Shown here: positions 1 through 64,000 of the stretch, one piece after another
Position numbering within the stretch: the stretch's first letter is position 1
Layout of the letters: the number at the start of each line of letters is the position of its first letter
Assembly: GCA_009781175.1 (NCBI GenBank)
Contig: WQYQ01000013.1
Coordinates: 13,581 to 77,580, forward strand
DNA length: 64,000 nt
Source of the DNA: Betaproteobacteria bacterium
GTDB lineage: Bacteria > Pseudomonadota > Gammaproteobacteria > Burkholderiales > Rhodocyclaceae
Direction of reading: 5' to 3'
Program-made: the position numbers and the translations under genes
Notes under the pieces: generated by a model
Databases searched by the model: none
Told to the model about the DNA's origin: nothing
Seen by the model: the letters and a program-made list of their open reading frames with translations, nothing else

Positions 1-438
1 TCGTGACCGTGGCGGGAGTGGGCCGGGGCGGTAAGGAAACGGATGTTCAGATCAAGAACACGGCGCTCGATGCCTACCGCGGCAAGCGCGCCCGTAAAGG
101 GGGGGTAATCAGTCCGAAACTGAAGCCGAGCGGTTTGAGCTGAAACCCAGGATGGAAGGGAGTTCGAGATCGCGCGCAACGATGCGGCGCGCTGGGTTTT
201 GTAAAACTCGGCCCTAAATGTCTTCCACGGGACAAATGGATGCCATCCTTGGATGGGTTCATGGATACACTTCGTACACGTCACTTTGATTGATGACGGC
301 ATAAATAAAAATCGCCAATCACTGGATACTGCGCCAGTCTGTGATTCGGGCCAAAGGTTGTGGGAGGAGTAACAAGAATTAGCCGCAAGGGGACAGCGGT
401 CAGAACGGAGTAAGCATGTTTCATGCGGCCGGTTTGAA

Positions 439-470
439 GGCCGGATTCTGAGAAGAATCCGGCCTTTTGT
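439..470 (+). terminator. Intrinsic terminator (GGCCGGATTCT-GAGA-AGAATCCGGCC + T-rich tail), probably bidirectional
   Basis: Perfect 11-bp stem at 439-449/454-464 followed by TTTTGTCTTTTT; lies just past the minus-strand stop at 475. Confidence 0.75.
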
Positions 471-474
471 CTTT

Positions 475-1620
475 TTACTGGGCCGCAGCAGCAAGCCGGG
501 CGAGACCGGCTTCCAGGGTGGAGGCCGGGCAGCCGAAATTCAGGCGCACGAAACCCGGTGCGCCGAAGTCTTTTCCATTGGATAGCGCCAACCCGGCTTG
601 CTCAAAATGGGCGCAGGGATCGGCGATGCTACGCTCGCGCATCCAGTCGCGGCAATCGATCCAGGCCAGATAGGTTGCTTCGACCGGCGTGGTGCGCAAA
701 CCGGGTAGTTTGGCGATCTGGGATTCGACGCGGGCCGCATTGCGGCGCAGCACATCGAGCAGGGCGAGTCGCCAGGGTTCCCCATGACGGAACGCCGCTT
801 CGAGCGCGACGAGGCCGAGCAGGTTCGCATGCGGCACGATGCCCGCCATCGTCGCCGTGAAGCGATGGCGCAGCTGCGCGTCGGGAATGATCGCGAACGA
901 AGCACCGAGGCCGGGGATATTGTAGGTCTTGGAGGGCGCCATCAGCGTGATGCTGCGCTGCGCGAGCGCGGGGCATGCCGCGGCGAGCGGGGTATGTTTC
1001 CGCGCGGGGTCGAGGATCAGATCGCAGTGAATCTCATCCGAGCACACGATGAGATCATGCCGTTCGGCAAGCGCGCCGATTTGCGCAAGCTCGTCTTCGC
1101 GCCAGGCGCGGCCGACCGGATTGTGCGGATGGCAAAACAGCCATAGGCGGTGGCCGGGCAAGGCGCGGTCCAGCGCATCGAAATCCCAGCCCCAGCCGTG
1201 TTCGCCTCGTTCGAGCGCGAGCGTGCCGACTTTGCGCTGGGCCAGGCGCGGCGCGTTCAAAAAGGGCGGATAAACGGGCGTCGCGCTGAAGACGGCTTCG
1301 TCGTCGCGCGTGAAGGCGCGCACGGCGACATTCAGCGCCGAAACCAAACCCGGCAGCCAGACGATCCAGTCGGGTTGAATCGACCAGGCGTATTGGCGTT
1401 GCAAGTGCGCGCAGACGGCCTCGTGCTGCGAGGGCGTCGCGCTGGTGTAGCCGAAATGTCCGGCGGCGACGGCCGTGTGGAGCGCGTCGATCACCGGCGG
1501 CGGTGCGGCGAAATCCATATCCGCGACCCACATTGGAATCACATCGCGGCCCGCATAGCGGCTCCACTTCTGCGCGTGGGGGTTGCCGGCGAGCGGCAGG
1601 GGCGTATCGAAATCGAACAT
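475..1620 (-). CDS. MalY/PatB-family PLP-dependent aminotransferase / cystathionine beta-lyase
   Basis: Motifs PMWVADMDF, CHPHNPVGR, SDEIHCDL, APSKTYNIPGL (PLP lysine), TYLAWID, FVRLNFGCP. Confidence 0.92.
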   Translation of the reverse strand: MFDFDTPLPLAGNPHAQKWSRYAGRDVIPMWVADMDFAAPPPVIDALHTAVAAGHFGYTSATPSQHEAVCAHLQRQYAWSIQPDWIVWLPGLVSALNVAVRAFTRDDEAVFSATPVYPPFLNAPRLAQRKVGTLALERGEHGWGWDFDALDRALPGHRLWLFCHPHNPVGRAWREDELAQIGALAERHDLIVCSDEIHCDLILDPARKHTPLAAACPALAQRSITLMAPSKTYNIPGLGASFAIIPDAQLRHRFTATMAGIVPHANLLGLVALEAAFRHGEPWRLALLDVLRRNAARVESQIAKLPGLRTTPVEATYLAWIDCRDWMRERSIADPCAHFEQAGLALSNGKDFGAPGFVRLNFGCPASTLEAGLARLAAAAQ

Positions 1621-1635
1621 ATGGGGAATCCTGAA

Positions 1636-1677
1636 AAACGCAGCGCGCTACCGGGGTGTACGGTAGCGCGCTTTTTT
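1636..1677. terminator. Hairpin AGCGCGCTACC...GGTAGCGCGCT between cysK and malY/patB
   Basis: 11-bp inverted repeat at 1642-1652/1662-1672 with A- and T-runs on the flanks. Confidence 0.55.
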
Positions 1678-1697
1678 GTCGTTTGCGTGTGCTGGGC

Positions 1698-2630
1698 TTA
1701 AGTTTGTAGATGTTCGTACAGCGGGGTCGAAAGATAGCGTTCGCCGAAGGACGGAATGACGACAACGATGAGCTTGCCGGCGTTTTCCGGGCGCTTGGCG
1801 ACTTCGAGCGCGGCCCAGATCGCGGCGCCGGAGGAAATGCCGACGAGCAAGCCTTCCTCGGTTGCCGCGCGGCGCGCGAATTCGAAAGCGTCGGGACTCT
1901 TCACGCGAATCACTTCATCGTAAATTTTGGTGTTCAACACTTCGGGAACAAAGCCCGCGCCGAGGCCCTGAATCGGATGCGGGCCGCGTTGCCCGCCCGA
2001 AAGTACCGCACTGGCGTCGGGTTCGACCGCAATGATCTGCACGCCCGGTTTGCGCGCTTTGAGTACTTCGCCGACGCCGGTGACGGTGCCGCCCGTGCCT
2101 ACGCCGGCAACGAAGATATCGACCTTGCCATCGGTATCGTTCCAGATTTCCTCCGCGGTGGTATTGCGGTGAACTTCCGGGTTCGCGGGGTTATTGAATT
2201 GTTGCGGGATGAAGTAACGGGAATCCGCCGCGGCCATTTCTTCGGCGCGCTTGATCGCGCCGGGCATGCCTTCCGGCCCCGGCGTCAGGATCAGTTCGGC
2301 GCCATAGGCTTTGAGCAAGAGGCGGCGTTCGCGGCTCATGGTTTCCGGCATCACGATCGCGAGCTTGTAGCCGCGCGCGGCGCAGACCATCGCCAGCGCG
2401 ATGCCGGTATTGCCCGAAGTGGGTTCGAGAATAATCGTGTCCGGCTTGATTTTTCCGTCGCGTTCGGCGGCGTCGATCATCGAAACGCCGATACGGTCTT
2501 TCACGCTATGGGCCGGGTTGAAGTATTCGAGTTTCGCCGCGACCGTCGCCTTCAGGCCGGCGGTCAAGCGGTTGAGCTTCACTAACGGCGTGTTGCCGAT
2601 GAGTTGGGTGATGTCCTGGGCGATACGCAT
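1698..2630 (-). CDS. cysK: Cysteine synthase A
   Basis: [19 protein letters not shown] (PLP Lys), [37 protein letters not shown]; start set at MRIAQ (ATG 2630). Confidence 0.96.
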
Positions 2631-2743
2631 GGTTTGTCTCCACATGGACCGGGTAAAAACCGGATGATGCTTGAATTCTAGGGTGCCGCCGCCAAGTCTG
2701 CGAAGTGTCTTGCAGGCATAAGCTCAGATCGAAGAAATGAAAA

Positions 2744-2760
2744 TGCAATATATTTTTGCA
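2744..2760. promoter_or_regulatory. Palindromic operator-like site TGCAA-N7-TTGCA in the divergent cysK intergenic region
   Basis: TGCAATATATTTTTGCA with an AT-rich spacer; the regulator is unknown. Confidence 0.35.
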
Positions 2761-2781
2761 ATCCTCAAGTCCGGATGTGCA

Positions 2782-2810
2782 TTGACGTTATTAGAATCGT
2801 GGGCTAGAAA
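2782..2810 (+). promoter_or_regulatory. Candidate sigma70 promoter TTGACG-N17-TAGAAA
   Basis: Near-consensus -35/-10 with 17-bp spacing, upstream of ORF 2883. Confidence 0.5.
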
Positions 2811-2882
2811 AATAATAAATCTATCAATCCCGGCAATAGTGGGCTTCCCTCAACCCGAATCGTTCGCTGGAGTGGCCAAACC

Positions 2883-3080
2883 GTGGACAACAAGCCGGTT
2901 GTAAATATAGATACATCCCCCTTTTTTGTCCTGCCGGCGCAGGGCGTTAATCCCGAACTCTTCAGCTCTGCCGGAGAGGGGGAGTCTCTTTTCGACGAAT
3001 CCGTGCCGGAGGGCTTGTTTCTCTCCGATCGCGATATCGGCGAACTCGGCGTGGTTTCGGACGACTGGGATTGGGTCTGA
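2883..3080 (+). CDS. Small, highly acidic hypothetical protein (65 aa)
   Basis: GTG start with GGAG about 11 nt upstream and a candidate promoter; 14 D/E versus 2 K/R; ends DDWDWV. Confidence 0.45.
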   Translation: MDNKPVVNIDTSPFFVLPAQGVNPELFSSAGEGESLFDESVPEGLFLSDRDIGELGVVSDDWDWV

Positions 3081-3168
3081 GCGGATAGCGTTAGTAAAAC
3101 TCCCCCTGCAAACGCCGCGCGAACCCTCATTCGCCGAAGGAAGCGTTTTGCGCGGTATAGTCCGCCGC

Positions 3169-3633
3169 ATGCTTCCCAATTCGTTCGTGTTGCCCGATCG
3201 GCCGCGCGTGGTGCTCGATACCAATACCGTGCTTGCGCTGTGGTTGTTTGAAGATCCTGGACTGGTCCGTTTGCGTGCGGCGCTGGCCGCTGGCCGTTTT
3301 TGCTTGCTTGCGCGTGAAGACTGTCTCGAAGAATTGCGCCGCGTGCTGGCCTATCCGCAATTCAAGGTGGAGCCGGAACGCCAGGCGGTCTTGCTGGCGG
3401 AGTATCGTGCGCGGGTCGAATGTGTTGCCGCGACGGAAGCCATACAAGCTTTGCCGGCGTGCCGCGATAGCGACGATCAAAAATTCCTCGAAGCGGCCGT
3501 CCAAGGCCGGGCCGATTTGCTCGTTAGCCGCGACAAAGCCGTGCTGCGGGCCGGGCGGCACCGCTTGCTGCGCGAGCGTCTCAGGGTCATGACGCCGGAA
3601 CAGCTTGAGCAATTGATGAGACAAAACATCTAA
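3169..3633 (+). CDS. PIN-domain protein (putative toxin-antitoxin PIN family)
   Basis: RVVLDTN at the N-terminus, EELRRVLAYPQF, CRDSDDQKFLEAA, LLVSRDKAVL; start set at ATG 3169. Confidence 0.85.
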   Translation: MLPNSFVLPDRPRVVLDTNTVLALWLFEDPGLVRLRAALAAGRFCLLAREDCLEELRRVLAYPQFKVEPERQAVLLAEYRARVECVAATEAIQALPACRDSDDQKFLEAAVQGRADLLVSRDKAVLRAGRHRLLRERLRVMTPEQLEQLMRQNI

Positions 3634-3670
3634 AAACAAAGGGCAGATCTTTCAATCTGCCCTAGTTTGT
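3634..3670. terminator. Bidirectional terminator between PIN and efp
   Basis: GGGCAGAT-CTTTCA-ATCTGCCC stem with A- and T-rich flanks between convergent genes. Confidence 0.7.
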
Positions 3671-3690
3671 TCGCATTGCGCAAATACCGC

Positions 3691-4248
3691 TTACTTGACG
3701 CGGCTGCGGTATTCGTCGGTGCGGGTATCGATTTCGATCTTGTCGCCGATTTCGACGAAGGCCGGCACGGGCAGTTCGAAGCCGGTGCTGATCTTGGCGG
3801 GCTTCATGACCTTGCCCGAAGTGTCGCCTTTGACGGCGGGCTCGGTGTAGACGACTTCACGCACGACGCTGTTGGGCAATTCGACCGAAATCGCCTTGCC
3901 GTCGTAGAACACGACTTCGAGCGGCATGCCGTCGACGAGGTACTTGAGCGCTTCCTGCATGTTGTCCGCTTCGACTTCGTACTGGTGGTACTCGGTGTCC
4001 ATGAACACATACATCGGATCGGCGAAGTAGGAGTAGGTCACTTCCTTGCGGTCGAGCGTGACGAGTTCGAATTTGTCGTCGGCGCGGTAGACGGTTTCGG
4101 AGCCGGCGCCGGTCAAGAGATTCTTGAATTTCATCTTGACCACGGAGGCATTGCGGCCGGACTTGCTGTATTCGGCTTTCTGGACGACCAGCGCGTCGCT
4201 GCCGACCATTACGACATTGCCGGCGCGGAGTTCTTGGGCGAGTTTCAT
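3691..4248 (-). CDS. efp: Elongation factor P (Arg32 type)
   Basis: KSGRNASVV loop with Arg at the modified position; [10 protein letters not shown]; KIEIDTR. Confidence 0.97.
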
Positions 4249-4309
4249 CGGAGCACCTGAAGATTAAAAACGGCGCCGCCTGGCGCCTGAGACAAATAGG
4301 GATAACTTA

Positions 4310-5455
4310 TTATTTTAGCTTGCTTTTTACGAAATCCGCCAGTGCTGACGCCAAGTCGGTCTGCCGGCTCAAGCGCTCGCTCCAGTCTCGCGCATGCCGC
4401 GTCAGCTCGGGCAAGGCGGAGACGAGACGCGGCCATGATTGCGCAAAAACCGGCGCGGATTCTCCGGCCGGGTTCCAGTCGGCATGGAAACCGCATAGAG
4501 CCGCCGTTGTCATAGCGCTTAAGTTTTCGGCGTAGCGTTCAAGAAACGCGGCGAGTTTTTCGAGATGCGCCGCCTCGTCTTGACGATAAATCTGCCAGAT
4601 GAATGGGCTGCCTGCCCATTGCGCGCGCACGAAGGAATCCTCGCCGCGTACAAAATTCAGATCACAAGCCCAGAGCAATAGGTCGTAAGTGGTTTGCGCG
4701 AGAAAAGGCAGTGTTTGCAGCGTCAGCTGCCCGCGTTGTAAGGCTTTGCCGCCGGCCACGAGCGGCGCGTCCGCCCAAGCGCGCACTTGTTGCGAAACGA
4801 GCCCTTCGGGCGCGGCGCACCAGATCGGCGTCGCGCCGGCCGCCCAAATGTCGAGCAGCGCTGGCAGAGCGTCGGTCCGGTAGGCGAAGAGCGATAACTT
4901 CAGCGCGTTTGTTGGCGGCGCGGCAATCTTCAGGTCTTGCCAAAGCTTGCTGGGGCCGTCCGTGCCGAGAAAACCCCGGCGTCGTTCGAGCAAGCCCACC
5001 TCGCGCAAAAGCCCGCCGGTACGCGCGTTGAAACCGGGGTAGAAAAACCACTGCGTCAGAGGCAGACGCGGATGCGGCGAGGGCAGGGCATGACAGCCTT
5101 CGACCCAGGTTTCGGCCGACAGATATTCGAGGTTGATCCACACCGGCGGCCGCGTGCTGCGCGCCATTGCGGCGAGGTAAGACGCGGGCACTGGCGCGCC
5201 GAAGGCTTCGATGACGACTTCCGCGCAGTCCTCGGGCGCGTCTTCCGCATGCCAGGGCTGAATCGCGATGCTGCCCGGCGCATACGTGGTCTCGCCGGAG
5301 CGCAGCGCGGACAAGACGTCCGGCTTGTCTATCCAAAGCCGGACGTGGAATCCGTGCTCGTTTGCCAACTGCCGCGCTAAACGCCAGCAAACGCCTGCGT
5401 CGCCGAAGTTGTCGACGACCTTGCAGAAAATATCCCAGGTCAGCGGTGCGGCCAT
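4310..5455 (-). CDS. earP: EF-P arginine rhamnosyltransferase
   Basis: WDIFCKVVDNFGDAGVCWRLARQL, NLEYLSAE, FFYPGF, NFVRGEDSFVRAQWAG; directly upstream of efp. Confidence 0.95.
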   Translation of the reverse strand: MAAPLTWDIFCKVVDNFGDAGVCWRLARQLANEHGFHVRLWIDKPDVLSALRSGETTYAPGSIAIQPWHAEDAPEDCAEVVIEAFGAPVPASYLAAMARSTRPPVWINLEYLSAETWVEGCHALPSPHPRLPLTQWFFYPGFNARTGGLLREVGLLERRRGFLGTDGPSKLWQDLKIAAPPTNALKLSLFAYRTDALPALLDIWAAGATPIWCAAPEGLVSQQVRAWADAPLVAGGKALQRGQLTLQTLPFLAQTTYDLLLWACDLNFVRGEDSFVRAQWAGSPFIWQIYRQDEAAHLEKLAAFLERYAENLSAMTTAALCGFHADWNPAGESAPVFAQSWPRLVSALPELTRHARDWSERLSRQTDLASALADFVKSKLK

Positions 5456-5648
5456 GTGGAACAAATCCAGAAACGAGCCTTCGATTGTCGCAGACCCGCG
5501 TTGCCGTAGCGGCATGTTATACGTGATGAATACCGTGACGGCTTACCCGTGCGGATTTCGTTGTTGGATTAAGTTGGGTTTAAGCGCTGACGTGATAATA
5601 AGCAACAGTGCTACGTGCCCCGTTTTGGGTATTCCATCGGTATATCAA

Positions 5649-8600
5649 ATGAATCTGCCCGCCTCGCCCGCAATTTTCGCTAGTCCGCACGATATTTTGC
5701 TTGGCCCCGACCGGCCCGACCTAATCCGCAACGAAGTCCTCGCAGATTTGCTCGAAGCGACGGCCGCGCGCGTGCCGGAAAAAACGGCCTTGATTTTCGG
5801 CGAGTATTCGCTGACTTACGCTGAACTCGACGCGGCGGCTGGGCGCGTAGCGTCGCGCCTGATCGAAGCGGGCGTGCGGCCGGGGCAACTCGTCGGACTG
5901 TGGTTGCCGCGCGGCTTGCCGCTGCTCGTCATGCAGGCCGGCATCGCCAAAAGCGGCGCGGGCTGGCTGCCCTTTGATGCGGATACGCCGGTCGAGCGCA
6001 TCGGCATTTGCCTGGAGGACGCGGGCGCTGTCGGTATCGTCAGTTGCGCCGCCTTGGCCGATGCGCTGGCGCCGCTGGGGCGGACGGTGTGGTGTGCCGA
6101 GGCGCTGGACGCGCCGCTCGACGGGCCGCCGTGCCGGCGCGAAGGCGTATCGCCCGCGCATCCGGCCTATGTCATCTACACCTCCGGCTCGACGGGCAAG
6201 CCCAAGGGCATCGAAATCAATCAGGGCAGCATCTGCCACTTTCTGCGCAGCGAGAACGCGGTGCTCGGCGTGTGTGGGGACGACCGCGTGTATCAAGGTT
6301 TTTCGGTCGCCTTCGACATGTCTTTCGAAGAGATCTGGATCAGCTACCTCGTCGGCGCCACGCTCTGGATCGCGCCGAAGGAACTCGCGACCGACCCCGA
6401 AGCCCTGCCGCGCGCGCTTGCCGCCAACCATGTCAGCGTGCTGCATGCGGTGCCGACGCTGCTTGCGCTGTTCGCCGAAGATCCGCCGAACCTGCGTCTG
6501 ATCAACCTCGGCGGCGAGATGTGTCCTGAAGCGCTCGTCGAACGCTGGGCCAAACCCGGCCGGCAAATCTTCAATACCTACGGCCCGACTGAGGCGACCG
6601 TTTCGGCCAGCCTGGCCGAGTTGAAGGCCGGCGAGCCGGTGACGATCGGCACGCCGCTGCCGAATTACGGCCTGCTCGTTATCGACGACCAGCTACGTTT
6701 GCTGCCGCGCGGAGAAACGGGCGAGTTGTGCATTACCGGGCCGGGCGTCGCGGCGGGTTATCTCGGCCGTGCGGATCTGACGGCGGAAAAGTTTCTGCCG
6801 AATCCCTGGGCGCACGTCGGCTGGGACACGCGCATGTATCGCACCGGCGATCTCGCGCGCATCGATACCGATGGCCGGGTGCAATGCCTGGGCCGCGCCG
6901 ACGATCAGGTGAAAGTGCGCGGCTTCCGTGTCGAACTCGGCGAAATCGAAGCCGTTTTGGCGCGCCAGCCCGGTGTGGGTACATGTGCGGTTGTGCTGCG
7001 TGAGGACGAGGGCATTGACCACGAGTTGAGCGCAAGCCCCGCCATTGATGGCGGGGTCAGCGAAACAAGCGTTACTGGCGCCGAAGGCGCCCCCGATTCG
7101 TGGCGAGGAAGCCCCAAGCTTCAGCTTGGGGCGACTCACGAACTCGTCGCCTTCATCGTCCCCGAAGCGGATGCCCTGCTTTCGGGCAGCGAACTGCGTC
7201 GGCACCTGGCAGAAGTTCTGCCGCCTTATATGGTGCCGGGGCGTTTCGAAACGCTTGCGCTGCTTCCGCGTTTGACTTCGGGCAAGATCGATCGGAAGGC
7301 GCTGCGCGCCATGCCGCTTGCAGCGCCGCAAGCGCCCGCGGGTGAATCCGACGTGGCGCAGAATCCGGTCGAGGAAACACTCTTCGCCGCATTGGCCCGG
7401 CTTTTCCCCGGCCAGCCGATCCGGCGCGAGGCGGATTTCTTCTCCGACCTCGGCGGCCATTCGCTGCTTGCCGCGCGGCTCGCGTCCGCCTTGCGCGAAG
7501 ATCCGCGCTTTGCCTCGCTGACGGTGCGCGACATCTATCAAACGCGCCGTATTGGGGCGATCGCGCAAGTATTGGTGCACGCGGCAGCGGCAAAACATGT
7601 CGTTCCCGATGCGGATTTCGCGCCGCCGCCGGCGCTGCGCCGCTGGCTGTGCGGTCTGGCGCAATTGCTCGCGGTGCCGCCGCTCGTCGCGCTCTACATG
7701 ATTCAATGGCTCGCGCCGTTCTTCACTTATCACTTCTATACCGGCGAGCCGGGCGATTCGATTCCGCTCGCGATCGGCATGTCGGCGCTGGTGTTCTGGA
7801 TCGCCACGCAGCTTGGCTTCGTCGTCGCGATTATCGGCAAGCGTCTGATTGCACCGAAGCTCAAACCGGGACGTTATCCGCTTTGGGGTGTGACTTACTA
7901 TCGCTGGTGGCTTGCGGACCGCCTCATTGAAGCCGCGCCGAACTATCTGATCGCGGGTTCTTCGCTGTTCGTCTGGTATCTGCGCGCGCTGGGCGCCAAG
8001 ATCGGCCGCGATGTGCAGATCGGCTCGATCACGCTGCGCGCGCCCGAATTGCTGAGCCTGGGCGACGGCGTGAGCATTGGCACGGCGGTCAACTTCGAGA
8101 ACGCGCGCGTCGAACGCGGCCAGCTTGTGCTCGGGCGCATCGAACTTGCACATAACGCGTGTGTGGGCTCTTACGCGGTTGTCGAAGGCAATACCTCGAT
8201 CGGCGAATTCGGCCACCTCGAAGGGCTATCGGCGTTGACCGACGGCGAACATCTGCCGGCGCATCGCGTCTGGAGCGGCTCTCCCGCGCGCGATGTTGGC
8301 GCCTTCGATCCGACCAGCCTGCCGCCGCGCCCGCAGCCGGGCAAATTGCGGCGTGGCGCGGAAAACCTGTGTTTCACCCTCGGCGCGATGCTGGTTTCGA
8401 TTCTGTTCTTCCTGCCGGTTTTCCCGGCTTTCATGCTGATCGACAGCCTTGACGATCTGGATGGTTTCCAATGGGCGCATAGCACCGCAGATATGGTTAC
8501 GGATCTGATGCGGGTCGGGAAATATTTCGTACTCGCCCTGCCCGCCAGTGCCTTGCTGGTTATCTGCACCGCCTTGCTCGCGGCGCTGATCCGCTGGAGT

Positions 8601-9794
8601 TTTATGCCGCGCCTGCGCGCGGGGCGCTTCCCCGTGCATGGTTGGACGTATGTATCCAAATGGCTCGTCAACCAGATTCAGGAAACCAGCCTCCAGTTTT
8701 TGCATGGCGTTTATGCCACGATTTATGCGCCGGTCTGGTATCGCCTGCTCGGCGCCAAGGTGGGCCGCGGCGCGGAGATTTCCACGGCCTTGGGCGTAGT
8801 GCCCGACATGCTGACGCTCGGTGAGGAGAGTTTTATTGCCGACGCAGTGCTGCTTGGCGACGAGGAAATCGATGGCGGCTGGATGACGGTGCGGCCGACA
8901 GTTGTTTCGCGCCGCAGTTTCATTGGTAACGGCGCCTATGTGCCCGATGGCACCGTGGTGCCTGAAAACGTGCTGATCGGCGTGCAGTCGCGCGCGCCGG
9001 CGAATGCCGCCATGCAAAGCGGCGATACCTGGCTCGGTTCGCCGCCGCTCAACCTGCCCGCGCGCGAGGCGCTGGCCGGATTCCCCGAGCATCTGACCTT
9101 CCGTCCGTCGCTGCCGCGGCGTATCGGGCGTGGCTTGGTCGAAGCCTTGCGTATCGTTGCGCCGCACGCGCTGGTGATTGCCGTGGGCTACACCGTCATC
9201 ATGGCGCTGATGCCGGCGGCCGCCCGCGGGGATTGGCTGACCGTTTGTGTCGGTCTGGCCGTGGCCGGTTTGCTCTATGGGGTCGGGGCGTTCCTCTTCG
9301 TCGTGGCACTGAAATGGCCGCTCGTCGGGCGTTATCGTCAGCGCTCCAGTCCCATGTGGACGCCTTTCGTATGGCTCTCCGAGGCCGTGACCAACCTCTA
9401 CGAAGGTATTGCCGTGCCCAACTTCCTGCGCTATCTGCGCGGAACGCCGTGGCTGCCGGTCGCATTGCGGATGCTGGGGGCGAAAATCGGTCACGGAGTC
9501 TATCTCGATACGACCGACATGACCGAATACGACTGTGTCAGCATTGGTGACCATTGCGAAGTCAATGCACTGGCGGGACCGCAAACGCATCTGTTCGAAG
9601 ATCGTGTGATGAAGATCGACCGGGTCAACATCGGCAGCAAGGTCACGCTCGGCGCGCGCAACACCGTGCTCTACGGTGCTTCGATCGGCGATGGTGTGCG
9701 GACCGGTCCGCTCACGCTTGTCATGAAAGGTGAAAAACTGCCGCCTGCAAGCGCCTGGGCAGGCTGCCCCGCAGCGCCGATGCATGCAGACTAA
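5649..9794 (+). CDS. Pls/PosA-family membrane-bound NRPS-like homopoly(amino acid) synthetase (A-T-TM/left-handed beta-helix domains)
   Basis: A-domain motifs YTSGSTGKPKG, FDMSFEE, NTYGPTEATV, YRTGDL, GRADDQVKVRGFRVELGEIE; T-domain DFFSDLGGHSL; three hexapeptide-like domains (LGAKIG...) separated by TM segments; no C or TE domain. Start set at ATG 5649. Confidence 0.92.
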   Translation: MNLPASPAIFASPHDILLGPDRPDLIRNEVLADLLEATAARVPEKTALIFGEYSLTYAELDAAAGRVASRLIEAGVRPGQLVGLWLPRGLPLLVMQAGIAKSGAGWLPFDADTPVERIGICLEDAGAVGIVSCAALADALAPLGRTVWCAEALDAPLDGPPCRREGVSPAHPAYVIYTSGSTGKPKGIEINQGSICHFLRSENAVLGVCGDDRVYQGFSVAFDMSFEEIWISYLVGATLWIAPKELATDPEALPRALAANHVSVLHAVPTLLALFAEDPPNLRLINLGGEMCPEALVERWAKPGRQIFNTYGPTEATVSASLAELKAGEPVTIGTPLPNYGLLVIDDQLRLLPRGETGELCITGPGVAAGYLGRADLTAEKFLPNPWAHVGWDTRMYRTGDLARIDTDGRVQCLGRADDQVKVRGFRVELGEIEAVLARQPGVGTCAVVLREDEGIDHELSASPAIDGGVSETSVTGAEGAPDSWRGSPKLQLGATHELVAFIVPEADALLSGSELRRHLAEVLPPYMVPGRFETLALLPRLTSGKIDRKALRAMPLAAPQAPAGESDVAQNPVEETLFAALARLFPGQPIRREADFFSDLGGHSLLAARLASALREDPRFASLTVRDIYQTRRIGAIAQVLVHAAAAKHVVPDADFAPPPALRRWLCGLAQLLAVPPLVALYMIQWLAPFFTYHFYTGEPGDSIPLAIGMSALVFWIATQLGFVVAIIGKRLIAPKLKPGRYPLWGVTYYRWWLADRLIEAAPNYLIAGSSLFVWYLRALGAKIGRDVQIGSITLRAPELLSLGDGVSIGTAVNFENARVERGQLVLGRIELAHNACVGSYAVVEGNTSIGEFGHLEGLSALTDGEHLPAHRVWSGSPARDVGAFDPTSLPPRPQPGKLRRGAENLCFTLGAMLVSILFFLPVFPAFMLIDSLDDLDGFQWAHSTADMVTDLMRVGKYFVLALPASALLVICTALLAALIRWSFMPRLRAGRFPVHGWTYVSKWLVNQIQETSLQFLHGVYATIYAPVWYRLLGAKVGRGAEISTALGVVPDMLTLGEESFIADAVLLGDEEIDGGWMTVRPTVVSRRSFIGNGAYVPDGTVVPENVLIGVQSRAPANAAMQSGDTWLGSPPLNLPAREALAGFPEHLTFRPSLPRRIGRGLVEALRIVAPHALVIAVGYTVIMALMPAAARGDWLTVCVGLAVAGLLYGVGAFLFVVALKWPLVGRYRQRSSPMWTPFVWLSEAVTNLYEGIAVPNFLRYLRGTPWLPVALRMLGAKIGHGVYLDTTDMTEYDCVSIGDHCEVNALAGPQTHLFEDRVMKIDRVNIGSKVTLGARNTVLYGASIGDGVRTGPLTLVMKGEKLPPASAWAGCPAAPMHAD
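7020..7139 (+). mobile_element. 120-bp non-autonomous IS200/IS605-type element inserted in frame in the NRPS A domain
   Basis: TGAC target (7016-7019); left guide CAAG + hairpin CCCCGCCAT-TG-ATGGCGGGG; right guide GAAG + hairpin CCCCAAGCT-TC-AGCTTGGGG; ends in TCAC; removal restores G-I-D-E-L-V-A-F. Confidence 0.8.
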
Positions 9795-10470
9795 AGCGTT
9801 GCATATCTCCGCGTTACCGATCGAATTATCGGCTGACAAACCTGTCGTCCTCGCCGTGGAAACGTCGGACACGACGCTGCGCCCGGTTGCGCGTGAGCGC
9901 GTGCGGCAGGTTCTGCGCGCCTTGCTCGCGCCGAACCTGGGCTGTAGCGCGGAAGATGTTCCATTGCATTGTGCACCGGGCTCCCCGCCGCAGCTTGTCG
10001 TGAATCGCAGAAAAATTCATACTTTGTCGACTTCGCCTTGCCGTACTACTTGTACTGTTTGCGGCTCGTCTTCGCGTCTGAATTCCTCTGCGATTCACTC
10101 TACTAATAGTGCGTCCGAACCGCGCATCGGACTTGGCATTGCACATGAAGCCGGTCTGTCCCTTGTCGCGGCGTTTCCCAATGGCCGCGTCGGCGTGGAT
10201 TTGATGCGCATCGACGCGCTGCCGGACTGGTTTAGCGTAGCGCGCGATTATCTCGGGCCGGACGCGACGCGCAGGCTTGGGCGGGTCGATCAAGCGCAGC
10301 GGCCCACCGCTTTCGCCGCCGTGTGGACGCAACTGGAGGCCGTGCTCAAATGTCACGGTTTACCGCTCACGGAATGGTCACCGCACATGGCTGCGCTGCT
10401 AAAGTCGACGCCAAGCCAGCCCTTGGCCTTACCGGCGCCTTATATTGGGCATATCGCCTGGTTGCGGTAG
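9784..10470 (+). CDS. Sfp-type 4'-phosphopantetheinyl transferase
   Basis: Overlaps the NRPS stop; [28 protein letters not shown]. Confidence 0.85.
9996..10102. mobile_element. Correia-like MITE inserted in frame in the PPTase
   Basis: Inverted repeats at 10000-10019 and 10079-10098 (18/20 match) enclosing CTTCGCCTTGCCGTACTACTTGTACTGTTTGCGGCT; ends ...CACTCTA; adds about 35 atypical codons. Confidence 0.65.
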
Positions 10471-10507
10471 GCGCATAGCATCTCAAAACACCAAAGAACG
10501 AAGAAGC

Positions 10508-11100
10508 ATGGAGTTCGATTACGTCATCGTCGGCGGCGGTTCGGCGGGCTGTGTGCTCGCCAATCGTTTATCCGAAGACGCTGCGGTGACGGTATGCCTG
10601 CTCGAAGCAGGACCGCAAGACAGCAACCCACTGATTCGGATTCCGTTTGCCACCCTATGGATGATGCGCAGCGCGGCGCTCAATTGGAATTACCGTACCG
10701 CCCCCGAACCAGCCCTGCATGGCCGCCGTTTGTTCTGGCCGCGCCCGCTTTCGACGCCTATCGCGGCCGCGAACTTATTCCGGGCTCGCAACTTCAAAAT
10801 GAAGATGAAATTCGCGCTTTCATTCGAAAGCATGCGGAAACGATTTATCACCCGGCGGGGACCTGCCGCATGGGAACTGATGCGCTTGCCGTCGTGGACC
10901 CCGAATTGTGCGTACGTGGCATCGAAGGCTTACGCGTTGTCGATGCCTCGGTTATGCCGACATTGATTGGTGGGAATACGCATGCGCCGGTCATCATGAT
11001 TGCCGAAAAAGCGTCAGATCTTGTGAGGGCCGCGCAAAGGAAAATGGGAAGCAAACGTTCCGCTGCGATTTTAAGTGCCCCGTCTCGGTGCGCTTTTTAA
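10508..11100 (+). pseudogene. GMC (choline dehydrogenase-like) oxidoreductase with a large internal deletion and frameshift
   Basis: N-terminal [22 protein letters not shown]...LFWPR joined out of frame near 10745 to C-terminal PAFDAYRG...[12 protein letters not shown]...VVDASVMP...GNTHAPVIMIAEKA. Confidence 0.88.
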
Positions 11101-11487
11101 ATCTCATTCATTACTTCTAAAGATTCCTGGGGCAGCCTTTTTATGCTGTTGTGGTGCCTTTGAAGCTTTATAGAAATGAGACCGAGAGTGTGAATTTCAT
11201 ACAAAAAATCGTGAAATCGAGCGCAATGGCCTACATTGCTATTAAGAAATTCATTCCTAAAACCGAAATAAACTTAATACCTTAGCCAATGCATGTGCTA
11301 GAACATCCTTAAAAGGGTCGTTTATTTTGTATTCATTTACCCATAAATCATGGGCATCGGCATTGGTTCGGACGGATAAAAATACAGGAAAACGGGATGC
11401 AAGCTCGCATTAGGTAAGGAGTTTTGTATCAAACCGTACTGGCGTAGGGGTAGGATGCCGAACTACGGAAACAGCAAGGAGAACGCA

Positions 11488-11901
11488 ATGACGCAGATCC
11501 GGTGGGACAAGATGAGCGAACGCGATATACAGAAGCTCATCGTACAGGGCGAGCAGGAACTTGCACGCCGATCTGCCACCAAGAAGAGGGACGCGAGAAA
11601 TAAACTTGCCGCAGTCGCGCGCGAATTTGGATTCAATCTCAACGAACTCCTTGCTCCCGGCAAACGCGGACGTCCCGCGACAAGACCTCCGCGGGAGAAA
11701 TTGCCGCCGAAGTACCGTAACCCTGCCAACCCCGCGCAAACCTGGAGCGGCCACGGAAAGCGGCCGATGTGGGCGAATGCGCACCTTCAGGCCGGCGGAG
11801 ATCTGTCGGATCTGCTGATTCAAAAGCGTCGCGGACGCGCGTCCACCGCGCAAGGCCAGGCCAAGCTGGCTGGGGATGCGCCCAAAGCCAAAACCGCTTG
11901 A
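11488..11901 (+). CDS. H-NS family nucleoid-associated protein
   Basis: PPKYRNPANPAQTWSGHGKRPMW DNA-binding domain; coiled N-terminus; AAGGAG RBS. Confidence 0.88.
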   Translation: MTQIRWDKMSERDIQKLIVQGEQELARRSATKKRDARNKLAAVAREFGFNLNELLAPGKRGRPATRPPREKLPPKYRNPANPAQTWSGHGKRPMWANAHLQAGGDLSDLLIQKRRGRASTAQGQAKLAGDAPKAKTA

Positions 11902-12079
11902 GCGGGACAAATAAAAATTTTCGCAGCGAATTTTTCAAATCCAGCATTTAGATTTGATCGAGTAGGGGTGCGGCATAAGCGTATGTCGTGGCATGCTAGT
12001 TTTCGAAATCCGGCCGGCTCTTTGTATGCTGGTCTGACAAACCGGAGCGCATGGGCGCTCGTAGAAGAAACGGAGTGAG

Positions 12080-12436
12080 ATGAAGATGAACCGCCTCGAA
12101 CTGATTGCAGCAATCAACAAGGACACCGGCGTCGAAAACAAGGCTATCGATGCCGTCGTGCGCGCCTTTGTGGACAATGTCCAGAAAGCCGTCAAGAAGG
12201 GTGACGGCGTGACTCTGGTCGGCTTCGGTACCTTTGCCAGCGCTAAATCCAAGGCACGCACGGGCAAGAACCCGCGCACCGGCGAGTCGATCAAGATCGC
12301 CGCCAAGGTGCGTCCGACTTTCAAGGCCGGCAAGGGATTCAAGGATCTGCTCAATGGCGTCAAAGCGGCCAAACCGGCCGCCAAAAAGGCCGCGGCAAAA
12401 CCCGCGGCGAAGAAGCCCGCAGCAAAGAAGAAGTAA
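12080..12436 (+). CDS. HU family DNA-binding protein with a Lys/Ala/Pro-rich C-terminal tail
   Basis: VTLVGFGTF, ARTGKNPRTGESIKI, PTFKAGKGFKD; tail KAAKPAAKKAAAKPAAKKPAAKKK. Confidence 0.93.
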   Translation: MKMNRLELIAAINKDTGVENKAIDAVVRAFVDNVQKAVKKGDGVTLVGFGTFASAKSKARTGKNPRTGESIKIAAKVRPTFKAGKGFKDLLNGVKAAKPAAKKAAAKPAAKKPAAKKK

Positions 12437-12440
12437 TGAC

Positions 12441-12484
12441 ATTCGTGGCGAAGAAGCCCCAAGCTTCAGCTTGAGGCGATTCAC
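12441..12484 (+). mobile_element. Solo IS200/IS605-type right end (44 bp)
   Basis: 41/44 identical to 7096-7139; preceded by TGAC (12437-12440) and ends in TCAC. Confidence 0.75.
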
Positions 12485-12499
12485 CCGCAGCGGAATGCA

Positions 12500-12530
12500 A
12501 TAAAACGGCGCTTTTAAAGCGCCGTTTTAT
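12500..12530. terminator. Bidirectional terminator ATAAAACGGCGCTTT-T-AAAGCGCCGTTTTAT
   Basis: 15-bp perfect inverted repeat downstream of HU. Confidence 0.75.
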
Positions 12531-12540
12531 TTTTCGGTGT

Positions 12541-12642
12541 TATTCCTTCTATATCAATCGATTACTTTGTCGGTTTCGCTTGCCGTGTTATAGCGCTGTC
12601 TGCGCTTCGTCTTCGCGTACTCGATTGAATATAGAAACGAAT
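12541..12642. mobile_element. MITE copy A (TTCTATATCAATCGA termini, Correia-like core)
   Basis: About 92-bp match to 15829-15921 with 7 mismatches and 1 indel; terminal inverted repeats. Confidence 0.75.
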
Positions 12643-12695
12643 GACACCGGAGTGGCGGGTGCGCAAATCGAAATGTTATTGCGATAAGCCTCGCG

Positions 12696-13493
12696 CTACC
12701 AGCGCCCTTGAATCGCAATCGAGGCGGAAACGAAATCCGTGCGCGGCTGAGTGGCGCTACCGGCTAAAAAGCCGTAGCGGTAGATCGGCGCTGGATTGCT
12801 GCGCTGCGTGCGCGCAAACTCGGTCATCGCGACGAGCGCCAGACGTTCCGAAACGGCGGACAGTGGGAGTTCCAGGCGTAGATTTGCACCGTTCGTCGTG
12901 CCGGGGTGAAGTGTCGCGTCGTCGTAAAGCCCTTGAAAATTGATCGTTTGGCGTGAGGACAGGCTTTGGTAGTACTCGAAGCGCAGACGCGGACGCCATG
13001 CGAAATCAGGCGTCCAACTGATTCCCGCGAGCCAGGCGAGGGTTTGGTAGTGCTCGTCGAGGCCGCTAACGCCGCTGTGGCCATTGATCGAGCGGTTGCG
13101 CCATTCCTGGCGCAAACCCGTGTGCAAGGCGAGGACGGGTTCGGCTTGCCAATGACCGCGCAGGATAAGACGGCCAACTTCGAGATCGGTGTCGGTCGTA
13201 AAACCTCTGCCTGTCTGCGTTTGTCCGTCGTAGTCGATCCGCGCCGAGGCCCAGCGTCCTTCCAGGCTGGCGCCAAAATCCGCATGGCGCCACATAAGGC
13301 TGCCTGCCAGCTCGGGCACGACGCCGGATTCGGTCACCAGCCGCGAACCGTCAGTGTCGAATTCTTTGTAGCGCAACCAAGTCGGCCCCCCTTCGAGAGA
13401 AGCCGACCAGTCGTTTGCCGCGCCGATGCTTGTGTAAAGAATCAAGGCCGCGGCAATACCGCGACGTAATGGTTTAAGGAGCGACGACGCCAA
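12696..13493 (-). CDS. Hypothetical outer-membrane beta-barrel protein
   Basis: Signal-peptide-like N-terminus, amphipathic beta-strands, terminal aromatic residue (SIAIQGRW); overlaps the upstream lipoprotein stop. Confidence 0.7.
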   Translation of the reverse strand: MASSLLKPLRRGIAAALILYTSIGAANDWSASLEGGPTWLRYKEFDTDGSRLVTESGVVPELAGSLMWRHADFGASLEGRWASARIDYDGQTQTGRGFTTDTDLEVGRLILRGHWQAEPVLALHTGLRQEWRNRSINGHSGVSGLDEHYQTLAWLAGISWTPDFAWRPRLRFEYYQSLSSRQTINFQGLYDDATLHPGTTNGANLRLELPLSAVSERLALVAMTEFARTQRSNPAPIYRYGFLAGSATQPRTDFVSASIAIQGRW

Positions 13494-14520
13494 GATCAGC
13501 CCAAGTCAGTGGAATGGTCAATTCATAAGAACCGTCGACTTTCAGATTGAGCGTCAGATTCGATGCGCCGCCGGTTGTGAAGTCGACGCGGATACTGCCC
13601 TTGTCGGCGCCGACGGTATAAGAGCCGGCTCTGGGAATCACGGTCAAAGGATCGTCATATTGGATCGTTACCGGCGTATCGATGAAAAGCGTTCCGCTGA
13701 TGCCGGGCCACGTACCGGTAGCTGTTTCGGTGACGGCATATGTGCCGCTGCCGGTACTGCCATTCCAACTGTTTACAATATGGCCGTTTTGGAGTGTGAT
13801 GGTGCTGACTACGGCGCCGCTGACTGTAAGCGTATTAGTGATGAGTTGGTTAAAGCGTGCATCGCTATTAACTGTATACGGATACGCGGTGGCTTCGGTC
13901 AGGTCTACATGCAGATCGCCATTAAGTGTATTGCCACCGGTATTATCCATTTCCTTTAGGCTTGAGAAAGTGGCGGCAACGCTGGCAGTTAGCGTAGTGG
14001 CGGTGTAAGCGTATTGTTCGATACTTAGCGTGAGCGCTCCGTTATACGTCCTGCCGCTTTCGACACAGTTTTGGAATGTGAAGGTGAGCTTATCTCCAGC
14101 ATTATATGTGTCGGGATCTGAATAATTTCCTGTAATCCTTATAGTGCCGCCGCTGTCGCAGGGGCTTGTAGCATCAATAGAGGTTCCGACGACTTGCCCG
14201 ACAGGTGCGGGCGCTCGATTTTCAAGCATATGCAAGGCAAACCTGACAAGGTCGACAGCATCGATATTTGAATGAGCTACGCTTGTAGTTTGTACTCCGA
14301 CGACAGTGCTGCTCACTAGTTCGCCTGCATGACCGCTATTAAAAATCACCTGTGCCCCTGCGGCTGCAACCGCTTTCATATTGCTCGAATCAATCGTGAG
14401 CGGGACCGTTGCCGGAGCGGGGGTTCCGCCTCCGCCTCCACCTCCGCCGCCTCCGCAAGCGGTGAGCAGGCTGATTGCGCTTAATGTCGTTAAAGCCTTT
14501 ATTGTGGTGGTGCGGGACAT
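13474..14520 (-). CDS. Beta-rich lipoprotein of unknown function
   Basis: Lipobox LLTA-C, Gly-rich linker, Thr/Ser-rich body with a Cys pair (PCDSGG...FQNCVE). Confidence 0.8.
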   Translation of the reverse strand: MSRTTTIKALTTLSAISLLTACGGGGGGGGGGTPAPATVPLTIDSSNMKAVAAAGAQVIFNSGHAGELVSSTVVGVQTTSVAHSNIDAVDLVRFALHMLENRAPAPVGQVVGTSIDATSPCDSGGTIRITGNYSDPDTYNAGDKLTFTFQNCVESGRTYNGALTLSIEQYAYTATTLTASVAATFSSLKEMDNTGGNTLNGDLHVDLTEATAYPYTVNSDARFNQLITNTLTVSGAVVSTITLQNGHIVNSWNGSTGSGTYAVTETATGTWPGISGTLFIDTPVTIQYDDPLTVIPRAGSYTVGADKGSIRVDFTTGGASNLTLNLKVDGSYELTIPLTWADLGVVAP

Positions 14521-14630
14521 CGGAGATTTCCTCTTTGTTTTGAATGATTGGTTTCAAATCCTAACAAAGGGAAAACACCTCGCTGGGCGTTCCAGGATCT
14601 GTTTGATGCAAATCAAGCATAGGTAGGGAG

Positions 14631-15091
14631 CTATTGCTCCGTAATAAAGCGGAAGCGGCGCGCTCGGTTGTGGTGTGCCGGTCTTGTCGAACCGTTTTCG
14701 ACACAGGATAGAAAGCTGAACGCAAGCGTTTCTCCCGGCCAAGTTAAAGTCGTTACTCGTGTTGTAACTGTGCGGCATAGGAACCGTCTTGAGTGCAGGG
14801 CTGTGGCGGGGAGTCGATGATGACGTCGACAAGCTGTTCGGAGCCGGGAGCGCTGCCCGAAGCGATTTTGTGCAAAGTGATCCACGCCAAGTCGGCGGTG
14901 TCGATGTCACTCTGGGTTGTGTTGGAAACACGCTTGCCCGCATCGGCGCTGATCTTGTTTGGAGCGACTGCCGACGACGTTACAGAAGGGGATGGCGGAG
15001 TGCTCATCGATCTGCCGCCATTTCCCGCGCACGCCGTGAGCAGGCTGGCAGCGGACAGAGCGGCGATTTTTTTCACGCTAATGAGGGGCAT
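14631..15091 (-). pseudogene. Frameshifted paralogue of the adjacent lipoprotein
   Basis: GGAG RBS, lipobox LLTA-C, PCTQDG (cf. PCDSGG); the continuation GETLAFSFLSCVENG (cf. GDKLTFTFQNCVESG) lies in another frame. Confidence 0.65.
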
Positions 15092-15284
15092 GATCGGCAC
15101 TCCGTTTTTTATAGGGTGGGGGTGGCTGCCGGATCCTAAAAGGCGAATTCTCCCCGAGTATTGGGTTCCCATAAACGAAACGAATGTAAAACCTCACATT
15201 TGTCTCGTAGCGGAAACACCCCAGGGATAAGTCTTGAGTTGCTTATTCGCCCGCTATTTTTTGCGATAAATCCGCGGCGATTTT

Positions 15285-15821
15285 TTAACGGCCGACCAGC
15301 CGGCCGCCACGGCGCCGCTTTTCCGGCGTTGCCAATGCGGCAGTCAATCCGGCTGCATGCGCATGGCAGATCGCGCATGCGAGCGCATCCGCCGCATCGG
15401 ACTGGGGCGCGGCAGGGAGTTGCAGCAGGCGCACGACCATGTGGGAGACTTGGTCCTTTGTGGCGCGGCCTTGTCCGACAAGCGCTTTTTTGATCTGCAT
15501 CGTTCCGTATTCGGTAACCGGCAGGCCGCCGGTCGTAAGCGCCGCGATCGCCGCGCCGCGCGCTTGTCCGAGCAAGAGTGTGGACCACGGGTTTTTATTC
15601 AGGAAAACCTCTTCGATCGCGGCCTCGTTGGGCGAGTATTTCGCGATGATCTCGCGCAGACTGTCGAAGACGACGCCGAGGCGCTGCGGCAAAGGCTCGT
15701 TCGCGGCGGTGCGGATGCAGCCGCTGGCGATGTAGCTCAGGCGCGCACCGTGGCGTTCGATGAGGCCGAAGCCGGTGGATTGGAGGCCGGGGTCTATGCC
15801 CAGGATGCGATGAGCTTGCAT
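15285..15821 (-). CDS. ruvC: Holliday junction resolvase RuvC
   Basis: [49 protein letters not shown]. Confidence 0.96.
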
Positions 15822-15925
15822 TATTCCGTTTCTATATCAATCGATTACTTTGTCGGCCTCGCTTGCCGTGCTACAGCACTGTCTGCGCTTTGCCTTCGCG
15901 TACTCGATTGATATAGAAACGGAAT
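15822..15925. mobile_element. MITE copy B between yebC and ruvC
   Basis: 22-bp perfect terminal inverted repeat ATTCCGTTTCTATATCAATCGA; homologous to copy A. Confidence 0.8.
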
Positions 15926-15979
15926 TAGCTGCGGCACTGACCGCAGCCGTTTGTTTGAAGTATCCCGCATTACATCCGC

Positions 15980-16705
15980 TCAGGTTTCGAGCGCGGCGGA
16001 GGTATACACCTCTTGCACATCGTCGAGCGAATCGAGAGCGTCGAGCAGTTTCTGCATCCGCTCGGCGTCGTCGCCGTCCAGCACGGTTTCGTTGAGCGCC
16101 TTCATTGTCACTTCGCCGAACTCGGCCTTGAAGCCCGCTTTTTCCAGGGCTTCCTGGACGTTGGAGAATTCATACGGCGCGGTGATGACTTCGATCGAAC
16201 CGTCCTCGTTCGGCGCCACATCCTCGGCGCCCGCTTCGAGCGCGGCTTCTATCAGCGCATCTTCGCTCGTGCCGGGTGCGAACAGCAGTTGGCCACAGTG
16301 TTTGAACTGGAACGCCACGCAGCCATCGGTGCCCATATTGCCGCCGTACTTCGAAAAGGCGTGGCGCACATCGGCCACGGTGCGCTGTTTGTTGTCGGTG
16401 AGGCAATCGACCATCACCGCCGCGCCGCCGATGCCGTAGCCCTCGTAGCGGCATTCTTCATACACCACGCCTTCAAGCTGGCCGGTGCCGCGTTTGATCG
16501 CGTTCTCGATATTGTCTTTCGGCATCGATTCGGCCTTGGCCTTTTCGATCGCCAGCCGCAAACGCGGGTTCGAACCGACATCGCCGCCGCCGAGCTTGGC
16601 CGCGACGGTGACTTCCTTAATCAGCTTGGTGAAAACCTTGCCTCGCTTAGCGTCCTGACGCCCTTTGCGGTGCTGGATGTTGGCCCATTTGGAATGACCC
16701 GCCAT
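15980..16705 (-). CDS. yebC: YebC/PmpR family protein
   Basis: [37 protein letters not shown]. Confidence 0.96.
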
Positions 16706-16850
16706 GATGAATCGTCCGTGTTAATGCATCGAAGCCCGCAATTTTACGTCCGCGCGCCCTTCTTTGCTCGGATGCGCATGATCTATTACCCCGATGGGGT
16801 TTTGCTGGCTATCATCCGTATTGCCTGTTTTATTTGCTTGAGAGCTTCCC

Positions 16851-18368
16851 ATGACCGCACCGCTCATCATCGCCCGCCACGGCGACCAAGACATCGCCTT
16901 ATTACCCGCGCTCGCCAACCGTCATGGCCTGATTACCGGCGCGACTGGAACCGGCAAAACCGTGACGCTGCAAAAGCTCGCCGAATCTTTTTCGCGCATC
17001 GGCGTGCCGGTTTTCATGGCGGATGTGAAAAGCGACCTTTCCGGCATTGCAGCGGCGGGTGCGGAAAACGCGAAGCTCAAGGAGCGCGTGACTCAGCTCG
17101 GCGTCGAAATGCCGGCCTTTGCCGCTTGTCCGGCGGTGTTCTGGGATGTCTTCGGCGCCGCCGGCCATCCTGTGCGGGCGACGATTTCCCATATGGGGCC
17201 CGTGCTGCTCGCGCGTCTTTTGAATCTCAACGATACGCAAAGCGGCGTGCTGCAACTCGTATTCAAAATTGCCGACGACCAGGGTTTGCTCTTGCTCGAC
17301 TTCAAAGACCTGCGCGCGATGGTTCAATACGTTGGTGAAAACGCGAAACAGTTTACGACCGAGTACGGCAACGTATCCGTGGCCTCGATCGGCGCGATTC
17401 AGCGCGGTTTGCTTTCGCTTGAAAGCGAAGGCGCCGAACAATTCTTCGGCGAGCCGATGCTCGACATCGCCGATCTGATGCAGACCGACGCTAACGGGCG
17501 CGGCGTCGTGAATATTCTTGCCGCCGAAAAACTCTTCAATTCGCCGCGGCTTTATTCCACCTTCCTGCTCTGGCTGCTCTCCGAACTGTTCGAGTGCTTG
17601 CCCGAGGTCGGCGATTTGGACAAACCGAAGCTCGTGTTCTTCTTCGACGAAGCGCATTTGCTGTTCAACGAAGCGCCGCCCGCGCTGCTGCAAAAAATCG
17701 AACAAGTCGTGCGTCTAATTCGCTCGAAGGGCGTCGGCATCTACTTCGCCACGCAGAATCCGCTCGATATACCCGATACGGTGCTAGGGCAGCTTGGCAA
17801 CCGTGTGCAGCATGCGTTGCGCGCCTTCACGCCGCGCGATCAAAAAGCGGTCCAGACGGCGGCGCAGACGCTGCGACCGAATCCCGCGTTCGATGCGGCG
17901 GTGGCGATTACCGAACTCGGCGTCGGCGAGGCGCTGATTTCCTTCCTCGACGAAAAAGGGCGTCCGAATATCGTCGAACGCGCCTTCGTCGCGCCGCCGG
18001 GAAGCCGGATTGGCCCTCTGAGCGACGCGGAGCGTAAGGCATTGATCGAAGGCTCGCTGCTGTTCGGGCATTACGAAGCGATGATCGACCGGGAGTCCGC
18101 CTACGAACGGCTGCGCGGCAATAGCGCCGCGCCAAGCGCCAGCGCGCCGTCGCCCGCACCGCAGGAACAGAGCGCGGGCGGCGGATTCCTGGGCGGGTCG
18201 ATTGGCGACATCCTGTTCGGTTCGACCGGGCCGCGTGGCGGCCATCGCGACGGCATCGTGCAAACCGCGGCGAAAAGCGTCGCGCGCACAATGGGAAGCA
18301 CGGTCGGCCGCGAAATCATCCGCGGTGTGCTGGGGTCGATTCTGGGCGGCGGTTCGCGCCGCCGCTGA
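16851..18368 (+). CDS. HerA-like ATPase (DUF853/YjgR family)
   Basis: [54 protein letters not shown]. Confidence 0.92.
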
Positions 18369-18400
18369 GCAGATTACGTTTTTGGCCGCGCCGTTTGCAC

Positions 18401-19207
18401 TCAGCCAAAGCGGAAAGCGGAAAGCGTCATGCCAAGAATTTTGTCGGCGTAAATCTTTGTCCCGACAGCATCGCCCGCCGCGCCCGCAACGACCATCAAG
18501 GGCAAAAGATGCTCTTCCCGCGGATGCGCTTGCCGTGCGGCCGGCGCTTCCGTCCAATGCGTGAGCAGGGTGTTGCGGCGTGCCACATCCGGCATTTCGA
18601 GCGTCGCCGTCAGCCAGGCATCGAAAGCCTGCGAGGCGGCTGCGCCGATGGGGCCGAACGCGCGCAGGTTGTGGTAACTCATGCCGCTGCCGACAAGCAA
18701 TATGCCCTCCTTGCGCAGCGGCGCGAGCGCTTCTCCGGCGCGCAGATGTTCGGCCGGATCAAGTCCGTGACGCAGCGAAAGCTGCACGATTGGCACATCC
18801 GCCTCGGGGTAAATCAGCTTGAGCGGAATGAATACACCGTGGTCCAGACCGCGCTCGCTGTCATATGCGCATGCGAAGCCCTCCGCGGTCAATAGGTTGG
18901 CGATTCTCTGCGCGAGTTCGGGCGAGCCCGCGGCGGGGTATTCCAAACGATAAGTGTGTTCGGGGAAGCCGTAGTAGTCGTAAAGCAGCGGCGGCTTCGC
19001 CGCGCTATTGACGGTGAATTGCGGCGCTTCCCAATGGCCGGAGATGACGACCACGGCTTTGGGCTGGACCGCCAGTTGTGCCGCGAGCCCTTCCAGGAAG
19101 GATTGCATGTTCCGCCAGGTATCGGGCGGATTCCAATCCATGAAAAAACATGGGCCACCACCGTGAGGGATGAACACGGTCGGTAGTTCAAACATGGCGG
19201 CGCTCAT
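18401..19207 (-). CDS. DODA-type extradiol ring-cleavage dioxygenase (LigB-like)
   Basis: FIPHGGGP, ISGHWE, RGLDHG, GSGMSYHNL, HPREEHLLPL. Confidence 0.9.
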   Translation of the reverse strand: MSAAMFELPTVFIPHGGGPCFFMDWNPPDTWRNMQSFLEGLAAQLAVQPKAVVVISGHWEAPQFTVNSAAKPPLLYDYYGFPEHTYRLEYPAAGSPELAQRIANLLTAEGFACAYDSERGLDHGVFIPLKLIYPEADVPIVQLSLRHGLDPAEHLRAGEALAPLRKEGILLVGSGMSYHNLRAFGPIGAAASQAFDAWLTATLEMPDVARRNTLLTHWTEAPAARQAHPREEHLLPLMVVAGAAGDAVGTKIYADKILGMTLSAFRFG

Positions 19208-19259
19208 GGCATCACTCCATTGGTGCGGACCATGAAGTCTAGGGATGGGGTTGGAGATC

Positions 19260-19310
19260 GGCAAGGCAAAGCCTTTTGTACTGTCTGCGTTTCGCGCGCC
19301 TTGCCTGCAC
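19260..19310. repeat. Degenerate Correia-like core remnant
   Basis: TTTGTACTGTCTGCGTTTCGCGCGCCTTGCC within a GGCAAGGC/GCCTTGCC inverted repeat. Confidence 0.45.
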
Positions 19311-19327
19311 CGTTGCGCTGGGTTTTG

Positions 19328-19933
19328 TTAGCGGCTCGAAGCTGTGGAGGCCGACGGAGGGTTGTGCCAAACCACTTCCATGAACGCCAACATGTCCTCT
19401 TCGGTGACTTGCTCTCGGCGCGGAAGAAAGCGTTCGTACAGGATGCGGCTGATGTGCGCTTCGTCATCCGTGCTCATTTTCAGCTTGGCCGCGCCAAAGT
19501 ATGTGTCGATGACCCGGCAGACTTTCTCGAACAAAACCAGATCCAGACCTGCCGCCATCATCTCAGCCCTGGTCATGCGCGCTGTGTGAGGCGTGGCTTC
19601 AGAGTGAGAAAGCGTATAACCCGCTTTGGCTTGGCGTGCCTCCAGCCGTGTTGGATGCGGATTGGTCGGATTAGGTAATGGGCCACGTTCAGGTAGCCAC
19701 TGGAGTCCTTCGCCAAAGAAAAGCCACTCTGCGCGAATCCCGGTCTTTGCTTCGATCAAATCACGCGTTTTCCTTTGCGGCATATAAGCGCCTTCACGAA
19801 TGCTCGTGATGGTGTGTTTCGGTACGCCATGTCTCGCCGCCCACGCATAAGGCTTTCCTCCTGTGATGGCCTCAAACCGGCTCAGGAATGCGTCGCGATC
19901 AAATTGGGCATTTATCGATTTCCGTACTGACAT
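19328..19933 (-). CDS. Phage CI-like/XRE helix-turn-helix regulator (no peptidase domain seen)
   Basis: N-terminal HTH ending IRAEWLFFGEG, resembling the WL-x-x-GEG motif of phage repressors. Confidence 0.6.
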   Translation of the reverse strand: MSVRKSINAQFDRDAFLSRFEAITGGKPYAWAARHGVPKHTITSIREGAYMPQRKTRDLIEAKTGIRAEWLFFGEGLQWLPERGPLPNPTNPHPTRLEARQAKAGYTLSHSEATPHTARMTRAEMMAAGLDLVLFEKVCRVIDTYFGAAKLKMSTDDEAHISRILYERFLPRREQVTEEDMLAFMEVVWHNPPSASTASSR

Positions 19934-20442
19934 GACAAGCACAAGGAGAGAATTTTTTATAAATACGCATAAATTCCAAACTTTTGCGGAGGTCTGTTTT
20001 TCTGGGTCGTTCGGAATTTGTGGCTGTTTTAGGGGTTGTTAATTTAAAAATGCTTGACTGGTTGCAAACTTCCGGCATAGACTGCATCTGTGTATAAATA
20101 GCGCACATTATTTTATGAAAACACGAGGCAACGGCTTGTAAGGCGTATTGCTTTAGGTCTCTGCTGCCCGAAGACGCCATGTTAAACGCAGACGGTGTGC
20201 TTGCGCCTGTATTTCTCGTGCGCTAAGGCAGAAGTCATGCGTGGCGTTGATGTTTCCGCCCCAGTTTTTCAAGGCGTTTGCCTGAGTTGGGGCGTCCGAT
20301 GAGTAAATCGTAGTTCAAATCTGTATCACAGTACGCAAGTTTCCAGTAACAAAAACAACTCGGGCCTGCAATGTAAATGAGGCCCGTAGGCCGTTTTCAT
20401 GTGGGAACGGCAGCTTGCAGGATATTTCCCAAAGGGATTTGG

Positions 20443-20571
20443 ATGAAACAATCAAAGAAGGCGCGCTCCGAGCGTTCGCTTAAAGAGGCGGATTCGTTGC
20501 GACAATATGCGGCAATTGTTAAGCGGGTTGAACAACGAGAAGGAGCGGCACAGGTAAGAGGTGGCGCATGA
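20443..20571 (+). CDS. Small hypothetical ORF (prophage-remnant-like)
   Basis: ATGA overlap with the next ORF; 42 aa. Confidence 0.3.
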   Translation: MKQSKKARSERSLKEADSLRQYAAIVKRVEQREGAAQVRGGA

Positions 20572-20876
20572 GTGACGTGCTTGTCAGCTTGCTCGGCGAT
20601 GCCGTACGCCATATAGACTTAAGCCGGCCGCATGATTCGGTCGAGCAACTCTCGCGCCTCACGCGTTTATTGGGGCAAACGCGAGATTTTATTGCCGACA
20701 TGTATTTGGAGGAGTCTTCCGAACGGACCTCCGCCTCTTTCGATCCTCAGACAGCTATCCGGCTTTGGCAAACGCTTGAGCAGGTCCAGAAACTGGCTTT
20801 GGCGCAGTGCTTTTTTCACGGAACGACTCCATCAAAGATCGAACGGTTGGCCGAGCCGCTTATGCTGCAAAAATAA
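20568..20876 (+). CDS. Hypothetical protein (102 aa)
   Basis: GAGGTG RBS-like sequence, ATGA coupling, helical composition. Confidence 0.5.
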   Translation: MSDVLVSLLGDAVRHIDLSRPHDSVEQLSRLTRLLGQTRDFIADMYLEESSERTSASFDPQTAIRLWQTLEQVQKLALAQCFFHGTTPSKIERLAEPLMLQK

Positions 20877-20942
20877 AAGTTGCCGGCAAAGCTTGGCGGG
20901 CAGGGTGCGCGAAACGCAAGCGGTACCCGGTTGCCAGAAACC

Positions 20943-20971
20943 AAAAAGGCCAGTCGTTTTTTGACTGGCCT
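20943..20971 (-). terminator. Terminator of the tRNA-Lys operon
   Basis: GGCCAGTC...GACTGGCC stem with a T-run on the minus strand. Confidence 0.7.
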
Positions 20972-20991
20972 AAGTATTTATTTTGTGCAAT

Positions 20992-21067
20992 TGGTAGGGG
21001 CAGTAGGATTCGAACCTACGACCTACGGATTAAGAGTCCGCTGCTCTACCAACTGAGCTATACCCCC
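20992..21067 (-). tRNA. tRNA-Lys (CUU)
   Basis: 76-nt cloverleaf: AGCTCAGTTGGTAGAGC D-arm, anticodon loop CT-CTT-AA, GGTTCGAATCC T-arm, CCA end. Confidence 0.95.
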
Positions 21068-21109
21068 GGAACTTCTTATTTTGCTGCGCGCCACTCATCT
21101 GCTTCGGAA

Positions 21110-21185
21110 TGGTGGGTCGGGCGAGACTCGAACTCGCGACCAACGGATTAAAAGTCCGCTGCTCTACCGACTGAGCTACCGACCC
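21110..21185 (-). tRNA. tRNA-Lys (UUU)
   Basis: 76-nt cloverleaf, anticodon loop CT-TTT-AA, AGTTCGAGTCT T-arm, CCA end. Confidence 0.95.
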
Positions 21186-21242
21186 GCGCAATCGAGCAGA
21201 ACAATATAGTCGTTTGGGCCTTAGCTGTCAAGGCTATTTTGT

Positions 21243-21923
21243 TCAGCAATAGCGTGTCGGGTCGGCCAGCCCCGCGGCGATAAAACCTTCGCGCCGTAGG
21301 CGGCAGGCTTCGCAGTTGCCGCACGCGCGGCCTGCGTGATCGGCCTGGTAGCAGGAAACCGTGAGTCCGTAATCGATGCCAAGCGCGGCGCCGCGTTGGA
21401 TAATTTCGGCTTTGGAAAGACGCATCAGCGGGACGTGGATCCGCAAGCGTTTGCCTTCGACGCCGGAACGCGTGGCGAGATTGGCCATGCGTTCGAATGC
21501 TTCGATGTATTCGGGGCGGCAGTCCGGGTAGCCCGAATAATCGACTGAATTGACGCCGATGTAGATGTCCTGCGCTTCCAACACTTCGGCCCAGCCGAGC
21601 GCGAGTGCGAGCATGACGGTATTACGCGCGGGGACATAGGTGATCGGGATGCCCGCCTGGGGGCCCGCGGTGGGCACGGCGATCGCGGCGTCCGTCAGCG
21701 CCGAGCCGCCGAATTGACCGAGATCGACATGCGCGACACGGTGTTCGCGGGCGCCGAGCGTGCGCGCGATGCGCGCGGCGGCGGCCAATTCGGCGTCGTG
21801 ACGCTGCCCGTAGGCGACCGATAGCGCGTAGGGGATAAAGCCTTCGCTTTGGGCGATGGCGAGACAAGTGGTTGAATCGAGGCCGCCGGAGAGCAGCACT
21901 ACGGCACGTCGTTGTGTATTCAT
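21243..21923 (-). CDS. queC: 7-cyano-7-deazaguanine synthase
   Basis: [29 protein letters not shown]...CGNCEAC. Confidence 0.97.
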
Positions 21924-21971
21924 GAGCGTGAAGCCAGGGGAAAAATTGCGCTGAACAGGCGCGCTCTTACT

Positions 21972-22637
21972 TTAGCGTCCGGGAACGTTGCCCCAGATGA
22001 CTTTATGCAGTTGAACCTGCATGCGTACCGGCAAGCGGTCGCGCAGCACCCATTCCGCAAGCTGAGCAGGCGTGAGTTGGCCTTGTACGGGTGAGAACAA
22101 TACGTTGCAGCGCTCGGCGAGCTTGTGTTCGGCGAGTATTTGGCGCGCCCAGGCGTAGTCGTTGGCGTCGGCAAGCACGAATTTTATTTCGTCCTGCGCA
22201 TCGACGCGCGCGAGATTGTCCCAGTGGTTTTTCTCCTGCTCGCCCGAGCCCGGCGCCTTGAGGTCCATGATCGTGGAAACCCGGGCGTCGACGCTTGAAA
22301 TATCCAGGGCGCCCGAAGTTTCGAGCGAGACCGAATAACCGGCGTCGCACAGCGCGGTGAGCAGCGCAAAGCAGCTTTTCTGCGCCAGGGGTTCGCCGCC
22401 GGTCACGCAGACGTAACGGGTCCCGTAGCGGGAGGTTTCCCGCATGATGGCGTCGAGTTCCCACCATTCGCCGCCGCTAAACGCGTAGGAGGTATCGCAC
22501 CAGACACAGCGCAGCGGGCAGCCCGTCAGCCGGATGAAAACCGTGGGCAAACCGACGCGTGTCGATTCGCCTTGCAGTGAGAAAAAGATTTCGGTGAGCT
22601 TAAGTCTCTCCGGCTTGGCGGCTGCGGCGGTGTTCAC
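21972..22637 (-). CDS. queE: 7-carboxy-7-deazaguanine synthase (radical SAM)
   Basis: EIFFSLQGE, RLTGCPLRCVWCDT, TGGEP, QLHK. Confidence 0.96.
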   Translation of the reverse strand: MNTAAAAKPERLKLTEIFFSLQGESTRVGLPTVFIRLTGCPLRCVWCDTSYAFSGGEWWELDAIMRETSRYGTRYVCVTGGEPLAQKSCFALLTALCDAGYSVSLETSGALDISSVDARVSTIMDLKAPGSGEQEKNHWDNLARVDAQDEIKFVLADANDYAWARQILAEHKLAERCNVLFSPVQGQLTPAQLAEWVLRDRLPVRMQVQLHKVIWGNVPGR

Positions 22638-22640
22638 GTT

Positions 22641-23390
22641 TTATTTGCCCAAGCGCTGTTTGGCGGTTTGCGCGGCCGGGCTGGAGGGATACTTCGCGAG
22701 GATTTTTTCAAGCGAAGAGCGCGAGCCTTTCTTGTCGCCCAACTCAAGCTGACAGTTTGATAAACCGAGCAGCGCATCGGGCGCGCGTGCGTCCTCGGGC
22801 CAACTGTCCGCAACTTTGCCGAAGAGCTTGGCGGCTTCATGGACGTCGCGTGTTTGATAGAGCGCGGAGGCGGCCCAGAAATGCGCGCTCGGCAGGAAGC
22901 TGCTTCTCGGATAAGCCTTGATGAAAGCCTGAAATGCGCTGGCTGCGTCTTTGTATTTACCGGCCTTGAGCTGATTCAGCGCGGTTTCATAGTCGCGCGT
23001 TTCGTTGGCGGAGGGTTCGGGGGGAGCAGACGCTTGCGTAGGCTCCGCGGTTGGAGCCGGTGCCGCGGCGAGCGAGCTGGCCTCGAACTTGCGCATGCGG
23101 GCATCGAGGTCGACGTAGAAATCTTTCTGCCGTTTTTGCGCTTGGTCGAGATCGTTCGTGAGCACCTCGATCTGGCCGCGCAGCTGAGAGATTTCCTGCT
23201 TCAAGGCGTCGATCTGATTGGCCAGCTCGATTTGATTGCGCGCCGAGGTTTCAAGCTTTTGCAGGCGCGCGTCATTTTCCGTCCGCACTTGCTCGATCTG
23301 CTGGCGTGCCTCGGTATCGTCGAACAAGCCGGCGCGGACCGGCATCGCCGCGACCGCGCCGAGCAGAACTAGCAAAGTTGCTGTACGCAT
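22641..23390 (-). CDS. cpoB: Tol-Pal system protein CpoB/YbgF
   Basis: GLFDDTEAR N-terminus, coiled coil and TPR; TGATG overlap with pal. Confidence 0.93.
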   Translation of the reverse strand: MRTATLLVLLGAVAAMPVRAGLFDDTEARQQIEQVRTENDARLQKLETSARNQIELANQIDALKQEISQLRGQIEVLTNDLDQAQKRQKDFYVDLDARMRKFEASSLAAAPAPTAEPTQASAPPEPSANETRDYETALNQLKAGKYKDAASAFQAFIKAYPRSSFLPSAHFWAASALYQTRDVHEAAKLFGKVADSWPEDARAPDALLGLSNCQLELGDKKGSRSSLEKILAKYPSSPAAQTAKQRLGK

Positions 23391-23932
23391 CAATATTCAC
23401 CCGAGTAAAGAATGTCCGAGCGACGGTTCTCGGCCCATGCCGCCTCGTCGTGGCCCAGCGCATGAGGTTTTTCCTTGCCGAGGCTGACGGCTTCGAGCTG
23501 GGCATCCCGCGCGCCGAGCAAGGCCAACGCTTTCTTGACGGCCTCCGCGCGTTTCTGGCCCAGCGCGAGATTGTATTCGCTCGATCCGCGCTCGTCGGCG
23601 TTACCCTGGATCAGCACTTTCATTTGTGGCTGCGCGCCGAGAAACTTGGCATGCGCTTCGATCAAGGGCTGGTAGGCGGATTGAATCTCGTACCTGTCGT
23701 ATTCGAAATAGACGCTGCGTTTCGACAGGATGTTGTTCGGATCTTTGAGTGCGCCGAGTCCGCTGAGCGAGCCGCTGCTGCCGGTACCGGATGGGGTGAC
23801 GGGCCCGGTTTGGGTATCGCTTGGCGCGGGTCGGGTTTCGACCGGCGTGGGCGGTGCTTCACTCGTCGGGGTGCTGCTGCAAGCGGCAAGGCCGAGTGCG
23901 AGAAGAATGGCGATGGGGGATAGCTTATGCAT
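23390..23932 (-). CDS. pal: Peptidoglycan-associated lipoprotein
   Basis: Lipobox LAA-C, SVYFEYD, GNADERGSSEYNLALGQKRA, ENRR. Confidence 0.96.
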   Translation of the reverse strand: MHKLSPIAILLALGLAACSSTPTSEAPPTPVETRPAPSDTQTGPVTPSGTGSSGSLSGLGALKDPNNILSKRSVYFEYDRYEIQSAYQPLIEAHAKFLGAQPQMKVLIQGNADERGSSEYNLALGQKRAEAVKKALALLGARDAQLEAVSLGKEKPHALGHDEAAWAENRRSDILYSGEY

Positions 23933-23970
23933 TTTGGTGTTCCTTATTGGTTCGTCGTTCAAGGGTGCTG

Positions 23971-25251
23971 CTATTTTTGAAAAGGCGCCCATGCGGGCTC
24001 ACGCACATCGCCAGCGAAGCCCGAGAGGCGTTGTTTGATCCGTCCGTCGATTGAAATCGCCGAGAGAACACCGCGCCCGCCGACTTCGGTGGCATACAGG
24101 ATAAAACGTCCATTGGGCGAGAAGCTCGGCGATTCGTCTTTGTCCGAATCGGTAATGATCTGAACCTGTTGCGAGGCGAGATCCATCAGTGCGATGCGGA
24201 AGCGGCCCTCGTTGCGCGTGAGGAAGGCCAGCGTCTTACCGTTGGGCGACACGCGCGGCGTCACGTTGTAGCTGCCGGAGAAGGTGATGCGCTGGGCCTC
24301 CCCGCCGCGCGCCGGAATCCGGTAGATCTGCGGCGAGCCGCCGCGGTCGGACGTGAAATAGAGCCATTGGCCGTCCGGTGAATACTGCGGTTCGGTGTCG
24401 ATGCCGGACGATTGCGTCAAGCGGCGCAGCCCTGTGCCGTCCGGGCGTAATTCGTAAATTTGCGAAAGACCATCCTTGGTCAGCACGACCGCCAGACGGT
24501 TGCCGTCGGGCGCCCAGGCGGGGGCTGAGTTCGAGCCTTTGAAATTCGAGAGCACGAAACGCTGCTTGCTCGCGAGCGTGTGGACGTAAACGACGGGCTT
24601 TTTGGTCTGGAACGACACATAGGCCAGCTTGGTGCCGTCGGGCGACCAGGCGGGCGAGATGATCGGCTCGTCCGAAATCAGCGCGGCCTGGGCGTTCTGG
24701 CCATCGGCGTCGGCAATCTGGAGCTGGTACTGGCGGCCGTTCTTGAGCACATACGCGATGCGGGTCGAAAAGATACCCGGTTCGCCGATGAGCTTTTGAT
24801 AAACCCAGTCGGCGACATTGTGCGCGGCCGCGCGGTACTGCTCGGAACGGAAGGTCAGCTCAAGGCCACCGAGATCGGCTTGGCGCGCGGTGTCGAAGAG
24901 CCGGAAGCGCACCTGCCAGCGGTTGTCCGCGGTGTGGCTGAGCGAGCCCGTAACAAGTGCGTCGGCGCCACGGTATTTCCAGTTGCCGAAGTCGACCGAC
25001 GCCGTTTCGGAAATCGGCTGCGGTCCGGTTTCGATGAGCTTGAACAGGCCGCTGCGTTCGAGGTCGGCGCGCGCCACATCGGAGAGCGGAGTCGGCAGGC
25101 CGTTCTCACCCTCGAAGGCGGCGAAAGCGATTGGGATCTGATTCGCGCCCGCGCCGGTGATTTCGATGCGCAATTGCGCCGCGGCGGGATAAGCGAACAG
25201 GCCAAAGCCGGCGCAGCAGCCGGCGGTGAGTAGTGTGCGTCGGGAAAGCAT
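23971..25251 (-). CDS. tolB: Tol-Pal periplasmic protein TolB
   Basis: FSTRIAYV, SPAWSPDG and PAWAPDG PD40 repeats. Confidence 0.96.
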   Translation of the reverse strand: MLSRRTLLTAGCCAGFGLFAYPAAAQLRIEITGAGANQIPIAFAAFEGENGLPTPLSDVARADLERSGLFKLIETGPQPISETASVDFGNWKYRGADALVTGSLSHTADNRWQVRFRLFDTARQADLGGLELTFRSEQYRAAAHNVADWVYQKLIGEPGIFSTRIAYVLKNGRQYQLQIADADGQNAQAALISDEPIISPAWSPDGTKLAYVSFQTKKPVVYVHTLASKQRFVLSNFKGSNSAPAWAPDGNRLAVVLTKDGLSQIYELRPDGTGLRRLTQSSGIDTEPQYSPDGQWLYFTSDRGGSPQIYRIPARGGEAQRITFSGSYNVTPRVSPNGKTLAFLTRNEGRFRIALMDLASQQVQIITDSDKDESPSFSPNGRFILYATEVGGRGVLSAISIDGRIKQRLSGFAGDVREPAWAPFQK

Positions 25252-25292
25252 CTTGCGATTATAGATTCCGTGTCTGAGTTGCGCCTCGGGCG

Positions 25293-26159
25293 TTATGGAT
25301 TGTCCTCGAACGGCCGGTACCTGATTTCGATTTGCCGCTCGAACAGCGAAGGGTCGCTTGGCAAGGGCAGCGGGCTTGATTTGCGGATCGCGCGTTCAAT
25401 GGCCGTGTCCAGGCCGGCATTGCCGCTCGAATGCAGGAGTTTGACATCCATGACCTCGCCGCTCGGTAATTGCTCGACCATGAAGCGCGCTTCCGGGTTG
25501 CCGGAGATCGAACTAGGCAGCACGATGTTGCCGCGAATTTTGACGCGGATTTTGTTTTCGTATTCGCGCTGCGCTTTGTCGGTGCTGGCCTTGGCCTTGG
25601 CGCTCGCGACCTTGCCGCTTTCTTCGTTGAGCAGCGCGCTCTGGCGCGCGCGTTCGGCCTCGCGGTTCAGCGTCGTTTGCATGCGTTTTTGATCGGCGGC
25701 GATCTGCGTCTTCAGAGCGTCCTGCGCTTCAGTGCGGTGGTCGGGCTTGGTTTCGGGTTTTTTCGGTTCCGGTTTGGGCTTCGGCTCGGGTTTGACTTCA
25801 GGCTTTTGCGGCTCGGGCTTTGGTTCGGGTTTCTTTTTTTCCGGTTTGGATGTTGGTAGCGCGATTTCCGGCTTGGGTACGGGTTTCGGCGGTTCGGGCG
25901 CCACTTCCGGGCGCGGCAGCGGCGGCGTTTCGATTTTCACCTGCGGCGGAGGTGGAGGAGGGGGGGGGGGCAGGGCTCGGGCGCTTGGTGGCGCTTCGTT
26001 GCGCACCAGCGCGACCTCGAAGGCTTCCGGCTCCTTGCGCTGCCAGCTTACGCCGTAGAAGAGCACCGCGATCAGCAGGAGATGCACCAGCACGGCGAAG
26101 AAGCCGGCCAGCCATTTGCCGGGCTCTTCGTAGGGGCGCAGCGCGGGATTGATCTCCAT
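25293..26159 (-). CDS. tolA: Cell envelope integrity protein TolA
   Basis: N-terminal TM with VLVH, Pro/Lys/Glu linker, C-terminal TonB/TolA domain SSGNAGLDTAIERAI. Confidence 0.88.
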   Translation of the reverse strand: MEINPALRPYEEPGKWLAGFFAVLVHLLLIAVLFYGVSWQRKEPEAFEVALVRNEAPPSARALPPPPPPPPPQVKIETPPLPRPEVAPEPPKPVPKPEIALPTSKPEKKKPEPKPEPQKPEVKPEPKPKPEPKKPETKPDHRTEAQDALKTQIAADQKRMQTTLNREAERARQSALLNEESGKVASAKAKASTDKAQREYENKIRVKIRGNIVLPSSISGNPEARFMVEQLPSGEVMDVKLLHSSGNAGLDTAIERAIRKSSPLPLPSDPSLFERQIEIRYRPFEDNP

Positions 26160-26171
26160 GCCGCGGGCGTC

Positions 26172-26582
26172 CTACGGCTTGCCCGGTTGAACGAGCAGGC
26201 CGACCTTCTGCACGTGGTTCTTCTGGAGCAGGTCCATGAGGTTCATGACCACTTCGTAGCGCACGCGCTTGTCGGCGGCGATCAGCACTGGCTGCTCGGC
26301 GTTGCGTGCCTGCGCGGCTTCAAGGATCGCGAGCAGTTCGGCTTCGCTGACCTTGCGCGCTTTGCCGTCTTTCGCGCGTTCGCGCACCGAGAGGGATAAA
26401 TCCTCGTCGAGGCGCACTTCGATGGCCTGCGCGGGCGGCGTCGGCGCTTTGCCGACCGAAGGCAGGTTGACCGAACCGCTTTGCATCATCGGGGCCGTGA
26501 CCATGAAGATGATGAGCAGGACCAGCATCACGTCGATATAGGGCACGACGTTGATTTGATTCATCAGGCGGCGCTGGCGCAT
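26172..26582 (-). CDS. tolR: TolR
   Basis: INVVPYIDVMLVLLIIFMVTAP. Confidence 0.95.
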   Translation of the reverse strand: MRQRRLMNQINVVPYIDVMLVLLIIFMVTAPMMQSGSVNLPSVGKAPTPPAQAIEVRLDEDLSLSVRERAKDGKARKVSEAELLAILEAAQARNAEQPVLIAADKRVRYEVVMNLMDLLQKNHVQKVGLLVQPGKP

Positions 26583-26603
26583 ATCCGCAACTCCTCTGCC
26601 GGT

Positions 26604-27281
26604 TTAGCGTAACTGCCGTTGGAGGATGTTGGAAAACTCCTCCATGAAACTTTCGTAGCGCGTCGTCAGCCGGTCGATGTTGTGGGCGAAACGGTTGTAG
26701 GCCACGACGGCCGGAATCGCCGCGAACAGACCGATCGCGGTTGCGACCAAGGCTTCGGCGATGCCGGGGGCGACTTGTCCGAGCGTGGCCGAACCGACAT
26801 CGCCGAGTCCGCGGAACGCGTGCATGATGCCCCACACCGTGCCGAACAGGCCGACGTAGGGGCTGACCGAACCCGCCGTCGCGAGAAAGGCGGTGTGCGC
26901 TTCGAGGTCGTCAACCTCGCGTTGCATAGTGGCGCGCATCGCGCGCCGCGCGCCGTTGATGATGTCGCTGGCGTCGAGATTGTTTTGCCCGCGCAGTTTG
27001 GCGAACTCGCGGTAACCCGCCACGAAAATGCGGCCCTGGGGGCCGGCTTTATCCATTTCGGCGGTGGCGTTGCGGTACAGCGTGCCCATGTCGCCGCCGC
27101 CCCAGAAGTTGCCTTCGAACTTCGCGGTGCGCCGCTGCGCATCGCGGATCGAAATGCTTTTGCGGAAAATCCAGTACCACGAAATCAGCGATACGCCGAG
27201 CAGGAGGGCAATGACGAGTTTGACGACGATGCTCGCTTCGAGGACGAGCGACAGAATTGAGAGATCGCTGTTTCCAGTCAT
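26604..27281 (-). CDS. tolQ: TolQ
   Basis: SPYVGLFGTVWGIM, VAPGIAEALVATAIGLFAAIPAV. Confidence 0.96.
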   Translation of the reverse strand: MTGNSDLSILSLVLEASIVVKLVIALLLGVSLISWYWIFRKSISIRDAQRRTAKFEGNFWGGGDMGTLYRNATAEMDKAGPQGRIFVAGYREFAKLRGQNNLDASDIINGARRAMRATMQREVDDLEAHTAFLATAGSVSPYVGLFGTVWGIMHAFRGLGDVGSATLGQVAPGIAEALVATAIGLFAAIPAVVAYNRFAHNIDRLTTRYESFMEEFSNILQRQLR

Positions 27282-27700
27282 TTAAGGGGTTCCAGAAGGG
27301 CTCGGAGATCGTCCGGGAGAGACGCGGGTTTCTTCTTGCTCAGGTTGACGCAAACCACCGTGATTTTGGATTCGAACAGCGCTTGCGCGCCGCGCAGGAT
27401 TTTTTGCCCGAAAACGAGCTTGGCGCGTCCGGCTTCCAGAACGCGGCTTTCCACGACGAGCGCATCGTCGAGTTCCGCGCTGCGCAGATAGTCGGCGCTG
27501 AGCGAATGGACGACAAAGACCAAACCGCGTTCGTCGCGCAGGCGCTGCTGTTCGAAGCCCAATGCGCGCAGCCATTCGGTGCGCGCGCGCTCGCAAAATT
27601 TCAGATAGTTGGCGTAATACACCACGCCCGCGGCGTCGGTATCTTCGTAGTACACACGAACCGGCCAGTGATGCGGTGGGACGGGATGAGATTCAAACAT
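27278..27700 (-). CDS. ybgC: Tol-Pal-associated acyl-CoA thioesterase
   Basis: RVYYEDTDAAGVVYYANYLKFCERARTEWL. Confidence 0.96.
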   Translation of the reverse strand: MFESHPVPPHHWPVRVYYEDTDAAGVVYYANYLKFCERARTEWLRALGFEQQRLRDERGLVFVVHSLSADYLRSAELDDALVVESRVLEAGRAKLVFGQKILRGAQALFESKITVVCVNLSKKKPASLPDDLRALLEPLK

Positions 27701-27759
27701 CGTGGCATTTTATCAGCGGCGCAGGGCGGTCTGCGCGCAGACGGTTACAGAATGCAACC

Positions 27760-29088
27760 TTAAAGCCGCCCCTCGGCCTTGATCGCGAGATAGCGGTTGA
27801 TCGTGGCCACGGCTAACTCCTGCGGCTGCACATCGAGACACAACACCCCGCTCTGGCGCAGGCGGCGCAGCGTGGCCATGCGGCGTTCGCGGTATTCGAG
27901 CGCGGCGGCGCGCAGCGCGAGCGTTTCCGCATCTTCCGCGTGGATGCCGCAAGCCTCGTCGAGCGCCTGTTCGCGCAGACTGGCGACGAGCACGAGGTGA
28001 TGGCGTCCAAGCAGGCGGCAGGCGGCAAGCAGGCCGGCGTCGTCCTCGTCGCGCAGATTGGTCAGGATCACGACGAGGCTGCGCTTGCGTTCGAGGCGCA
28101 GCAGAGCCTGCGCGGCCTGTTCAAAATCGCTGGCTTCGAGCGTCGGCTGCAGGTCGTACACCGCATGCAGAATGCGTGAAAGCGTGGCGACGCTCTTTTT
28201 CGGCGTCAGCCGGCGCGAATGGCCGCCGAGCGTCATCAGCCCCACTGCGTCGCCGTGATGCAGCCCGACATGGGCGAGCAGCAGCAGCGCGTCGAGCGCA
28301 TGGTCGAAGTGCGAAAGCGGCGCTGCGTCGTCGGCCCCGGCCGCTTCGCGCGCGCCCATGCGGCGGCCGCAGTCGACGAGCAGCAGAATGCGCTGATCGC
28401 GTTCGTCTTGGTATTCGCGCGAGATCAGCTTGTCGAAGCGGCGCGAGGCTTTCCAGTCGATCCGGCGCGGACTGTCGCCGATCCGGTATTCGCGCAATTG
28501 ATCGAAGTCGAGCCCTTCGCCACGGCGGCGGCGCTTGAGCACGCCCGTGCGCGCCGTGCTGGATGAAGTCGCTTGCAGCGCATGGCGTGCGATGGCGGAA
28601 AAGTCCGGGAAAACGCGGATCGATGTCTCGCATGGCGTGGCGTGCTGACGCCACCATAGCGCCCAGGGTGAGCGCACGCGCACGACGATCGGGCCGAAAT
28701 GATGCTCGCCGCGCGCCATCGGCTTCATCCGGTAACGCAACTGCTGCGGCGCGTCGCAGGAAAGGCGCAATTGCGCGGGCAGCATTTCGCTGGCGCAGGA
28801 AAGCGGCAGATGGTCGAAAACCTTGACGAGCGGACGGCGCTGCCCGGCCCATGAAAACAAGAGCGTGACGCGCGCCGGCGCGCCGAGCGCAAGCGTGCCG
28901 GCATGTTGGCGGACTGCGCCCGGCATGCGCTCCCAGATGCTCCATGCCAGATCGAACAGGGCGATCAGCAACACGCCCGCGCCAGCCCACCAGCAGAGCG
29001 GGCGCAGCGTGGGGAAAAACGCCGCGAGCGTCGCCAGCGCGCACCAGGCGGCGCACAGCGCAAGCAGGTTCAGCGAAGGGATCGGCAT
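27760..29088 (-). CDS. DUF58 (VWA-like) membrane protein
   Basis: FDQLREYRIGD, IDWKAS, LLVDCGRRM; lies downstream of MoxR. Confidence 0.9.
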   Translation of the reverse strand: MPIPSLNLLALCAAWCALATLAAFFPTLRPLCWWAGAGVLLIALFDLAWSIWERMPGAVRQHAGTLALGAPARVTLLFSWAGQRRPLVKVFDHLPLSCASEMLPAQLRLSCDAPQQLRYRMKPMARGEHHFGPIVVRVRSPWALWWRQHATPCETSIRVFPDFSAIARHALQATSSSTARTGVLKRRRRGEGLDFDQLREYRIGDSPRRIDWKASRRFDKLISREYQDERDQRILLLVDCGRRMGAREAAGADDAAPLSHFDHALDALLLLAHVGLHHGDAVGLMTLGGHSRRLTPKKSVATLSRILHAVYDLQPTLEASDFEQAAQALLRLERKRSLVVILTNLRDEDDAGLLAACRLLGRHHLVLVASLREQALDEACGIHAEDAETLALRAAALEYRERRMATLRRLRQSGVLCLDVQPQELAVATINRYLAIKAEGRL

Positions 29089-29102
29089 TTTGGGCGGCGG
29101 TT

Positions 29103-29285
29103 TAGAGCGGTTTTGGTTTATGTGTGGATATACCCTCTCCCCCAGCCGGCTCCGCCCCCCTCGCTGCGCTCTCCCCGCAAGCGGGCGAGGGGAGCGTCTT
29201 TCCCTCTCCCACTTGTGGGAGAGGGTGCTCAGAAGGGGCGGGAGAGGGAAAGCGAAGCGTATACATTTGAATCAAAAATGCTCTA
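29103..29285 (-). mobile_element. ~180-bp palindromic MITE (TAGAGC...GCTCTA), copy 1
   Basis: Termini TAGAGCGGTTTT/AAAATGCTCTA; internal CCCTCTCCCACTTGTGGGAGAGGG palindrome; near-identical inverted copy at 41319-41490. Confidence 0.85.
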
Positions 29286-30257
29286 GTTGCGCGGCGCATC
29301 GACCTTGTCGAGCAGCGCCGCGATCAATTGTTCGACGCCGAGACCTTCGATTTCCGCTTCGGGCGAGAGGATGAGGCGGTGGCGCAAGGCCGCGGGGGCG
29401 ATGGCTTTCACGTCGTCGGGCAGCACGTAATCGTGGCCGGCGAGCAGGGCGCGCGCGCGCGCCGCGCGGACAAGCGCGATCGCGGCGCGCGGCCCCGCGC
29501 CGACGGCGACGCCCGGCCAGTCGCGCGTGCCGCGCACAATGCGCACGGCGTAGTCGAGCACCGACGGGTCGATCTTCAAATGCGCGGCGACTTCTTGCAG
29601 GGCGATTAGTTGCGCCGCGTCGGTAATCGCTTCGACGGCGTCGACATCGAGCCGGTCGCCGACTTTTCCGCCCGTGGCCCAGGTCACGAGCGCGCATTCG
29701 TCGGCGTGCGTGGGATAGTCGATCAGCACCTTGAGCAAGAAGCGGTCGAGCTGGGCTTCCGGCAGCGCGTAAGTGCCTTCCTGTTCGATCGGGTTCTGCG
29801 TGGCGAGGACGAGAAACGGCGGCGGCAGCGCATGCGCCGCGCCATCGAGCGTGACCTGCCCTTCCTGCATGACTTCGAGCAACGCGGCTTGCGTTTTGGC
29901 CGGCGCGCGGTTGATTTCGTCGGCGAGCACCAGGTTCGCGAACACCGGGCCGCGCCGCGTGGTGAACTGGCCGCTCTTGGCGTCGAAAAGCGTGTGGCCG
30001 GTGACGTCGGCGGGCATCAGATCGGGCGTGAACTGGATACGCGCGAAGCTGCCGCGGAAGGCGCGCGCGAGCGCTTTGACGAGCAGGGTTTTGCCGAGTC
30101 CCGGCACGCCTTCAAGCAGGATGTGGCCGCCTCCGATCAAGGCGCAGAGCGTGGCGTCGACGGCTTCGCGCTGGCCGATGAAAACGCGGCTGATCTGATT
30201 GCGCAGCCCGTTTGCGATCGCATGGGCTTCGGGGAGCGTGAGTGTGCTGGCTGTCAT
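29283..30257 (-). CDS. MoxR-family AAA+ ATPase
   Basis: GHILLEGVPGLGKT, IQFTPDLMPAD, ADEINRAPAKTQAALLE, NPIEQEGTY, DRFL; start ATG 30257. Confidence 0.95.
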   Translation of the reverse strand: MTASTLTLPEAHAIANGLRNQISRVFIGQREAVDATLCALIGGGHILLEGVPGLGKTLLVKALARAFRGSFARIQFTPDLMPADVTGHTLFDAKSGQFTTRRGPVFANLVLADEINRAPAKTQAALLEVMQEGQVTLDGAAHALPPPFLVLATQNPIEQEGTYALPEAQLDRFLLKVLIDYPTHADECALVTWATGGKVGDRLDVDAVEAITDAAQLIALQEVAAHLKIDPSVLDYAVRIVRGTRDWPGVAVGAGPRAAIALVRAARARALLAGHDYVLPDDVKAIAPAALRHRLILSPEAEIEGLGVEQLIAALLDKVDAPRN

Positions 30258-31480
30258 GAGGCGGATTCCCGGGACGGTTTGCGTGGAGCAGGGGTGCGAT
30301 GCGCGCGCAGCACATCGAGCGTGTGGGTCAATAAAGCTGCGTGGCGCGTGAATTCGCGCCGCTCGCGCACGTCGGTTTCGTTCAGCGCGCTGTGCAATGC
30401 CGACGCTGGCACGCCGGCGCGGTGTGCGATTTCCTCGATGCCGAGCGCGCCATTCGCTTGTTGTTGGGCGAGGCGGCGCAATTCGTCGCGCAGGCTTTTG
30501 AGCAGCGTGTCCCAATCCTTGCGCCCGAGGTAAAAAAGCCCGACCGCGCGCAGATGCGTGAGCAGACCCGGGCGCTGCGGCGGGGCTTCGCGGCGCAGCG
30601 GGCCGAAACGCGGGATGGCCCGCCACAGCGCGAGCAGGATCAGCAGCACGACGCCGCCCAATGTTTTCGGCGCATGCGCGATGAGCCACGCGGGCAGCGT
30701 CGGGTAGTCGGGCTCCGGCGCGAAGTAGACCGGCCCGCCGCGCCCGTCGAGCAAGATCCGCGCGGTGAGTTCCGCGTGGTCGACTTCGCCGATCGCGCCG
30801 TTGAGCAGGGCGCGGTTGTCGCAGATGGCGGTGACCAAACCCTTGCCGAGCGGCCAGCGCGCGATCGCCAGCGCGGGTTCGGAGATTTCCTTGGGCTTGG
30901 CGTGCGCCGGTTTCGGTTCGTCGTCGTCCTCGTCTTCATCCTCTTCGTCCGCGGTGTAGGGACGGTAGGGTTTGACGGAGGCTGACCAGATCAGCGGCGC
31001 AGCGACCTTGAAAACGTCGCAACTGAAAAGCTGCACCGTCAGCACGCGGCCTTCGAGCCGGATCGCTTCGGGCTTGTTCGCGTTATGACGTCCGATCCGC
31101 TGCAGGCCGAGCGTGGCGGTGAAGCGGTCGGACTGCTCCGGCCCGGCGACGGCGATGACCAGATGCCCGCCGCGCCGCACCCAGTCGACAATTTGCGGTT
31201 CCAGTTTCGCGGCGGCGGGCTCGGGCAGCACGCTGCCGATATGCAAAGTGGCCTGCGTGGGCAGATCAGTCAGTTGCGTCGGATCTTCGATCTTTTCGGC
31301 GCGGTAGCCGAGGCGCTGAATCAGCAGTCGCGCCGCGTAGTTGGGGTCGGCTTCGGCCTCGTCGCGCGCGCCGACGTGGCGTTTCTCCTCCACCCATTCG
31401 AGCCGGGGCAGGACGAAAGCGAGCAGCGCGGCGAGCAAGGCCCCGAGCAGCGCGTATTGGAGGAGCTGCTTGCGCGTCAT
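30254..31480 (-). CDS. DUF4350-domain membrane protein
   Basis: N- and C-terminal TM segments, WVRRGGHLVIA, NGAIGEVDHAEL, RFGP; operon context. Confidence 0.78.
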   Translation of the reverse strand: MTRKQLLQYALLGALLAALLAFVLPRLEWVEEKRHVGARDEAEADPNYAARLLIQRLGYRAEKIEDPTQLTDLPTQATLHIGSVLPEPAAAKLEPQIVDWVRRGGHLVIAVAGPEQSDRFTATLGLQRIGRHNANKPEAIRLEGRVLTVQLFSCDVFKVAAPLIWSASVKPYRPYTADEEDEDEDDDEPKPAHAKPKEISEPALAIARWPLGKGLVTAICDNRALLNGAIGEVDHAELTARILLDGRGGPVYFAPEPDYPTLPAWLIAHAPKTLGGVVLLILLALWRAIPRFGPLRREAPPQRPGLLTHLRAVGLFYLGRKDWDTLLKSLRDELRRLAQQQANGALGIEEIAHRAGVPASALHSALNETDVRERREFTRHAALLTHTLDVLRAHRTPAPRKPSRESAS

Positions 31481-32985
31481 CGCAAGGCTCCGAACGCCTC
31501 GGCCCAACCGCGGCACAGGCGCGCGCTTTGGTCTTGCGGCAATTGACGGTCCGCATAGGCGACGCTCTGCCAGCTATGCGTGAGGTCGGCGAAAAAAGCG
31601 CGCATCGGCAAGGCGGCGCGCGTCACGCGTAGAAGGCAGTCGCCCTCCGTGTCACCGCGCGCGAACGGAATCTGCGCGCGATGCGCGAGGCGCGACAATG
31701 CGCCGCGATACAGCAAGGCCAGTCCTTCGCGTGCTCGGCCTTGTGCGAACAGCGCTTGCGCTGCGGCGGCGATGTCGTCCGGGAGCGAGTCGGGGCGAAT
31801 GTCGAGTCCGGCGACCTCGGCTGGCGGCAGGGCCGGACGCCGCGCGGCCTGCATTCTGAGGATCTGGCGCGTGATGAACCAAAGCGCGAGACAGCCGAAC
31901 AGGCCGAGCAGAATCCAGACAAAAACGCGCCAGATTTCGGCGATCCATTTCCCGACGCCGGCCCAGAATTTGAACAAAGCCTTGAGCCAGGCGGGGATCG
32001 GGCCTTCGGCGCTGGGCTTTTCTTCTTCGTTGGAGCTTTTCCAGCGCAGCCTATGGACGCTTTCCTCGTGGCCGAATTCAGGCCGCGCCAGCACTTCCTT
32101 GATCGCCGTGGGCGCTTGCCGCGCGGCGCTTTCGCGCCGCGTCACCTCATCCGCCGCCATAGCCGGACCGGGTTGCAGCGCGGTCAGCGCCAGCGCCAAA
32201 ACAACGCCCAGGAGCAGGTTCGAGGCCGGCGGCAGAGTGAGCCGACGCATCTGCAATTCGACATCCCAGGCTTCGAGGTCGGTGCGGCGTTTCAAATACA
32301 GCCCGAAGCCGCCCGCGAGGTAAAAGGGTTCGACAAGCGCCACGGCCAGCCCGTAGCTGAGGAACCACAGCGCGGAAATCCACCGGGCGGGTTCCGACGA
32401 TCCGAAAAGCCCGCGCAGCAAGGGCGGAGCGAATTCGATATCGCCCGGGATCAGCATGGCGATGAGGACGGGGACGCCGAACCAGATCAGCGCTTCGAAA
32501 TTCACGAAACAGAACAGCAGCGCGATGCCGCTGCCGGATACGCGGCGGCTCAGCAGCTTGCGCCGTGCGCGCGCGGGAGCGCCGCGCAGCCCTTCGAGCT
32601 GCGCCACGGGCAGGCGCAGGGCGCGTTGAGTGTCGAAACGCTGCCAGCTCAGGGCGGCGAACAGACCGCTGTGGCGCACGAGGCTGGGCAGGGCGCGCAA
32701 GGTTTCGCGCAGGCCCGGCGTGGCGTCGAACACCCCGCGCGACAGCACATGCAGGGCGAGCCGGTCGTAGAGCGGTTTGAGCCACCACACGAAGAGCACG
32801 CCAAGATCGCTCGAATCGAGCCAGACAGCGAAGATCAGATAGGCCAGCGCGCAAACGCTCATTACCAGCGCCAGGCTGCTCAGAAACAGCGGGCGGGCGC
32901 AGCGCTGCGCGAGACGCAGCCCGAGGTCGATGGCTTCGAAGCCCGAACGCGGGCGCAGGGCGACGGCGAGCTTATCGGGCTGCAT
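31477..32985 (-). CDS. Membrane protein with a C-terminal DUF4129 domain
   Basis: LRPRSGFEAIDLG, YLKRRTDLEAWDVE, ALLYRGAL, TEGDCL, W-x-x-x-AYA. Confidence 0.82.
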   Translation of the reverse strand: MQPDKLAVALRPRSGFEAIDLGLRLAQRCARPLFLSSLALVMSVCALAYLIFAVWLDSSDLGVLFVWWLKPLYDRLALHVLSRGVFDATPGLRETLRALPSLVRHSGLFAALSWQRFDTQRALRLPVAQLEGLRGAPARARRKLLSRRVSGSGIALLFCFVNFEALIWFGVPVLIAMLIPGDIEFAPPLLRGLFGSSEPARWISALWFLSYGLAVALVEPFYLAGGFGLYLKRRTDLEAWDVELQMRRLTLPPASNLLLGVVLALALTALQPGPAMAADEVTRRESAARQAPTAIKEVLARPEFGHEESVHRLRWKSSNEEEKPSAEGPIPAWLKALFKFWAGVGKWIAEIWRVFVWILLGLFGCLALWFITRQILRMQAARRPALPPAEVAGLDIRPDSLPDDIAAAAQALFAQGRAREGLALLYRGALSRLAHRAQIPFARGDTEGDCLLRVTRAALPMRAFFADLTHSWQSVAYADRQLPQDQSARLCRGWAEAFGALR

Positions 32986-33958
32986 TGCGCCGGCCGGCAA
33001 ACAGGAAATAGGCCCCGACGAGGAGCCAGTTGAGGATGCCGACGGCGTATTTGAGCAGCGGCTCGAACTGGCGCGGCGACCAGAAGGCTTCGATGGCGGC
33101 GGCGATCAGCAGCATCGCCGCCGCGCCGGCGACGATTCCGACCACGCCTTGCCCCGCTTCGCGCAATGCCATGCCGCGCGGGCGGTCGCCGGGCGCGATC
33201 AAGGCCCAGCCGAGTTCCAGACCGGCCGCGCCGCACAGCGCGATGGCGGTGAGTTCAAAGGCGCTGTGCCCGGCGACGAAGGAATAGAAGCGCTCGGCAT
33301 AACCGAGATTGATGACATGCGCTTCGACGACGCCGAAGAAAACGCCGTTGTAAACGAGGGAAATCAGGGTTCCGAGCCCGAATATCACGCCGCTGGCGAA
33401 GGTGCGGAAACCGATGCCGATGTTGTTGAAGATGTAGTAGCCGAACATCGTCACATCGTCGCCCGCGTCGCGCGCGCGGCCAAGGGTGTCCGTGTGCGGG
33501 CCGTACATCTGGTCGAACTGGCGCAATTGCTCCTGCGGGAGCACGACGAAGGCGAAGTCGGGCCAGATGCGCACCGCGAGCGCGAGCAGCAGATAGGTCC
33601 CGTAAAACAGCAGCATCGCGGCGAAGACGACGTTTTTCTTGGCGCGCACCTGCTGCGCGAAGCCGCCGCCGAGAAAGCGCAGCCAAGCGTGCAGCCAGCC
33701 GCCCGGCGTGCCATAAAGCTTGTCATGCCCTGCCTGCGCGAGTTGATGCAGACGGCCGACGAGCGCCGGGCCGTAGTCGCGGCTGCGCGCCAGGGCCAGT
33801 TGGCCGCAGATTTCCCGGTAACGCGCCGGCGCTTCGTTGGCGGCGAAGGGTTTGGCTTGTTTGGCGCGCGCTCTGGCGGGCAGGCGTTCGCGCGCCAGCC
33901 AGGTTTCGAAAGCGACCCAGCGCGCGCCGAAATGCGCTTCGAACTGTTCCTGTTTCAT
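32972..33958 (-). CDS. SpoIIM-family (stage II sporulation protein M-like) membrane protein
   Basis: YIFNNIGIGF, FVAGHSAFEL, AAAIEAFWS. Confidence 0.9.
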   Translation of the reverse strand: MKQEQFEAHFGARWVAFETWLARERLPARARAKQAKPFAANEAPARYREICGQLALARSRDYGPALVGRLHQLAQAGHDKLYGTPGGWLHAWLRFLGGGFAQQVRAKKNVVFAAMLLFYGTYLLLALAVRIWPDFAFVVLPQEQLRQFDQMYGPHTDTLGRARDAGDDVTMFGYYIFNNIGIGFRTFASGVIFGLGTLISLVYNGVFFGVVEAHVINLGYAERFYSFVAGHSAFELTAIALCGAAGLELGWALIAPGDRPRGMALREAGQGVVGIVAGAAAMLLIAAAIEAFWSPRQFEPLLKYAVGILNWLLVGAYFLFAGRRNAAR

Positions 33959-34641
33959 CGCGCTTGTCCCGTCAACACGCGCGCCAGGCCGTACAGGCGT
34001 TCGACCGCCGTGCGGCCCTGCGCGCCGGCGGTGAGTTGCGGCGCGATTTCGGCAAGCTCCTCGGCGCGCTCGGGCGAGAGGCGCGGGGCGCGTTCGGCGT
34101 AGGCGAGCACGGCTTGCTGCAACGGGCGAGTGAGCGGAATGCGCGGCCGCCAGGCCGGCGCGGCGGGGACTTCGGGCAGCGGCGTGGGATCGATGCGGTA
34201 CGCGACGATGGTGCCGGCGACAAGATCGCCGATGCGGCGGAATTCGGATGTCAGCAGCATCGAAATGAGGCCGAGCGTGTAGAGGAAAGGGAGGAAGTCG
34301 ACGGTGCGCAGCAGATTGCGCGTCAGCGATGCGCCCCAGCCGACCGGGCTGCCGTCCTGATGCAGCACGTACAGGCCGAGCGCGCGCTTACCCGGCGTGG
34401 CGCCGCCGCCGAGGACTTCGAAAAACACCGGATAAAGCCATTCGAGGCCGAAGTACAAGATCAGCATGATGCCGCCGCCGATATGCCCGACGAAGCCCAA
34501 GGCAATATTCGCAAGCGCGAAAATGCCCGCGCGGATCAGCGTATCGAGCAGCCAGGCCAGAGCGCGCGGCACGGGGCCGGCGCAATGCACGCGCAGTTCG
34601 ATGAGTTCGGGCGTGGAGATTTCGCGGACGGTATCGAGCAT
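33955..34641 (-). CDS. RDD-family membrane protein
   Basis: TPELIEL, RALAWLLD, GATPGKRALGL, RNLLRTVD, RRIGDLVAGT. Confidence 0.9.
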   Translation of the reverse strand: MLDTVREISTPELIELRVHCAGPVPRALAWLLDTLIRAGIFALANIALGFVGHIGGGIMLILYFGLEWLYPVFFEVLGGGATPGKRALGLYVLHQDGSPVGWGASLTRNLLRTVDFLPFLYTLGLISMLLTSEFRRIGDLVAGTIVAYRIDPTPLPEVPAAPAWRPRIPLTRPLQQAVLAYAERAPRLSPERAEELAEIAPQLTAGAQGRTAVERLYGLARVLTGQAR

Positions 34642-34694
34642 GATGCGCTTGGCCGGGGGTTTTGCCCGGCCAGTCGGGCGTAGCGAGCAGTTTC

Positions 34695-35474
34695 TCAGCC
34701 TTCAATGAAGATATCGCGATAGGCGACATAGGTGGCCGCCAGCAGCGCCGGCCAAACCAGCAACAGGCCGAGCCCGAGGGGGATCATGCCCACCACCAGC
34801 GCGATCGTAGCGAGTACGCCATAAATCAGGACCGGCGCCCAGTTGCGCAAGCTTGCGGAGAAGCTGCGCTTCATCGCTTCGACGGGAGGAACGTCGTGAA
34901 ACACGACCAGTGCCGGAGCGAGCCACCAGCAGGCCGTGATCAGCATGCCGAGGACCAGGATGACCGGAATCGCGAGGAACAAACTGCCCATGCTAGCGAA
35001 GATGGCTTGTTGATTGTGGGTGGCGAAGGCCGTGAACAGGGAAAAACCGAAGAATACGATCACGATACCGAACAGCACCAGGCTCATCACCAGGGTGAGG
35101 ATACCGATGATGATCAGGGGGCCGGCCTTTTCCTTGAAGCCGGCGAAGACATCGCCGACTTCGATCGTGCCGCCCTGGGCCTGGCGTTGCGCGCCGATGA
35201 GGATGCCGCCGAAGAGAACCGGAAAAATCAGGTTGGAAAGCAGATTGACGAGCGGAATCATGCCGATGATGAACATGACGACAAGAATCACGATCGTAAT
35301 GAGCAGCCAGGGCACGAACTGAGCCAGCACCATTTTGAAGCCGCCGGTCAGCCAGCTTATGCCGTGGCCCGCATCCACGGTACGGCCTTCGGGGATGAAA
35401 TTCTCATTCTCGTGCGGCAGTTCGGAATCCTGCACGACGACGGACGGCGGCTGATAGGGATTGTGATCGCTCAT
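34695..35474 (-). CDS. BPSS1780-family integral membrane protein
   Basis: NPYQPP, GHGISWL, WWLAPALVVFHD, AMKRSFSASLRN. Confidence 0.8.
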   Translation of the reverse strand: MSDHNPYQPPSVVVQDSELPHENENFIPEGRTVDAGHGISWLTGGFKMVLAQFVPWLLITIVILVVMFIIGMIPLVNLLSNLIFPVLFGGILIGAQRQAQGGTIEVGDVFAGFKEKAGPLIIIGILTLVMSLVLFGIVIVFFGFSLFTAFATHNQQAIFASMGSLFLAIPVILVLGMLITACWWLAPALVVFHDVPPVEAMKRSFSASLRNWAPVLIYGVLATIALVVGMIPLGLGLLLVWPALLAATYVAYRDIFIEG

Positions 35475-35586
35475 GGCTGGGGGACCTCAGAGTGGAAAGT
35501 TGCGATCATACTTAGTTACAACCATTCCGCCAGACTATTGCATAGGTAGCGCGGAGAAATACCGGATTTCGGGCTGCGGTTTGTGC

Positions 35587-36642
<1,056 letters not shown>

Positions 36643-36934
36643 CGCGCGAGTTTATAGCGAATCGCATAAGAAATTTATGTTTTACCGGCTTTGCCTTGCC
36701 ACTGTCCGCGGCTAGAGATCGCTTACGCTCTGTGGCTTTTTAACTGCTTGCGCAGCGAAAATGTCATTTGTTGTTTCATCATCTGCCTCCAGCCTATAAC
36801 ATGGACCACAATAGACAACATGGCAAATTTGTTCACGAATATGTCCTTAGCATTTGATTTTTTTATATTTTTTCGCTTGTTTTGATTTCGATTCATAAAA
36901 ACTTAACATAAAAATTTTTCAATAATATTGAAGA

Positions 36935-37012
36935 TAAAGAAGGCGCCTAAAGAAGGCGCCTAAAGAAGGCGCCTAAAGAAGGCGCCTAAAGAAGGCGCCT
37001 AAAGAAGGCGCC
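36935..37012 (+). repeat. Tandem repeat, 6 perfect copies of TAAAGAAGGCGCC (13 bp)
   Basis: Direct count; ends 22 nt upstream of the autotransporter GTG. Confidence 0.97.
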
Positions 37013-37034
37013 GGGCTATTTTCGGAAGGTTTCC

Positions 37035-40000
37035 GTGCATACATTTCATATTTCCCGGTCCCTTGGCTACACTGCGCTGTTCAGCTTGGCGGCCTTCAAT
37101 TCGGCGCAGGCGGCGTGTACCGCAAATGCAGCAGGGCAACTTACCTGTGTAGACGGCGACACTATAGCGGGACAAAACATCAATGTTACCGGCGTCACTG
37201 CCGGCTCTCACGGCATTTACGTCAATGTGACAGGGGCGGCGGCAAGTGCGTCCATCGCCGTCAGCGACACGACGATCACGAACAATGTCACAACGCCTGG
37301 CCCTAATGGCGCTGGCAACAATACCGGCATCAATATGCAGAATCCAGCCGGCGGAACAGGCAGCCTTACGTTAACGATGACCGGCAACAATGCCGTAATT
37401 ACCCAACGCGGCACGGGCATTCTGGTTAACCAAAGGGGAACAGGCAATGCCACAGCCACTGTTTCGGGCAACCTGAGCATTCACAGCGTTTATTCTGCGG
37501 ATATAGAAGGCCAGGATGGTTTCGAAGTGGATGCGAGAGGTGGTAATGCGACGATCGATATGTCGAATGCCAGTGGGACCATCGCTGTTGAGGGCGGCGG
37601 CAACGGCATTCTGCTTCGGTCCTGGCAACTCACACCCACCAGCGCTGGGACCGTCAAAGGCACTATCGGCTCCGGCATGCAGATCACTGTCAATAATACT
37701 CTGGGCGCTACCTGTATTGGCACGGATTGCGGCAGTAACGGCATCTACACCTATGCAGACAATGGGACGGCAAGTGTCGAGCTGAATACGGCGGCCAGCA
37801 TTCAGGTAAACGGCAGCGGCGTATCGGCCAACGGCATACTGGCTTCCGCCGTCAATGGAAGTGTTACTGTCGCCAATTCCGGTACGATTAATACGCAAGG
37901 CACGTCGGTCAACGGCATTGTGGCTTTCGCTGTCGGGGGAGCCGTCGCTGTCACCAATTCTGGCGCGATTGACACGCAAGGCACGTCGGCTGACGGCATA
38001 CAGACCTATGCCGCAGGGGGAAATGTCACTGTCGCCAATGCCGGCTCGCTTACTGTAGAGGGAAGCAGCAGCCACGGCATCCATGCCTACACCACGGCGA
38101 ACGCCAGCACGGCCGGTAATGTAAACGTCAACAACAGCGGCCTCATTCAGAGCGGCCTCAATACGTCAGCCGTTCATAACACCGACAGCGATGGCATATT
38201 CGCTCTCTCGACGACGGCCGGCGCGGGTGCCACCGGCAATGTCACTGTCACGAACACCGCCGGTATCACCGCTATCGGGGACGCTTCCTCCGGCATCTAC
38301 GCCTATACCGGCTCGACCGGCGCGGGCGCCGCGGGGGCTGTCACCGTCACCAATTCCGGCGCGATTTCCGTGAATGGAGCCGCGAGCGATGGCATCAATG
38401 CCTCCAGCACGGTGGGGACTGCCTCCGCCGGCGCCGGTAATGTAAGCGTCAACAACAGCGGCGTCATTCAGAGCGGCCTTGGTACGCCAGCCGCCAATGA
38501 CGCCAGCGATGGCATACGCGCCTACTCGACGACAGCCGGCGCGGGCGCGACCGGCAATGTCTCTGTCACGAACAGAGCCGATATCGCCACCTACGGCAAT
38601 CTTTCCCACGGTATCCAAGCCTATACCCAATCGACCGGCACGGGCGCGGCAGGCAACGTTTCCATCATCAGCACGGCTGGAACGATTACCACAAGCGGCG
38701 ATCAATCCATCGGCATCTACGCCGCGCTTCCCCTCGATCCAGTAACTGGAGCGCCTGTGAGCGGCACAATGGGCGCGGTCACGGTTAACAATAACAGCGA
38801 CATCATCACGAGTGGCAGTACGTATGCCGGCGGTATTTACGCCAAGTCGCTCCAGAGTGTCATGGTGATCAACAACGGTGCGATCACCACCAATGGAGGG
38901 GGAACGCAGGACAACGGTATTGATGCGAGTACGGCGGGCGGTGGCGCGGACGGGGTGGTCACGGTCATCAACACCGGCGCGATAACAACCAATGCCCCCG
39001 GCTCGGCGGGTATTTGGGCGTACAGCGGCGATGGCGATATAACGGTCACCAACACCGGCAAGATCATCACAAATGGGGCTGGCGGCGGCCCGCTCGCCCA
39101 ATCGGACGGCATTCATGCCGAATCGACCGGCGTGGGCAATGTCGCGGTGACCTCGATTGGCGCCGACATCACCACGGCGGGCGGGGGAAGCGGCAACGAT
39201 GGTATCGCGGCCCTGACCGTAGGCGGCACCGCCAGTATCAGCCTTAGGAATGGCACGGTCAGCGTTGCCGGGGATGCCGCTGGCCTGATGGCCAAGGGCG
39301 GCACCAGCGCCAGCATTACCATTGATGCCCTGTCGGTCGTCCATGGCGGAACGAAGGGCGGCGTTGTTACGGACGGCGTGGCGCAAAGCGTTAACAACGC
39401 CGGCGTCATCGACGCCCTGAACGACCAGGCCATCATTGGGGACGCCAGCACCGATGCGACGATCAATATCACCAACGCCAGCACCGGCGTCATCACGGGC
39501 GCCGTCAATGCGGTCAGTTCCGTGGTCGCCATGACCAATGACGGCGTTTGGAATCTGCGCAACCTTGCCGATACCAACGGCGATGGCGTCCGCGACACCC
39601 TGGCGGTCTCGGTCAGCAACCTTGGCGTGAGCGGCGGCAACAGCATCACCAACAACGGCCTTATCACGCTCCAGGGCGGCGCGGCCGCCACGCTCAACGC
39701 CACAGGGGCCTACAACACCGGCTATTCCGCCAACACGATGGCCCTGAACGGCCCTGTCCAGGCCCAGATCCTCGGGGTGCAGACCTTCACCAATAACGGC
39801 GTCATCAACTTGCAGGGCAATTCGGGCGTCGGCAATGTGCTGGTTATCAGCGGCGGCGCCACGCCGGGCGTTTCCGGCGGCGGCGTCTATGTCGCCAACG
39901 CCGGCAGCCAGCTCAGGCTCAATACCGTCATCAACGAGGGCGGCCCGATCAACAGCCGGAGCGACATGCTGGTCGTTGACTCCACTCGTCTGGGAACCGG

Positions 40001-41321
40001 GGCCACCACCATTGTCATCAACCCCGTCAATACAAACGGCGTGCTGACCACGGGCAACGGCATCGAACTGGTGCGCGTGCTCGACAGCACGCATTCCGCC
40101 GCTGGCGTCTTCCAGCTTCCCAGCCGTATCGCCGCCGGCGCTTACGAATACCTGCTGTATCAGGGCGGGGCCGACGCCGCGACGGCGGGCGATGGCAACT
40201 GGTACCTGCGCAGCGATCTGATGGATGCCGGCCCTGGGCCGAAGCCTCCCGGGCCCGGGCCGTCCGCGCCCGACTACCGGCAGGAGGTTCCGGTCTATAT
40301 GACCGCCCCAGCCCTGGCGAACTGGATGGGCCTGGCCATGCTCGGCACTTATCATGACCGCGTGGGCGAGGACCGTCCCGACCAGTGGGACGCCGACGAA
40401 AGCGTCCAGGCGTCGGCCGCCGGCGCCTCCGGCGACAATCAGGCGGAGAAAAAGCCCAAGGCCGCCTGGGGCCGCGTGATCGGCGTGACCGGCTCCCTGG
40501 ACAATGGGGATGGCGGCCGCAACTTCAGCTCCGGTGGCCCGTCCTATAACTATGACATCAGCGCGATTCAGTTGGGTGTGGACCTCCTGCGCGCCAAGCA
40601 TGACAACAACTCGCGCGACATCGCCGGCCTGTATCTGGGCATGATGTGGGGCCGGGCGGACGTAAACCAGGTCTACAGCGAAAACAGGGCGGGCACGGTG
40701 AAGATGGATGGCTACACCTTCGGCGGCTATTGGACGCATAAGGGCCCGTCCGAGTGGTATATCGACGCCGTGCTCCAGGGGACGCGCTACGCCAATGCCG
40801 AGGCGCGCTCCGTGGATACCCTGCTGAACCAGAAAATCAGCCCGAATGGCTGGGGCGTCGCGGCCTCGCTGGAAGGCGGTTATCCCTTTGCCCTGGGCAA
40901 GGGCTGGTCGCTGGAGCCGCAGGCGCAGCTGATCTACCAGCGGATAAGTCTGGACGGTGATTCAGACATGTACGGTTATGTGGACTTTGGCAACACAGCT
41001 ACCTGGTATGGCCGTCTGGGTGCGCGCCTGGCCAAGGACTGGATGAATGAGGAAGGAAAGAAAGCGACCATCTGGGCGCGCGCCAACCTGTGGCATTCGT
41101 TCGGCTCCAACCCGGACACGGCTTTTTCGGCCTTGAACGGTATGGGAAATGTGAGCCTCACAACAGATCTTGGCAGCACCTGGGGCCAGTTGGGCCTGGG
41201 TATAGCCGGGCAAGTGACGAAGCGTCTCACGATCTTTGCCACGGGCGACTACAGCATCCCCATGGATGGCGGCGACGGATATGCCCTCCAGGGGCGGATT
41301 GGCCTCCGGTATCTGTTCTAG
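37035..41321 (+). CDS. Autotransporter adhesin-like protein (AIDA-like beta-helix passenger + beta-barrel)
   Basis: Signal peptide ...SAQA; G/T/N/A-rich repeats; RIAAGAYEYLL autochaperone; LEPQAQLIYQ; ends GRIGLRYLF. Confidence 0.92.
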   Translation: MHTFHISRSLGYTALFSLAAFNSAQAACTANAAGQLTCVDGDTIAGQNINVTGVTAGSHGIYVNVTGAAASASIAVSDTTITNNVTTPGPNGAGNNTGINMQNPAGGTGSLTLTMTGNNAVITQRGTGILVNQRGTGNATATVSGNLSIHSVYSADIEGQDGFEVDARGGNATIDMSNASGTIAVEGGGNGILLRSWQLTPTSAGTVKGTIGSGMQITVNNTLGATCIGTDCGSNGIYTYADNGTASVELNTAASIQVNGSGVSANGILASAVNGSVTVANSGTINTQGTSVNGIVAFAVGGAVAVTNSGAIDTQGTSADGIQTYAAGGNVTVANAGSLTVEGSSSHGIHAYTTANASTAGNVNVNNSGLIQSGLNTSAVHNTDSDGIFALSTTAGAGATGNVTVTNTAGITAIGDASSGIYAYTGSTGAGAAGAVTVTNSGAISVNGAASDGINASSTVGTASAGAGNVSVNNSGVIQSGLGTPAANDASDGIRAYSTTAGAGATGNVSVTNRADIATYGNLSHGIQAYTQSTGTGAAGNVSIISTAGTITTSGDQSIGIYAALPLDPVTGAPVSGTMGAVTVNNNSDIITSGSTYAGGIYAKSLQSVMVINNGAITTNGGGTQDNGIDASTAGGGADGVVTVINTGAITTNAPGSAGIWAYSGDGDITVTNTGKIITNGAGGGPLAQSDGIHAESTGVGNVAVTSIGADITTAGGGSGNDGIAALTVGGTASISLRNGTVSVAGDAAGLMAKGGTSASITIDALSVVHGGTKGGVVTDGVAQSVNNAGVIDALNDQAIIGDASTDATINITNASTGVITGAVNAVSSVVAMTNDGVWNLRNLADTNGDGVRDTLAVSVSNLGVSGGNSITNNGLITLQGGAAATLNATGAYNTGYSANTMALNGPVQAQILGVQTFTNNGVINLQGNSGVGNVLVISGGATPGVSGGGVYVANAGSQLRLNTVINEGGPINSRSDMLVVDSTRLGTGATTIVINPVNTNGVLTTGNGIELVRVLDSTHSAAGVFQLPSRIAAGAYEYLLYQGGADAATAGDGNWYLRSDLMDAGPGPKPPGPGPSAPDYRQEVPVYMTAPALANWMGLAMLGTYHDRVGEDRPDQWDADESVQASAAGASGDNQAEKKPKAAWGRVIGVTGSLDNGDGGRNFSSGGPSYNYDISAIQLGVDLLRAKHDNNSRDIAGLYLGMMWGRADVNQVYSENRAGTVKMDGYTFGGYWTHKGPSEWYIDAVLQGTRYANAEARSVDTLLNQKISPNGWGVAASLEGGYPFALGKGWSLEPQAQLIYQRISLDGDSDMYGYVDFGNTATWYGRLGARLAKDWMNEEGKKATIWARANLWHSFGSNPDTAFSALNGMGNVSLTTDLGSTWGQLGLGIAGQVTKRLTIFATGDYSIPMDGGDGYALQGRIGLRYLF

Positions 41322-41490
41322 AGCATATGTATACGCTTCGCTTTCCCTCTCCCGCCCCTTCGGGGCACCCTCTCCCACAAGTGGGAGAGGGAAAAACGCT
41401 CCCCTCGCCCGCTTGCGGGGAGAGCGCAGCGAGGGGGGCGGAGCCGGCTGGGGGAGAGGGAATGTTCACACATAAACCAAAACCGCTCTA
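41319..41490 (+). mobile_element. ~180-bp palindromic MITE, copy 2
   Basis: Reverse complement of 29103-29285 with a short deletion; CTAG at both ends. Confidence 0.85.
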
Positions 41491-41533
41491 GCACGCAGCG
41501 CAGCCGACGCGTGCCGGACGCTATCTGAAGCAA

Positions 41534-41571
41534 GAAAAGCCCGCCCTCTCTTTTCGAGGGGGCGGGCTTTT
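41534..41571. terminator. Bidirectional terminator GAAAAGCCCGCCC...GGGCGGGCTTTTC
   Basis: GC-rich stem with A/T tails between convergent genes. Confidence 0.75.
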
Positions 41572-41609
41572 CGTTGCGGCGTCAGATGACGCTCCAAGGA
41601 CTGAATCGA

Positions 41610-42329
41610 TCAGTGCAGCTTTTCGGGCGCGCCGCAGCAGCGCTTGAACTTGCGCCCGCTGCCGCAAGGGCAGAGGTCGTTGCGGCCGGGCACTTCCGGT
41701 GCGGTGAAAGGAATGCGCGGCGCATTGACGACGCGCAGGTAGCGCCGCCAGAATGCGTAGAGATACTGCATGCCGGCCGCGAGCGGACTCATGATTTCGT
41801 CGCGTTCGTCGTCACTGATTGGGTGGCCGGGCGATTTTTCGCCGGTGTCGAGCGCGGAGATCAGATTCAACAGCGTGACGCATTCTTCGTCTTCTTCGAG
41901 CGCGTCCCAGTGCGCCTCTTCGAGCCAGTCGAGCCCGTCGCGGAAACCGCGCGCCCAGCCTTCGGCAAGCGGGAAGCCGCTTTCCGTGGGGTCTTCGAGG
42001 AAGGGGAAGTACATCGCTTCGGCGCCTTCTTCGGCCGAGACGCCGGACCAGTCTTCGCGGAAACTGCGCGTAACCGTATTCCAATGCCGTATCAGCAGTT
42101 CGATGGCGCGCCGGCCTTCGGCTTCGCTTTCCCACAGCGGCTGTTCGCTGCCGAGCACGGCGGCGAGCCATTCGCTTGGCATGACATCGACGGGGCCGAC
42201 GACGAGCGCGCAGAAAAAGCCGTCGAGTTCTTCGAGCGAAAGCGAATCGTCGAAGCGTGCAAGCAGCGTGTCGAGTTCGATGAATTCATCGTCGCTCAGT
42301 GGCGGTTCGGCCTGGATGTATTCGGTCAT
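41610..42329 (-). CDS. UPF0149/YecA-family protein with a SEC-C motif
   Basis: [16 protein letters not shown]-terminal [19 protein letters not shown]. Confidence 0.9.
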
Positions 42330-42374
42330 GTTAAGGTTCTCCGCAAATCCAGTTTAGCGTTCGGCCAGGGGCTC

Positions 42375-42962
42375 TCATGCTTTCGAAAGCAGCTTAAGCG
42401 CGGCGCGGATGCCGTCCGATACGCCGATATCGGGCGGCAGTTGTTTGAGCGCGCTTTGTGCTTCCTTGTCGTTGTAGCCGAGCGCGATCAAGGCGTTCGC
42501 GATGTCGCTCGCCGCGCCCGCCGGCGCGCTTTGCGCAGCCGCATGCGCGGCGGGCAGGCTCTTGGGCAATTTGTCGCGCAATTCGAGCAGCAGGCGTTCG
42601 GCGGTTTTTTTGCCGATGCCCGGAATCTTCACCAGACGGCCGGTTTCCTGCGCCGCGACGGCCTGCGCGAATTCGTTGACCGAGAGGCCGGAGAGCACCG
42701 CGAGCGCCGTGCGCGCGCCGATGCCGCTGATCTTGAGCAACTGGCGGAACGCGGTGCGCTCGTCTTCCGAGCCGAAACCGTAGAGGAAATGCCCATCCTC
42801 GCGGATCGTCAGATGCGTATGCAGCGCAACGCTCTGGCCGCTGGCCGGCAGGTTGTAGAAGGTGCTCATCGGCACTTCCAGTTCGTAACCGACACCGGCG
42901 ACATCGAGCAGAATTTGCGGCGGGTTTTTTTCGAGCAGGGTGCCGCGCAGGCGTCCGATCAT
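42375..42962 (-). CDS. ruvA: Holliday junction DNA helicase subunit RuvA
   Basis: [40 protein letters not shown]. Confidence 0.97.
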
Positions 42963-43032
42963 GGAGACTAAGGGGCGAGCAAAAGTGGGATTCTACGAGT
43001 CTGCGGCGCGCTTGTCCCGACTATGCGGCTTT

Positions 43033-43695
43033 TCAGGACAATTCCCTGAGCACGTCGTGCAGCGAATCGAGCGCCCGTGCGCCCGCAGCCAGCACGCTGG
43101 CGTCGGCGCCGAGCAGATCCGGGATTATGCGCACCTGCATCCCCGCTGCCAGCGCAGCCTGTGCGCCGGTATTCGAGTCTTCGAGCGCGAGGCAACTTGC
43201 CGGCGCCACGCCAAGCCGCTGCGCGGCGGCGAGAAAAATATCCGGCGCGGGTTTGCCGTGCGTGATTTCGTCGCCGCCGACGAGCGCGTCGAAACGCGTG
43301 AGCAGGCCGACGCGTTCGAGTTTGAACGCGGCGCGCGCATGCGCGGTCGAGGTCGCGACCGCGCGCGGAATCCGCAATTCGTCGAGCCGGTTCAGGAGTT
43401 CGATCGCGCCGGGCTTGAGCGGAATGCCGCCGGCGGCAATCAGCGCGTCGTAGCGGCGGCCGAATTCGGCCATGTGCGCGGCGAGCGGGTAATCCGCGCC
43501 GTATTCGCGCAGCAGCATCTGCGCATTGTCGGCGGCATTGCGTCCGATCATCTTGAACGCGACTTCTTCGCGCCACACGATCCCGAGCGCCTCACTCGCC
43601 GCGCGTCCAATTTCGAAGGCGATCCGTTCGCTGTCGAGCAGCAGACCGTCCATATCGAAAATGACGGCCGCGAAACGCGGCGCGGCGGCGTTCAT
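43033..43695 (-). CDS. HAD-family phosphatase
   Basis: FDMDGLLLDSE, VATST, KPAPDIF, LEDSNTG. Confidence 0.92.
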   Translation of the reverse strand: MNAAAPRFAAVIFDMDGLLLDSERIAFEIGRAASEALGIVWREEVAFKMIGRNAADNAQMLLREYGADYPLAAHMAEFGRRYDALIAAGGIPLKPGAIELLNRLDELRIPRAVATSTAHARAAFKLERVGLLTRFDALVGGDEITHGKPAPDIFLAAAQRLGVAPASCLALEDSNTGAQAALAAGMQVRIIPDLLGADASVLAAGARALDSLHDVLRELS

Positions 43696-45149
43696 AACAA
43701 CACGATGTCGAATTGTTCCGGGCTGTAGCTGGACTCGGCCTGAAGCGAAATCGGTTTCGCGATGAAGTCCGACAGCATCGCGAGCGCCGATGCTTCGTCG
43801 TCGAGAAAGAGGTCGATAACCTGCGGGGCGGCGAGGACGCGGAATTCCTTGGCGTTGTTGAACTGCCGCGCTTCGCGCAGGATTTCGCGCAACACTTCGT
43901 AGCCGACCGTGCGCGCGGTCTTGATTTCGCCGCGCCCGCCGCAGATTGGGCAGGGCTCGCAGAGAATGTGGGCGAGCGATTCGCGCGTGCGTTTGCGCGT
44001 CATCTCGACCAGGCCGAGCGAGGTGAAGCCGCTCACGGTAATCTTTGTGCGGTCGTGCGCGAGCGCCCTGTGCAGTTCGGTGAGCACGGCGCTGCGGTGC
44101 TCTTCGTTTTCCATGTCGATGAAATCGATCAGGATCACGCCGCCGAGATTGCGCAGCCGCAGCTGACGCGCGATGGTCTGCGCCGCTTCGAGATTGGTTT
44201 TGAAGATCGTGTCGTCGAAGGTATGCACGCCGACGAATCCGCCAGTGTTGACGTCGATCGTCGTCATCGCTTCGGTCTGGTCGATGATGAGGTAGCCGCC
44301 GCTTTTGAGTTCGACGCGCCGGCCGAGCGCCTTCTGGATTTCGTCCTCGACGCCGTACAGATCGAACAGCGTGCGCTCGCCCGAATAGTGATGCAGCAAG
44401 GTGGCGGTCTGCGGCATGTACTCGGTCGCGAAGCTGCTGAGCTTGTGAAAATTTTCGCGCGAATCGATGACCACCCGCGCGGTTTCGAGCGAGATCAGAT
44501 CACGCAGCACGCGCTGGGCGAGCGACAGATCGTGGTATAGCGTCAGCGGCGGCGCCGCGCCGACGCCGCGATTCTGCACCTCACCCCAGAGCTTGCGCAG
44601 GTACGCGATATCGGCCTGGAACTCCGCGTCGCTCGCGCCTTCGGCGATCGTGCGGACGATGAAGCCACCCTGCTCGTCCTCGGGCATCAGATGCTGCAAG
44701 CGTTCGCGCAGCGCGAGGCGATCCTCCTCCTTATCGATGCGCTGCGAGATACCGATATGCTTTTCCTGCGGCAGATAAACCAGCAGCCGCCCCGCGATGC
44801 TGAGCTGCGTGGAAAGTCGCGCGCCCTTGGAGCCGATCGGGTCCTTGAGCACCTGCACGACGATGCGCTGCCCCTCGTGGAGAATCTTTTCGATCGGGCG
44901 CGCCTGCTCGCCGGCCTGCCGGTCGAGCCAAATGTCCGCCACATGCAGAAAGGCGGTGCGTTCGAGCCCGACGTCGATGAAAGCCGACTGCATGCCCGGC
45001 AGGACGCGCACGACCTGGCCGAGATAAATATTGCCGACGAATCCGCGCGAGCGCTCGCGCTCAACATGCAGCTCCTGGACCGTCCCGTTCTGGAGTAAGG
45101 CGACCCGCGTTTCCTGCGGGGTGAAATTGATGAGAAAGGCTTCGCTCAT
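43692..45149 (-). CDS. rng: Ribonuclease G
   Basis: GNIYLGQVVRVLPGMQSAFIDVG, IDVNTG, GGVILIDFIDM, GLVEMTRKR. Confidence 0.96.
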   Translation of the reverse strand: MSEAFLINFTPQETRVALLQNGTVQELHVERERSRGFVGNIYLGQVVRVLPGMQSAFIDVGLERTAFLHVADIWLDRQAGEQARPIEKILHEGQRIVVQVLKDPIGSKGARLSTQLSIAGRLLVYLPQEKHIGISQRIDKEEDRLALRERLQHLMPEDEQGGFIVRTIAEGASDAEFQADIAYLRKLWGEVQNRGVGAAPPLTLYHDLSLAQRVLRDLISLETARVVIDSRENFHKLSSFATEYMPQTATLLHHYSGERTLFDLYGVEDEIQKALGRRVELKSGGYLIIDQTEAMTTIDVNTGGFVGVHTFDDTIFKTNLEAAQTIARQLRLRNLGGVILIDFIDMENEEHRSAVLTELHRALAHDRTKITVSGFTSLGLVEMTRKRTRESLAHILCEPCPICGGRGEIKTARTVGYEVLREILREARQFNNAKEFRVLAAPQVIDLFLDDEASALAMLSDFIAKPISLQAESSYSPEQFDIVLL

Positions 45150-45364
45150 GGGAACCCTGCTTCAATGTGTGATGCGCAAACACCCCCATGAACGGAGGTG
45201 TTTGCGCATCGCGCATCATTCGCGCGAGCGGTGTGATTCTAACCCGAGCCGATGCTGTGCTTACATGCCGCCGCGCCCTTATTTCAAGCGCGCCTTTGGC
45301 CCGGGCGGTATTCAAGAATCCGTGGCTTCGGCAGAATGCGCGTTCGGATTTGAGGAGAAGTCGA

Positions 45365-45985
45365 ATGCTACGAATGCTGCGCGGCGGTATCGGATTGCTT
45401 GCGCTCTGCTTTGCCTTGACGCTTCAGGCGCAGGATTTTGAGGCAATCAAACGCTTGGCGGAGCAGGGTGATGCGGATGCCCAATTTAACCTTGGAGGGA
45501 TGTACCACATAGGGAAGGGAGTGGCGCGGAACGATGCTGAGGCCGCGCAGTGGCTTTGCAAGGCGGCGAAACAGGGACATGCGCTGGCCCAATTTTACCT
45601 TGGGCTGATGTATGACGAAGGCCAGGGGGTGGTGCGGAACGATACCGAAGCTATGGAGTGGTATCGCCAGGCGGCGGAACAAGGAGTTGCGCAAGCCCAA
45701 TATAACCTTGGAGTGATGTACGCCAACGGTCAGGGTGTGGTGCGGAATGATGCCGAGGCTGTGGAGTGGTATCGCAAGGCTGCGGAACAGGGCAATGTGC
45801 TTGCCCAAACTAGCCTTGGATTTATGTACGCCGAAGGCCGGGGCGTGGCGCGGAACGATACCGAGGCCATGAAATGGTTCCGCAAAGCGGCAGAACAGGG
45901 TGACGAGATCGCTCAGGGAATGCTCGCCACCATCAAAAATCAAACCTCTCCCGCCACAGAAAGCAGAATGGGTACCGAAAAATGA
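45365..45985 (+). CDS. Exported Sel1-repeat protein
   Basis: GAGGAG RBS, signal peptide ...LQA, four 36-aa AQxxLGxMYxxGxGVxRNDxEAxxWxxKAAEQG repeats. Confidence 0.9.
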   Translation: MLRMLRGGIGLLALCFALTLQAQDFEAIKRLAEQGDADAQFNLGGMYHIGKGVARNDAEAAQWLCKAAKQGHALAQFYLGLMYDEGQGVVRNDTEAMEWYRQAAEQGVAQAQYNLGVMYANGQGVVRNDAEAVEWYRKAAEQGNVLAQTSLGFMYAEGRGVARNDTEAMKWFRKAAEQGDEIAQGMLATIKNQTSPATESRMGTEK

Positions 45986-46034
45986 AAGCCGCGCGGACCC
46001 GCCAGAAAGCCAAGGCGCAGTCCGCGCGCGGCTT

Positions 46035-46785
46035 TCAAGATTTGCCGGCGGCGTAGCCTCCATCCACGAGCAGGTAAGCGCCGGTGACGAAGCTGGCTTC
46101 GTCGCTGGCCAGGAACAGCACGGCGTTGGCGACCTCTTCGGCGCTTCCGAGCCGGCCGATCGGGTGTAGAGCGACCAGGGCCTGGCGCATTTCCGGCGGC
46201 AAGTCCTTGAGCAGCGGGGTGTCGATATATCCCGGCCCGACCGAGTTGACGCGCACGCCGCGCGGCGCGGCTTCGATGGCCAGGCGTGCGCGTTAGGTTG
46301 ACCACGCCGCCCTTGGCCGCCGAGTAGGCCACCGTGCCGCTTTGCCCAAGCGTGCCGAGAATCGAGGCGCAGTTGATTAGGCTGCCCGAGCCCTGCTTGT
46401 ACATCTGCCGCAGCACCGCGCGCGCGACGCGGAACACGCCGTTGAGATTGATGTCGATGATGCGCAGGTAGTCAGCGTCCGGCGTGTCCTGAACAGGGCT
46501 GATGCCGCCGATGCCGGCGTTGCTGAACACCACGTCCACGCTGCCGAGTTGCGCCGCCGTTTCGGCCACTAGGTGATCGACCTGTTCGGTGGAGGTTACG
46601 TCGCAGGCGATGAACAGGCAGCGACCCGGCTTGCCGTCCAACTGCCGGGCGCGCGCCGCGCCGTCGCTCGACGCCACGTCGGAGAGCACCACGTTGGCCC
46701 CTTCCCGCAGGCAGCGTTCAACGGTGGCGAGACCGATGCCGCTCGCGCCGCCGGTGACGATCATGTTTTTGTCTTTCAAACGCAT
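46035..46785 (-). pseudogene. SDR-family oxidoreductase with a +1 frameshift
   Basis: TGGASGIG, NAG, YSAAK, then one extra C near 46284; LAIEAAPRGVRVNSVGPGYIDT...DGG continues in the next frame. Confidence 0.85.
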
Positions 46786-46832
46786 CGTGGATACCTCCTT
46801 TGGATGTGGCATGTATCGCGAGCCGAACGTTC

Positions 46833-47435
46833 TCAGTCGATCTGGCCGAAGCGGCGCAGCAGCTCGCAGGTTTGGTACAGCGGCAGACCCATGATGCCGG
46901 TGTAGGAGCCGTGGATTTCGGCGACGAAGCGGCCCGCGCGCCCTTGAATGCCGTAGGCGCCGGCTTTGTCGAGCGGTTCTCCGGTGGCGACATAGCGGCG
47001 GATGTCTTCATCGCAGAGCGCGCCGAAGTGCACCGTGCTGATGCTCAGGATGTGTTCGAGGCGTTCGCCTTCGGCAACGGCGACGGCCGTCAGCACGCGG
47101 TGACTACGCCCTGAAAGGCGTTTGAGTATCTCGATCGCATCGGCGGGATGCGCGGGTTTGCCGATGATCTGGCCGTCGAGGTCGAGCGTGGTGTCGGCCG
47201 AGAGCACCGGCTGCGGCAGCATGCCGCGCCAATGCACGCGGCGCAGTCCCGCGTCGGCTTTGGCGCGTGCGACCCGGACCACGTAGTCCTCCGGGGCTTC
47301 GTCGGGAAGGGCTTCTTCGAGCACTTCGGAGTCTTCCCGCGGGGGAATCCGCTGTAGCAGGGTGTCGAAGGGAATGCCGATCTGATGGAGCAGATCGCGG
47401 CGGCGCGGACTGCGTGAGGCGAGATAGATGCGCAT
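46833..47435 (-). CDS. maf: Maf/YhdE nucleoside triphosphate pyrophosphatase
   Basis: LASRSPRR, LSADT, DKAGAYGIQG, GLP. Confidence 0.95.
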   Translation of the reverse strand: MRIYLASRSPRRRDLLHQIGIPFDTLLQRIPPREDSEVLEEALPDEAPEDYVVRVARAKADAGLRRVHWRGMLPQPVLSADTTLDLDGQIIGKPAHPADAIEILKRLSGRSHRVLTAVAVAEGERLEHILSISTVHFGALCDEDIRRYVATGEPLDKAGAYGIQGRAGRFVAEIHGSYTGIMGLPLYQTCELLRRFGQID

Positions 47436-47464
47436 AAACGTCGTGCTCTGAAGCGAAAGCGTAA

Positions 47465-47935
47465 TTATTCGCGATGATACGGGTGATTGCGGGTCAAGCT
47501 CCAGGCCCGGTATAAAGCTTCGGCGAGCAGCACACGCACCATCGCGTGCGGCAGCGTGAGGCTGGAGAGGCGCAGCTTCTCCGCCGCGGCTTGTTTGAGC
47601 GCGGCGTCGAGGCCGTCCGGTCCGCCGATCAGCAACGCCACGTCATCGCCTTCCTGCTGCCAGCGTTCGAGCCGTTGCGCGAGTTGGCGCGTGCTCAGAT
47701 CGTCCCCGCGTTCGTCGAGAATGACGAGTCGCGCGCGGTTGGGCAAGGCAGCGCGCAGGCGTTCCGCTTCGGCGGCCATCATCTGCGCGGCGGTTTTGCC
47801 GCTGCTGCGCGGTTCGGCCTTGATCTCGATGAGTTCGAGCGGGCAGTCGCGCGGCATGCGCTTGGCGAAATCGCCGAACGCGGCGTCGACCCAGGCGGGC
47901 ATGCGCGTGCCGACGGCGATAATCACGAGCCGCAT
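47465..47935 (-). CDS. rlmH: 23S rRNA (pseudouridine1915-N3)-methyltransferase
   Basis: [38 protein letters not shown]. Confidence 0.97.
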
Positions 47936-47938
47936 GAA

Positions 47939-48313
47939 TCAGTCGGCGGCAAGGCTGTGCGCGGGCGCGGCGAGGTTGCGCCGGCGCGTCGGCGTGGTGC
48001 TCCAGATCTCTTCGAGGTTGTAATACGCGCGCACCGCGGGCTGCATGACGTGCACAACGATGTCGCCGAGATCGACGAGAATCCATTCCCCGCTTTGTTC
48101 GCCTTCGCTGCTGATGACTTCGCCGCCGGCTTCGCGGACCTTGTCGGCGACGTTGCGCGCGAGCGCCTTGGTCTGGCGGGTCGAATCGGCGCTGGCGATG
48201 ACGATCCGGTCGAAAAGAGCAGTCAGTTGGGTGGTGTTGATGATTTCAATGTCTTTCGCCTTGATGTCTTCCAGGGCGGTGACGACGGTTTTTTCTAACT
48301 TGCGGATGTCCAT
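47939..48313 (-). CDS. rsfS: Ribosome silencing factor
   Basis: LEDIKAKDI, WILVDLGDIVVHVM, YYNLEEIW. Confidence 0.96.
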   Translation of the reverse strand: MDIRKLEKTVVTALEDIKAKDIEIINTTQLTALFDRIVIASADSTRQTKALARNVADKVREAGGEVISSEGEQSGEWILVDLGDIVVHVMQPAVRAYYNLEEIWSTTPTRRRNLAAPAHSLAAD

Positions 48314-48321
48314 TTAGGCTC

Positions 48322-48984
48322 TCAGGGCTCCTTTGGTGAATAGAGTCGGTGCAGGGCAATATAGTCGATCAGCGCATCTGGCAACAGGTAGCGTGGGCTT
48401 GCGCGGCGCGCGAGCAGGGCGCGGATCGCGGTGGCGGAGATGTCGAGCGGCGTGATGTCGAACTGCACGATGCGCCCGACCGGCGCTTCCCGTAGCGCCG
48501 CGATCGGGCCGCTGCGTGCGCGCCAAAGCTCGGCGAGCGCGGCGGGCCAGGCTTGCGTATTGAGCGCATGGCCGGGGCGGCTTGCGACGCCGATATGCGC
48601 GAGCGAGATCAGCGCTTCCCAGCGATGCCAGCTCGCGAGCCCGGCAAAGGCATCGGCGCCGAGCAACAGGACGAGCGGTTGTTGCGCGCCGAGTTCTTGG
48701 CGCAGCCGTTCCAGCGTCGGCACGGTGTAGCTCGGTGCGTCCGACAGGACCTCCGCGGGGTCGACGCTCAGGCGCGGATTGCCGGCTGCCGCGATCTCCA
48801 CCATCGCCAGCCGCTGCGCGGCCGTGGCGTGCGGCGTGGCGCGATGTTTTGGCACCCCGGCGGGGATCAGGCGCACCCGCGCGAGTCCGAGGGTGCTGAT
48901 GGCCTCTTCGGCAAAGCGGAGGTGGCCGTAGTGGATCGGATCGAAGGAGCCGCCGAGCAGGCCGAGCGGTTCAGGTTTCGCCAT
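48322..48984 (-). CDS. nadD: Nicotinate-nucleotide adenylyltransferase
   Basis: GGSFDPIHYGHL, SYTVPTL, LGADAF, ISATAIR; start MAKPEPL (ATG 48984). Confidence 0.95.
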   Translation of the reverse strand: MAKPEPLGLLGGSFDPIHYGHLRFAEEAISTLGLARVRLIPAGVPKHRATPHATAAQRLAMVEIAAAGNPRLSVDPAEVLSDAPSYTVPTLERLRQELGAQQPLVLLLGADAFAGLASWHRWEALISLAHIGVASRPGHALNTQAWPAALAELWRARSGPIAALREAPVGRIVQFDITPLDISATAIRALLARRASPRYLLPDALIDYIALHRLYSPKEP

Positions 48985-49786
48985 CGAAAAGCTCGGGCAG
49001 CACATCGCGCACGTTGGCATAGAACGCGCCGTACAGAATCGGCACCAGCAGCAGCGGGAGCAGCACCGTGACGAGCGAGCCGAGCGCCGGCGTGAAACTG
49101 AGCAGGATCCCGATGCAGAACAGCAAGATCCAGAACAGGCCCATGCAGGCGAGGCCGAAGACAATGAAGGCGCGCAGGTTCCGCCAGCAGGCGACGATGC
49201 TGAAGAAGGCCGATTTGAGCGGCGGCAGGCCGCGCCAGCCGGTCAGCAGCGGTGCGAACCAGTTGGCGGCGGTGAGCACCAGGGACAGCAGCGTGAGCAG
49301 CAAGGCCGAGCGGCGCAGGGTTTGCATGTCGAGCTGCTTATCGTTGAGTTTGTTCAAGTCCTGCATGACGCTGAAGAGCAGGCCGTCGTCGGTCAGCGAG
49401 ATCAGGCCCAGCGTGAGCAGGCTGCCCAGATAGTAGAGGCCGCCGAGCATGAGCAAGGGGCGCAGATGCGGGCCGAGGCGGGAAAACAGATAACCGGGCA
49501 GCACGCGTTCGCCGCGTTCGATGGCCCGGCAGGCGTTGAACACGCCAACCGAAAGCACTGGCAGCAACAGCGCGAAGGGCAGTTGTCCAATGAAATTCGC
49601 GAGGTTTTGCGGCAGCAGTTCGGCGAGCGTCTGGTCGAGAATCTGGCCGAAGATTAGCGCGACGAGCAGGCAGAAAAACATCAGCATGACATTGCCGGTC
49701 AGGCCGAGCGGGTTGCGGCGGTAAAGCGCCACACCGTCGCGGAGCCAGGCGACACCACGGGTGGCGGGAAGTTTGCGAACTTGCAT
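48971..49786 (-). CDS. BPSS1780-family membrane protein
   Basis: RGVAWLRDG, WFAPLL, KSAFFSIVACWRN. Confidence 0.8.
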   Translation of the reverse strand: MQVRKLPATRGVAWLRDGVALYRRNPLGLTGNVMLMFFCLLVALIFGQILDQTLAELLPQNLANFIGQLPFALLLPVLSVGVFNACRAIERGERVLPGYLFSRLGPHLRPLLMLGGLYYLGSLLTLGLISLTDDGLLFSVMQDLNKLNDKQLDMQTLRRSALLLTLLSLVLTAANWFAPLLTGWRGLPPLKSAFFSIVACWRNLRAFIVFGLACMGLFWILLFCIGILLSFTPALGSLVTVLLPLLLVPILYGAFYANVRDVLPELFDGET

Positions 49787-49791
49787 GGGGC

Positions 49792-50538
49792 TTAGTCGGC
49801 GGGCGAGTCAGTTGGGGGGTCGAGTTCGAACACGTCGCGGTAGGAGGCGTAAATCGTGGTCGAAATCAGCGGAATCAGGACCAGGATGCCAAACCCGAAC
49901 GTGAGCGTGAGGAACAGCGGGACGACGATCGAGAGCAGCAGCGCGAGCAGCAGGCTGGCGCTCGCATTGTGAATGCAGGCGCGCAGCGACAGGCGCATGG
50001 CTTCGAAAGGCGGGCGCGCGTCGAGCATGACGAGCGCGGGGGCGAACCACAGCGTCAGCAGCAGGGCGACCGTGACCGCGGCGCTGACGAGCCAGTCGGC
50101 GAACAGGCTTTCTATGAGCATATCGATGCGCAAGGGCAGGCCCGCGAAGAAATGGGCGATCGCATTGGTGAGCAAGGTGATCGCGAATGTCGCAATGCCC
50201 GCGAGCGTGAGCGCAAGTCCGAACAACAGGCCGACCATCGCGAGATTGCCCGCGTGCTGCCTGAAACCGTCGAAAACCTCGCTGATGTGCAGATCGTCGC
50301 GCTCGTGCAGGTGGTGGGCGGCGGCCACCATGCTTCCCGCGAGCACTTGCAGGATGATCATCGCGAGGATGCGGCCAAAGAAGGGTAGCGCGCCGGTGAA
50401 GGCGAGCAGCAGAAAGGTCACGAAAGCCATCAGCACCCATTCGAGCGGTTTGCGTATGAACAGGCGCCAGCCTGCCATGACCCAGCGGAATACCTGGGTG
50501 GCGGGGACGGAGCGTAGCGATGGAGGGTGAGCGCTCAT
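49792..50538 (-). CDS. BPSS1780-family membrane protein
   Basis: GWRLF, LWFAPALV, EAMRLSLRACIHN, YASYRDVF. Confidence 0.8.
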   Translation of the reverse strand: MSAHPPSLRSVPATQVFRWVMAGWRLFIRKPLEWVLMAFVTFLLLAFTGALPFFGRILAMIILQVLAGSMVAAAHHLHERDDLHISEVFDGFRQHAGNLAMVGLLFGLALTLAGIATFAITLLTNAIAHFFAGLPLRIDMLIESLFADWLVSAAVTVALLLTLWFAPALVMLDARPPFEAMRLSLRACIHNASASLLLALLLSIVVPLFLTLTFGFGILVLIPLISTTIYASYRDVFELDPPTDSPAD

Positions 50539-50596
50539 GGGCGGGTTCTGGGCTGGATGGGCAAACGGGCGATCCTATCGAATCGGCCGTTTGGGT

Positions 50597-51547
50597 TCAA
50601 ATCGGAAATGCCTTGGCGGCGCGGGCTTGCGTGGCATGCAGTTGCAGGATGTCGCGATATTCGGCCGGGTTTTTGACCGTGACAAGCTCGCCCGCGCGCG
50701 GGAGGTGGAAATCTTCCAGGCGCGACAGCCAGAAACGCAGCGCGGCGCGGCGCAGGATCGCTGGCCAGGCATCGGCTTCCGCTGGGGTAAAAGGGCGGTT
50801 GGTGTGATAGCTTTCGAGCAGGGCCTGGGCGCGCGCCGTGTCGAGCGTGCCGTTGGGCCATGTGCACCAGTCGTTGACGGTGATGGCGACATCGAGCAGC
50901 AGCGCGTCGTTGCAAGCGAAGTAAAAATCGATGACGCCGCCGATGTGCGCGCCGTCCCACAACACATTGTCGCGAAACAGGTCGGCATGAATCACTCCCT
51001 GCGGCAATGCGGCGCGGTCGATTTGGCGCTGGAGCGTGAGTTCGTCTTCCAGCAGCGCGCGATCGTCGTTGCTTAAATAAGGCAGCACGCGTGTTGCCGT
51101 TTGTTCGCGCCAGTGCGCGCCGCGCGGATTGCTCTGCTTACGCTTGTAAGAAAGGCCGCCGAGGTGCAAGGCGGCGAGCATGACGCCGACGCGCGCGCAA
51201 TGCTCGCTCGACGGGGCCGTGTCCGAATGCCCACTGAGACGGGTGACGAGCACGGCGGGTTTGCCCGCGAGGGTGCCGAGGTATTCGTTGGAGCGGTTCG
51301 ATACCGGCGCCGGCACCGGCAGCCCGTGCCGCGCGAGGTGCGCCATCAGGTTCAGATAAAACGGCAGATCGGCACGCGCCACGCTTTCGAACAGCGTGAG
51401 CACGTAGCGGCCCAGGCTGGTCGTGACGAAAAAGTTGCTGTTCTGTACGCCGGCCTCGATTCCTTGCAGATTTTCGAGCTTGCCGACCGCATAGTCGGCA
51501 AGCCAAGCTTGCATGGTCGAGTCGGATATGGCGGTAAATACGGACAT
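50597..51547 (-). CDS. thrB: Homoserine kinase (type II, APH-like)
   Basis: MSVFT, GVQNSNFF, IHADLFRDN, IDFYFAC, RFWLSRL. Confidence 0.94.
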   Translation of the reverse strand: MSVFTAISDSTMQAWLADYAVGKLENLQGIEAGVQNSNFFVTTSLGRYVLTLFESVARADLPFYLNLMAHLARHGLPVPAPVSNRSNEYLGTLAGKPAVLVTRLSGHSDTAPSSEHCARVGVMLAALHLGGLSYKRKQSNPRGAHWREQTATRVLPYLSNDDRALLEDELTLQRQIDRAALPQGVIHADLFRDNVLWDGAHIGGVIDFYFACNDALLLDVAITVNDWCTWPNGTLDTARAQALLESYHTNRPFTPAEADAWPAILRRAALRFWLSRLEDFHLPRAGELVTVKNPAEYRDILQLHATQARAAKAFPI

Positions 51548-51572
51548 GGATAGCGCTGGGGGGACGTTGCGC

Positions 51573-51911
51573 TTACCAGCGCCTGAGTACCCACATCGGG
51601 ACCGAGAGTTGCCGGTTGGCGGGGTCGAAACGGCTGAAAACGCCGTTGCCTTTCGCGTCGATCAGGTAATACGGCGCGCCGACTCGCGGGGTCACCCGGA
51701 TCATGTAGAGCGCGCCGTGGATGCGGTATTCCTCGACGCGGTCTTCCCCGCGCGTCGTAATCGTGATTTCGGGCGCTTCGTCCTCGTCCACGCCTTGTGG
51801 CATTGGCGGCGGTTGCGTATCGGGCAGCGGCTCGAGATTGGCGGGTTTGTCCTGCGCGAACGCAGGCGCGGCGGCAAGCAGAATGAGGCTGAAAAGTAGA
51901 CGCAGGCGCAT
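51573..51911 (-). CDS. DUF2782-domain exported protein
   Basis: EEYRIHGALYMIRVTP...PYYLID...VPMWVL. Confidence 0.85.
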   Translation of the reverse strand: MRLRLLFSLILLAAAPAFAQDKPANLEPLPDTQPPPMPQGVDEDEAPEITITTRGEDRVEEYRIHGALYMIRVTPRVGAPYYLIDAKGNGVFSRFDPANRQLSVPMWVLRRW

Positions 51912-51919
51912 GGTGGTTC

Positions 51920-52648
51920 TCACAGGTTGAGCATGAGTTCGTGTTCGTGCGGCAGAGGTTCGAAACCGCGATGTTCGTAGTGTTTGAAGATCGCTTCAAG
52001 CACTTCCTCCGGGGAGTCGAGCAGTTGAATCAGATCCAGGTCTTCGGGGTGAATCATTTGTTCGCTGACGAGACGCTCGCGGAACCAGTCGATCAACCCT
52101 TTCCAAAACGGCGAATGCATCAGGATAACGGGGATGCGGCGTGTTTTTTCGGTTTGGATCAGGGTCAGCGACTCCATCAACTCGTCCAGCGTGCCGAAGC
52201 CGCCCGGCATCACAACATACGCGCTCGCGTATTTTACGAACATATATTTGCGGGCGAAGAAATGCTTGAAGGTTTGCGAGATGTCCTGGTACGGATTGCT
52301 GTGCTGTTCCATCGGCAATTGAATATTCAGGCCGACCGAGGGCGACTTGCCGTGAAACGCGCCCTTGTTGGCCGCTTCCATGATGCCTGGCCCGCCGCCC
52401 GAGATGACGGTGAAGCCCGCGTCGGAAAGCCGCTGCGCGACGTCTTCCATCATCAGATAGTACGGATGGTCGACCGGCGTGCGTGCGCTGCCGAAGACCG
52501 TGACCGCCGGGCGAACCTGCGCCAGCCGCTCGGTCGCCTCGACGAACTCTGACATAATTCCGAACACCCGCCAGGCCTCGCGCGCCATCATGCTGCGGAA
52601 ACCATGTATTTCGGGGCCTGCCGGCGGAAGTTTGTCTTTTATGTTCAT
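51920..52648 (-). CDS. LOG/Rossmann-fold nucleotide-binding protein (TIGR00730-like)
   Basis: SGGGPGIMEAANKGA, FFARK, PGGFGTLDE. Confidence 0.92.
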   Translation of the reverse strand: MNIKDKLPPAGPEIHGFRSMMAREAWRVFGIMSEFVEATERLAQVRPAVTVFGSARTPVDHPYYLMMEDVAQRLSDAGFTVISGGGPGIMEAANKGAFHGKSPSVGLNIQLPMEQHSNPYQDISQTFKHFFARKYMFVKYASAYVVMPGGFGTLDELMESLTLIQTEKTRRIPVILMHSPFWKGLIDWFRERLVSEQMIHPEDLDLIQLLDSPEEVLEAIFKHYEHRGFEPLPHEHELMLNL

Positions 52649-52726
52649 CTTTGATCTTTCAGTCGTAGGACGGTATACGGTCTGGGACCGCGCATCGCGT
52701 TCGCGACATTTTCCGGATTCAAGCCC

Positions 52727-55450
52727 ATGCCGACGCTGCTATTAGTCGACGGATCGTCCTATTTATATCGCGCTTTCCACGCCTTGCCGGATTTGCGCAA
52801 TGCCCTTGGAGAGCCGACTGGCGCGGTGAAGGGCGTATTGAGCATGCTACGCTCGCTGCAAGCGAGCTACAAGGCAGAGCGTCTCGCGTGTGTCTTCGAT
52901 GCCAAGGGTAAAACCTTTCGCGACGATCTTTATCCCGAATACAAAGCGAACCGCCCGCCGATGCCCGACGATCTGCGCGCGCAGATCGAGCCGCTGCATG
53001 CCTGCGTGACGGCGATGGGCTGGCCGGTTCTGGTGGTCGATGGCGTCGAGGCGGATGATGTGATCGGCACCCTGGCGCAGCGGGCGGAACGCGCGGGTTA
53101 TGCTGTCGTCATATCGACCGGCGACAAGGACATGGCCCAGCTCGTCACGCCGAACGTCACACTCATCAACACGATGAGCAACGAAACGCTCGACGAGGCC
53201 GGCGTGCTGGTGAAGTTCGGCGTGCCGCCCGCACGCATCGTCGATTACCTGAGTCTGGTCGGCGACAGCGTCGACAATGTGCCCGGCGTCGAAAAATGCG
53301 GCCCCAAAACGGCGGCTAAATGGCTCGGCGAATATGGCTCGCTCGATAGCATCGTCGCGCGCGCGGGCGAGATCAAAGGCGTGGTTGGAGAAAACCTGCG
53401 CAAGCATCTCGATTTCCTGCCCCTGGGCCGGCAGCTTGTGACGATTGTCACCGACTGCGCTTTGCCGGTCGGCTTGGATGATCTTGCCGAGAAGCCTGTC
53501 GATGCCGCAACGCTGTTGCCATTGTACGAGCGGCTCGCATTCAAAAGCTGGCTGCGTGAGCTGCGCAGCGGCGCGCCAGTTTCCGCCGCGCCAAACGCCG
53601 CCGCCGCGCCTGTCGCAGCGCCCGAAGCGCCGGGCGCGCATCGGGCGGGTTATGAAACGATTCTCGACGAAGCCGCGTTCGCGCGCTGGCTGGCCTTGAT
53701 CGACACGGCGGAACTGACAGCCTTCGATACCGAAACCACCAGCCTCGAACCGCTCCAGGCGCGCATGGTCGGTCTGAGCTTCTGCGTCGCGCCCGGCCAA
53801 GCGGCCTATCTGCCCCTCGGCCACCGCTATCCGGACGCGCCGGATCAGTTGCCGCGCGAAGCTGTGCTGGCGCGGCTCAAGCCCTGGTTCGAGGCGGACG
53901 GCAAACGCAAGGTCGGCCAGAACATCAAGTACGACATGCATGTGCTGGCGAACGAGGGCATTCACCTGCGCGGCATCGCGCACGACACGCTGCTCGAATC
54001 CTTCATCGTCGAAAGCGATAAGGGGCACGACCTTGACCAGCTTGCCAAACGTCATACGGGGATGACGGGAACCCTGTCCTACACCGATGTTTGCGGCAAG
54101 GGTGCGAATCAGATTTCCTTCGCGGATGTCGAACTTGCCCGCGCGACCGAGTATGCCGCCGAGGATGCTGATGCGACGCTGCGCGTACACCAGACATTGC
54201 TGCCGCGTGTCGAAGCGGAAGCCGGGTTGACAAGGCTCTATCGCGAAATCGAAATGCCCGCGATCGAAGTGCTGTTCGAGATGGAGCGCAACGGCGTTTT
54301 GATCAATCGCGATCTGCTCATCGCGCAGAGCGACACGCTCGGCCGCCGCATGCTCGAAATCGAAACGCAGGCGCATAGCGTGGCCAGACAGCCGTTCAAC
54401 CTCAACAGCCCAAAGCAGATTCAGGAGATTCTGTTTGAACGCGAGAAGCTGCCCGTGGTGAAAAAAACGCCAAGCGGCGCCCCTTCGACCGATGAAGAAG
54501 TGCTGCAACAGCTGGCGCTCGATTACCCGTTGCCGAAGCTGATTCTCGAATACCGGCAATTCGCCAAACTCAAAAGCACTTATACCGACAAGCTCCCGCG
54601 CGCCGTCAATCCGCGCACCGGGCGGGTGCACACCAGCTTTGCGCAGGCCGGTGCGGTGACGGGACGGCTCGCGAGTTCGGAACCGAACCTGCAAAACATC
54701 CCCGTGCGCACCGAGGAAGGGCGGCGGATTCGCGCGGCCTTCATCGCGCAGCCGGGGCATTCGATCGTCTCGGCCGACTATTCGCAGATCGAATTGCGCA
54801 TCATGGCGCATCTGTCCAACGACGCGCGTTTGCTCGATGCGTTCGCGCGCGGCGAGGATGTGCATCGCGCGACGGCGGCGGAGGTTTTCAATCTGACGCC
54901 GATCGAGGTGACGAGCGAGCAGCGCCGCTACGCCAAAACGATCAACTTCGGCTTGATCTACGGAATGAGCGCGCACGGGCTCGCCAAAGCGCTCGACCTC
55001 GAACGCAGCGCCGCGCAGGCTTACATCGACCGCTACTTTGCGCGCTACCCCGGCGTGGCGCGTTACATGGAAGAAACCCGCGCCAAGGCGCGCGAACAAG
55101 GCTATGTTGAAACCGTTTTCGGCCGCCGTTTATGGCTGCCGGATATCCGCGCCAGCCAGGTCGGCCGTCGTCAGGGCGCGGAACGCGCGGCGATCAACGC
55201 GCCGATGCAGGGTACCGCGGCGGATATCGTCAAACTCGCGATGCGCGCCGTGTATGACTGGCTGCATGCGCGCCAGGCTCAATCCCGGCTGGTTCTCCAG
55301 GTCCACGACGAACTTGTGCTCGAAGTACCCGATGCGGAACTGGCCGAAATGCGCGACGAACTGCCGCGCCTGATGGGGAGCGTTGCTACGCTCAAGGTTC
55401 CGCTGGTCGTTGAAGTCGGCGCGGGAGAAAACTGGGACCGCGCGCATTGA
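52727..55450 (+). CDS. polA: DNA polymerase I
   Basis: LVDGSSYLYRAFHA, FDTETTSL, ADYSQIELR, KTINFGLIYG, QVHDEL. Confidence 0.98.
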   Translation: MPTLLLVDGSSYLYRAFHALPDLRNALGEPTGAVKGVLSMLRSLQASYKAERLACVFDAKGKTFRDDLYPEYKANRPPMPDDLRAQIEPLHACVTAMGWPVLVVDGVEADDVIGTLAQRAERAGYAVVISTGDKDMAQLVTPNVTLINTMSNETLDEAGVLVKFGVPPARIVDYLSLVGDSVDNVPGVEKCGPKTAAKWLGEYGSLDSIVARAGEIKGVVGENLRKHLDFLPLGRQLVTIVTDCALPVGLDDLAEKPVDAATLLPLYERLAFKSWLRELRSGAPVSAAPNAAAAPVAAPEAPGAHRAGYETILDEAAFARWLALIDTAELTAFDTETTSLEPLQARMVGLSFCVAPGQAAYLPLGHRYPDAPDQLPREAVLARLKPWFEADGKRKVGQNIKYDMHVLANEGIHLRGIAHDTLLESFIVESDKGHDLDQLAKRHTGMTGTLSYTDVCGKGANQISFADVELARATEYAAEDADATLRVHQTLLPRVEAEAGLTRLYREIEMPAIEVLFEMERNGVLINRDLLIAQSDTLGRRMLEIETQAHSVARQPFNLNSPKQIQEILFEREKLPVVKKTPSGAPSTDEEVLQQLALDYPLPKLILEYRQFAKLKSTYTDKLPRAVNPRTGRVHTSFAQAGAVTGRLASSEPNLQNIPVRTEEGRRIRAAFIAQPGHSIVSADYSQIELRIMAHLSNDARLLDAFARGEDVHRATAAEVFNLTPIEVTSEQRRYAKTINFGLIYGMSAHGLAKALDLERSAAQAYIDRYFARYPGVARYMEETRAKAREQGYVETVFGRRLWLPDIRASQVGRRQGAERAAINAPMQGTAADIVKLAMRAVYDWLHARQAQSRLVLQVHDELVLEVPDAELAEMRDELPRLMGSVATLKVPLVVEVGAGENWDRAH

Positions 55451-55453
55451 AGC

Positions 55454-56308
55454 TCAGCGCAGGCGCAGTTTCAAAGCGTCCAGCACCGCGCGCCGGCGAT
55501 AGGCCGAATTGGTTTCCGCTTCGGGTAGCGCGCCTTGCCAGGGCTGGCCGCGCTGTAATACATGGCGCGTGAAGGTCGAGGAGGCGATACCCCATTTGCG
55601 TAGAAATTGCAGGCGTCCGTGATTGTGTTTGATGCGCTTCGTCGAACGCGAAGCGAAGTGGTAGACCAGCGCGTCGCCGACGCCGAGGAAATGCCGGCAA
55701 CCGATGTGCCAGAGCTTCATCGAAAGGTCGGGGTCGGAATACATGCCGGGCGAAAATTCGATCGAAAAGCCGCCGACGATATCCCAAGTATCGGCTGGCA
55801 GCAGTAGCGGCGGCCAGGTTGCGCCGCGCCAGTCGGGTTTGGCGAGGCGCGCTAAATCGCGCAGCAAATCCTGTTCGCGGAAATCCGTCCAATCGCTGCC
55901 GTAGTCGGCGACGATTGCCGCGTCATTGCCCGAATCCAGCGCTTCGATCAGCGTGCCCGAGACCATGAAGTGTTCGATGCCTGCGTCATGAAACGCTTTG
56001 GCGCGTGCAAGCAGCAGCCGGTCAAGCCCCGGGCAGACGAACATGTCGTCGTTCAGGTACATCAAATAGCGGCCGCGGGCCTTGCTGCGGGCAAGATTCA
56101 TGGCATAACAGATGCCGACGTTTTTCTCGGTATGCGTGTGCGGGATATGTTGCTCGCGCGCCCAGGCCAGGGTGCCGTCCGAGCCATCGTTGATATGCAG
56201 AACGATTTCGGTATTGGGAAAGAGATTCGCACGCAGGCTTTTCAGGCAGTGTTGCAGGCAGTCCAGATTGTTCCAGGTGGGGATCAGGATTGATAAATCG
56301 GGCCTCAT
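55454..56308 (-). CDS. Glycosyltransferase family 2
   Basis: ILIPTWN, YLNDD, GMYSDPDLSMK. Confidence 0.88.
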   Translation of the reverse strand: MRPDLSILIPTWNNLDCLQHCLKSLRANLFPNTEIVLHINDGSDGTLAWAREQHIPHTHTEKNVGICYAMNLARSKARGRYLMYLNDDMFVCPGLDRLLLARAKAFHDAGIEHFMVSGTLIEALDSGNDAAIVADYGSDWTDFREQDLLRDLARLAKPDWRGATWPPLLLPADTWDIVGGFSIEFSPGMYSDPDLSMKLWHIGCRHFLGVGDALVYHFASRSTKRIKHNHGRLQFLRKWGIASSTFTRHVLQRGQPWQGALPEAETNSAYRRRAVLDALKLRLR

Positions 56309-57492
56309 GTTTTTTCGTGTCCTTGTTCGGGTTGGGACGTGCCGAGAATGCGCTCATATAGCGTTTCTTGCCGGTTTGCCAGTGCGGGCCAGTCGTACTG
56401 CGTGGCAAAGCGCTGTCCTGCGGCGGAAAGCCGCGTGCGCAATACCGGGTCGCTCAAAATACGGCTGATGGCCGCGGCGATTTCGGCGCTGTCGCGCGGA
56501 TCGGTGAGCAGCAAGGCTTCATCGCCGTCGTGTAGGTGGGCGGCAATCCCGCACCAGTGCGGGCCGCTGACGATGACTGGCAGGCCATACGCCATTGCTT
56601 CGGCAACGACCATGCCGAAAGTGTCTTCGAGCGTCGGATGGACGAGCAGATCCGCGGCGCGATAGGCGGGCGTGGGATCGGTGAGCACGCTGGCAAAATG
56701 CACGCGCGCCGTGATGCCCAATGCTTCGGCGCGCTGTCGCGCCGCCGGAATGTAGTTTTCGTTACCCACGACGAGCAGGTGTGCATCAGGCTGCTTGGCA
56801 AGTGCCGTCATGAGCGCGGGCAAGCCTTTTTTGTCGTAATCGCCCGCAATGAACAGCAGTAGCGGCGCTTCTGGCGGGATGCCGTAACGCTGGCGCGTTT
56901 GCGCACGATCGTCTTGTGCAATTGCAGGGTTGACGCCGGGGGGGATGATGTCGATTTTGCCGTGCAAATGTGGATAGACTGTTTCCAGTTCATCGCGCAA
57001 GGCATTGGACACCGCGATGATGGCGCGCCGCGGCGAGGCGCGCAGGCGGGCACGCTCGACGCCGAAGTAATACATCAGGCGCGGACTGAATAAGATTTCC
57101 GCTTGGCGCAGCAAGCGCTTGAAGCGGCCAACGCAGAGAAACCGCGTGGCACGGATTGGCCGTACGTGCATGGTGTGCACATTCCCGTGCCAAACGGCTT
57201 CATGCGAATGAACTATGTCGAAGCCGTGCCGTGTCTGGCGTGCCGTCCACGCCGCGAACCACCAGAGATTGAGCCAGCGCGGCCGGGTCAGAAGTTGCGG
57301 AACGCGATGCTGGATGACACCGGGAATTTCACTGCGGAAATGCTGCGCGAAGACATGAATCTCATGCCGCGATGCAAGTTGCTGCACGAGTGCGATCGCA
57401 TAGCGCTCGGCACCGCCTCCGGCTGGATCAAAATGCCGTATGAGAACGGCGATTTTCAAGCGGCGCCTCGTCCGCGCCGAGGTGGGATTCAT
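56305..57492 (-). CDS. Glycosyltransferase family 4
   Basis: GGGAERY, KKG, PTLEDTFGMVVAEAMAYG. Confidence 0.92.
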   Translation of the reverse strand: MNPTSARTRRRLKIAVLIRHFDPAGGGAERYAIALVQQLASRHEIHVFAQHFRSEIPGVIQHRVPQLLTRPRWLNLWWFAAWTARQTRHGFDIVHSHEAVWHGNVHTMHVRPIRATRFLCVGRFKRLLRQAEILFSPRLMYYFGVERARLRASPRRAIIAVSNALRDELETVYPHLHGKIDIIPPGVNPAIAQDDRAQTRQRYGIPPEAPLLLFIAGDYDKKGLPALMTALAKQPDAHLLVVGNENYIPAARQRAEALGITARVHFASVLTDPTPAYRAADLLVHPTLEDTFGMVVAEAMAYGLPVIVSGPHWCGIAAHLHDGDEALLLTDPRDSAEIAAAISRILSDPVLRTRLSAAGQRFATQYDWPALANRQETLYERILGTSQPEQGHEKT

Positions 57493-58214
57493 CGATGCCT
57501 GTCTTCATAACGGGTCTTTAGCTTGAGCAGCATATGCAGAAGATTCGTCGATTGCGCGACGAGCACGCGCGGTAACGCATACATGCTGTCCCCGGTGCCG
57601 GCGCGGCCGCGCTGCACGGTGGTCGCGCTTTGATAGCCGGCGGCTCGGACGATTCTTTTGTGTGCCGATGTATAGCGCCCATACGGATAGCAAAAGTGCA
57701 GCACTGCGGCGTCCAGCGCATCTTCCAGGTCTTTGCGGCAGCCTACGATCTGGTCACGGACCGCATCGGCATGGCAACGGGTCAGATCGATGTGATCGCG
57801 CGAATGGGCGCCGACATCCATGCCGGCTTTGATCCAGGTGCGCAATTCCGCTTCGCTCATCAAGCGCTTCATCTCGATGCCGAGCGGCGCGTCCCAGGAA
57901 TTGGTGCGTCCAATGGCATTGCTCACGGCATAAACCGTCGCGCTGAATCCGGCCGCTTTCAAGATCGGTAGCGCATGTTTGAGATTATTCCGATAGCCGT
58001 CGTCGAACGTGATGCCGACGACCTTTCCTTCTTTCTGCCCTTTCAGATAAGGCATCAGTTCGGGCATCGAAAGCCCTTTGTAGCCGAGCAGCTTGATGAG
58101 CTTCATCTGGCGGGCGAAAGCGCCGGGCGACACGACCATTCCCCGCAGCGGCGTGCCGGACGGTGGCGGTTGGTCGATCTGGTGGTACATCAGGATTGGA
58201 ATCTGCACTCGCAT
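57489..58214 (-). CDS. Polysaccharide deacetylase
   Basis: ILMYH, ITFDDGY, GAHSRDH, FCYPYG. Confidence 0.92.
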   Translation of the reverse strand: MRVQIPILMYHQIDQPPPSGTPLRGMVVSPGAFARQMKLIKLLGYKGLSMPELMPYLKGQKEGKVVGITFDDGYRNNLKHALPILKAAGFSATVYAVSNAIGRTNSWDAPLGIEMKRLMSEAELRTWIKAGMDVGAHSRDHIDLTRCHADAVRDQIVGCRKDLEDALDAAVLHFCYPYGRYTSAHKRIVRAAGYQSATTVQRGRAGTGDSMYALPRVLVAQSTNLLHMLLKLKTRYEDRHR

Positions 58215-58223
58215 CGTCGAACT

Positions 58224-59426
58224 TCAAATGGTTTTTGCATCGGCTTCACCACGGGGCCAGGAATAGGCCAGCGCGGCGGTCAATAGGGCGTAGAAATGAC
58301 CTTCCAGATTATCAAGAATGAAGGAATTGAAAATGTCCCCCACGATCATGGCAACAAGGAGGCCGTGAGTCAGGTAACCCTCGCACTGACCCAGGCCGCG
58401 CGCATAGCGCCATTGCGCGGCCCACAGCCAGAGCAATAACCCGAGCCCGATAATCCCGGTTTGGCTCCAGACGAGCAGATATTCATTGTGTGGATTCGGC
58501 GTGATCTGATTTCCCGTAAGGCCCTTCTGTTCGGCCAGCGCCCGATATTCCGGCCGGAAACTCCCCATTCCACCGCCGAGACCTGGATGCCGCTCGATCA
58601 GTTCGACGGTATTCAGCCAGAATCCGACGCGCAGACCATCATTCGTCGTGGTATCGCCATGCTGATGAAATTTCCGCGCATCCGAGAGCATTTCGTCGGT
58701 GCGATCCTTGACGCGTGGCGAAACGCCATACAGCGCGCCCGCGGCGATACACGCCGCGATGAGGCCGAGCGCGACGCCCTTGAAACGGAAACGCGAGTAG
58801 GCCAGGAGCGGGAGCAGCGCGAGGAAGATGATATGGCCGGTACGCCCGGTGTTGATGAAAAAAAGATTCCCGACGCAGACGATCCCGAAGGCATACCAGG
58901 CCCAGCGCTGCGCGGGCCATTTCCGGGCGAGCCAAATGCAGGCGAAGCCGACGAAGGCGAGCATCGTTGAAAAGCCGGTATGCCCGCCGAAGCCCGCATA
59001 GGGGCCGAGCCCCCCCATGTCGTGCAGCACGCCGAACCAGCGCAGGAACGAGGTTACGAGCGCGATGCCGAAGCCGCACAGAAAGCCGAAAAAGATGCGG
59101 CGGCACCAGATTGGGTTGTCGATGACCGAGATTGCGAGCGGGATCAGCAGGAGTTCGCGGTAATGCCACCAGTCATCGCTCGATGGCCTCAGCGCAGCGG
59201 GCGACCACAGCATCGTGAAACCCATCCAGGCGAACAGTGCCAGCGATATCGCGGCGACGCGATGCCGCACGATGCGTTTCCAGCGCTCCTCGAAGTCGCC
59301 CGATATGGCCCATACGAGCAAAAACAAACCCGTCGTGACGCTGATCCAAGCGGCGGGGAGGGGCACTGAAAAGGCTACGGCGACGACGAGCCATTTGCTC
59401 GCAAGGTCGAGACGATCGCGTATCAC
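58224..59426 (-). CDS. O-antigen ligase-family protein
   Basis: Multi-TM protein; GRTG, RVGFW, NPHNEYL. Confidence 0.85.
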   Translation of the reverse strand: MIRDRLDLASKWLVVAVAFSVPLPAAWISVTTGLFLLVWAISGDFEERWKRIVRHRVAAISLALFAWMGFTMLWSPAALRPSSDDWWHYRELLLIPLAISVIDNPIWCRRIFFGFLCGFGIALVTSFLRWFGVLHDMGGLGPYAGFGGHTGFSTMLAFVGFACIWLARKWPAQRWAWYAFGIVCVGNLFFINTGRTGHIIFLALLPLLAYSRFRFKGVALGLIAACIAAGALYGVSPRVKDRTDEMLSDARKFHQHGDTTTNDGLRVGFWLNTVELIERHPGLGGGMGSFRPEYRALAEQKGLTGNQITPNPHNEYLLVWSQTGIIGLGLLLWLWAAQWRYARGLGQCEGYLTHGLLVAMIVGDIFNSFILDNLEGHFYALLTAALAYSWPRGEADAKTI

Positions 59427-59441
59427 AAAACACTCCGAAAA

Positions 59442-61241
59442 TTAGTGGCTGGTTTCCCCGGTTTGCTGCTCGCTCTGAAATTGCAGTTTGTAGAGATGCG
59501 CATAACGGCCTGCGCGCGCGAGCAATTCCGCATGTTTGCCTTGTTCGACGATGCGGCCGCGGTCCATCACGAGAATCCGGTCGGCGCCCTCGATTGTCGA
59601 TAGCCGATGCGCGATGACGAAGGTGGTGCGCCCCTGCATCAGCGTTCCGAGCGCGGCCTGGACCTGGCGTTCCGATTCGGTATCGAGCGCCGAGGTGGCT
59701 TCGTCGAGGATCAGGACGGGCGCATCCTTGAGCAATGCCCGCGCGATCGCCAACCGCTGGCGCTGTCCGCCCGAAAGCTTCACGCCGTTTGCGCCGACGA
59801 GTGTGGCCAGCCCTTCCGGCATGGCTTCAATGAATTCCCAGGCGTTGGCGGCCTTCGCGGCGGCGATGATGTCGGCTTCGCTGTGATCGGACGCGCTGCC
59901 ATACGCGATGTTCGCGGCAACACTGTCGTTGAACAGCACGACGTCCTGGCTGACGAGCGAGAGGTTCTCACGCAGGCTGGCAAGTGTGAGCGATTGCGTG
60001 TCGACGCCGTCGAGCAGAATGCGGCCGTGCGTGGGCGCATAGAAACGCGGCAACAGTGACACAAGTGTGCTTTTGCCGCTGCCCGATGAGCCGACCAGCG
60101 CAATCGTTTCGCCGGGTTGTATATCGAGCGTAATGCCGTCGAGCGCGAGCTTTACCGCTTCGGGGTAACGGAATTGCACGTTTTCGAAACGCACCGCGCC
60201 GCGCACGCGGCTCAGTGTCTGAGTCCCGTTGTCCGGCTCGCCCGGCATATCGAGCAGGCCGAAAATGCTTTCGGCCGCGGCAACGCCTTTCGCGATGGTG
60301 TTATTCACTTCGGTGATCCGCTTCACCGGCGCGAGCAACATCAACATCGCAGTGATGAACGAAATGAATTCGCCGGCCGTCGTGCCGCGATGGCCCTGCG
60401 ACTGGTGTAGCGCGATATACACGATGATCGCGACCGAAATCGCCGATGCCAAGTGGGTAATCGGCACCGTTACCGAAGCGGGAATCGCTTCGCGCATCTG
60501 TGCGCGGCGGAAGCCTTCGGTCGCGGCGTCGAAGCGGCCTTTTTCATAAGACTGGCCGCCGAAGACTTTGACGACCTTATGCGCGCCGGTCGCTTCTTCG
60601 AGAATATGCGTGATCAGGCCCATCGACTGATAACCGCTCTGGCTCGCGGCGCGCAGACGCTTGCCGAATTTACGCACCGCCGTGACGATCACGGGGCCGA
60701 CCGAGAGCGCAATCAGCGTGAGTTTCCAGTCGGTATACACCAGATAAGCGACCAGGCCGACCACCGTCAGGCTTTCGCGCACCGCCGACACCATGCCGCT
60801 CGAAGCCGCGTCGGTGACATAGTTCGTATCGAACACCACCTTCGAGATCATCGCGCCGCTCGAATTGTTGTCGTAATGGCGGGCCGGCAGGCGCAGCAGC
60901 TTCGCGAACATCTGACGGCGCAAGTCCATCACGACATTGCTCGTGATCCAGGCCATCAAATAACCCGTGACGAAAACGGTCAGGCCGCGCATGAAGAAAA
61001 TGCCGACCAGGCCGAGCGGAAACATCCACACCATGCGCGGGTCCGGCGTCACAAAGCCGCGGTCGAGCAGATATTTCATCATCCAGGGGAAAACCCATTC
61101 GGTCGCCGCGGTCAGCGCCATGCCGAGCACGGCAACGGCGAGCGCCATGCGATAAGGGCGTACATAGCCTATAAGGCGGAGATAAACCTCTTGAGCCGAG
61201 GTGCTGGGTGTTGCGGGCGGAATGCTTGAAACGGAGGTCAT
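59442..61241 (-). CDS. msbA: Lipid A export ABC transporter
   Basis: TMD plus GSSGSGKST, LSGGQRQRLAIARA, LILDEATSALD, IAHRLST; start uncertain (61241 or 61265). Confidence 0.9.
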   Translation of the reverse strand: MTSVSSIPPATPSTSAQEVYLRLIGYVRPYRMALAVAVLGMALTAATEWVFPWMMKYLLDRGFVTPDPRMVWMFPLGLVGIFFMRGLTVFVTGYLMAWITSNVVMDLRRQMFAKLLRLPARHYDNNSSGAMISKVVFDTNYVTDAASSGMVSAVRESLTVVGLVAYLVYTDWKLTLIALSVGPVIVTAVRKFGKRLRAASQSGYQSMGLITHILEEATGAHKVVKVFGGQSYEKGRFDAATEGFRRAQMREAIPASVTVPITHLASAISVAIIVYIALHQSQGHRGTTAGEFISFITAMLMLLAPVKRITEVNNTIAKGVAAAESIFGLLDMPGEPDNGTQTLSRVRGAVRFENVQFRYPEAVKLALDGITLDIQPGETIALVGSSGSGKSTLVSLLPRFYAPTHGRILLDGVDTQSLTLASLRENLSLVSQDVVLFNDSVAANIAYGSASDHSEADIIAAAKAANAWEFIEAMPEGLATLVGANGVKLSGGQRQRLAIARALLKDAPVLILDEATSALDTESERQVQAALGTLMQGRTTFVIAHRLSTIEGADRILVMDRGRIVEQGKHAELLARAGRYAHLYKLQFQSEQQTGETSH

Positions 61242-61375
61242 GTGTGCTCGGTGCGGGGCATGCAATTACTTATGCAGGCATGTCCGCGCGGCTGTTAGCG
61301 GGGCTGGTGCGGAGGTGCGCAAACGCACCCGTGTGGCGGCGAGTTTACTATGTCTCGAAAGGGGTAAGGCACCGC

Positions 61376-61927
61376 TTACCGATTGAACAGCCGCAAACTG
61401 GCGCGGCCACCGGTAATCTGTAGATGCGTCAATTTCGCATAATCGAAATCAAGATCCAGCCAGCGGTCCTGCGGCAAGCCGAGCAGATGCCCGGCGATGC
61501 TGCGCAGCGGGCCGCTGTGCGTGATGACGACCGATTCCGCAGCTTCCTCCTGGCATAGCTCGTGCAGAAAATCGAGCACGCGCGCGCTCATGTCGAGCGC
61601 CGACTCCCCGCCGGGCGGGCGGTGGCTGAGCGGATGCTTGGCCCAGCGTTCGAGCGCGGGAGCGCCGATTTCCTCGAAAGGCTTCAACTCCCATTCGCCG
61701 AAATCGGTTTCACGCAGGCGCGGGTCGGCCTGCGCCGCGCCGAGCCGCTGGGCGAGCAGCCAGGCGCGCTGGAGCGGACTCGAAAAAATTTTTGCGTCCT
61801 TGGGCAGCAGCGGGCGCAGATGGCGCAGCACGGGCGTCAAAGGGGCGGCGAGCGCCAGATCGCTGACACCGTAACAAACATGCGCGGCGATCGCTGCGGC
61901 GGGCGGACGTATCAAATACAGATTCAT
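61376..61927 (-). CDS. Histidine-phosphatase-fold protein (CobC-like)
   Basis: SSPLQRA, LRETDFGEWE, PPGGES, VITHSG; the N-terminal motif reads LIRPP instead of LIRH. Confidence 0.8.
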   Translation of the reverse strand: MNLYLIRPPAAAIAAHVCYGVSDLALAAPLTPVLRHLRPLLPKDAKIFSSPLQRAWLLAQRLGAAQADPRLRETDFGEWELKPFEEIGAPALERWAKHPLSHRPPGGESALDMSARVLDFLHELCQEEAAESVVITHSGPLRSIAGHLLGLPQDRWLDLDFDYAKLTHLQITGGRASLRLFNR

Positions 61928-62049
61928 AGGGCTGAGACAAGGCCGCGCGGCGCAATCCGGCGCGGCGTGAAAAGGGCGCGCGATAGTAGCACGTAGATCG
62001 TTTGCATTTTTTGTAAGCGGCGGTAAGTGATAGACTTCGACTCCCGCTC

Positions 62050-62275
62050 CGGTTTGTCCGGGCGGGAGTCGAAGGTGCCCCGCCGCATTCCTGCCGCGAG
62101 GGTTAAACGGGAAACAGGTGCGCTCGCTTGGCGAGTTATTCCTGTGCTGCCCCCGCAACGGTAGGCGAGAGCCGCATGTCATGGAAAGCCACTGGAAGTG
62201 ATTCCGGGAAGGCGATATGCGGCAGGTTGGAGTGTGCTGCTCCGCCCGCTCGCGAGCCCGGATACCGGCCTCTCG
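62050..62275 (+). ncRNA. Cobalamin riboswitch
   Basis: AAGGTG...GGTTAAACGGGAAACAGGTG...GCTGCCCCCGCAACGGTA...GCCACTG...GGGAAGGC...GAGCCCGGATACC; lies upstream of btuB. Confidence 0.93.
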
Positions 62276-62439
62276 ACCAAAGCTCTGCGCAAGATGTTTT
62301 GTGTGGAGCGAAGGTGGAACGGGCTGCGGGGTGGCGGCGGTATGCAGCAATGCGCACATCGATACTCCTTGGGCTGCGTTCCGGTTAAAACGCCGGACGC
62401 GCGGGGTCGCACGTCCGGTTCCAGGGAGCATGTAGTCAA

Positions 62440-64000
62440 ATGAAACCGATCGCCGCTGCCGTGCTAGCAGCATTTCCCATGTTGAGTTTTGCCGCGGAGG
62501 ATTTGCCCGCGGCGCGTCCTGAAACCATTGTTGTGACCGCCACGCGCGAGCCGATGCGCGTGAGCGAAGCGACCGCCGATGTCACCGTCATCAGCCGTGA
62601 AGAGATCGAGCAGGCCGGCACGGCAAGCCTGCCGGAACTGTTGGCGCGCCAGCCCGGCGTGCAGTCCTATTCGAGCGGTGGTGCGGGCAAGCCCACCGGG
62701 GTTTACATTCGCGGCGCAAGTCCCGCGCAGAGCTTGATTCTGATCGACGGCCTGCGTATCGGCTCGGCCACCTCGGGCGGCGCGGCGCTCGAACAAATCT
62801 CGCTCGATCAGATCGACCATATCGAAATCGTGCGCGGCCCGGCATCGGCCTTGTATGGTTCCGATGCGATCGGCGGCGTAATCCAAATCTTTACGCGTCA
62901 AGCGGGTGGCAAACCGCGCTTCGACGCTTTCGCGGGCTTCGGGACGTATGGCACGGAGTCTTACTCCGCCGGCGGTTCGGGCAGCGCGGGCGATTTTCGT
63001 TACGACTTGCGCGCCGGTTACGACAAAACGAAAGGCTTTTCCGCTATCTCCGACCCGGCCAAACAGCCGTACAGCTATGACCCGGACCGGGACGGCTACC
63101 GCCGCACCGCATTGAACGGAAACTTTGGCTGGCAGATCGCAGACGGGCATGATCTTGCGCTGAACCTGCAGCACAACACCGCCCGCAATTGGTATGACAT
63201 GGGCCTGGGGTTCGATGGCCAGAGCTTCGACACCCGTAGCGATCTCGAAAATTCCGCCTACGGGCTTACCTTGCGCGATCGCTTCCTCAAGAATTGGGAC
63301 AGCACGCTGCGCGTGGGCCGCACGATTGACGACAGCCGCGATTTCAACCCTTATTCGCCGCCCGGCGGCGCGAAGTATCGCACCGTGCAGGATCAAGCCG
63401 CCTGGCAGAACGATGTGAGGTTCGATGCCGGAACCTTGCTGCTCGGCGCGGATTGGCTGAAACAGCATGGCAAGATCGACAGTGGTTACGACTACTACAA
63501 CAATGTTCCTACCTACTACGATGTTTCGCGCAGCATCACCGGCTTGTTCGCGGGCTGGAGCGGTCATTACGGCGCGCATCGCATCCAGTTGAATGTGCGC
63601 AACGATCACAACTCGGACTTCGGCGAGCACACTACCGGCTCGGCGGGCTGGTCCTGGGAGTTCATCAAGCAATGGCAGTTCCGCGTCGGCGCGGGCACTG
63701 CATTCCGCGCGCCGACTTTCAACGACCTTTATTGGCCACCTCAAGGAATCGCCAGCAATCCGGATCTGCGGCCCGAGCACGCGCGGAACCTCGATGCCGC
63801 GTTGAGCCATGACACCGATAATTACGGCTTCTCCCTGACGGGCTATCGCAACCGCATCACCGACATGATTGTGCTCGATTCCAACTATGTCCCACAAAAC
63901 GTCGGCCGGGCCAAGCTGAATGGCGCGACGCTGGCGGGGCATTTGCAGGACGACAAGGGCTTCGCGCTGAATGCGAGCGTCGATTGGCTCGATGCGCTGG
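62440..64000 (+). CDS. btuB: TonB-dependent vitamin B12 receptor (partial, runs off the window)
   Basis: MKPIAAAVLAAFPMLSFA signal, TonB box ETIVVTATR, plug motifs VYIRG and IEIVRGPASALYGSDAIGGVIQIFT; riboswitch context. Confidence 0.88.
   Translation, partial: MKPIAAAVLAAFPMLSFAAEDLPAARPETIVVTATREPMRVSEATADVTVISREEIEQAGTASLPELLARQPGVQSYSSGGAGKPTGVYIRGASPAQSLILIDGLRIGSATSGGAALEQISLDQIDHIEIVRGPASALYGSDAIGGVIQIFTRQAGGKPRFDAFAGFGTYGTESYSAGGSGSAGDFRYDLRAGYDKTKGFSAISDPAKQPYSYDPDRDGYRRTALNGNFGWQIADGHDLALNLQHNTARNWYDMGLGFDGQSFDTRSDLENSAYGLTLRDRFLKNWDSTLRVGRTIDDSRDFNPYSPPGGAKYRTVQDQAAWQNDVRFDAGTLLLGADWLKQHGKIDSGYDYYNNVPTYYDVSRSITGLFAGWSGHYGAHRIQLNVRNDHNSDFGEHTTGSAGWSWEFIKQWQFRVGAGTAFRAPTFNDLYWPPQGIASNPDLRPEHARNLDAALSHDTDNYGFSLTGYRNRITDMIVLDSNYVPQNVGRAKLNGATLAGHLQDDKGFALNASVDWLDAL

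Follow-up and report, generated by a model that had tools for sequence, protein, structure and literature searches.

Organisation of the locus

The window, which is the whole stretch of 64,000 nucleotides analysed here, comes from a Niveibacterium-like member of the Rhodocyclaceae and carries a posA-like gene for a synthetase of the Pls/PosA family, followed on the same strand by the gene of an Sfp-fold 4'-phosphopantetheinyl transferase (PPTase). Each of the two reading frames contains an in-frame copy of a repeated element, designated E1 in the synthetase and E2 in the PPTase. The features of the locus are as follows:

3691-5515, minus strand: efp and earP, encoding EF-P and its arginine rhamnosyltransferase, neighbours outside the system (Pfam, NCBIfam)
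5516-5648, no strand: divergent earP/posA intergenic region of 133 nt, with presumed promoters (read from the sequence)
5649-9794, plus strand: posA-like gene, Pls/PosA-family synthetase of 1381 aa (Pfam and NCBIfam matches, orthologue identity)
5751-7316, plus strand: adenylation (A) domain, core and C-terminal lobe (PosA A-core structure 8G95, 538 bits)
7020-7139, plus strand: repeated element E1, 120 nt or 40 codons, in frame, residues 458-497 (comparison with relatives, genome copies)
7386-7571, plus strand: thiolation (T, carrier) domain (PF00550, residues 580-641)
7659-9773, plus strand: C-terminal polymerisation domain, three times a transmembrane (TM) pair and then a left-handed beta-helix region (TIGR02353, hydropathy)
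9784-10470, plus strand: gene of the Sfp-fold PPTase, 228 aa including the insert (PF01648, AF2 fold)
10000-10098, plus strand: E2, a MITE of 99 nt or 33 codons, in frame, PPTase residues 73-105 (inverted repeats, genome copies)
10508-11046, plus strand: remnant of a GMC (choline-dehydrogenase-like) oxidoreductase gene (tblastn with the intact neighbour in L001; split Pfam/NCBIfam matches)

Domain architecture and integrity of the synthetase

The stop-to-stop frame of the synthetase extends from 5268 to 9794, and the start at 5649 (MNLPASP...) agrees with the N-termini of all orthologues and of PosA. Its layout is A-T-TM2-C1-TM2-C2-TM2-C3. A Pfam scan places AMP-binding at residues 35-372 (PF00501, 248 bits), AMP-binding_C at 498-546 and PP-binding at 580-641, together with Hexapep/LbH matches, and finds neither a Condensation nor a Thioesterase domain in the protein at E <= 0.01. 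The amino-acid adenylation model TIGR01733 scores 399.6 bits (cut-off 317.4), and the NCBIfam model TIGR02353, 'Pls/PosA family non-ribosomal peptide synthetase', matches residues 671-1375 with 792.5 bits (cut-off 423.1), covering positions 2-695 of its 695. By hydropathy, the TM pairs lie at residues 667-691/711-729, 913-931/960-978 and 1169-1187/1203-1221. The preliminary description of this DNA had recognised an A-T-(TM/beta-helix)x3 enzyme of the Pls/PosA family with no C or TE domain; Pfam, NCBIfam and hydropathy agree on that architecture, and the family assignment is borne out by the TIGR02353 score and by a tree position within the PosA clade.

The phosphopantetheine attachment site is Ser605 in GGHS (nt 7461-7463); G602, G603, H604 and S605 are invariant across 27 sequences, and the core motifs of the A domain are all invariant too. 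Comparison of the C-terminal domain with the PDB returns only beta-helices of the gamma-carbonic-anhydrase/YrdA type, no solved structure of a Pls/PosA C-terminal domain having been found in that search. The AF2 model of the synthetase is confident except at E1. Identity to the nearest orthologues, those of loci L001 and L002, is 79-82%. Measured against its orthologues, the synthetase has a dN/dS of 0.11-0.16 and the PPTase one of 0.20-0.26, much as when the two orthologues are compared with each other. The synthetase is an ordinary membrane enzyme of an already named type, the sole unusual feature being the in-frame mobile inserts in both genes.

Mobile-element inserts in both genes

E1 sits after a TGAC, within a beta-hairpin of the C-terminal lobe of the A domain, and the corresponding empty site is preserved in L002 (ggcattgac/cagctcgt, the stroke marking the junction). 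The host genome yields 144 nhmmer matches to E1, 68 of them full length, with conserved ends (TGAC/CACG...TCAC) and no duplication; of 63 copies, 60 or more directly follow a TGAC. Its predicted RNA fold has a z-score of -5.2 and includes two sub-terminal hairpins. Judged by their sequence, these asymmetric ends resemble those of IS200/IS605-derived elements rather than those of inverted-repeat MITEs. Two genes of the genome match the Y1 transposase family (PF01797); a link between E1 and a resident Y1 transposase was rejected, as neither gene is flanked by E1-like ends. E2 is bounded by perfect terminal inverted repeats of 12 nt (10000-10011 and 10087-10098), folds into a hairpin with z = -4.1 and occurs in seven genomic copies, mostly flanked by TA..TA. 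No Rfam family matches E1 or E2.

E1 is absent from the 84 other synthetase sequences, and E2 from the 26 homologous PPTases. Both regions are modelled by AF2 with pLDDT below 50 and without secondary structure, between well-predicted strands; for E1 the pLDDT is about 24, and E2 falls in a disordered stretch of the PPTase model (residues 81-109). Since both inserts map to predicted disordered loops, both genes are probably still functional, and the inserts themselves probably form disordered surface loops that are tolerated. Other genes of the same genome that carry E1 in frame are dnaX, ribD and those of a P-type ATPase and a Na+/H+ antiporter. In A domains, the interval from motif a8 to motif a9 is known to accommodate the natural insertion of whole domains (PMC9056781, PMC11355689).

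Genomic neighbourhood and the possibility of decay

Upstream of the synthetase gene and divergent from it, both on the minus strand, lie earP (4310-5515; 455 bits to TIGR03837) and efp (3691-4248). The divergent arrangement had been noted in the preliminary description and stands, but earP-efp has no bearing on the system: across 84 loci the pair lies near posA only in L001 and L002, the two closest relatives, where two other genes intervene; the adjacency is local synteny only. In L001 and L002 the genes next to the cassette include one for PPK2 and one for a hypothetical protein; both are missing from the window. A functional tie of the cassette to earP-efp or to PPK2 was rejected, the adjacency being confined to the closest relatives. 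Promoters between earP and posA can only be presumed, as no sigma-70 consensus was found around the operon, including 5516-5648, and a terminator scan of the same surroundings gave nothing informative.

Downstream of the cassette, what is left of the GMC oxidoreductase corresponds to residues 1-79 and 427-535 of an orthologue 550 aa long; the gene has undergone an internal deletion and changes frame. The genome is laden with repeats and measures 3.3 Mb, less than any other in the genus sample, where sizes run from 3.4 to 5.2 Mb. Early decay would fit with the two independent insertions, the adjoining pseudogene and the smallness of the genome. Such decay might extend to the cassette itself, the inserts impairing domain alternation or CoA binding so that no polymer is made despite open frames. 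This possibility draws on the restriction of both inserts to the window genome among the 84 synthetase and 26 PPTase sequences, on the deletion remnant as next downstream gene, on the disappearance of the PPK2 and hypothetical genes and on the size and repeat load of the genome. We nonetheless regard a cassette on its way to pseudogenes as unlikely, given that the two frames run uninterrupted over 1381 and 228 codons and keep all catalytic motifs, that dN/dS lies between 0.11 and 0.26, though averaged across a long history, that the inserts occupy predicted disordered loops, and that E1 also sits in frame in dnaX and ribD, essential genes whose products have to function.

The PPTase partner

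The reading frame of the PPTase spans 9730-10470, and its likely ATG at 9784 gives an overlap of 11 nt with the synthetase gene, whose stop codon is at 9792-9794. PF01648 matches the product with 34.9 bits (cut-off 25), the AF2 model has a pLDDT of 84, and its best PDB fold match is Sfp (4mrt_A, E 8e-7), with Sfp, AASDHPPT and PptT as the top Foldseek matches at probability 1.00. The earlier proposal of a coupled PPTase of the Sfp type is upheld as regards overlap, Pfam match and fold. A homologue of this PPTase lies directly 3' of the synthetase gene in 75 of 84 loci from many genera, often overlapping it, and none of the flanking genes is common to more than 12 of the 84: synthetase and PPTase are a conserved two-gene cassette. 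Within the window genome, the cassette enzyme is the sole non-AcpS PPTase match. Near-universal beside beta-proteobacterial synthetases and absent beside the A. baumannii gene, the partner may be needed for heterologous production.

Sfp-type PPTases carry the motifs G-x-D-x-E (GIDIE in Sfp) and W-x-x-K-E-x-x-x-K. Among the 26 homologous PPTases compared, D139, W181, E185 and K189 are invariant, and no acidic residue stands two positions after the Asp, where Met, Leu, Val or others occur instead; the window protein reads VGVDLMR. With the group II enzymes (Sfp 4MRT, AASDHPPT, PptT, PcpS) it has in common the two-lobed fold, the Asp of G-x-D and the W..E...K motif, but it is shorter (~170-195 aa without the insert), has no acidic Asp+2 and is only 10-14% identical to solved PPTases. 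Its NCBIfam matches fall far under the cut-offs, HetI reaching 28 bits where 370 are required. The family-wide lack of the second acidic metal ligand, the low HetI score and the existence of an A. baumannii posA without a linked PPTase would be understandable if the downstream gene encoded a divergent PPTase-fold protein with another role, the carrier being primed by a different enzyme; its place directly downstream in 75 of 84 loci where nothing else is conserved, Sfp as the top fold match, the four invariant residues and a genome that offers no other non-AcpS PPTase make this distinctly improbable.

Pocket code, phylogeny and predicted substrate

The ten pocket residues of the A domain (D223, M224, E227, H266, N286, G288, T310, V318, S319 and K546) read DMEHNGTVSK, exactly the code that had been derived by manual alignment in the preliminary description, and the same code is present in 79 of 85 aligned sequences. 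It is identical at all ten positions to that of PosA (PMC10522769, Supp. Table 2). Asp at position 1 (D223) and Glu at position 3 (E227) are as expected for a diamino acid, the substrate class already deduced from this pair, which is conserved in all Pls/PosA members (PMC10522769). The A-core scores 538 bits against PosA 8G95 and 254 bits against Pls 7WEW, with an identity to PosA of 65-70% as judged by eye from the alignment, and the D, M, E, H, N, T and S pocket residues of 8G95 are all identical in the window.

For PosA itself, L-ornithine as substrate and delta-poly-L-ornithine as product have been shown experimentally, and kcat/KM is 160-fold higher for L-Orn than for L-Lys (PMC10522769). 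The E221A and D217A variants are inactive, M218A moves the preference towards Lys, and activation by the A domain extends to D-Orn, with roughly half the efficiency, and weakly to L-Lys (PMC10522769). According to the same work, the PosA code is found in its clusters from beta- and gamma-proteobacteria, an Oxalobacteraceae example being entered as 'Orn', and position 2 of the code is Ala or Phe in the enzymes for Lys, Dab and Dap (PMC10522769, Supp. Table 2), although the Stachelhaus code is discussed there as degenerate. Ornithine use by the beta-proteobacterial homologues was already predicted by Patel and Gulick in 2023 (PMC10522769), and no biochemical or expression data on the window gene or on any beta-proteobacterial homologue were found in the literature.

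A family tree was built from 44 usable members, which came from a sample of 400 genomes across the phylum, and its tips were identified by their pocket codes; it comprises no Pls, PDAP or PDAB sequences, and four loci with antisense shadow ORFs were ignored. A clade of 24 tips with support 0.998 unites the window synthetase with A. baumannii PosA and with 22 further DMEHNG(T/S)VSK sequences belonging to the window's order and class; it stands apart from the DLED.., DFEA.., DFEC.. and DSEC.. clades, and within it the window, L001, L002 and L102 make up a sub-clade of their own. By code and tree placement, the synthetase is assigned to the PosA sub-family. The comparison of specificity and phylogeny with Pls and PosA that had been suggested earlier hence returns the PosA code and the PosA clade, Pls being compared by A-domain bit score and pocket code. 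In a representative search with residues 1-1200, the best 150 matches were nearly all giant multi-module NRPSs with summed A domains, a single Pls/PosA member (P0198) being among them.

An uncharacterised cationic isopeptide polymer had been envisaged as the product, which is not supported; the code is letter for letter that of the characterised PosA, and in view of this identity, the A-core scores and the clade, the product is likely to be delta-poly-L-ornithine. Its purity is not certain, because PosA itself is partly active with D-Orn and L-Lys. That the product differs from that of PosA, being a mixed polymer or one of another basic monomer (L-lysine, Dab or D-ornithine), for which one could invoke this side activity, the degeneracy of the code and a polymerisation domain only ~50% identical overall to that of PosA, is very unlikely in the face of ten identical code residues including the chain-length Met, the A-core identity, the Ala or Phe of Lys, Dab and Dap enzymes at position 2 and the placement within the PosA clade.

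Relation to known systems

PosA of A. baumannii AB307-0294 (ATY43264; 8G95-8G98; PMC10522769) has the same collinear A-T-TM6/beta-helix x3 organisation, with ~51% full-length identity to the window synthetase (the PosA sequence used being an OCR copy), the same ten-residue code and the same clade. The A. baumannii gene is described as a single-gene operon, whereas the window synthetase is translationally coupled to a PPTase, bears a 40-aa mobile-element insert in the C-terminal lobe of the A domain, resides in a Rhodocyclaceae host and is known here from its sequence. The epsilon-poly-L-lysine synthetase Pls of Streptomyces albulus (7WEW) shares TIGR02353, the domain order and the Asp/Glu pair, but its code is DAESIGTVVK and its A domain scores 254 bits; with Ala at position 2 where the window has Met, the predicted substrate differs. 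RefSeq members from beta-proteobacteria (Niveibacterium, Collimonas, Janthinobacterium, Massilia, Polaromonas, Variovorax and others), named 'Pls/PosA family non-ribosomal peptide synthetase' by NCBI, are 63-69% identical to the window in the best tblastn segment and have the same code and, for the most part, the same PPTase; none of them has E1 or E2. The synthetase is one more predicted delta-poly-L-ornithine producer in a family already named in RefSeq, and the gene itself teaches little, as ornithine had been predicted for the beta-proteobacterial branch in the 2023 PosA paper.

Proposed function of the cassette

The best explanation, which we consider probable, is that this Niveibacterium-like Rhodocyclaceae cassette pairs a PosA-type synthetase of cationic homopoly-amino acids with an Sfp-fold PPTase dedicated to it, converting L-Orn into delta-poly-L-ornithine, with inserts that are probably tolerated. 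The analysis demonstrates the architecture, the family, a pocket that equals that of PosA, the placement in the PosA clade and the conservation of the cassette. The substrate, linkage, activity and biological role that we infer for the window synthetase would be as follows. Ser605 of the carrier domain would be converted into the holo form by the PPTase. The A domain would pick L-ornithine, Asp223 holding the alpha-amine and Glu227, Thr310 and Ser319 the delta-amine, while Met224 would set the chain length; the domain would then make Orn-AMP and load the thioester. The C-terminal membrane domain, with six TM helices and three packed beta-helices, would couple the carbonyl of the thioester, over repeated rounds, to a delta-amine provided by free ornithine or by an oligomer, and the released product would be delta-poly-L-ornithine, a short polycation. 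In the single studied case, this polymer is antifungal and biofilm-modulating.

A more specific proposal, held with about even confidence, is that the cassette works despite a translated mobile-element loop in both enzymes, and that E1 belongs to a family tolerated in frame like the palindromic elements (RPE) of Rickettsia, with IS200/IS605-style ends and some 144 copies confined to one genome of the genus, and has entered six or more conserved genes, dnaX and ribD among them. Rickettsia palindromic elements and the QMITEs of Coxiella (PMC10969869, PMC5896051) are likewise short structured repeats inserted in frame into unrelated genes, housekeeping genes included, where they add a peptide loop; the host of E1 differs in being a free-living beta-proteobacterium. 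If the proposal is true, the two genes would constitute a natural map of loop sites tolerating 33-40 extra residues, in the a8-a9 region of the A domain and in the PPTase: 40 residues in the a8-a9 hairpin and 33 in the inter-lobe loop, apparently without loss of frame or motif. Tolerance of this kind bears on the engineering of insertion sites in NRPSs and on the spread of miniature elements through coding DNA.

An example of a peptide expected if the inserts are translated is SPAIDGGVSETSVTGAEGAPDSWR.

A PosA-type synthetase and its predicted substrate

The synthetase gene occupies a long frame on the plus strand, and this frame ends at 9794. Its start has been set at 5649 (MNLPASPAIF..., 1381 residues), since the N-termini of all orthologues and of PosA, the delta-poly-L-ornithine synthetase of A. 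baumannii, agree on this position. Pfam finds the following adenylation (A) and carrier domains, together with hexapeptide/LbH matches:

Pfam domains of the synthetase
residues 35-372, AMP-binding
residues 498-546, AMP-binding_C
residues 580-641, PP-binding

No condensation or thioesterase domain was found in the synthetase by the Pfam scan, and residues 671-1375 match the entire NCBIfam model TIGR02353 ("Pls/PosA family non-ribosomal peptide synthetase") with 792.5 bits, against a cut-off of 423.1. A 19-residue hydropathy scan places the membrane segments in three pairs (667-691/711-729, 913-931/960-978 and 1169-1187/1203-1221), the topology described for PosA and for Pls, the epsilon-poly-L-lysine synthetase of Streptomyces (PMC10522769). 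The preliminary description had seen here an A-T enzyme devoid of C and TE domains, coupled to a phosphopantetheinyl transferase (PPTase) and divergent from earP-efp, and each of these elements is present in the frames and in the Pfam and NCBIfam matches.

The top PDB match of the synthetase is the adenylation core of A. baumannii PosA (8G95-8G98; 538 bits), with few gaps and strong conservation, while the A domain of Pls (7WEW) reaches 254 bits. In PosA, the substrate code DMEHNGTVSK includes Asp217, Met218, Glu221, His260, Asn280, Thr304, Val312 and Ser313 (PMC10522769). Counted along the HMMER alignment, the code residues are all identical in the synthetase studied here, and a multiple alignment locates them at residues 223, 224, 227, 266, 286, 288, 310, 318, 319 and 546. 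The same code, earlier derived by hand, thus proves exactly correct in both alignments; the accompanying proposal of an uncharacterised polymer is not supported, as the code is PosA's own, which had gone unrecognised. PosA uses L-ornithine in preference to L-lysine by a factor of 160, and its products are chains of 7 to 12 delta-linked ornithines; the PosA code is carried by beta- and gamma-proteobacterial sequence clusters, one Oxalobacteraceae protein being given as "Orn" (PMC10522769). On every testable sequence feature, the synthetase belongs to the Pls/PosA family and to its PosA (ornithine) branch, with catalysis predicted.

Relatives and phylogeny

Relatives of the synthetase number thousands in the protein database. 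The best named ones (Niveibacterium, Collimonas, Janthinobacterium, Massilia, Polaromonas and Variovorax, among others) are 66-69% identical and annotated as "Pls/PosA family non-ribosomal peptide synthetase", and two unnamed metagenomic proteins are closer (77-79%). A scan of species-representative genomes confirmed at least 565 relatives among the 600 stretches listed, and 80 loci were retained from it. DMEHNGTVSK is present in 79 of 85 aligned sequences; of the remaining six, five deviate by a single substitution (T to S or S to G) and one is an OCR copy of PosA with one letter missing. Of 11 genomes of the same genus, the own one counted, 9 contain a protein that passes the family model, but only 1 of 14 sister genera sampled from the taxonomic family does so; across the phylum the figure is 28 of 401 evenly sampled genomes.

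In a FastTree phylogeny of 44 usable members, Pls itself not among them, the synthetase groups with A. baumannii PosA and 22 other DMEHNG(T/S)VSK sequences of its order and class (support 0.998). A position outside the family, which would have counted against the preliminary description, is thus not what this tree gives. This clade is apart from those coded DLED(I/L)G(S/T)VVK (uncharacterised), DFEALGTVTK (Dap-like), DFECLSAVTK (Dab) and DSECYGGVTK (Arg-activating), as these codes are assigned in PMC10522769. A posA-PPTase cassette 65% identical and typical of Burkholderiales also occurs in L061, on the contig JBLHLW010000010.1. The label of that contig is "Candidatus Paceibacteria bacterium", probably through a binning error of the MAG.

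NCBI's pipeline would already supply a name for the synthetase and the substrate prediction for this PosA branch is already published, which makes it one more member of a known family. Unlike A. baumannii PosA, it has a coupled PPTase, as do most beta-proteobacterial copies, and its cassette carries two in-frame inserts unique to this genome. A modest interest lies in the conserved PPTase partner and in an A domain and a PPTase that are both naturally "interrupted".

The predicted PPTase partner

The PPTase gene starts with an ATG at 9784, 11 nt ahead of the synthetase stop, and ends at 10470. Its product passes PF01648 (34.9 bits). Tblastn places a homologue directly after the synthetase at 65 of 83 loci, and all-against-all clustering does so at 75 of 84. 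The AlphaFold model (pLDDT 84) best matches Sfp in the PDB, followed by AASDHPPT, PptT and PcpS, and 27 homologues share Asp139, Trp181, Glu185 and Lys189 without exception. Sfp-type enzymes have a Glu two positions past the Asp (G-x-D-x-E). No acidic residue occupies this position anywhere in the posA-linked family, as judged from the 27 homologues (VGVDLMR here), whose alignment at residues 137-141 reads VGVD(L/I/V)(M/L/I/V/A). Most members keep a Glu right behind the SxSH histidine (SHE), and this residue might stand in as metal ligand. The only other PF01648 match in the genome is a 142-aa AcpS-like frame, leaving this PPTase without a plausible rival as activator of the carrier domain. 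The partner is best described as a PPTase of the Sfp fold with predicted activity.

Two in-frame inserted elements

The 30-45 extra residues of the synthetase relative to its relatives are due to a single block, residues 458-497, found in none of the 84 other aligned sequences. At the DNA level this element, E1, is exactly 120 nt (7020-7139), directly after TGAC; the empty site is preserved in L002, the locus of one of the two nearest orthologues (ggcattgac|cagctcgt). E1 folds strongly (z = -5.2) and is a repeat: nhmmer gives 144 hits in its own 3.3-Mb genome, of which 68 are full length, and apart from one fragment it was not found in ten other genomes of the genus. Of 63 copies, at least 60 come right after TGAC and 58 close with TCAC; no duplication accompanies them. 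The majority fall between genes: open frames of 200 aa or more contain 24 of 68 copies, compared with 82% of random positions. Several copies of E1 lie in frame within real genes, namely those for a DUF2339 protein and an RNase T-family exonuclease and the following:

E1-bearing genes and Y1 transposase genes of the genome (contig:positions)
C23:32628-34772, dnaX, with E1
C3:182594-183919, ribD, with E1
C38:4707-7337, heavy-metal P-type ATPase, with E1
C12:86079-87473, Na+/H+ antiporter, with E1
C10:1856-2212, Y1 (IS200/IS605 or REP-associated) tyrosine transposase
C6:30913-31221, Y1 (IS200/IS605 or REP-associated) tyrosine transposase

Same-orientation copies in genes mostly share one phase, giving a peptide of about 40 residues (...SASPAIHGGVSETSVTGAEGA...). 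As to a possible link of E1 with an IS200/IS605 transposase, E1-like ends were found beside neither of the two Y1 genes in this assembly. A lone 44-nt match to the right end of E1 (model positions 79-122), without the left half, is seen at 12441-12484.

Within the A domain, E1 sits between core motifs a8 and a9, an interval in which whole methyltransferase domains are naturally inserted (PMC9056781, PMC11355689), and the flanking strands of the C-terminal lobe (443-452 and 497-505) are intact in the AlphaFold model. In-frame miniature elements have precedents in Rickettsia and Coxiella (PMC10969869, PMC5896051).

The second insert, E2, is unlike E1: it is a MITE of 99 nt (10000-10098) bounded by perfect 12-nt terminal inverted repeats, and none of 26 homologous PPTases has it. 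It has seven copies in the genome, flanked mostly by TA..TA:

Other E2 copies (contig:positions)
C6:120231-120330
C15:9036-9138
C3:71889-71993
C20:11241-11343
C14:74913-75014
C2:42527-42634

Most copies show a TA target duplication, and those in the PPTase and on C2 are flanked by TC..TC instead. As an insertion of 99 nt with a duplication of 2 nt would shift the reading frame, a compensating change in the loop beside it may have been required for the PPTase copy to stay in frame; this loop reads STNSASEP, versus PDPA in L001, the other nearest orthologue's locus. AlphaFold models both inserts with very low confidence and gives them no secondary structure. The main descriptive claims first made about them, as separate findings, hold when tested.

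Neighbourhood and integrity of the cassette

Upstream and divergent lie earP and efp. Clustering of 84 loci reveals no flanking gene family other than the PPTase common to more than 12, and earP-efp recurs near the synthetase only in L001 and L002, where PPK2 and a hypothetical gene intervene; its vicinity is local synteny, not function. The PPK2 pairing is likewise not conserved outside these two loci. The supply of polyphosphate and ATP is a topic in epsilon-polylysine production (PMC10012588).

Neighbouring genes
L001 6875-7699, PPK2 polyphosphate kinase, divergent, next to the synthetase
L002 1566-2450, PPK2 polyphosphate kinase, divergent, next to the synthetase
window 10508-11046, remnant of a GMC/choline-dehydrogenase-like oxidoreductase (first 79 and last ~110 codons; ~1 kb internal deletion)

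That the cassette is in functional decay seems improbable, even though the gene that follows is what a deletion has left of an oxidoreductase intact at the same position in L001 and L002 (550-570 aa), PPK2 is missing at the locus, the genome is small for its genus and a scan for a promoter consensus gave none. The large MASE1/CHASE/PAS/GGDEF/EAL gene that comes next in L001 and L002 was not found in the window. Against decay, both frames are open, no A-domain motif or conserved PPTase residue is lost, the GGHS site is intact, and E1 is tolerated in essential genes of the same genome. Moreover, measured against L001 and L002, dN/dS amounts to 0.11-0.16 in the synthetase and 0.20-0.26 in the PPTase, much as the two orthologues give when compared with each other.

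Follow-up and report, generated by a model that had tools for sequence, protein, structure and literature searches.

Within the 64,000-nt stretch of a Rhodocyclaceae contig analysed here (the window, to whose positions all coordinates of the NRPS locus refer), a gene for a non-ribosomal peptide synthetase (NRPS) contains 120 nt that resemble the two ends of an IS200/IS605-type insertion sequence, joined without its genes. The locus raises the question of what this segment is, how it came to lie in frame within an adenylation domain, and whether it could leave again. The host gene (5649..9794, + strand) is, as called, an ORF of 1381 aa coding for a single-module NRPS with an adenylation domain, a carrier domain and a membrane/hexapeptide-repeat C-terminal part; homologues of the protein (P0002) are named 'Pls/PosA family non-ribosomal peptide synthetase', and its adenylation domain is matched by several PDB entries, including epsilon-poly-L-lysine synthase.

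The insert in the synthetase gene and its boundaries

The putative host target and left cleavage site, TGAC (7016..7019, + strand, as are all features below), lies outside the insert and is read ..T GAC (Ile-Asp). The insert itself (7020..7139) consists of 40 codons, free of stops in the frame of the NRPS ORF, and encodes HELSASPAIDGGVSETSVTGAEGAPDSWRGSPKLQLGATH. Thirteen nucleotides (7020-7032) separate TGAC from the left guide tetranucleotide CAAG (7033..7036), which directly precedes the left subterminal hairpin CCCCGCCAT/ATGGCGGGG (7037..7056), a perfect 9-bp stem formed by 7037-7045 and 7048-7056. A second, middle hairpin, GGCGCC-GAA-GGCGCC, follows at 7077..7091, and a long-range stem (7019..7103; 7019-7028 with 7094-7103) encloses the left and the middle hairpins. 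The right guide GAAG (7108..7111), the right subterminal hairpin GCCCCAAGCT/AGCTTGGGGC (7111..7132), a CGAC linker and the right cleavage site TCAC (7136..7139), the final four bases of the element, complete the structure. Neither subterminal hairpin sequence was matched in any of 100 shuffles. The initial annotation had placed TGAC, CAAG, the two hairpins, GAAG and TCAC correctly to the base, together with the 9-bp left stem, the 120-bp length and the 40 stop-free codons; the right hairpin, also present, was described as having 9 bp and has instead a perfect 10-bp stem (7111-7120 with 7123-7132). A further proposal, that the right end reads EEAPSFSLG and resembles TnpB C-termini or an omega-RNA region, was based on the wrong reading frame, as the NRPS reads RGSPKLQLGATH at this position; moreover, an omega-RNA scaffold is unsupported, because the part of the element that corresponds to an insertion sequence right end is limited to the last ~35-45 nt (guide, hairpin, linker and cleavage site). 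An Rfam scan of 6800-7400 returned chance-level matches only.

Orthologues lack the 40 residues, as the initial annotation had anticipated: in the same genus the protein reads GID|QLVAF, with the Ile-Asp codons kept, and the insert is missing from 45/45 Pls/PosA homologues. In a search of 5.8 billion proteins, no near-identical filled or empty NRPS allele was found; the protein is alone in its cluster, and identity to the next homologue is 67% over the region compared. Further empty sites come from other loci. Paralogous sites exist in a filled form, ...GCAGAA-TGAC-[120]-CGCGAG..., and in an empty form, ...GCAGAA-TGAC-CGCGAG..., with TGAC kept in the latter, and the orthologous CopA reads QARID|G in genome G006 where the CopA gene of the genome studied here has ATTGAC[120]GGA. 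The insertion thus comprises exactly 120 nt placed 3' of TGAC, and the target is not duplicated. Terminal inverted repeats are lacking as well; the 5' end, which reads TGAC|CACGAG..., is no inverted copy of the 3' end, which reads ...GGGGYGAYTCAC. At the NRPS junction, the codon following the insert is GAA (Glu), compared with CAG (Gln) in the orthologues, so that excision would give GID-ELV, the restored junction first proposed, and not the GID-QLV of the orthologues, a minor difference. Taken alone, this Glu/Gln difference would permit a boundary shifted by 1-2 nt, a placement rejected by the paralogous and CopA empty sites.

Copies, fold and the pairing of guides with cleavage sites

The element is repeated, with boundaries in common, as the initial annotation had surmised. 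At least 66 full and about 80 partial copies are present in the genome: blastn gave 66 full-length matches, 50 of which aligned over exactly positions 1-124 of the segment as initially delimited, and nhmmer gave 146 matches, 66 of them full-length. The flanks of the copies are unrelated and diverge right after the terminal TCAC. Most copies are intergenic, and most are old, since their mean pairwise identity is 80%. Their orientation shows no bias with respect to GC skew, the top strand lying on the G-rich strand in 33 of 64 copies.

Across the family the fold is conserved. Four helices together have 92.8% of cells paired and 16 pairs with compensatory changes, namely the long-range stem (helix 1; 86.5% paired, three compensated pairs and many G.T wobbles), the left hairpin (helix 2; 95% of cells, four pairs), the middle hairpin (helix 3; 96%, three pairs) and the right hairpin (helix 4; 95%, six pairs). 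Covariation at the observed level was reached in 0/500 shuffles and collapsed in slid controls. The DNA fold has a z of -5.3, and the G.T wobbles make it specific to one of the two strands.

In IS608, the left guide GL (AAAG) acts with the left cleavage site CL (TTAC) and the right guide GR (GAAT) with CR (TCAA), g1 pairing with position -3 and g2 with position -4 (PMC3201880; PMC5934647). Here, TGAC precedes 79/88 left ends in the genome and TCAC closes 72/75 of the scored right ends; CAAG is combined with TGAC in 56 copies and GAAG with TCAC in 49. A second type, with CAAT/TGAA at the left and GAAT/TCAA at the right, occurs in genomes of two other genera, G103 (13/13 copies, with TTGAA preceding 13/13) and G165, as well as in a minor subfamily of the genome studied here, and the autonomous insertion sequence described below mixes the two types, with CAAG/TGAC at its left end and GAAT/TCAA at its right. 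By sequence comparison, then, guide and cleavage site are shown to covary as in IS608, bearing out the rule by which the initial annotation had CAAG select TGAC and GAAG select TCAC. The IS608 rule is in this way confirmed comparatively in an unrelated IS605 lineage, with three guide/site combinations obeying it. In about 90% of the G-type copies, the fourth guide base has a second potential partner, the base 3' of the hairpin (G.T, G-C or A-T); its conservation in these copies may therefore be partly a matter of stem closure. The T-type copies do not have this additional pairing. Another 13 copies combine a GAAA guide with a TCAC site and fit neutral decay, not the guide rule.

An autonomous relative and the origin of the ends

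An autonomous IS605-type element with tnpA and tnpB, widespread in Beta- and Gammaproteobacteria, shares its target and left guide with the mini-element and has a near-identical left hairpin. Its left end reads TGAC|CCGGTGCGCGA-CAAG-CCCCGCCGTTCAGGGCGGGG and carries a second hairpin at a position equivalent to that of the middle hairpin, and its right end, GAAT-hairpin-GATG-TCAA|, matches the layout of the mini-element. Of 80 loci of this tnpA(-)/tnpB(+) element, from Aromatoleum, Burkholderia, Paenalcaligenes and others, about 60 have both ends matched, on the tnpB strand, by our covariance model of the mini-element (R1). In 14 loci with flanks that are unrelated in other respects, the element is preceded by TGAC. 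The copies, the empty sites, the covariation of the hairpins, the guide rule and the autonomous relative together make it highly probable that 7020-7139 derives from an IS605-type (tnpA + tnpB) insertion sequence and is non-autonomous, having kept only the two ends, in the manner of the palindrome-associated transposable elements (PATEs).

PATEs are ends-only IS605 derivatives described in Haloquadratum and Natronomonas (PMC3119063), with one in Halanaerobium (PMC7290912). Like the present family, they have neither inverted terminal repeats nor target duplication; their near-terminal palindromes resemble those of IS605-type transposons, their 5' end bears a targeting sequence of 4-5 bp, and a terminal oligonucleotide is conserved. 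They also include core-deleted and ends-only variants and occur in genomes with no intact transposase. The element therefore belongs to an already known kind, to which this family is new: unlike the PATEs described before, it is bacterial (Rhodocyclaceae-like) and has a length of 120 nt, hairpins of its own and a TGAC target. It also has several in-frame genic copies, a feature absent from the PATE descriptions in PMC3119063 and PMC7290912.

By analogy with IS608 and ISDra2 ('peel and paste'), TnpA, a Y1 (HUH) transposase, would bind both subterminal hairpins on the top strand, and CAAG would base-pair with TGAC, and GAAG with TCAC, at the points of cleavage; the element is predicted to leave scarlessly as a single-stranded circle, in which TCAC would be joined to CACGAG..., and then to be joined 3' of another TGAC. 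The top-strand subterminal hairpins, each with a site-pairing guide tetranucleotide on its 5' side, insertion 3' of a fixed tetranucleotide and the scarless donor joint are likenesses to both known systems, and the right tetranucleotides of IS608 (GAAT...TCAA) recur in the T-type copies and in the autonomous relative. The spacing differs, the cleavage sites lying 17 nt 5' of the left and 4 nt 3' of the right hairpin, as against 19 and 10 nt in IS608; the hairpins here are, in addition, perfect, with no obvious extrahelical base, and no genes are carried.

The cognate tnpA/tnpB ends expected by the initial annotation exist in other genomes. Neither cognate tnpA nor cognate tnpB was found in the 94.7%-complete assembly of this one, TnpB being sought with PF07282 and tblastn. 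The genome's own Y1 genes are limited to one IS200-type TnpA, 29% identical, and one RAYT-like gene. The IS200-type tnpA, on contig C10, was rejected as a mobiliser, having unrelated hairpins and no element nearby. Among members of the family, cognate tnpA is confined to G145, G053 and G012, while G149 and G085 have fragments of it. G103, whose copies are many and near-identical, and G165 likewise have many copies and no cognate tnpA; in G165, which has at least 17 copies, there is no Y1 match at all. The element was presumably mobilised in the past by TnpA acting in trans and is now probably stranded, its present immobility in this genome following from the lack of a cognate tnpA in a 95%-complete assembly. 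Since the family has spread in genomes without cognate TnpA (this one, G103 and G165), another resident activity, such as a conserved RAYT-like protein or a host enzyme acting on ssDNA, could conceivably mobilise the ends, although we consider this unlikely. Were it so, in-frame copies such as that in the NRPS could be scarlessly excisable, and housekeeping and biosynthetic enzymes would then carry peptide insertions that are reversible.

Another explanation takes the family as a REP/REPIN-type repeat moved by a resident RAYT-like Y1 protein and not as an IS605 derivative. REP/REPIN repeats (PMC2817692; PMC3116915; PMC8266576) are likewise high-copy hairpin repeats related to a Y1 transposase, with a tetranucleotide 5' of the hairpin. 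A RAYT-like gene is present on contig C6 (30597-31287), adjoining a dGTPase gene, and in most relatives that bear the element. The high copy number, the mostly intergenic location, the absence of an orientation bias and the occurrence of 55-60-nt hairpin units and palindromic doublets that share the left module with the element would all fit this explanation. However, the 5' tetranucleotides are CAAG/GAAG or CAAT/GAAT and not the GTAG or CGTC tag, the two hairpins differ from each other and stand in direct orientation instead of forming an inverted doublet, and no significant match to the model (E < 1) was found within 1.5 kb of the RAYT-like loci of eight genomes. Together with the copies in G165, which has no Y1 gene, and with both ends matching an autonomous tnpA/tnpB element in target, guide and hairpin, this renders a REP/REPIN origin decidedly unlikely.

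In-frame copies and the inserted loop

If the element is an ends-only IS605 derivative, the NRPS copy would have landed on xxT-GAC in the C-terminal subdomain of the adenylation domain; as the insert is 120 nt long and open in frame, the gene reads through and gains a 40-residue loop. In an AlphaFold model, the inserted residues (153-192 of the model) form a disordered coil with a pLDDT <50 between two strands with a pLDDT >90, at the tip of a β-hairpin of the A subdomain. The loop is thus probably disordered and located at the β-hairpin tip between core motifs A8 and A9, where it is presumably tolerated by the enzyme; for enzymology, this tip would represent a naturally tolerated insertion site. 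The view that a transposase-less passenger adds a 40-aa loop to the A subdomain, put forward in the initial annotation, agrees with the model.

At least five other genes carry in-frame copies, those for GST, CopA, DnaX, RibD and Na_H_antiport_3; in these, as in the NRPS, Pfam domains span the insert or sit on either side of it. ORFs across the copies at C23:24453, C34:291, C21:57028 and C8:53288 appear to be spurious or wrong-strand frames and were left out of the count of genic insertions. In annotation, the 40-residue segment of the A subdomain and its counterparts in DnaX, RibD, CopA, GST and the antiporter are to be regarded as transposon-derived and not as functional motifs. The element is open in two of its six frames, which, by a simple estimate of stop-codon frequency, is expected by chance at ~60% G+C; selection for coding compatibility was therefore rejected.

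It had also been suggested that the copy could be removed in trans and so act as a switch, TnpA toggling NRPS activity by scarless excision and re-insertion. Target, guides and cleavage site are intact and the hairpins perfect, the NRPS copy is the nearest of all to the family consensus (96.8%), and scarless excision is known for IS608 (PMC3201880); precise excision from the NRPS is predicted to leave ...GGCATTGAC|GAACTCGTC... (TGAC|GAACTC). However, IS608 and ISDra2 prefer the lagging-strand template, whereas the present element has no replication-strand bias in its orientation, and this, together with the lack of cognate tnpA and tnpB in the assembly, leaves both removal in trans and the excisable switch unsupported and in the realm of speculation. 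The age of most copies and the one-member protein cluster, with no empty allele known at high identity, also speak against a working switch, and a disordered surface loop as modelled would give no reason to expect a loss of activity; we regard such a switch as very unlikely indeed. Finally, the chance that this is an ordinary miniature element of the Correia or Nezha kind, with terminal inverted repeats and target duplications and moved by a DDE transposase, is close to nil: the ~120-nt size, high copy number and strong secondary structure would fit, but the two hairpins share one strand and a direct orientation, each with a fixed 5' tetranucleotide, inverted repeats and target duplication are both absent, and the filled and empty paralogous sites refute it.

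The in-frame copies of this IS605 derivative recall the Rickettsia palindromic elements (RPEs; Ogata et al. 2000, reviewed in PMC3184786), described there as palindromic repeats of ~100-150 nt that lie in frame in several unrelated protein genes, essential ones included, adding a peptide and leaving the ORF intact. The likeness is one of behaviour, and a relation in sequence is not expected; unlike the RPEs, the present element can be traced to a transposon parent and follows a defined insertion rule, and the openness of its frames is at the level of chance for its G+C content. Given a target that is compatible with the codons (xxT-GAC), single-strand Y1 transposition can produce an RPE-like pattern, with selfish palindromic DNA persisting in frame within essential genes. 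A second copy in the window, consisting of the ends only, with TGAC followed by element positions 81-124 (12437..12484), is located just past a TAA stop codon.

The insertion and its empty sites

The layout proposed in the initial annotation for positions 7016-7139 was confirmed: TGAC is followed by 13 nt, CAAG, a hairpin, a core, GAAG, a further hairpin and TCAC. On the + strand, the left hairpin, after CAAG, is perfect over 9 bp (7037-7045 with 7048-7056); a middle hairpin (GGCGCC-GAA-GGCGCC) lies inside the core; and the right hairpin, perfect over 10 bp (7111-7120 with 7123-7132), follows GAAG and precedes CGAC and TCAC. Neither the left nor the right hairpin is accounted for by chance expectation. 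The element (7020-7139) supplies 40 sense codons, in frame, to an open frame of 1508 codons, in which the called gene codes for a Pls/PosA-type single-module NRPS of 1381 aa.

Three kinds of empty site are concordant. NRPS orthologues from the same genus have contiguous coordinates across the insertion point, reading ...RxDDGID|QLVAFIVP..., and the 40-aa segment is absent from 45/45 aligned Pls/PosA homologues. CopA reads ...GMQARID[40 aa]GHLFRLGN... here, whereas its orthologue in the sister species (G006) reads ...GMQARID|GRLLRLGN... (ATTGAC[120]GGA versus ATCGAT|GGC at the DNA level). Lastly, the ~48-nt unit of a second repeat has ...GCGCAGAA-TGAC at its end, normally with CGCGAGTCGAGCG... 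next; in two instances the 120-nt element interrupts the sequence precisely at the junction of TGAC with CGCGAG. Together, these sites give an insert length of 120 nt and a position 3' of a host-owned TGAC, with neither duplication nor inverted termini. The codon after the insert in the NRPS gene is GAA (CAG in the orthologues); a boundary shift of 1-2 nt, which this difference alone would allow, is ruled out by the CopA and second-repeat empty sites.

The second repeat family (TTGTCCTCCGATAGTGGATTCTGCGACTGCGCTTCGCTCCGCGCAGAA) has ~36 copies in the same genome (e.g. contig positions C8:2041-2092 and C23:37515-37565), always with TGAC next and then usually a hairpin-less variant of the left part of the element (CGCGAGTCGAGCGCAAGCGAGACAAAC). 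The 120-nt element has landed there repeatedly, and the second repeat may itself be an end of another IS200/IS605-type element.

In the NRPS, the insert falls between motifs A8 (GRADDQVKVRGFRVELGEIE) and A9 (LPPYMVP). With 45 homologues as input, AlphaFold2 modelled the A subdomain together with the carrier domain: the inserted residues are coil (pLDDT <50) between adjacent β-strands (residues 142-151 and 196-204, both within blocks averaging pLDDT >90), and thus form a loop at the tip of a hairpin. To judge from this model, the 40-residue loop is probably tolerated by the enzyme.

Folding, guides and cleavage sites

Comparison of 26 diverse copies supports four helices (a long-range stem and the left, middle and right hairpins), with 92.8% of their cells paired and compensatory double changes in 16/34 pairs. 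This support was matched by 0/500 shuffles, and pairing fell by half when the partners were shifted one column. The DNA fold has an energy of -37 kcal/mol (z = -5.3); G.T wobbles are frequent, so that only the + strand of the window folds well.

Cleavage sites in IS608 are recognized by base pairing to the tetranucleotide just 5' of each hairpin (GL AAAG with CL TTAC, GR GAAT with CR TCAA); the pairs include A+16:T-3 and A+17:T-4, and an altered GL retargets insertion (PMC3201880, PMC5934647). Applied here, this map has TGAC specified by CAAG and TCAC by GAAG. The major type in the genome carries CAAG/TGAC on the left (56 copies) and GAAG/TCAC on the right (49 copies), and a minor subfamily CAAT/TGAA and GAAT/TCAA. 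The latter pairs are also found in 13/13 copies of a relative, G103, and at either end of at least 6/7 copies of another, G165, there with CAAT or TTGA as the left guide; the autonomous element described below combines CAAG/TGAC with GAAT/TCAA. The last guide base and last site base covary at both ends, and all three guide/site combinations obey the IS608 rule, with the caveat that in copies with guides CAAG and GAAG the fourth base of the guide has a second potential partner in the base 3' of the stem. GAAA accompanies TCAC in 13 copies, which fits decay after insertion. At C1:179746, C32:8750 and C1:192896 an alternative left-end fold was seen, in which a left arm GTCTCGCTGAC...GTCAGCGAGAC lengthens the left hairpin by ~10 bp at the cost of the CAAG guide.

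An autonomous parent

When 151 genomes of the same family were searched with a covariance model of the mini-element, the element was detected in 19/151 genomes and 17/89 genera, a patchy distribution. One of the 19, a Rhodocyclales MAG, holds a decayed element in which a TnpB C-terminus is followed by ...GGAAT-CTCCGGCCTTCAGGCCGGGGAG-GATG-TCAA|. This TnpB has relatives of 82-91% identity in Aromatoleum, Burkholderia, Paenalcaligenes and Cupriavidus, among many others, and the model matches both ends, on the tnpB strand, in most of 80 fetched tnpB loci. The Aromatoleum anaerobium element has TGAC|CCGGTGCGCGG-CAAA-CCCCGGCCTTCAGGCCGGGG at its left end (most loci have instead CAAG and CCCCGCCGTTCAGGGCGGGG), followed by a second hairpin, a tnpA of 145 aa on the minus strand and tnpB on the plus strand, and terminates TCAA|. 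In 14-15 loci, similarity among the autonomous elements stops precisely at TGAC on the 5' side and at TCAA on the 3' side, and the flanks beyond differ. Therefore the mini-element and the IS605-type transposon have features in common, namely the target, the left guide, a nearly identical left hairpin, the position of the second hairpin and the right-end layout. Such sharing of ends defines a palindrome-associated transposable element (PATE; PMC3119063).

The element adds a new member, a bacterial one, to the PATE, or IS605 mini-element, kind, with in-frame survivors like those of the Rickettsia palindromic elements (RPEs). The empty sites, the guides and the autonomous parent uphold the original reading of an IS200/IS605 mini-element in frame in an NRPS gene; the accompanying remark that its right end resembles omega-RNA regions found no support. 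In several autonomous copies, at L107 2515-3819 and at further tnpB loci, the open frame of tnpB extends across the right-end hairpin and beyond it into flanking DNA. The tnpB frame of the right end (GISGLQAGEDV) corresponds to the NRPS frame of the mini-element right end (GSPKLQLGATH).

Copies, host genes and mobility

The genome (3.3 Mb, 44 contigs, 59.6% G+C) contains 66 full-length copies, 50 of which align over exactly the 124 positions of 7016-7139; a profile search gave 146 matches altogether. Flanks are unrelated on the left up to TGAC and on the right from TCAC, so that the ends are sharp. Mean pairwise identity is 80%, and the window copy is the nearest to the family consensus (96.8%).

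The element has one open forward frame (T|GAC CAC ...) and only one in reverse, about the chance level at this G+C. The forward reading, (I/L)DH.LSASPA..GGVSET.V.GAEGA.D.WRGSP.LQ.G..H, occurs in the NRPS, a glutathione S-transferase, the CopA P-type ATPase, a DUF2339 protein and a Na_H_antiport_3 protein, and the reverse reading, VSHPN.KVGASSPQIG..., in DnaX (tau), RibD and probably a peptidase-S51 protein. Pfam domains of the host genes span the insert or stand on both its sides. The in-frame pattern is best explained by selection purging every disruptive genic insertion; the same survival in protein genes is known for RPEs (PMC3184786).

No cognate tnpA or tnpB was found in the assembly (94.7% complete), and the suggestion of an excisable switch therefore gained no support. 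Only two Y1-type genes are present: one is an IS200-type tnpA, 29% identical, whose hairpins are unrelated, and the other, RAYT-like, is not flanked by the element. Within the family, cognate tnpA was seen only in three genomes (G145, G053 and G012); G149 and G085 have fragments of it, and G103 and G165 lack it. Unlike IS608 and ISDra2, for which a lagging-strand bias is described, the copies show no relation of orientation to GC skew (33/64). We take them to be remnants of earlier invasions. Structurally, the window copy is intact, and it would be a substrate should a cognate TnpA arrive. In G103 (2.6 Mb), where a RAYT-like gene is the sole, weak Y1 match, near-identical copies with guides CAAT and GAAT number at least 23 (13 aligned, several at contig ends).

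Shorter and longer forms were also seen. An ends-only version of 44 nt (12437-12484: TGAC plus element positions 81-124), immediately 3' of a TAA stop, is comparable to the core-deleted PATEs (52 bp) of Haloquadratum. Three longer copies (C24:30540-30728, C20:23806-23994 and C4:97856-98044) are a composite variant: between element positions 54 and 50 they share an additional module of ~60 nt (GCCGAAGGCCGCAGGACAGCCGAAGGCTGGTCCCGCGAAGCGGGATGCGGCG...). Left-end modules of ~45-60 nt also occur alone (C21:60532-60593 and C7:46915-47031; loci L041, L043 and L046 of G006) and, in the same set of loci, as REPIN-like perfect palindromic doublets (TGAC..CAAG-hairpin..CTTG..GTCA); in the sister species, G006, short units of this sort are the only form.

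Follow-up and report, generated by a model that had tools for sequence, protein, structure and literature searches.

The gene for an Sfp-type 4'-phosphopantetheinyl transferase (PPTase) in the window, which denotes here the whole 64,000-nt stretch of DNA that was analysed, contains a hairpin-forming element of 107 nt. We regard it, with a probability of roughly 80%, as a TA-flanked MITE of the Correia kind, carried as a passenger in a reading frame that stayed open by chance and in an enzyme that likely tolerates it. In the proposed course of events, a non-autonomous hairpin MITE would have transposed into a TA within the PPTase gene, where the pre-insertion sequence would have read ...CAG CTT ACT AAT... 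(Q-L-T-N), presumably by a TA-duplicating cut-and-paste mechanism. The ORF would have remained open because exactly 105 nt were added and the strand and frame entered have no stop codon. The 35 Ser/Thr/Cys/Arg-rich residues gained in this way would sit in a length-variable surface loop between the motifs P-G-x-x-P and (S/A)-x-(S/A)-H-E, and the element would be a passenger, not an adaptation. As judged from the sequence comparisons, this in-frame MITE insertion in a PPTase is known from this assembly alone.

The window covers positions 13581-77580 of contig C13 (99.9 kb; k141_424852 of ENA ERZ27257292) in a MAG obtained by short-read k141 assembly, which comprises 3.32 Mb in 44 contigs with 59.6% GC and a completeness of 94.7%. 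Positions outside the window are given as contig:coordinate. The PPTase gene follows a synthetase gene, whose stop codon is overlapped by the PPTase ATG by 11 nt, and the resulting synthetase-PPTase operon spans 5.2 kb. The features of the operon are:

5268-9794, + strand: A-T-hexapeptide-repeat (LbH; Pls/PosA-like) synthetase of 1508 aa, with the Pfam domains AMP-binding, AMP-binding_C, PP-binding and Hexapep
7012-7140, + strand: unrelated in-frame mini-element in the synthetase, between motifs A8 and A9 (blastn, translation)
9784-10470, + strand: PPTase ORF, Sfp-type 4'-phosphopantetheinyl transferase of 228 aa (Pfam, NCBIfam, AlphaFold, Foldseek)
9996-10102, + strand: copy of the Correia-type MITE, 107 nt with the decayed TA flanks on either side counted in (alignment of copies, absence from orthologues)
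9996-9999, + strand: left terminus TGTC, TATA in the consensus; the presumed target TA has decayed to TG (alignment of seven copies)
10000-10022, + strand: left inverted arm GTGAATCGCAGAAAAATTCATAC (inverted-repeat pair)
10040-10063, + strand: 24-nt core GCCGTACTACTTGTACTGTTTGCG at the hairpin tip, with a GTAC-TACTT-GTAC cap (match to Neisseria Correia elements, folding)
10076-10098, + strand: right inverted arm GTCTGAATTCCTCTGCGATTCAC (inverted-repeat pair)
10099-10102, + strand: right terminus TCTA, TATA in the consensus; the presumably duplicated TA of the target remains at 10101-10102 (alignment of seven copies)

Divergent from the operon lies earP, the gene of the EF-P rhamnosyltransferase, at 4310-5515 on the minus strand. 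The listed earP and synthetase ORFs overlap at their 5' ends, so that one of the two starts is probably located further in.

The element reads TGTC-GTGAATCGCAGAAAAATTCATAC...GTCTGAATTCCTCTGCGATTCAC-TCTA. Its arms of 23 nt are complementary at 20/23 positions (87%) and enclose 53 nt, which slightly extends the 20-bp repeats with 18 matches that had been described in a sequence-only reading of this DNA. The motif GTGAATCGCAGARRAATTC is matched by both arms, and two or more matches were obtained in 0/100 shuffles. The core quoted in that reading, CTTCGCCTTGCCGTACTACTTGTACTGTTTGCGGCT, has a single occurrence at 10031-10066, with 0 expected in shuffles. When folded as RNA, positions 9996-10102 reached -38.4 kcal/mol (z = -6.7). 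An Rfam scan of 9000-11000 at E ≤ 1 returned 0 RNA families, and a consensus scan of 9600-10600 for promoters and terminators returned none in or beside the element, with no sigma-70-like promoter predicted.

The net insertion in the PPTase amounts to 105 nt, or 35 codons, and forms residues 72-106 in frame with the ORF; the earlier estimate of about 35 additional codons was therefore accurate. In the PPTase orthologues of nine related genomes, the aligned parts corresponded to query residues 4-73 and 112-227, with nothing equivalent to the stretch between. Residues 72-106 were likewise found in 0/23 homologues (166-251 aa) from a search of 5.8 billion proteins, so that the alignment of orthologues which had been proposed as a check showed the insert to be absent from every sequence compared. 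The 228-aa form itself was found once in these 5.8 billion proteins, on one contig. After removal of 105 nt the flanks join as ...PGSPPQL(T/A)..., as had been foreseen, and this insert-free version matches the orthologue pattern PGxAPRLxxxxxxIGLxIxHE. The reconstructed join of the empty site before insertion is ...CAGCTTACTAAT..., in which we infer the TA in CTT|ACT to be the target. An exact scan of metagenomes for the left flank GCACCGGGCTCCCCGCCGCAGCTT, which would detect other strains whether they carry the insert or not, gave 0 matches.

Maintenance of the reading frame calls for no particular explanation. The consensus of the repeat family described below is free of stop codons in 2/6 combinations of strand and frame, one of which is used in the PPTase, and the frame stayed open in 64% of trials after 10 random substitutions. 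With a unit of 105 nt, about one third of the hits in genes would thus stay open by chance; since chance suffices for an open frame, selection for the frame need not be invoked. The sequence-only reading had pointed out that two unrelated MITEs were tolerated in frame in adjacent genes, and had concluded that either selection to keep the pathway working or relaxed selection with survival of the frame by chance was responsible. The other element is indeed present: the sequence at 7012-7140 in the synthetase gene is unrelated to the PPTase element and belongs to a repeat type of about 125 nt with more than 100 genome copies (blastn), a half copy of which lies at 12441-12484. From the proposed pair of causes, chance survival of the frame was upheld as sufficient alone, and selection could be dispensed with; long-standing relaxed selection is argued against by the intact conserved residues of the enzyme.

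The PPTase contains an ACPS domain (PF01648) at residues 135-203 with an E-value of 1.5e-8, above the Pfam cut-off, and gave weak matches to the NCBIfam models HetI and AcpT. An AlphaFold2 model based on an alignment of 24 sequences reached a pLDDT of 84.9 and a pTM of 0.81, with 150 residues at a pLDDT of at least 90 and residues 81-83 and 85-108 below 50. Foldseek searches with this model retrieved Sfp (4mrt_A) as best match, and also Sfp 1qr0 and the human AASDHPPT (2c43, 2cg5). The insert is thus predicted to form a disordered loop between two strands, with the Sfp fold left intact. The protein combines an ACPS-superfamily domain and the pseudo-dimeric Sfp fold with the (S/A)H, GxD and WxxxE(A/S)xxK motifs of Sfp-type PPTases, which are present as IAHE, GVDL and WTQLEAVLK. 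It deviates at 0/46 of the columns that are conserved to at least 90% in the 23 homologues and is in this respect as good as the best of them.

The insert follows the PGxxP motif and precedes the (S/A)x(S/A)HE motif. Here the sequences of four homologues (P0008, P0010, P0015 and P0016) are longer by 1-3 residues, and the human AASDHPPT has an insertion of 4 residues at the equivalent point of a profile alignment. According to these alignments, the insertion site is a natural, length-variable indel hotspot among PPTases. The two motifs that flank the insert presumably contact coenzyme A, as in Sfp, and some functional cost of the insert is therefore possible.

The neighbouring synthetase has kept motif A8 (VKVRGFRVELGEIE), A9 (LPPYMVP), A10 (SGKIDRKAL) and the carrier serine motif FFSDLGGHSL despite the in-frame mini-element at 7012-7140. 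The assembly encodes one further PPTase, an ORF of AcpS size on contig C22, and only three PP-binding domains, from which the PPTase looks dedicated to the synthetase next to it; the carrier domain of the latter is its presumed substrate. Based on the conserved residues, the structural model, the variable length of the insertion site, the intact motifs of the synthetase and the apparent dedication of the PPTase to it, we favour the view that the loop is tolerated over the view that the gene is dead. Whether the 228-aa PPTase has also remained active on the carrier domain of the adjacent synthetase is a narrower question, to which a positive answer seems on balance somewhat the better supposition.

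In the opposite case the insertion would have killed the enzyme, and the PPTase with its synthetase pathway would be a young pseudogene under relaxed selection with a frame that is still open. This would fit the presence of two independent mini-elements in one 5.2-kb operon, as expected of a pathway that is being lost, and the position of the insert between two cofactor-binding motifs, where 35 residues could disturb cofactor binding. With so strong a hairpin in the mRNA, expression could be blocked, and an open frame would be nothing unusual in a dead gene, given the calculated chances of one third at insertion and of 64% after 10 substitutions. We nevertheless consider the loss of the enzyme unlikely. 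None of the 46 conserved columns deviates, the synthetase retains all of its motifs over 1508 open codons, and the insert occupies an indel hotspot, where it was modelled as a free loop beside an intact fold. Furthermore, the enzyme is the only Sfp-type PPTase in a genome that is 95% complete.

A tolerated insert may still have consequences at the RNA level. Correia hairpins in Neisseria transcripts are cut by RNase III (PMC10969869, PMC2649163), and by analogy the hairpin of -38 kcal/mol in the PPTase mRNA, being of this type, may be cut as well and may lower the yield of the enzyme.

The PPTase copy belongs to a repeat family with seven full-length copies in the genome. The six others, at C6:120231, C15:9036, C3:71889, C20:11241, C14:74913 and C2:42528, are 78-92% identical to it and end in TATAGTGAATCGCA...TGCGATTCACTATA. 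The family consensus of 107 nt starts with TATAGTGAATCGCATAAGAATTTATAC and ends with GTCTAAATTCTTATGCGATTCACTATA, that is, in TATAGTG...CACTATA. With both TAs counted, the copies have a length of 107 nt in 6/7 cases and of 106 nt in the remaining one; TA flanks occur on both sides in 3/7 copies and on one side in the rest, the PPTase copy being flanked by TG...TA. Six of the seven copies are intergenic, among them the C20 copy directly upstream of a fadB-like start, and the PPTase copy is the only genic one. Genic positions were also considered for the C6, C14 and C3 copies and were rejected, the crossing frames being Arg/Ala-rich nonsense of GC-rich DNA. The family thus has the properties of a MITE: the elements are small and non-coding, have terminal inverted repeats, occur in dispersed copies and are absent from orthologous sites.

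Compared with the consensus of the six other copies, the PPTase copy is identical at 97/107 positions and has 10 private differences. Three of these fall in the terminal tetranucleotides; as both TATA motifs are mutated (TGTC, TCTA), the copy is probably immobile. Four others compensate each other pairwise across the arms, at columns 15/93 and 23/85, and may therefore predate the insertion. Among the seven copies, compensatory double changes were found at 6/40 stem pairs, for which reason the complementarity of the arms, rather than their sequence, seems to be maintained. Co-variation of the arms was seen, for example, in the variants CACAAG/CTTGTG, CATAAG/CTTATG and CCTAGG/CCTAGG. Arms of the PPTase type were present in 2/401 genomes from 89 genera of the host's family, with 13 matches in the host genome and 2 decayed matches in one other genome; this arm type is nearly private to the host genome.

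No cognate transposase of the family was found in the assembly. It contains two matches of the IS4/IS5 type and one ORF for a transposase of the IS630 family (C8:60456-61511; 351 codons). The IS630 family is of the TA-duplicating type. The ORF was rejected as partner of the MITE, since its ends TATTGACCAGGCAATTAAGGGTT are unlike the MITE arms, and the MITE arm motif did not occur within 1.5 kb of it. It is part of an apparently intact IS630-family insertion sequence at C8:60404-61525, with ends of 23 nt (TATTGACC(A/C)GGCAATTAAGGGTT) and TA flanks.

Correia elements (CREE) are characterized by a 26-bp inverted Correia repeat, a characteristic core and a target duplication, have a length of 104-108 or 153-157 bp and are without a known mobilising enzyme (PMC2649163, PMC9778887, PMC5039591). 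The operational test for CREE allows at most 3 mismatches to one of four repeat variants of 28/29 nt (PMC5039591, PMC9778887). Over the entire 107 nt, the family consensus was 69-71% identical to seven Correia elements from Neisseria, Kingella and Eikenella, with 1-2 gap columns per sequence. The 35-nt Correia core, which reads CTCGCCTTGCCGTACTATTTGTACTGTCTGCGGCT in N. sicca, Neisseria sp. CP9 and N. polysaccharea, was matched by the consensus at 33/35 and by the PPTase copy at 32/35 positions, and its 24-nt portion GCCGTACTAYTTGTACTGTYTGCG was matched exactly. The close resemblance to the Neisseria Correia core that the sequence-only reading had stated is borne out by the Neisseria loci, and its short Correia element of about 105 bp falls within the published range. 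Against the 28/29-nt repeats, in contrast, the consensus showed 12-16 and the PPTase copy 14-18 mismatches. Agreement with the Correia repeat is limited to the first 10 nt (TATAGTGAAT), and positions 11-28 are unrelated.

The host also differs from the genus Neisseria, to which the reviews assign CREE. Its TolB was 61% identical to that of an Accumulibacter MAG, the nearest among the named genomes compared, and 47% identical to those of Vogesella, Crenobacter and 'Neisseriaceae bacterium JH1-16'; TolB matches at E ≤ 1e-30 were absent from the tested genomes of Neisseria, Kingella, Eikenella and Bergeriella. The nearest relative available, with a TolB identity of 87%, is a different species. 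In a k-mer check for DNA uptake sequences, the host genome showed no over-represented 12-mer resembling a DUS. By these comparisons, the host is a non-Neisseriaceae betaproteobacterium far from genomes of the Neisseriaceae and Chromobacteriaceae type. Given the outcome of the repeat test and the non-Neisseriaceae host, the element is to be called a Correia relative and not a strict CREE. The resemblance that had been proposed from the sequence alone therefore holds for the ends, the core, the length and the overall identity, but does not extend along the Correia repeat beyond its first 10 nt.

In several respects the family resembles the short CREE, or nemis. All seven copies (106-107 nt) fall into the length class of 104-108 bp, the termini are TATAG...CTATA with TA flanks on one or both sides, and the ends TATAGTGAAT...ATTCACTATA as well as the subterminal GTAC are conserved; the repeat start TATAGTGAAT is a variant common to the family, N. 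polysaccharea, Kingella and Eikenella. Both form a long hairpin, are located upstream of genes and occasionally inside them, and encode no transposase. Unlike CREE, which number 120-250, the family has seven copies, neither a long form of 153-157 bp nor an IHF site was seen, and the core is flanked by sequence of the Accumulibacter-repeat type. Outward promoters are a further feature of CREE, and none of the sigma-70 type was predicted at the PPTase copy. On sequence grounds, we place the element in a sister subfamily of Correia that resides in a non-Neisseriaceae host.

The likeness to Correia might instead be convergent, or reflect a host site captured by both, in which case the MITE family would be unrelated. 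The unmatched 26-bp Correia repeat, the Accumulibacter-type sequence around the core (90-94% identity over nt 27-88) and the occurrence of the core between quite different arms in other lineages are compatible with this. Convergence would, however, have to produce a nearly gap-free alignment over the whole element with each of seven Correia elements, an equal length, identical first and last 10 nt, the subterminal GTAC, the shared core and a common hairpin architecture with the core at the tip; we judge it to be very improbable.

An artefact, in which metagenome assembly or binning placed a repeat copy wrongly in the PPTase gene, comes to mind for a short-read k141 MAG with hundreds of short repeats, but is hardly credible: the copy is unique in its 10 private differences with no other copy more than 92% identical, the element is shorter than the assembler k-mer, both flanks continue the same gene and frame within the 99.9-kb contig, and a mis-join would not give the kind of decay seen at the termini. 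Equally hard to credit is domestication of the insert as a Cys-rich loop (C-x4-C-x2-C) kept for metal binding, regulation or partner recognition, which the open frame, the three cysteines and the otherwise intact enzyme might suggest, as intergenic copies such as that on C6 encode the same peptide and the cysteines thus derive from the element consensus, while the loop is predicted to be disordered and the insert occurs in one genome only, with nothing similar in the homologues.

The Correia-type core is not confined to the family of the PPTase element. A scan with the core GCCGTACTAYTTGTACTGTYTGCG, in which each prokaryotic species was represented by one genome, gave among the matches listed exact occurrences in hairpin repeats from at least 15 genera (loci L051-L169). 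The hosts listed comprise Bergeriella, Cardiobacterium, Avibacterium, Crenobacter, Vogesella, Chitiniphilus, Ralstonia, Cupriavidus, Accumulibacter, Nitrosomonadaceae, Alcaligenaceae and Mycoavidus, together with the Correia elements of Kingella, Eikenella and many species of Neisseria. These core-sharing hairpins are 105-120 nt long, and their arms are wholly different between lineages (TTATTCCATTTCCAG..., TAAGAGCCGCTAACAAAACC...). All representatives folded (8/8) formed singly one long hairpin with an apical core and a GTAC-N5-GTAC cap, at z-scores of -3.4 to -10. In an Accumulibacter MAG, at least 40 copies combine other arms with a 62-nt interior whose identity to that of the PPTase element (nt 27-88) is 90-94%. 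Ordinary MITEs have conserved ends and a drifting interior; the core-bearing repeats show the reverse, a constant core with varying arms.

Three arm types surround the one core in the host genome. One further family has a copy in the window:

12539-12642, + strand: copy of a second core-bearing family with different arms, about 100 nt long and with about 20 genome copies (blastn)

Its arms and interior resemble the Accumulibacter repeats. The similarity of the PPTase element to another copy in the window, which had been put forward as a point to verify, was found here, as 12563-12618 and nt 25-82 of the element share 79% identity. Another arm type, AAGAGCCGCTAATAAAACCC...GGGTTTTATTAGCGGCTC, was observed around the core at C11:21763, C10:93034 and C1:128583, and is the same as in Ralstonia, Cupriavidus, Crenobacter and Vogesella. 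In a related genome (G024:C2:2309450-2309957), six core-bearing units are arranged in tandem with a spacing of 90 nt, which is an array and not a dispersed repeat.

A literature search on the core sequence, and on Correia elements in other betaproteobacterial genera, yielded nothing relevant, and we know of no published name for the core-sharing hairpins of Accumulibacter, Ralstonia, Cupriavidus and Crenobacter. We tentatively propose, as an idea that may well prove wrong, that Correia is one branch of a wider, undescribed superfamily of hairpins of 105-120 nt with a functional apical core, occurring in the Betaproteobacteria and, in a few instances, in Cardiobacterium and Avibacterium. In such a superfamily, an invariant core of 24-35 nt (GCCGTACTAYTTGTACTGTCTGCG, with the GTAC-N5-GTAC cap) would be conserved in place of the terminal repeats, and the arms could take any sequence, provided that they remain complementary. 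The core could serve as the handle of a mobilising enzyme or of a host factor, and the PPTase copy would combine, as a chimera, tips like those of Correia with an interior of the Accumulibacter type. What moves Correia elements has, to our knowledge, been an open question since 1986. If the superfamily exists, an intersection of the gene contents of core-bearing genomes could identify the Correia mobiliser, and if the core is constrained, comparative genomics across the hosts would offer a new handle on Correia-type mobilisation, the mechanism of which was never determined (PMC2649163).

Apart from this proposal, the length, tips and core of Correia are now seen in a free-living betaproteobacterium outside the Neisseriaceae, which shows the Correia family to extend well past Neisseria. 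For annotation, the ORF 9784-10470 should be neither called a pseudogene nor split, and it lends itself, as a natural experiment, to testing how well Sfp-type PPTases tolerate loops.

In-frame fusions with MITEs are a known phenomenon (PMC10969869, PMC3184786). The PPTase element shares with the Rickettsia palindromic elements (RPE), ERIC, BOX/RUP and QMITE the in-frame location of a palindromic mini-element in a housekeeping or metabolic gene and, with RPE and other MITE fusions, a hydrophilic surface loop of 35-50 residues that is compatible with the fold (PMC10969869; PMC3184786). RPE enter genes in this way at high frequency, nearly half of their copies lying in ORFs, compared to 1/7 copies in the family described here. 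There is no sequence relationship of the PPTase element to RPE or to the other in-frame MITEs (ERIC, BOX/RUP, QMITE). As in-frame MITE loops are well known, the insertion event itself is ordinary, and the PPTase would be another case of a palindromic mini-element absorbed as a surface loop of an enzyme.
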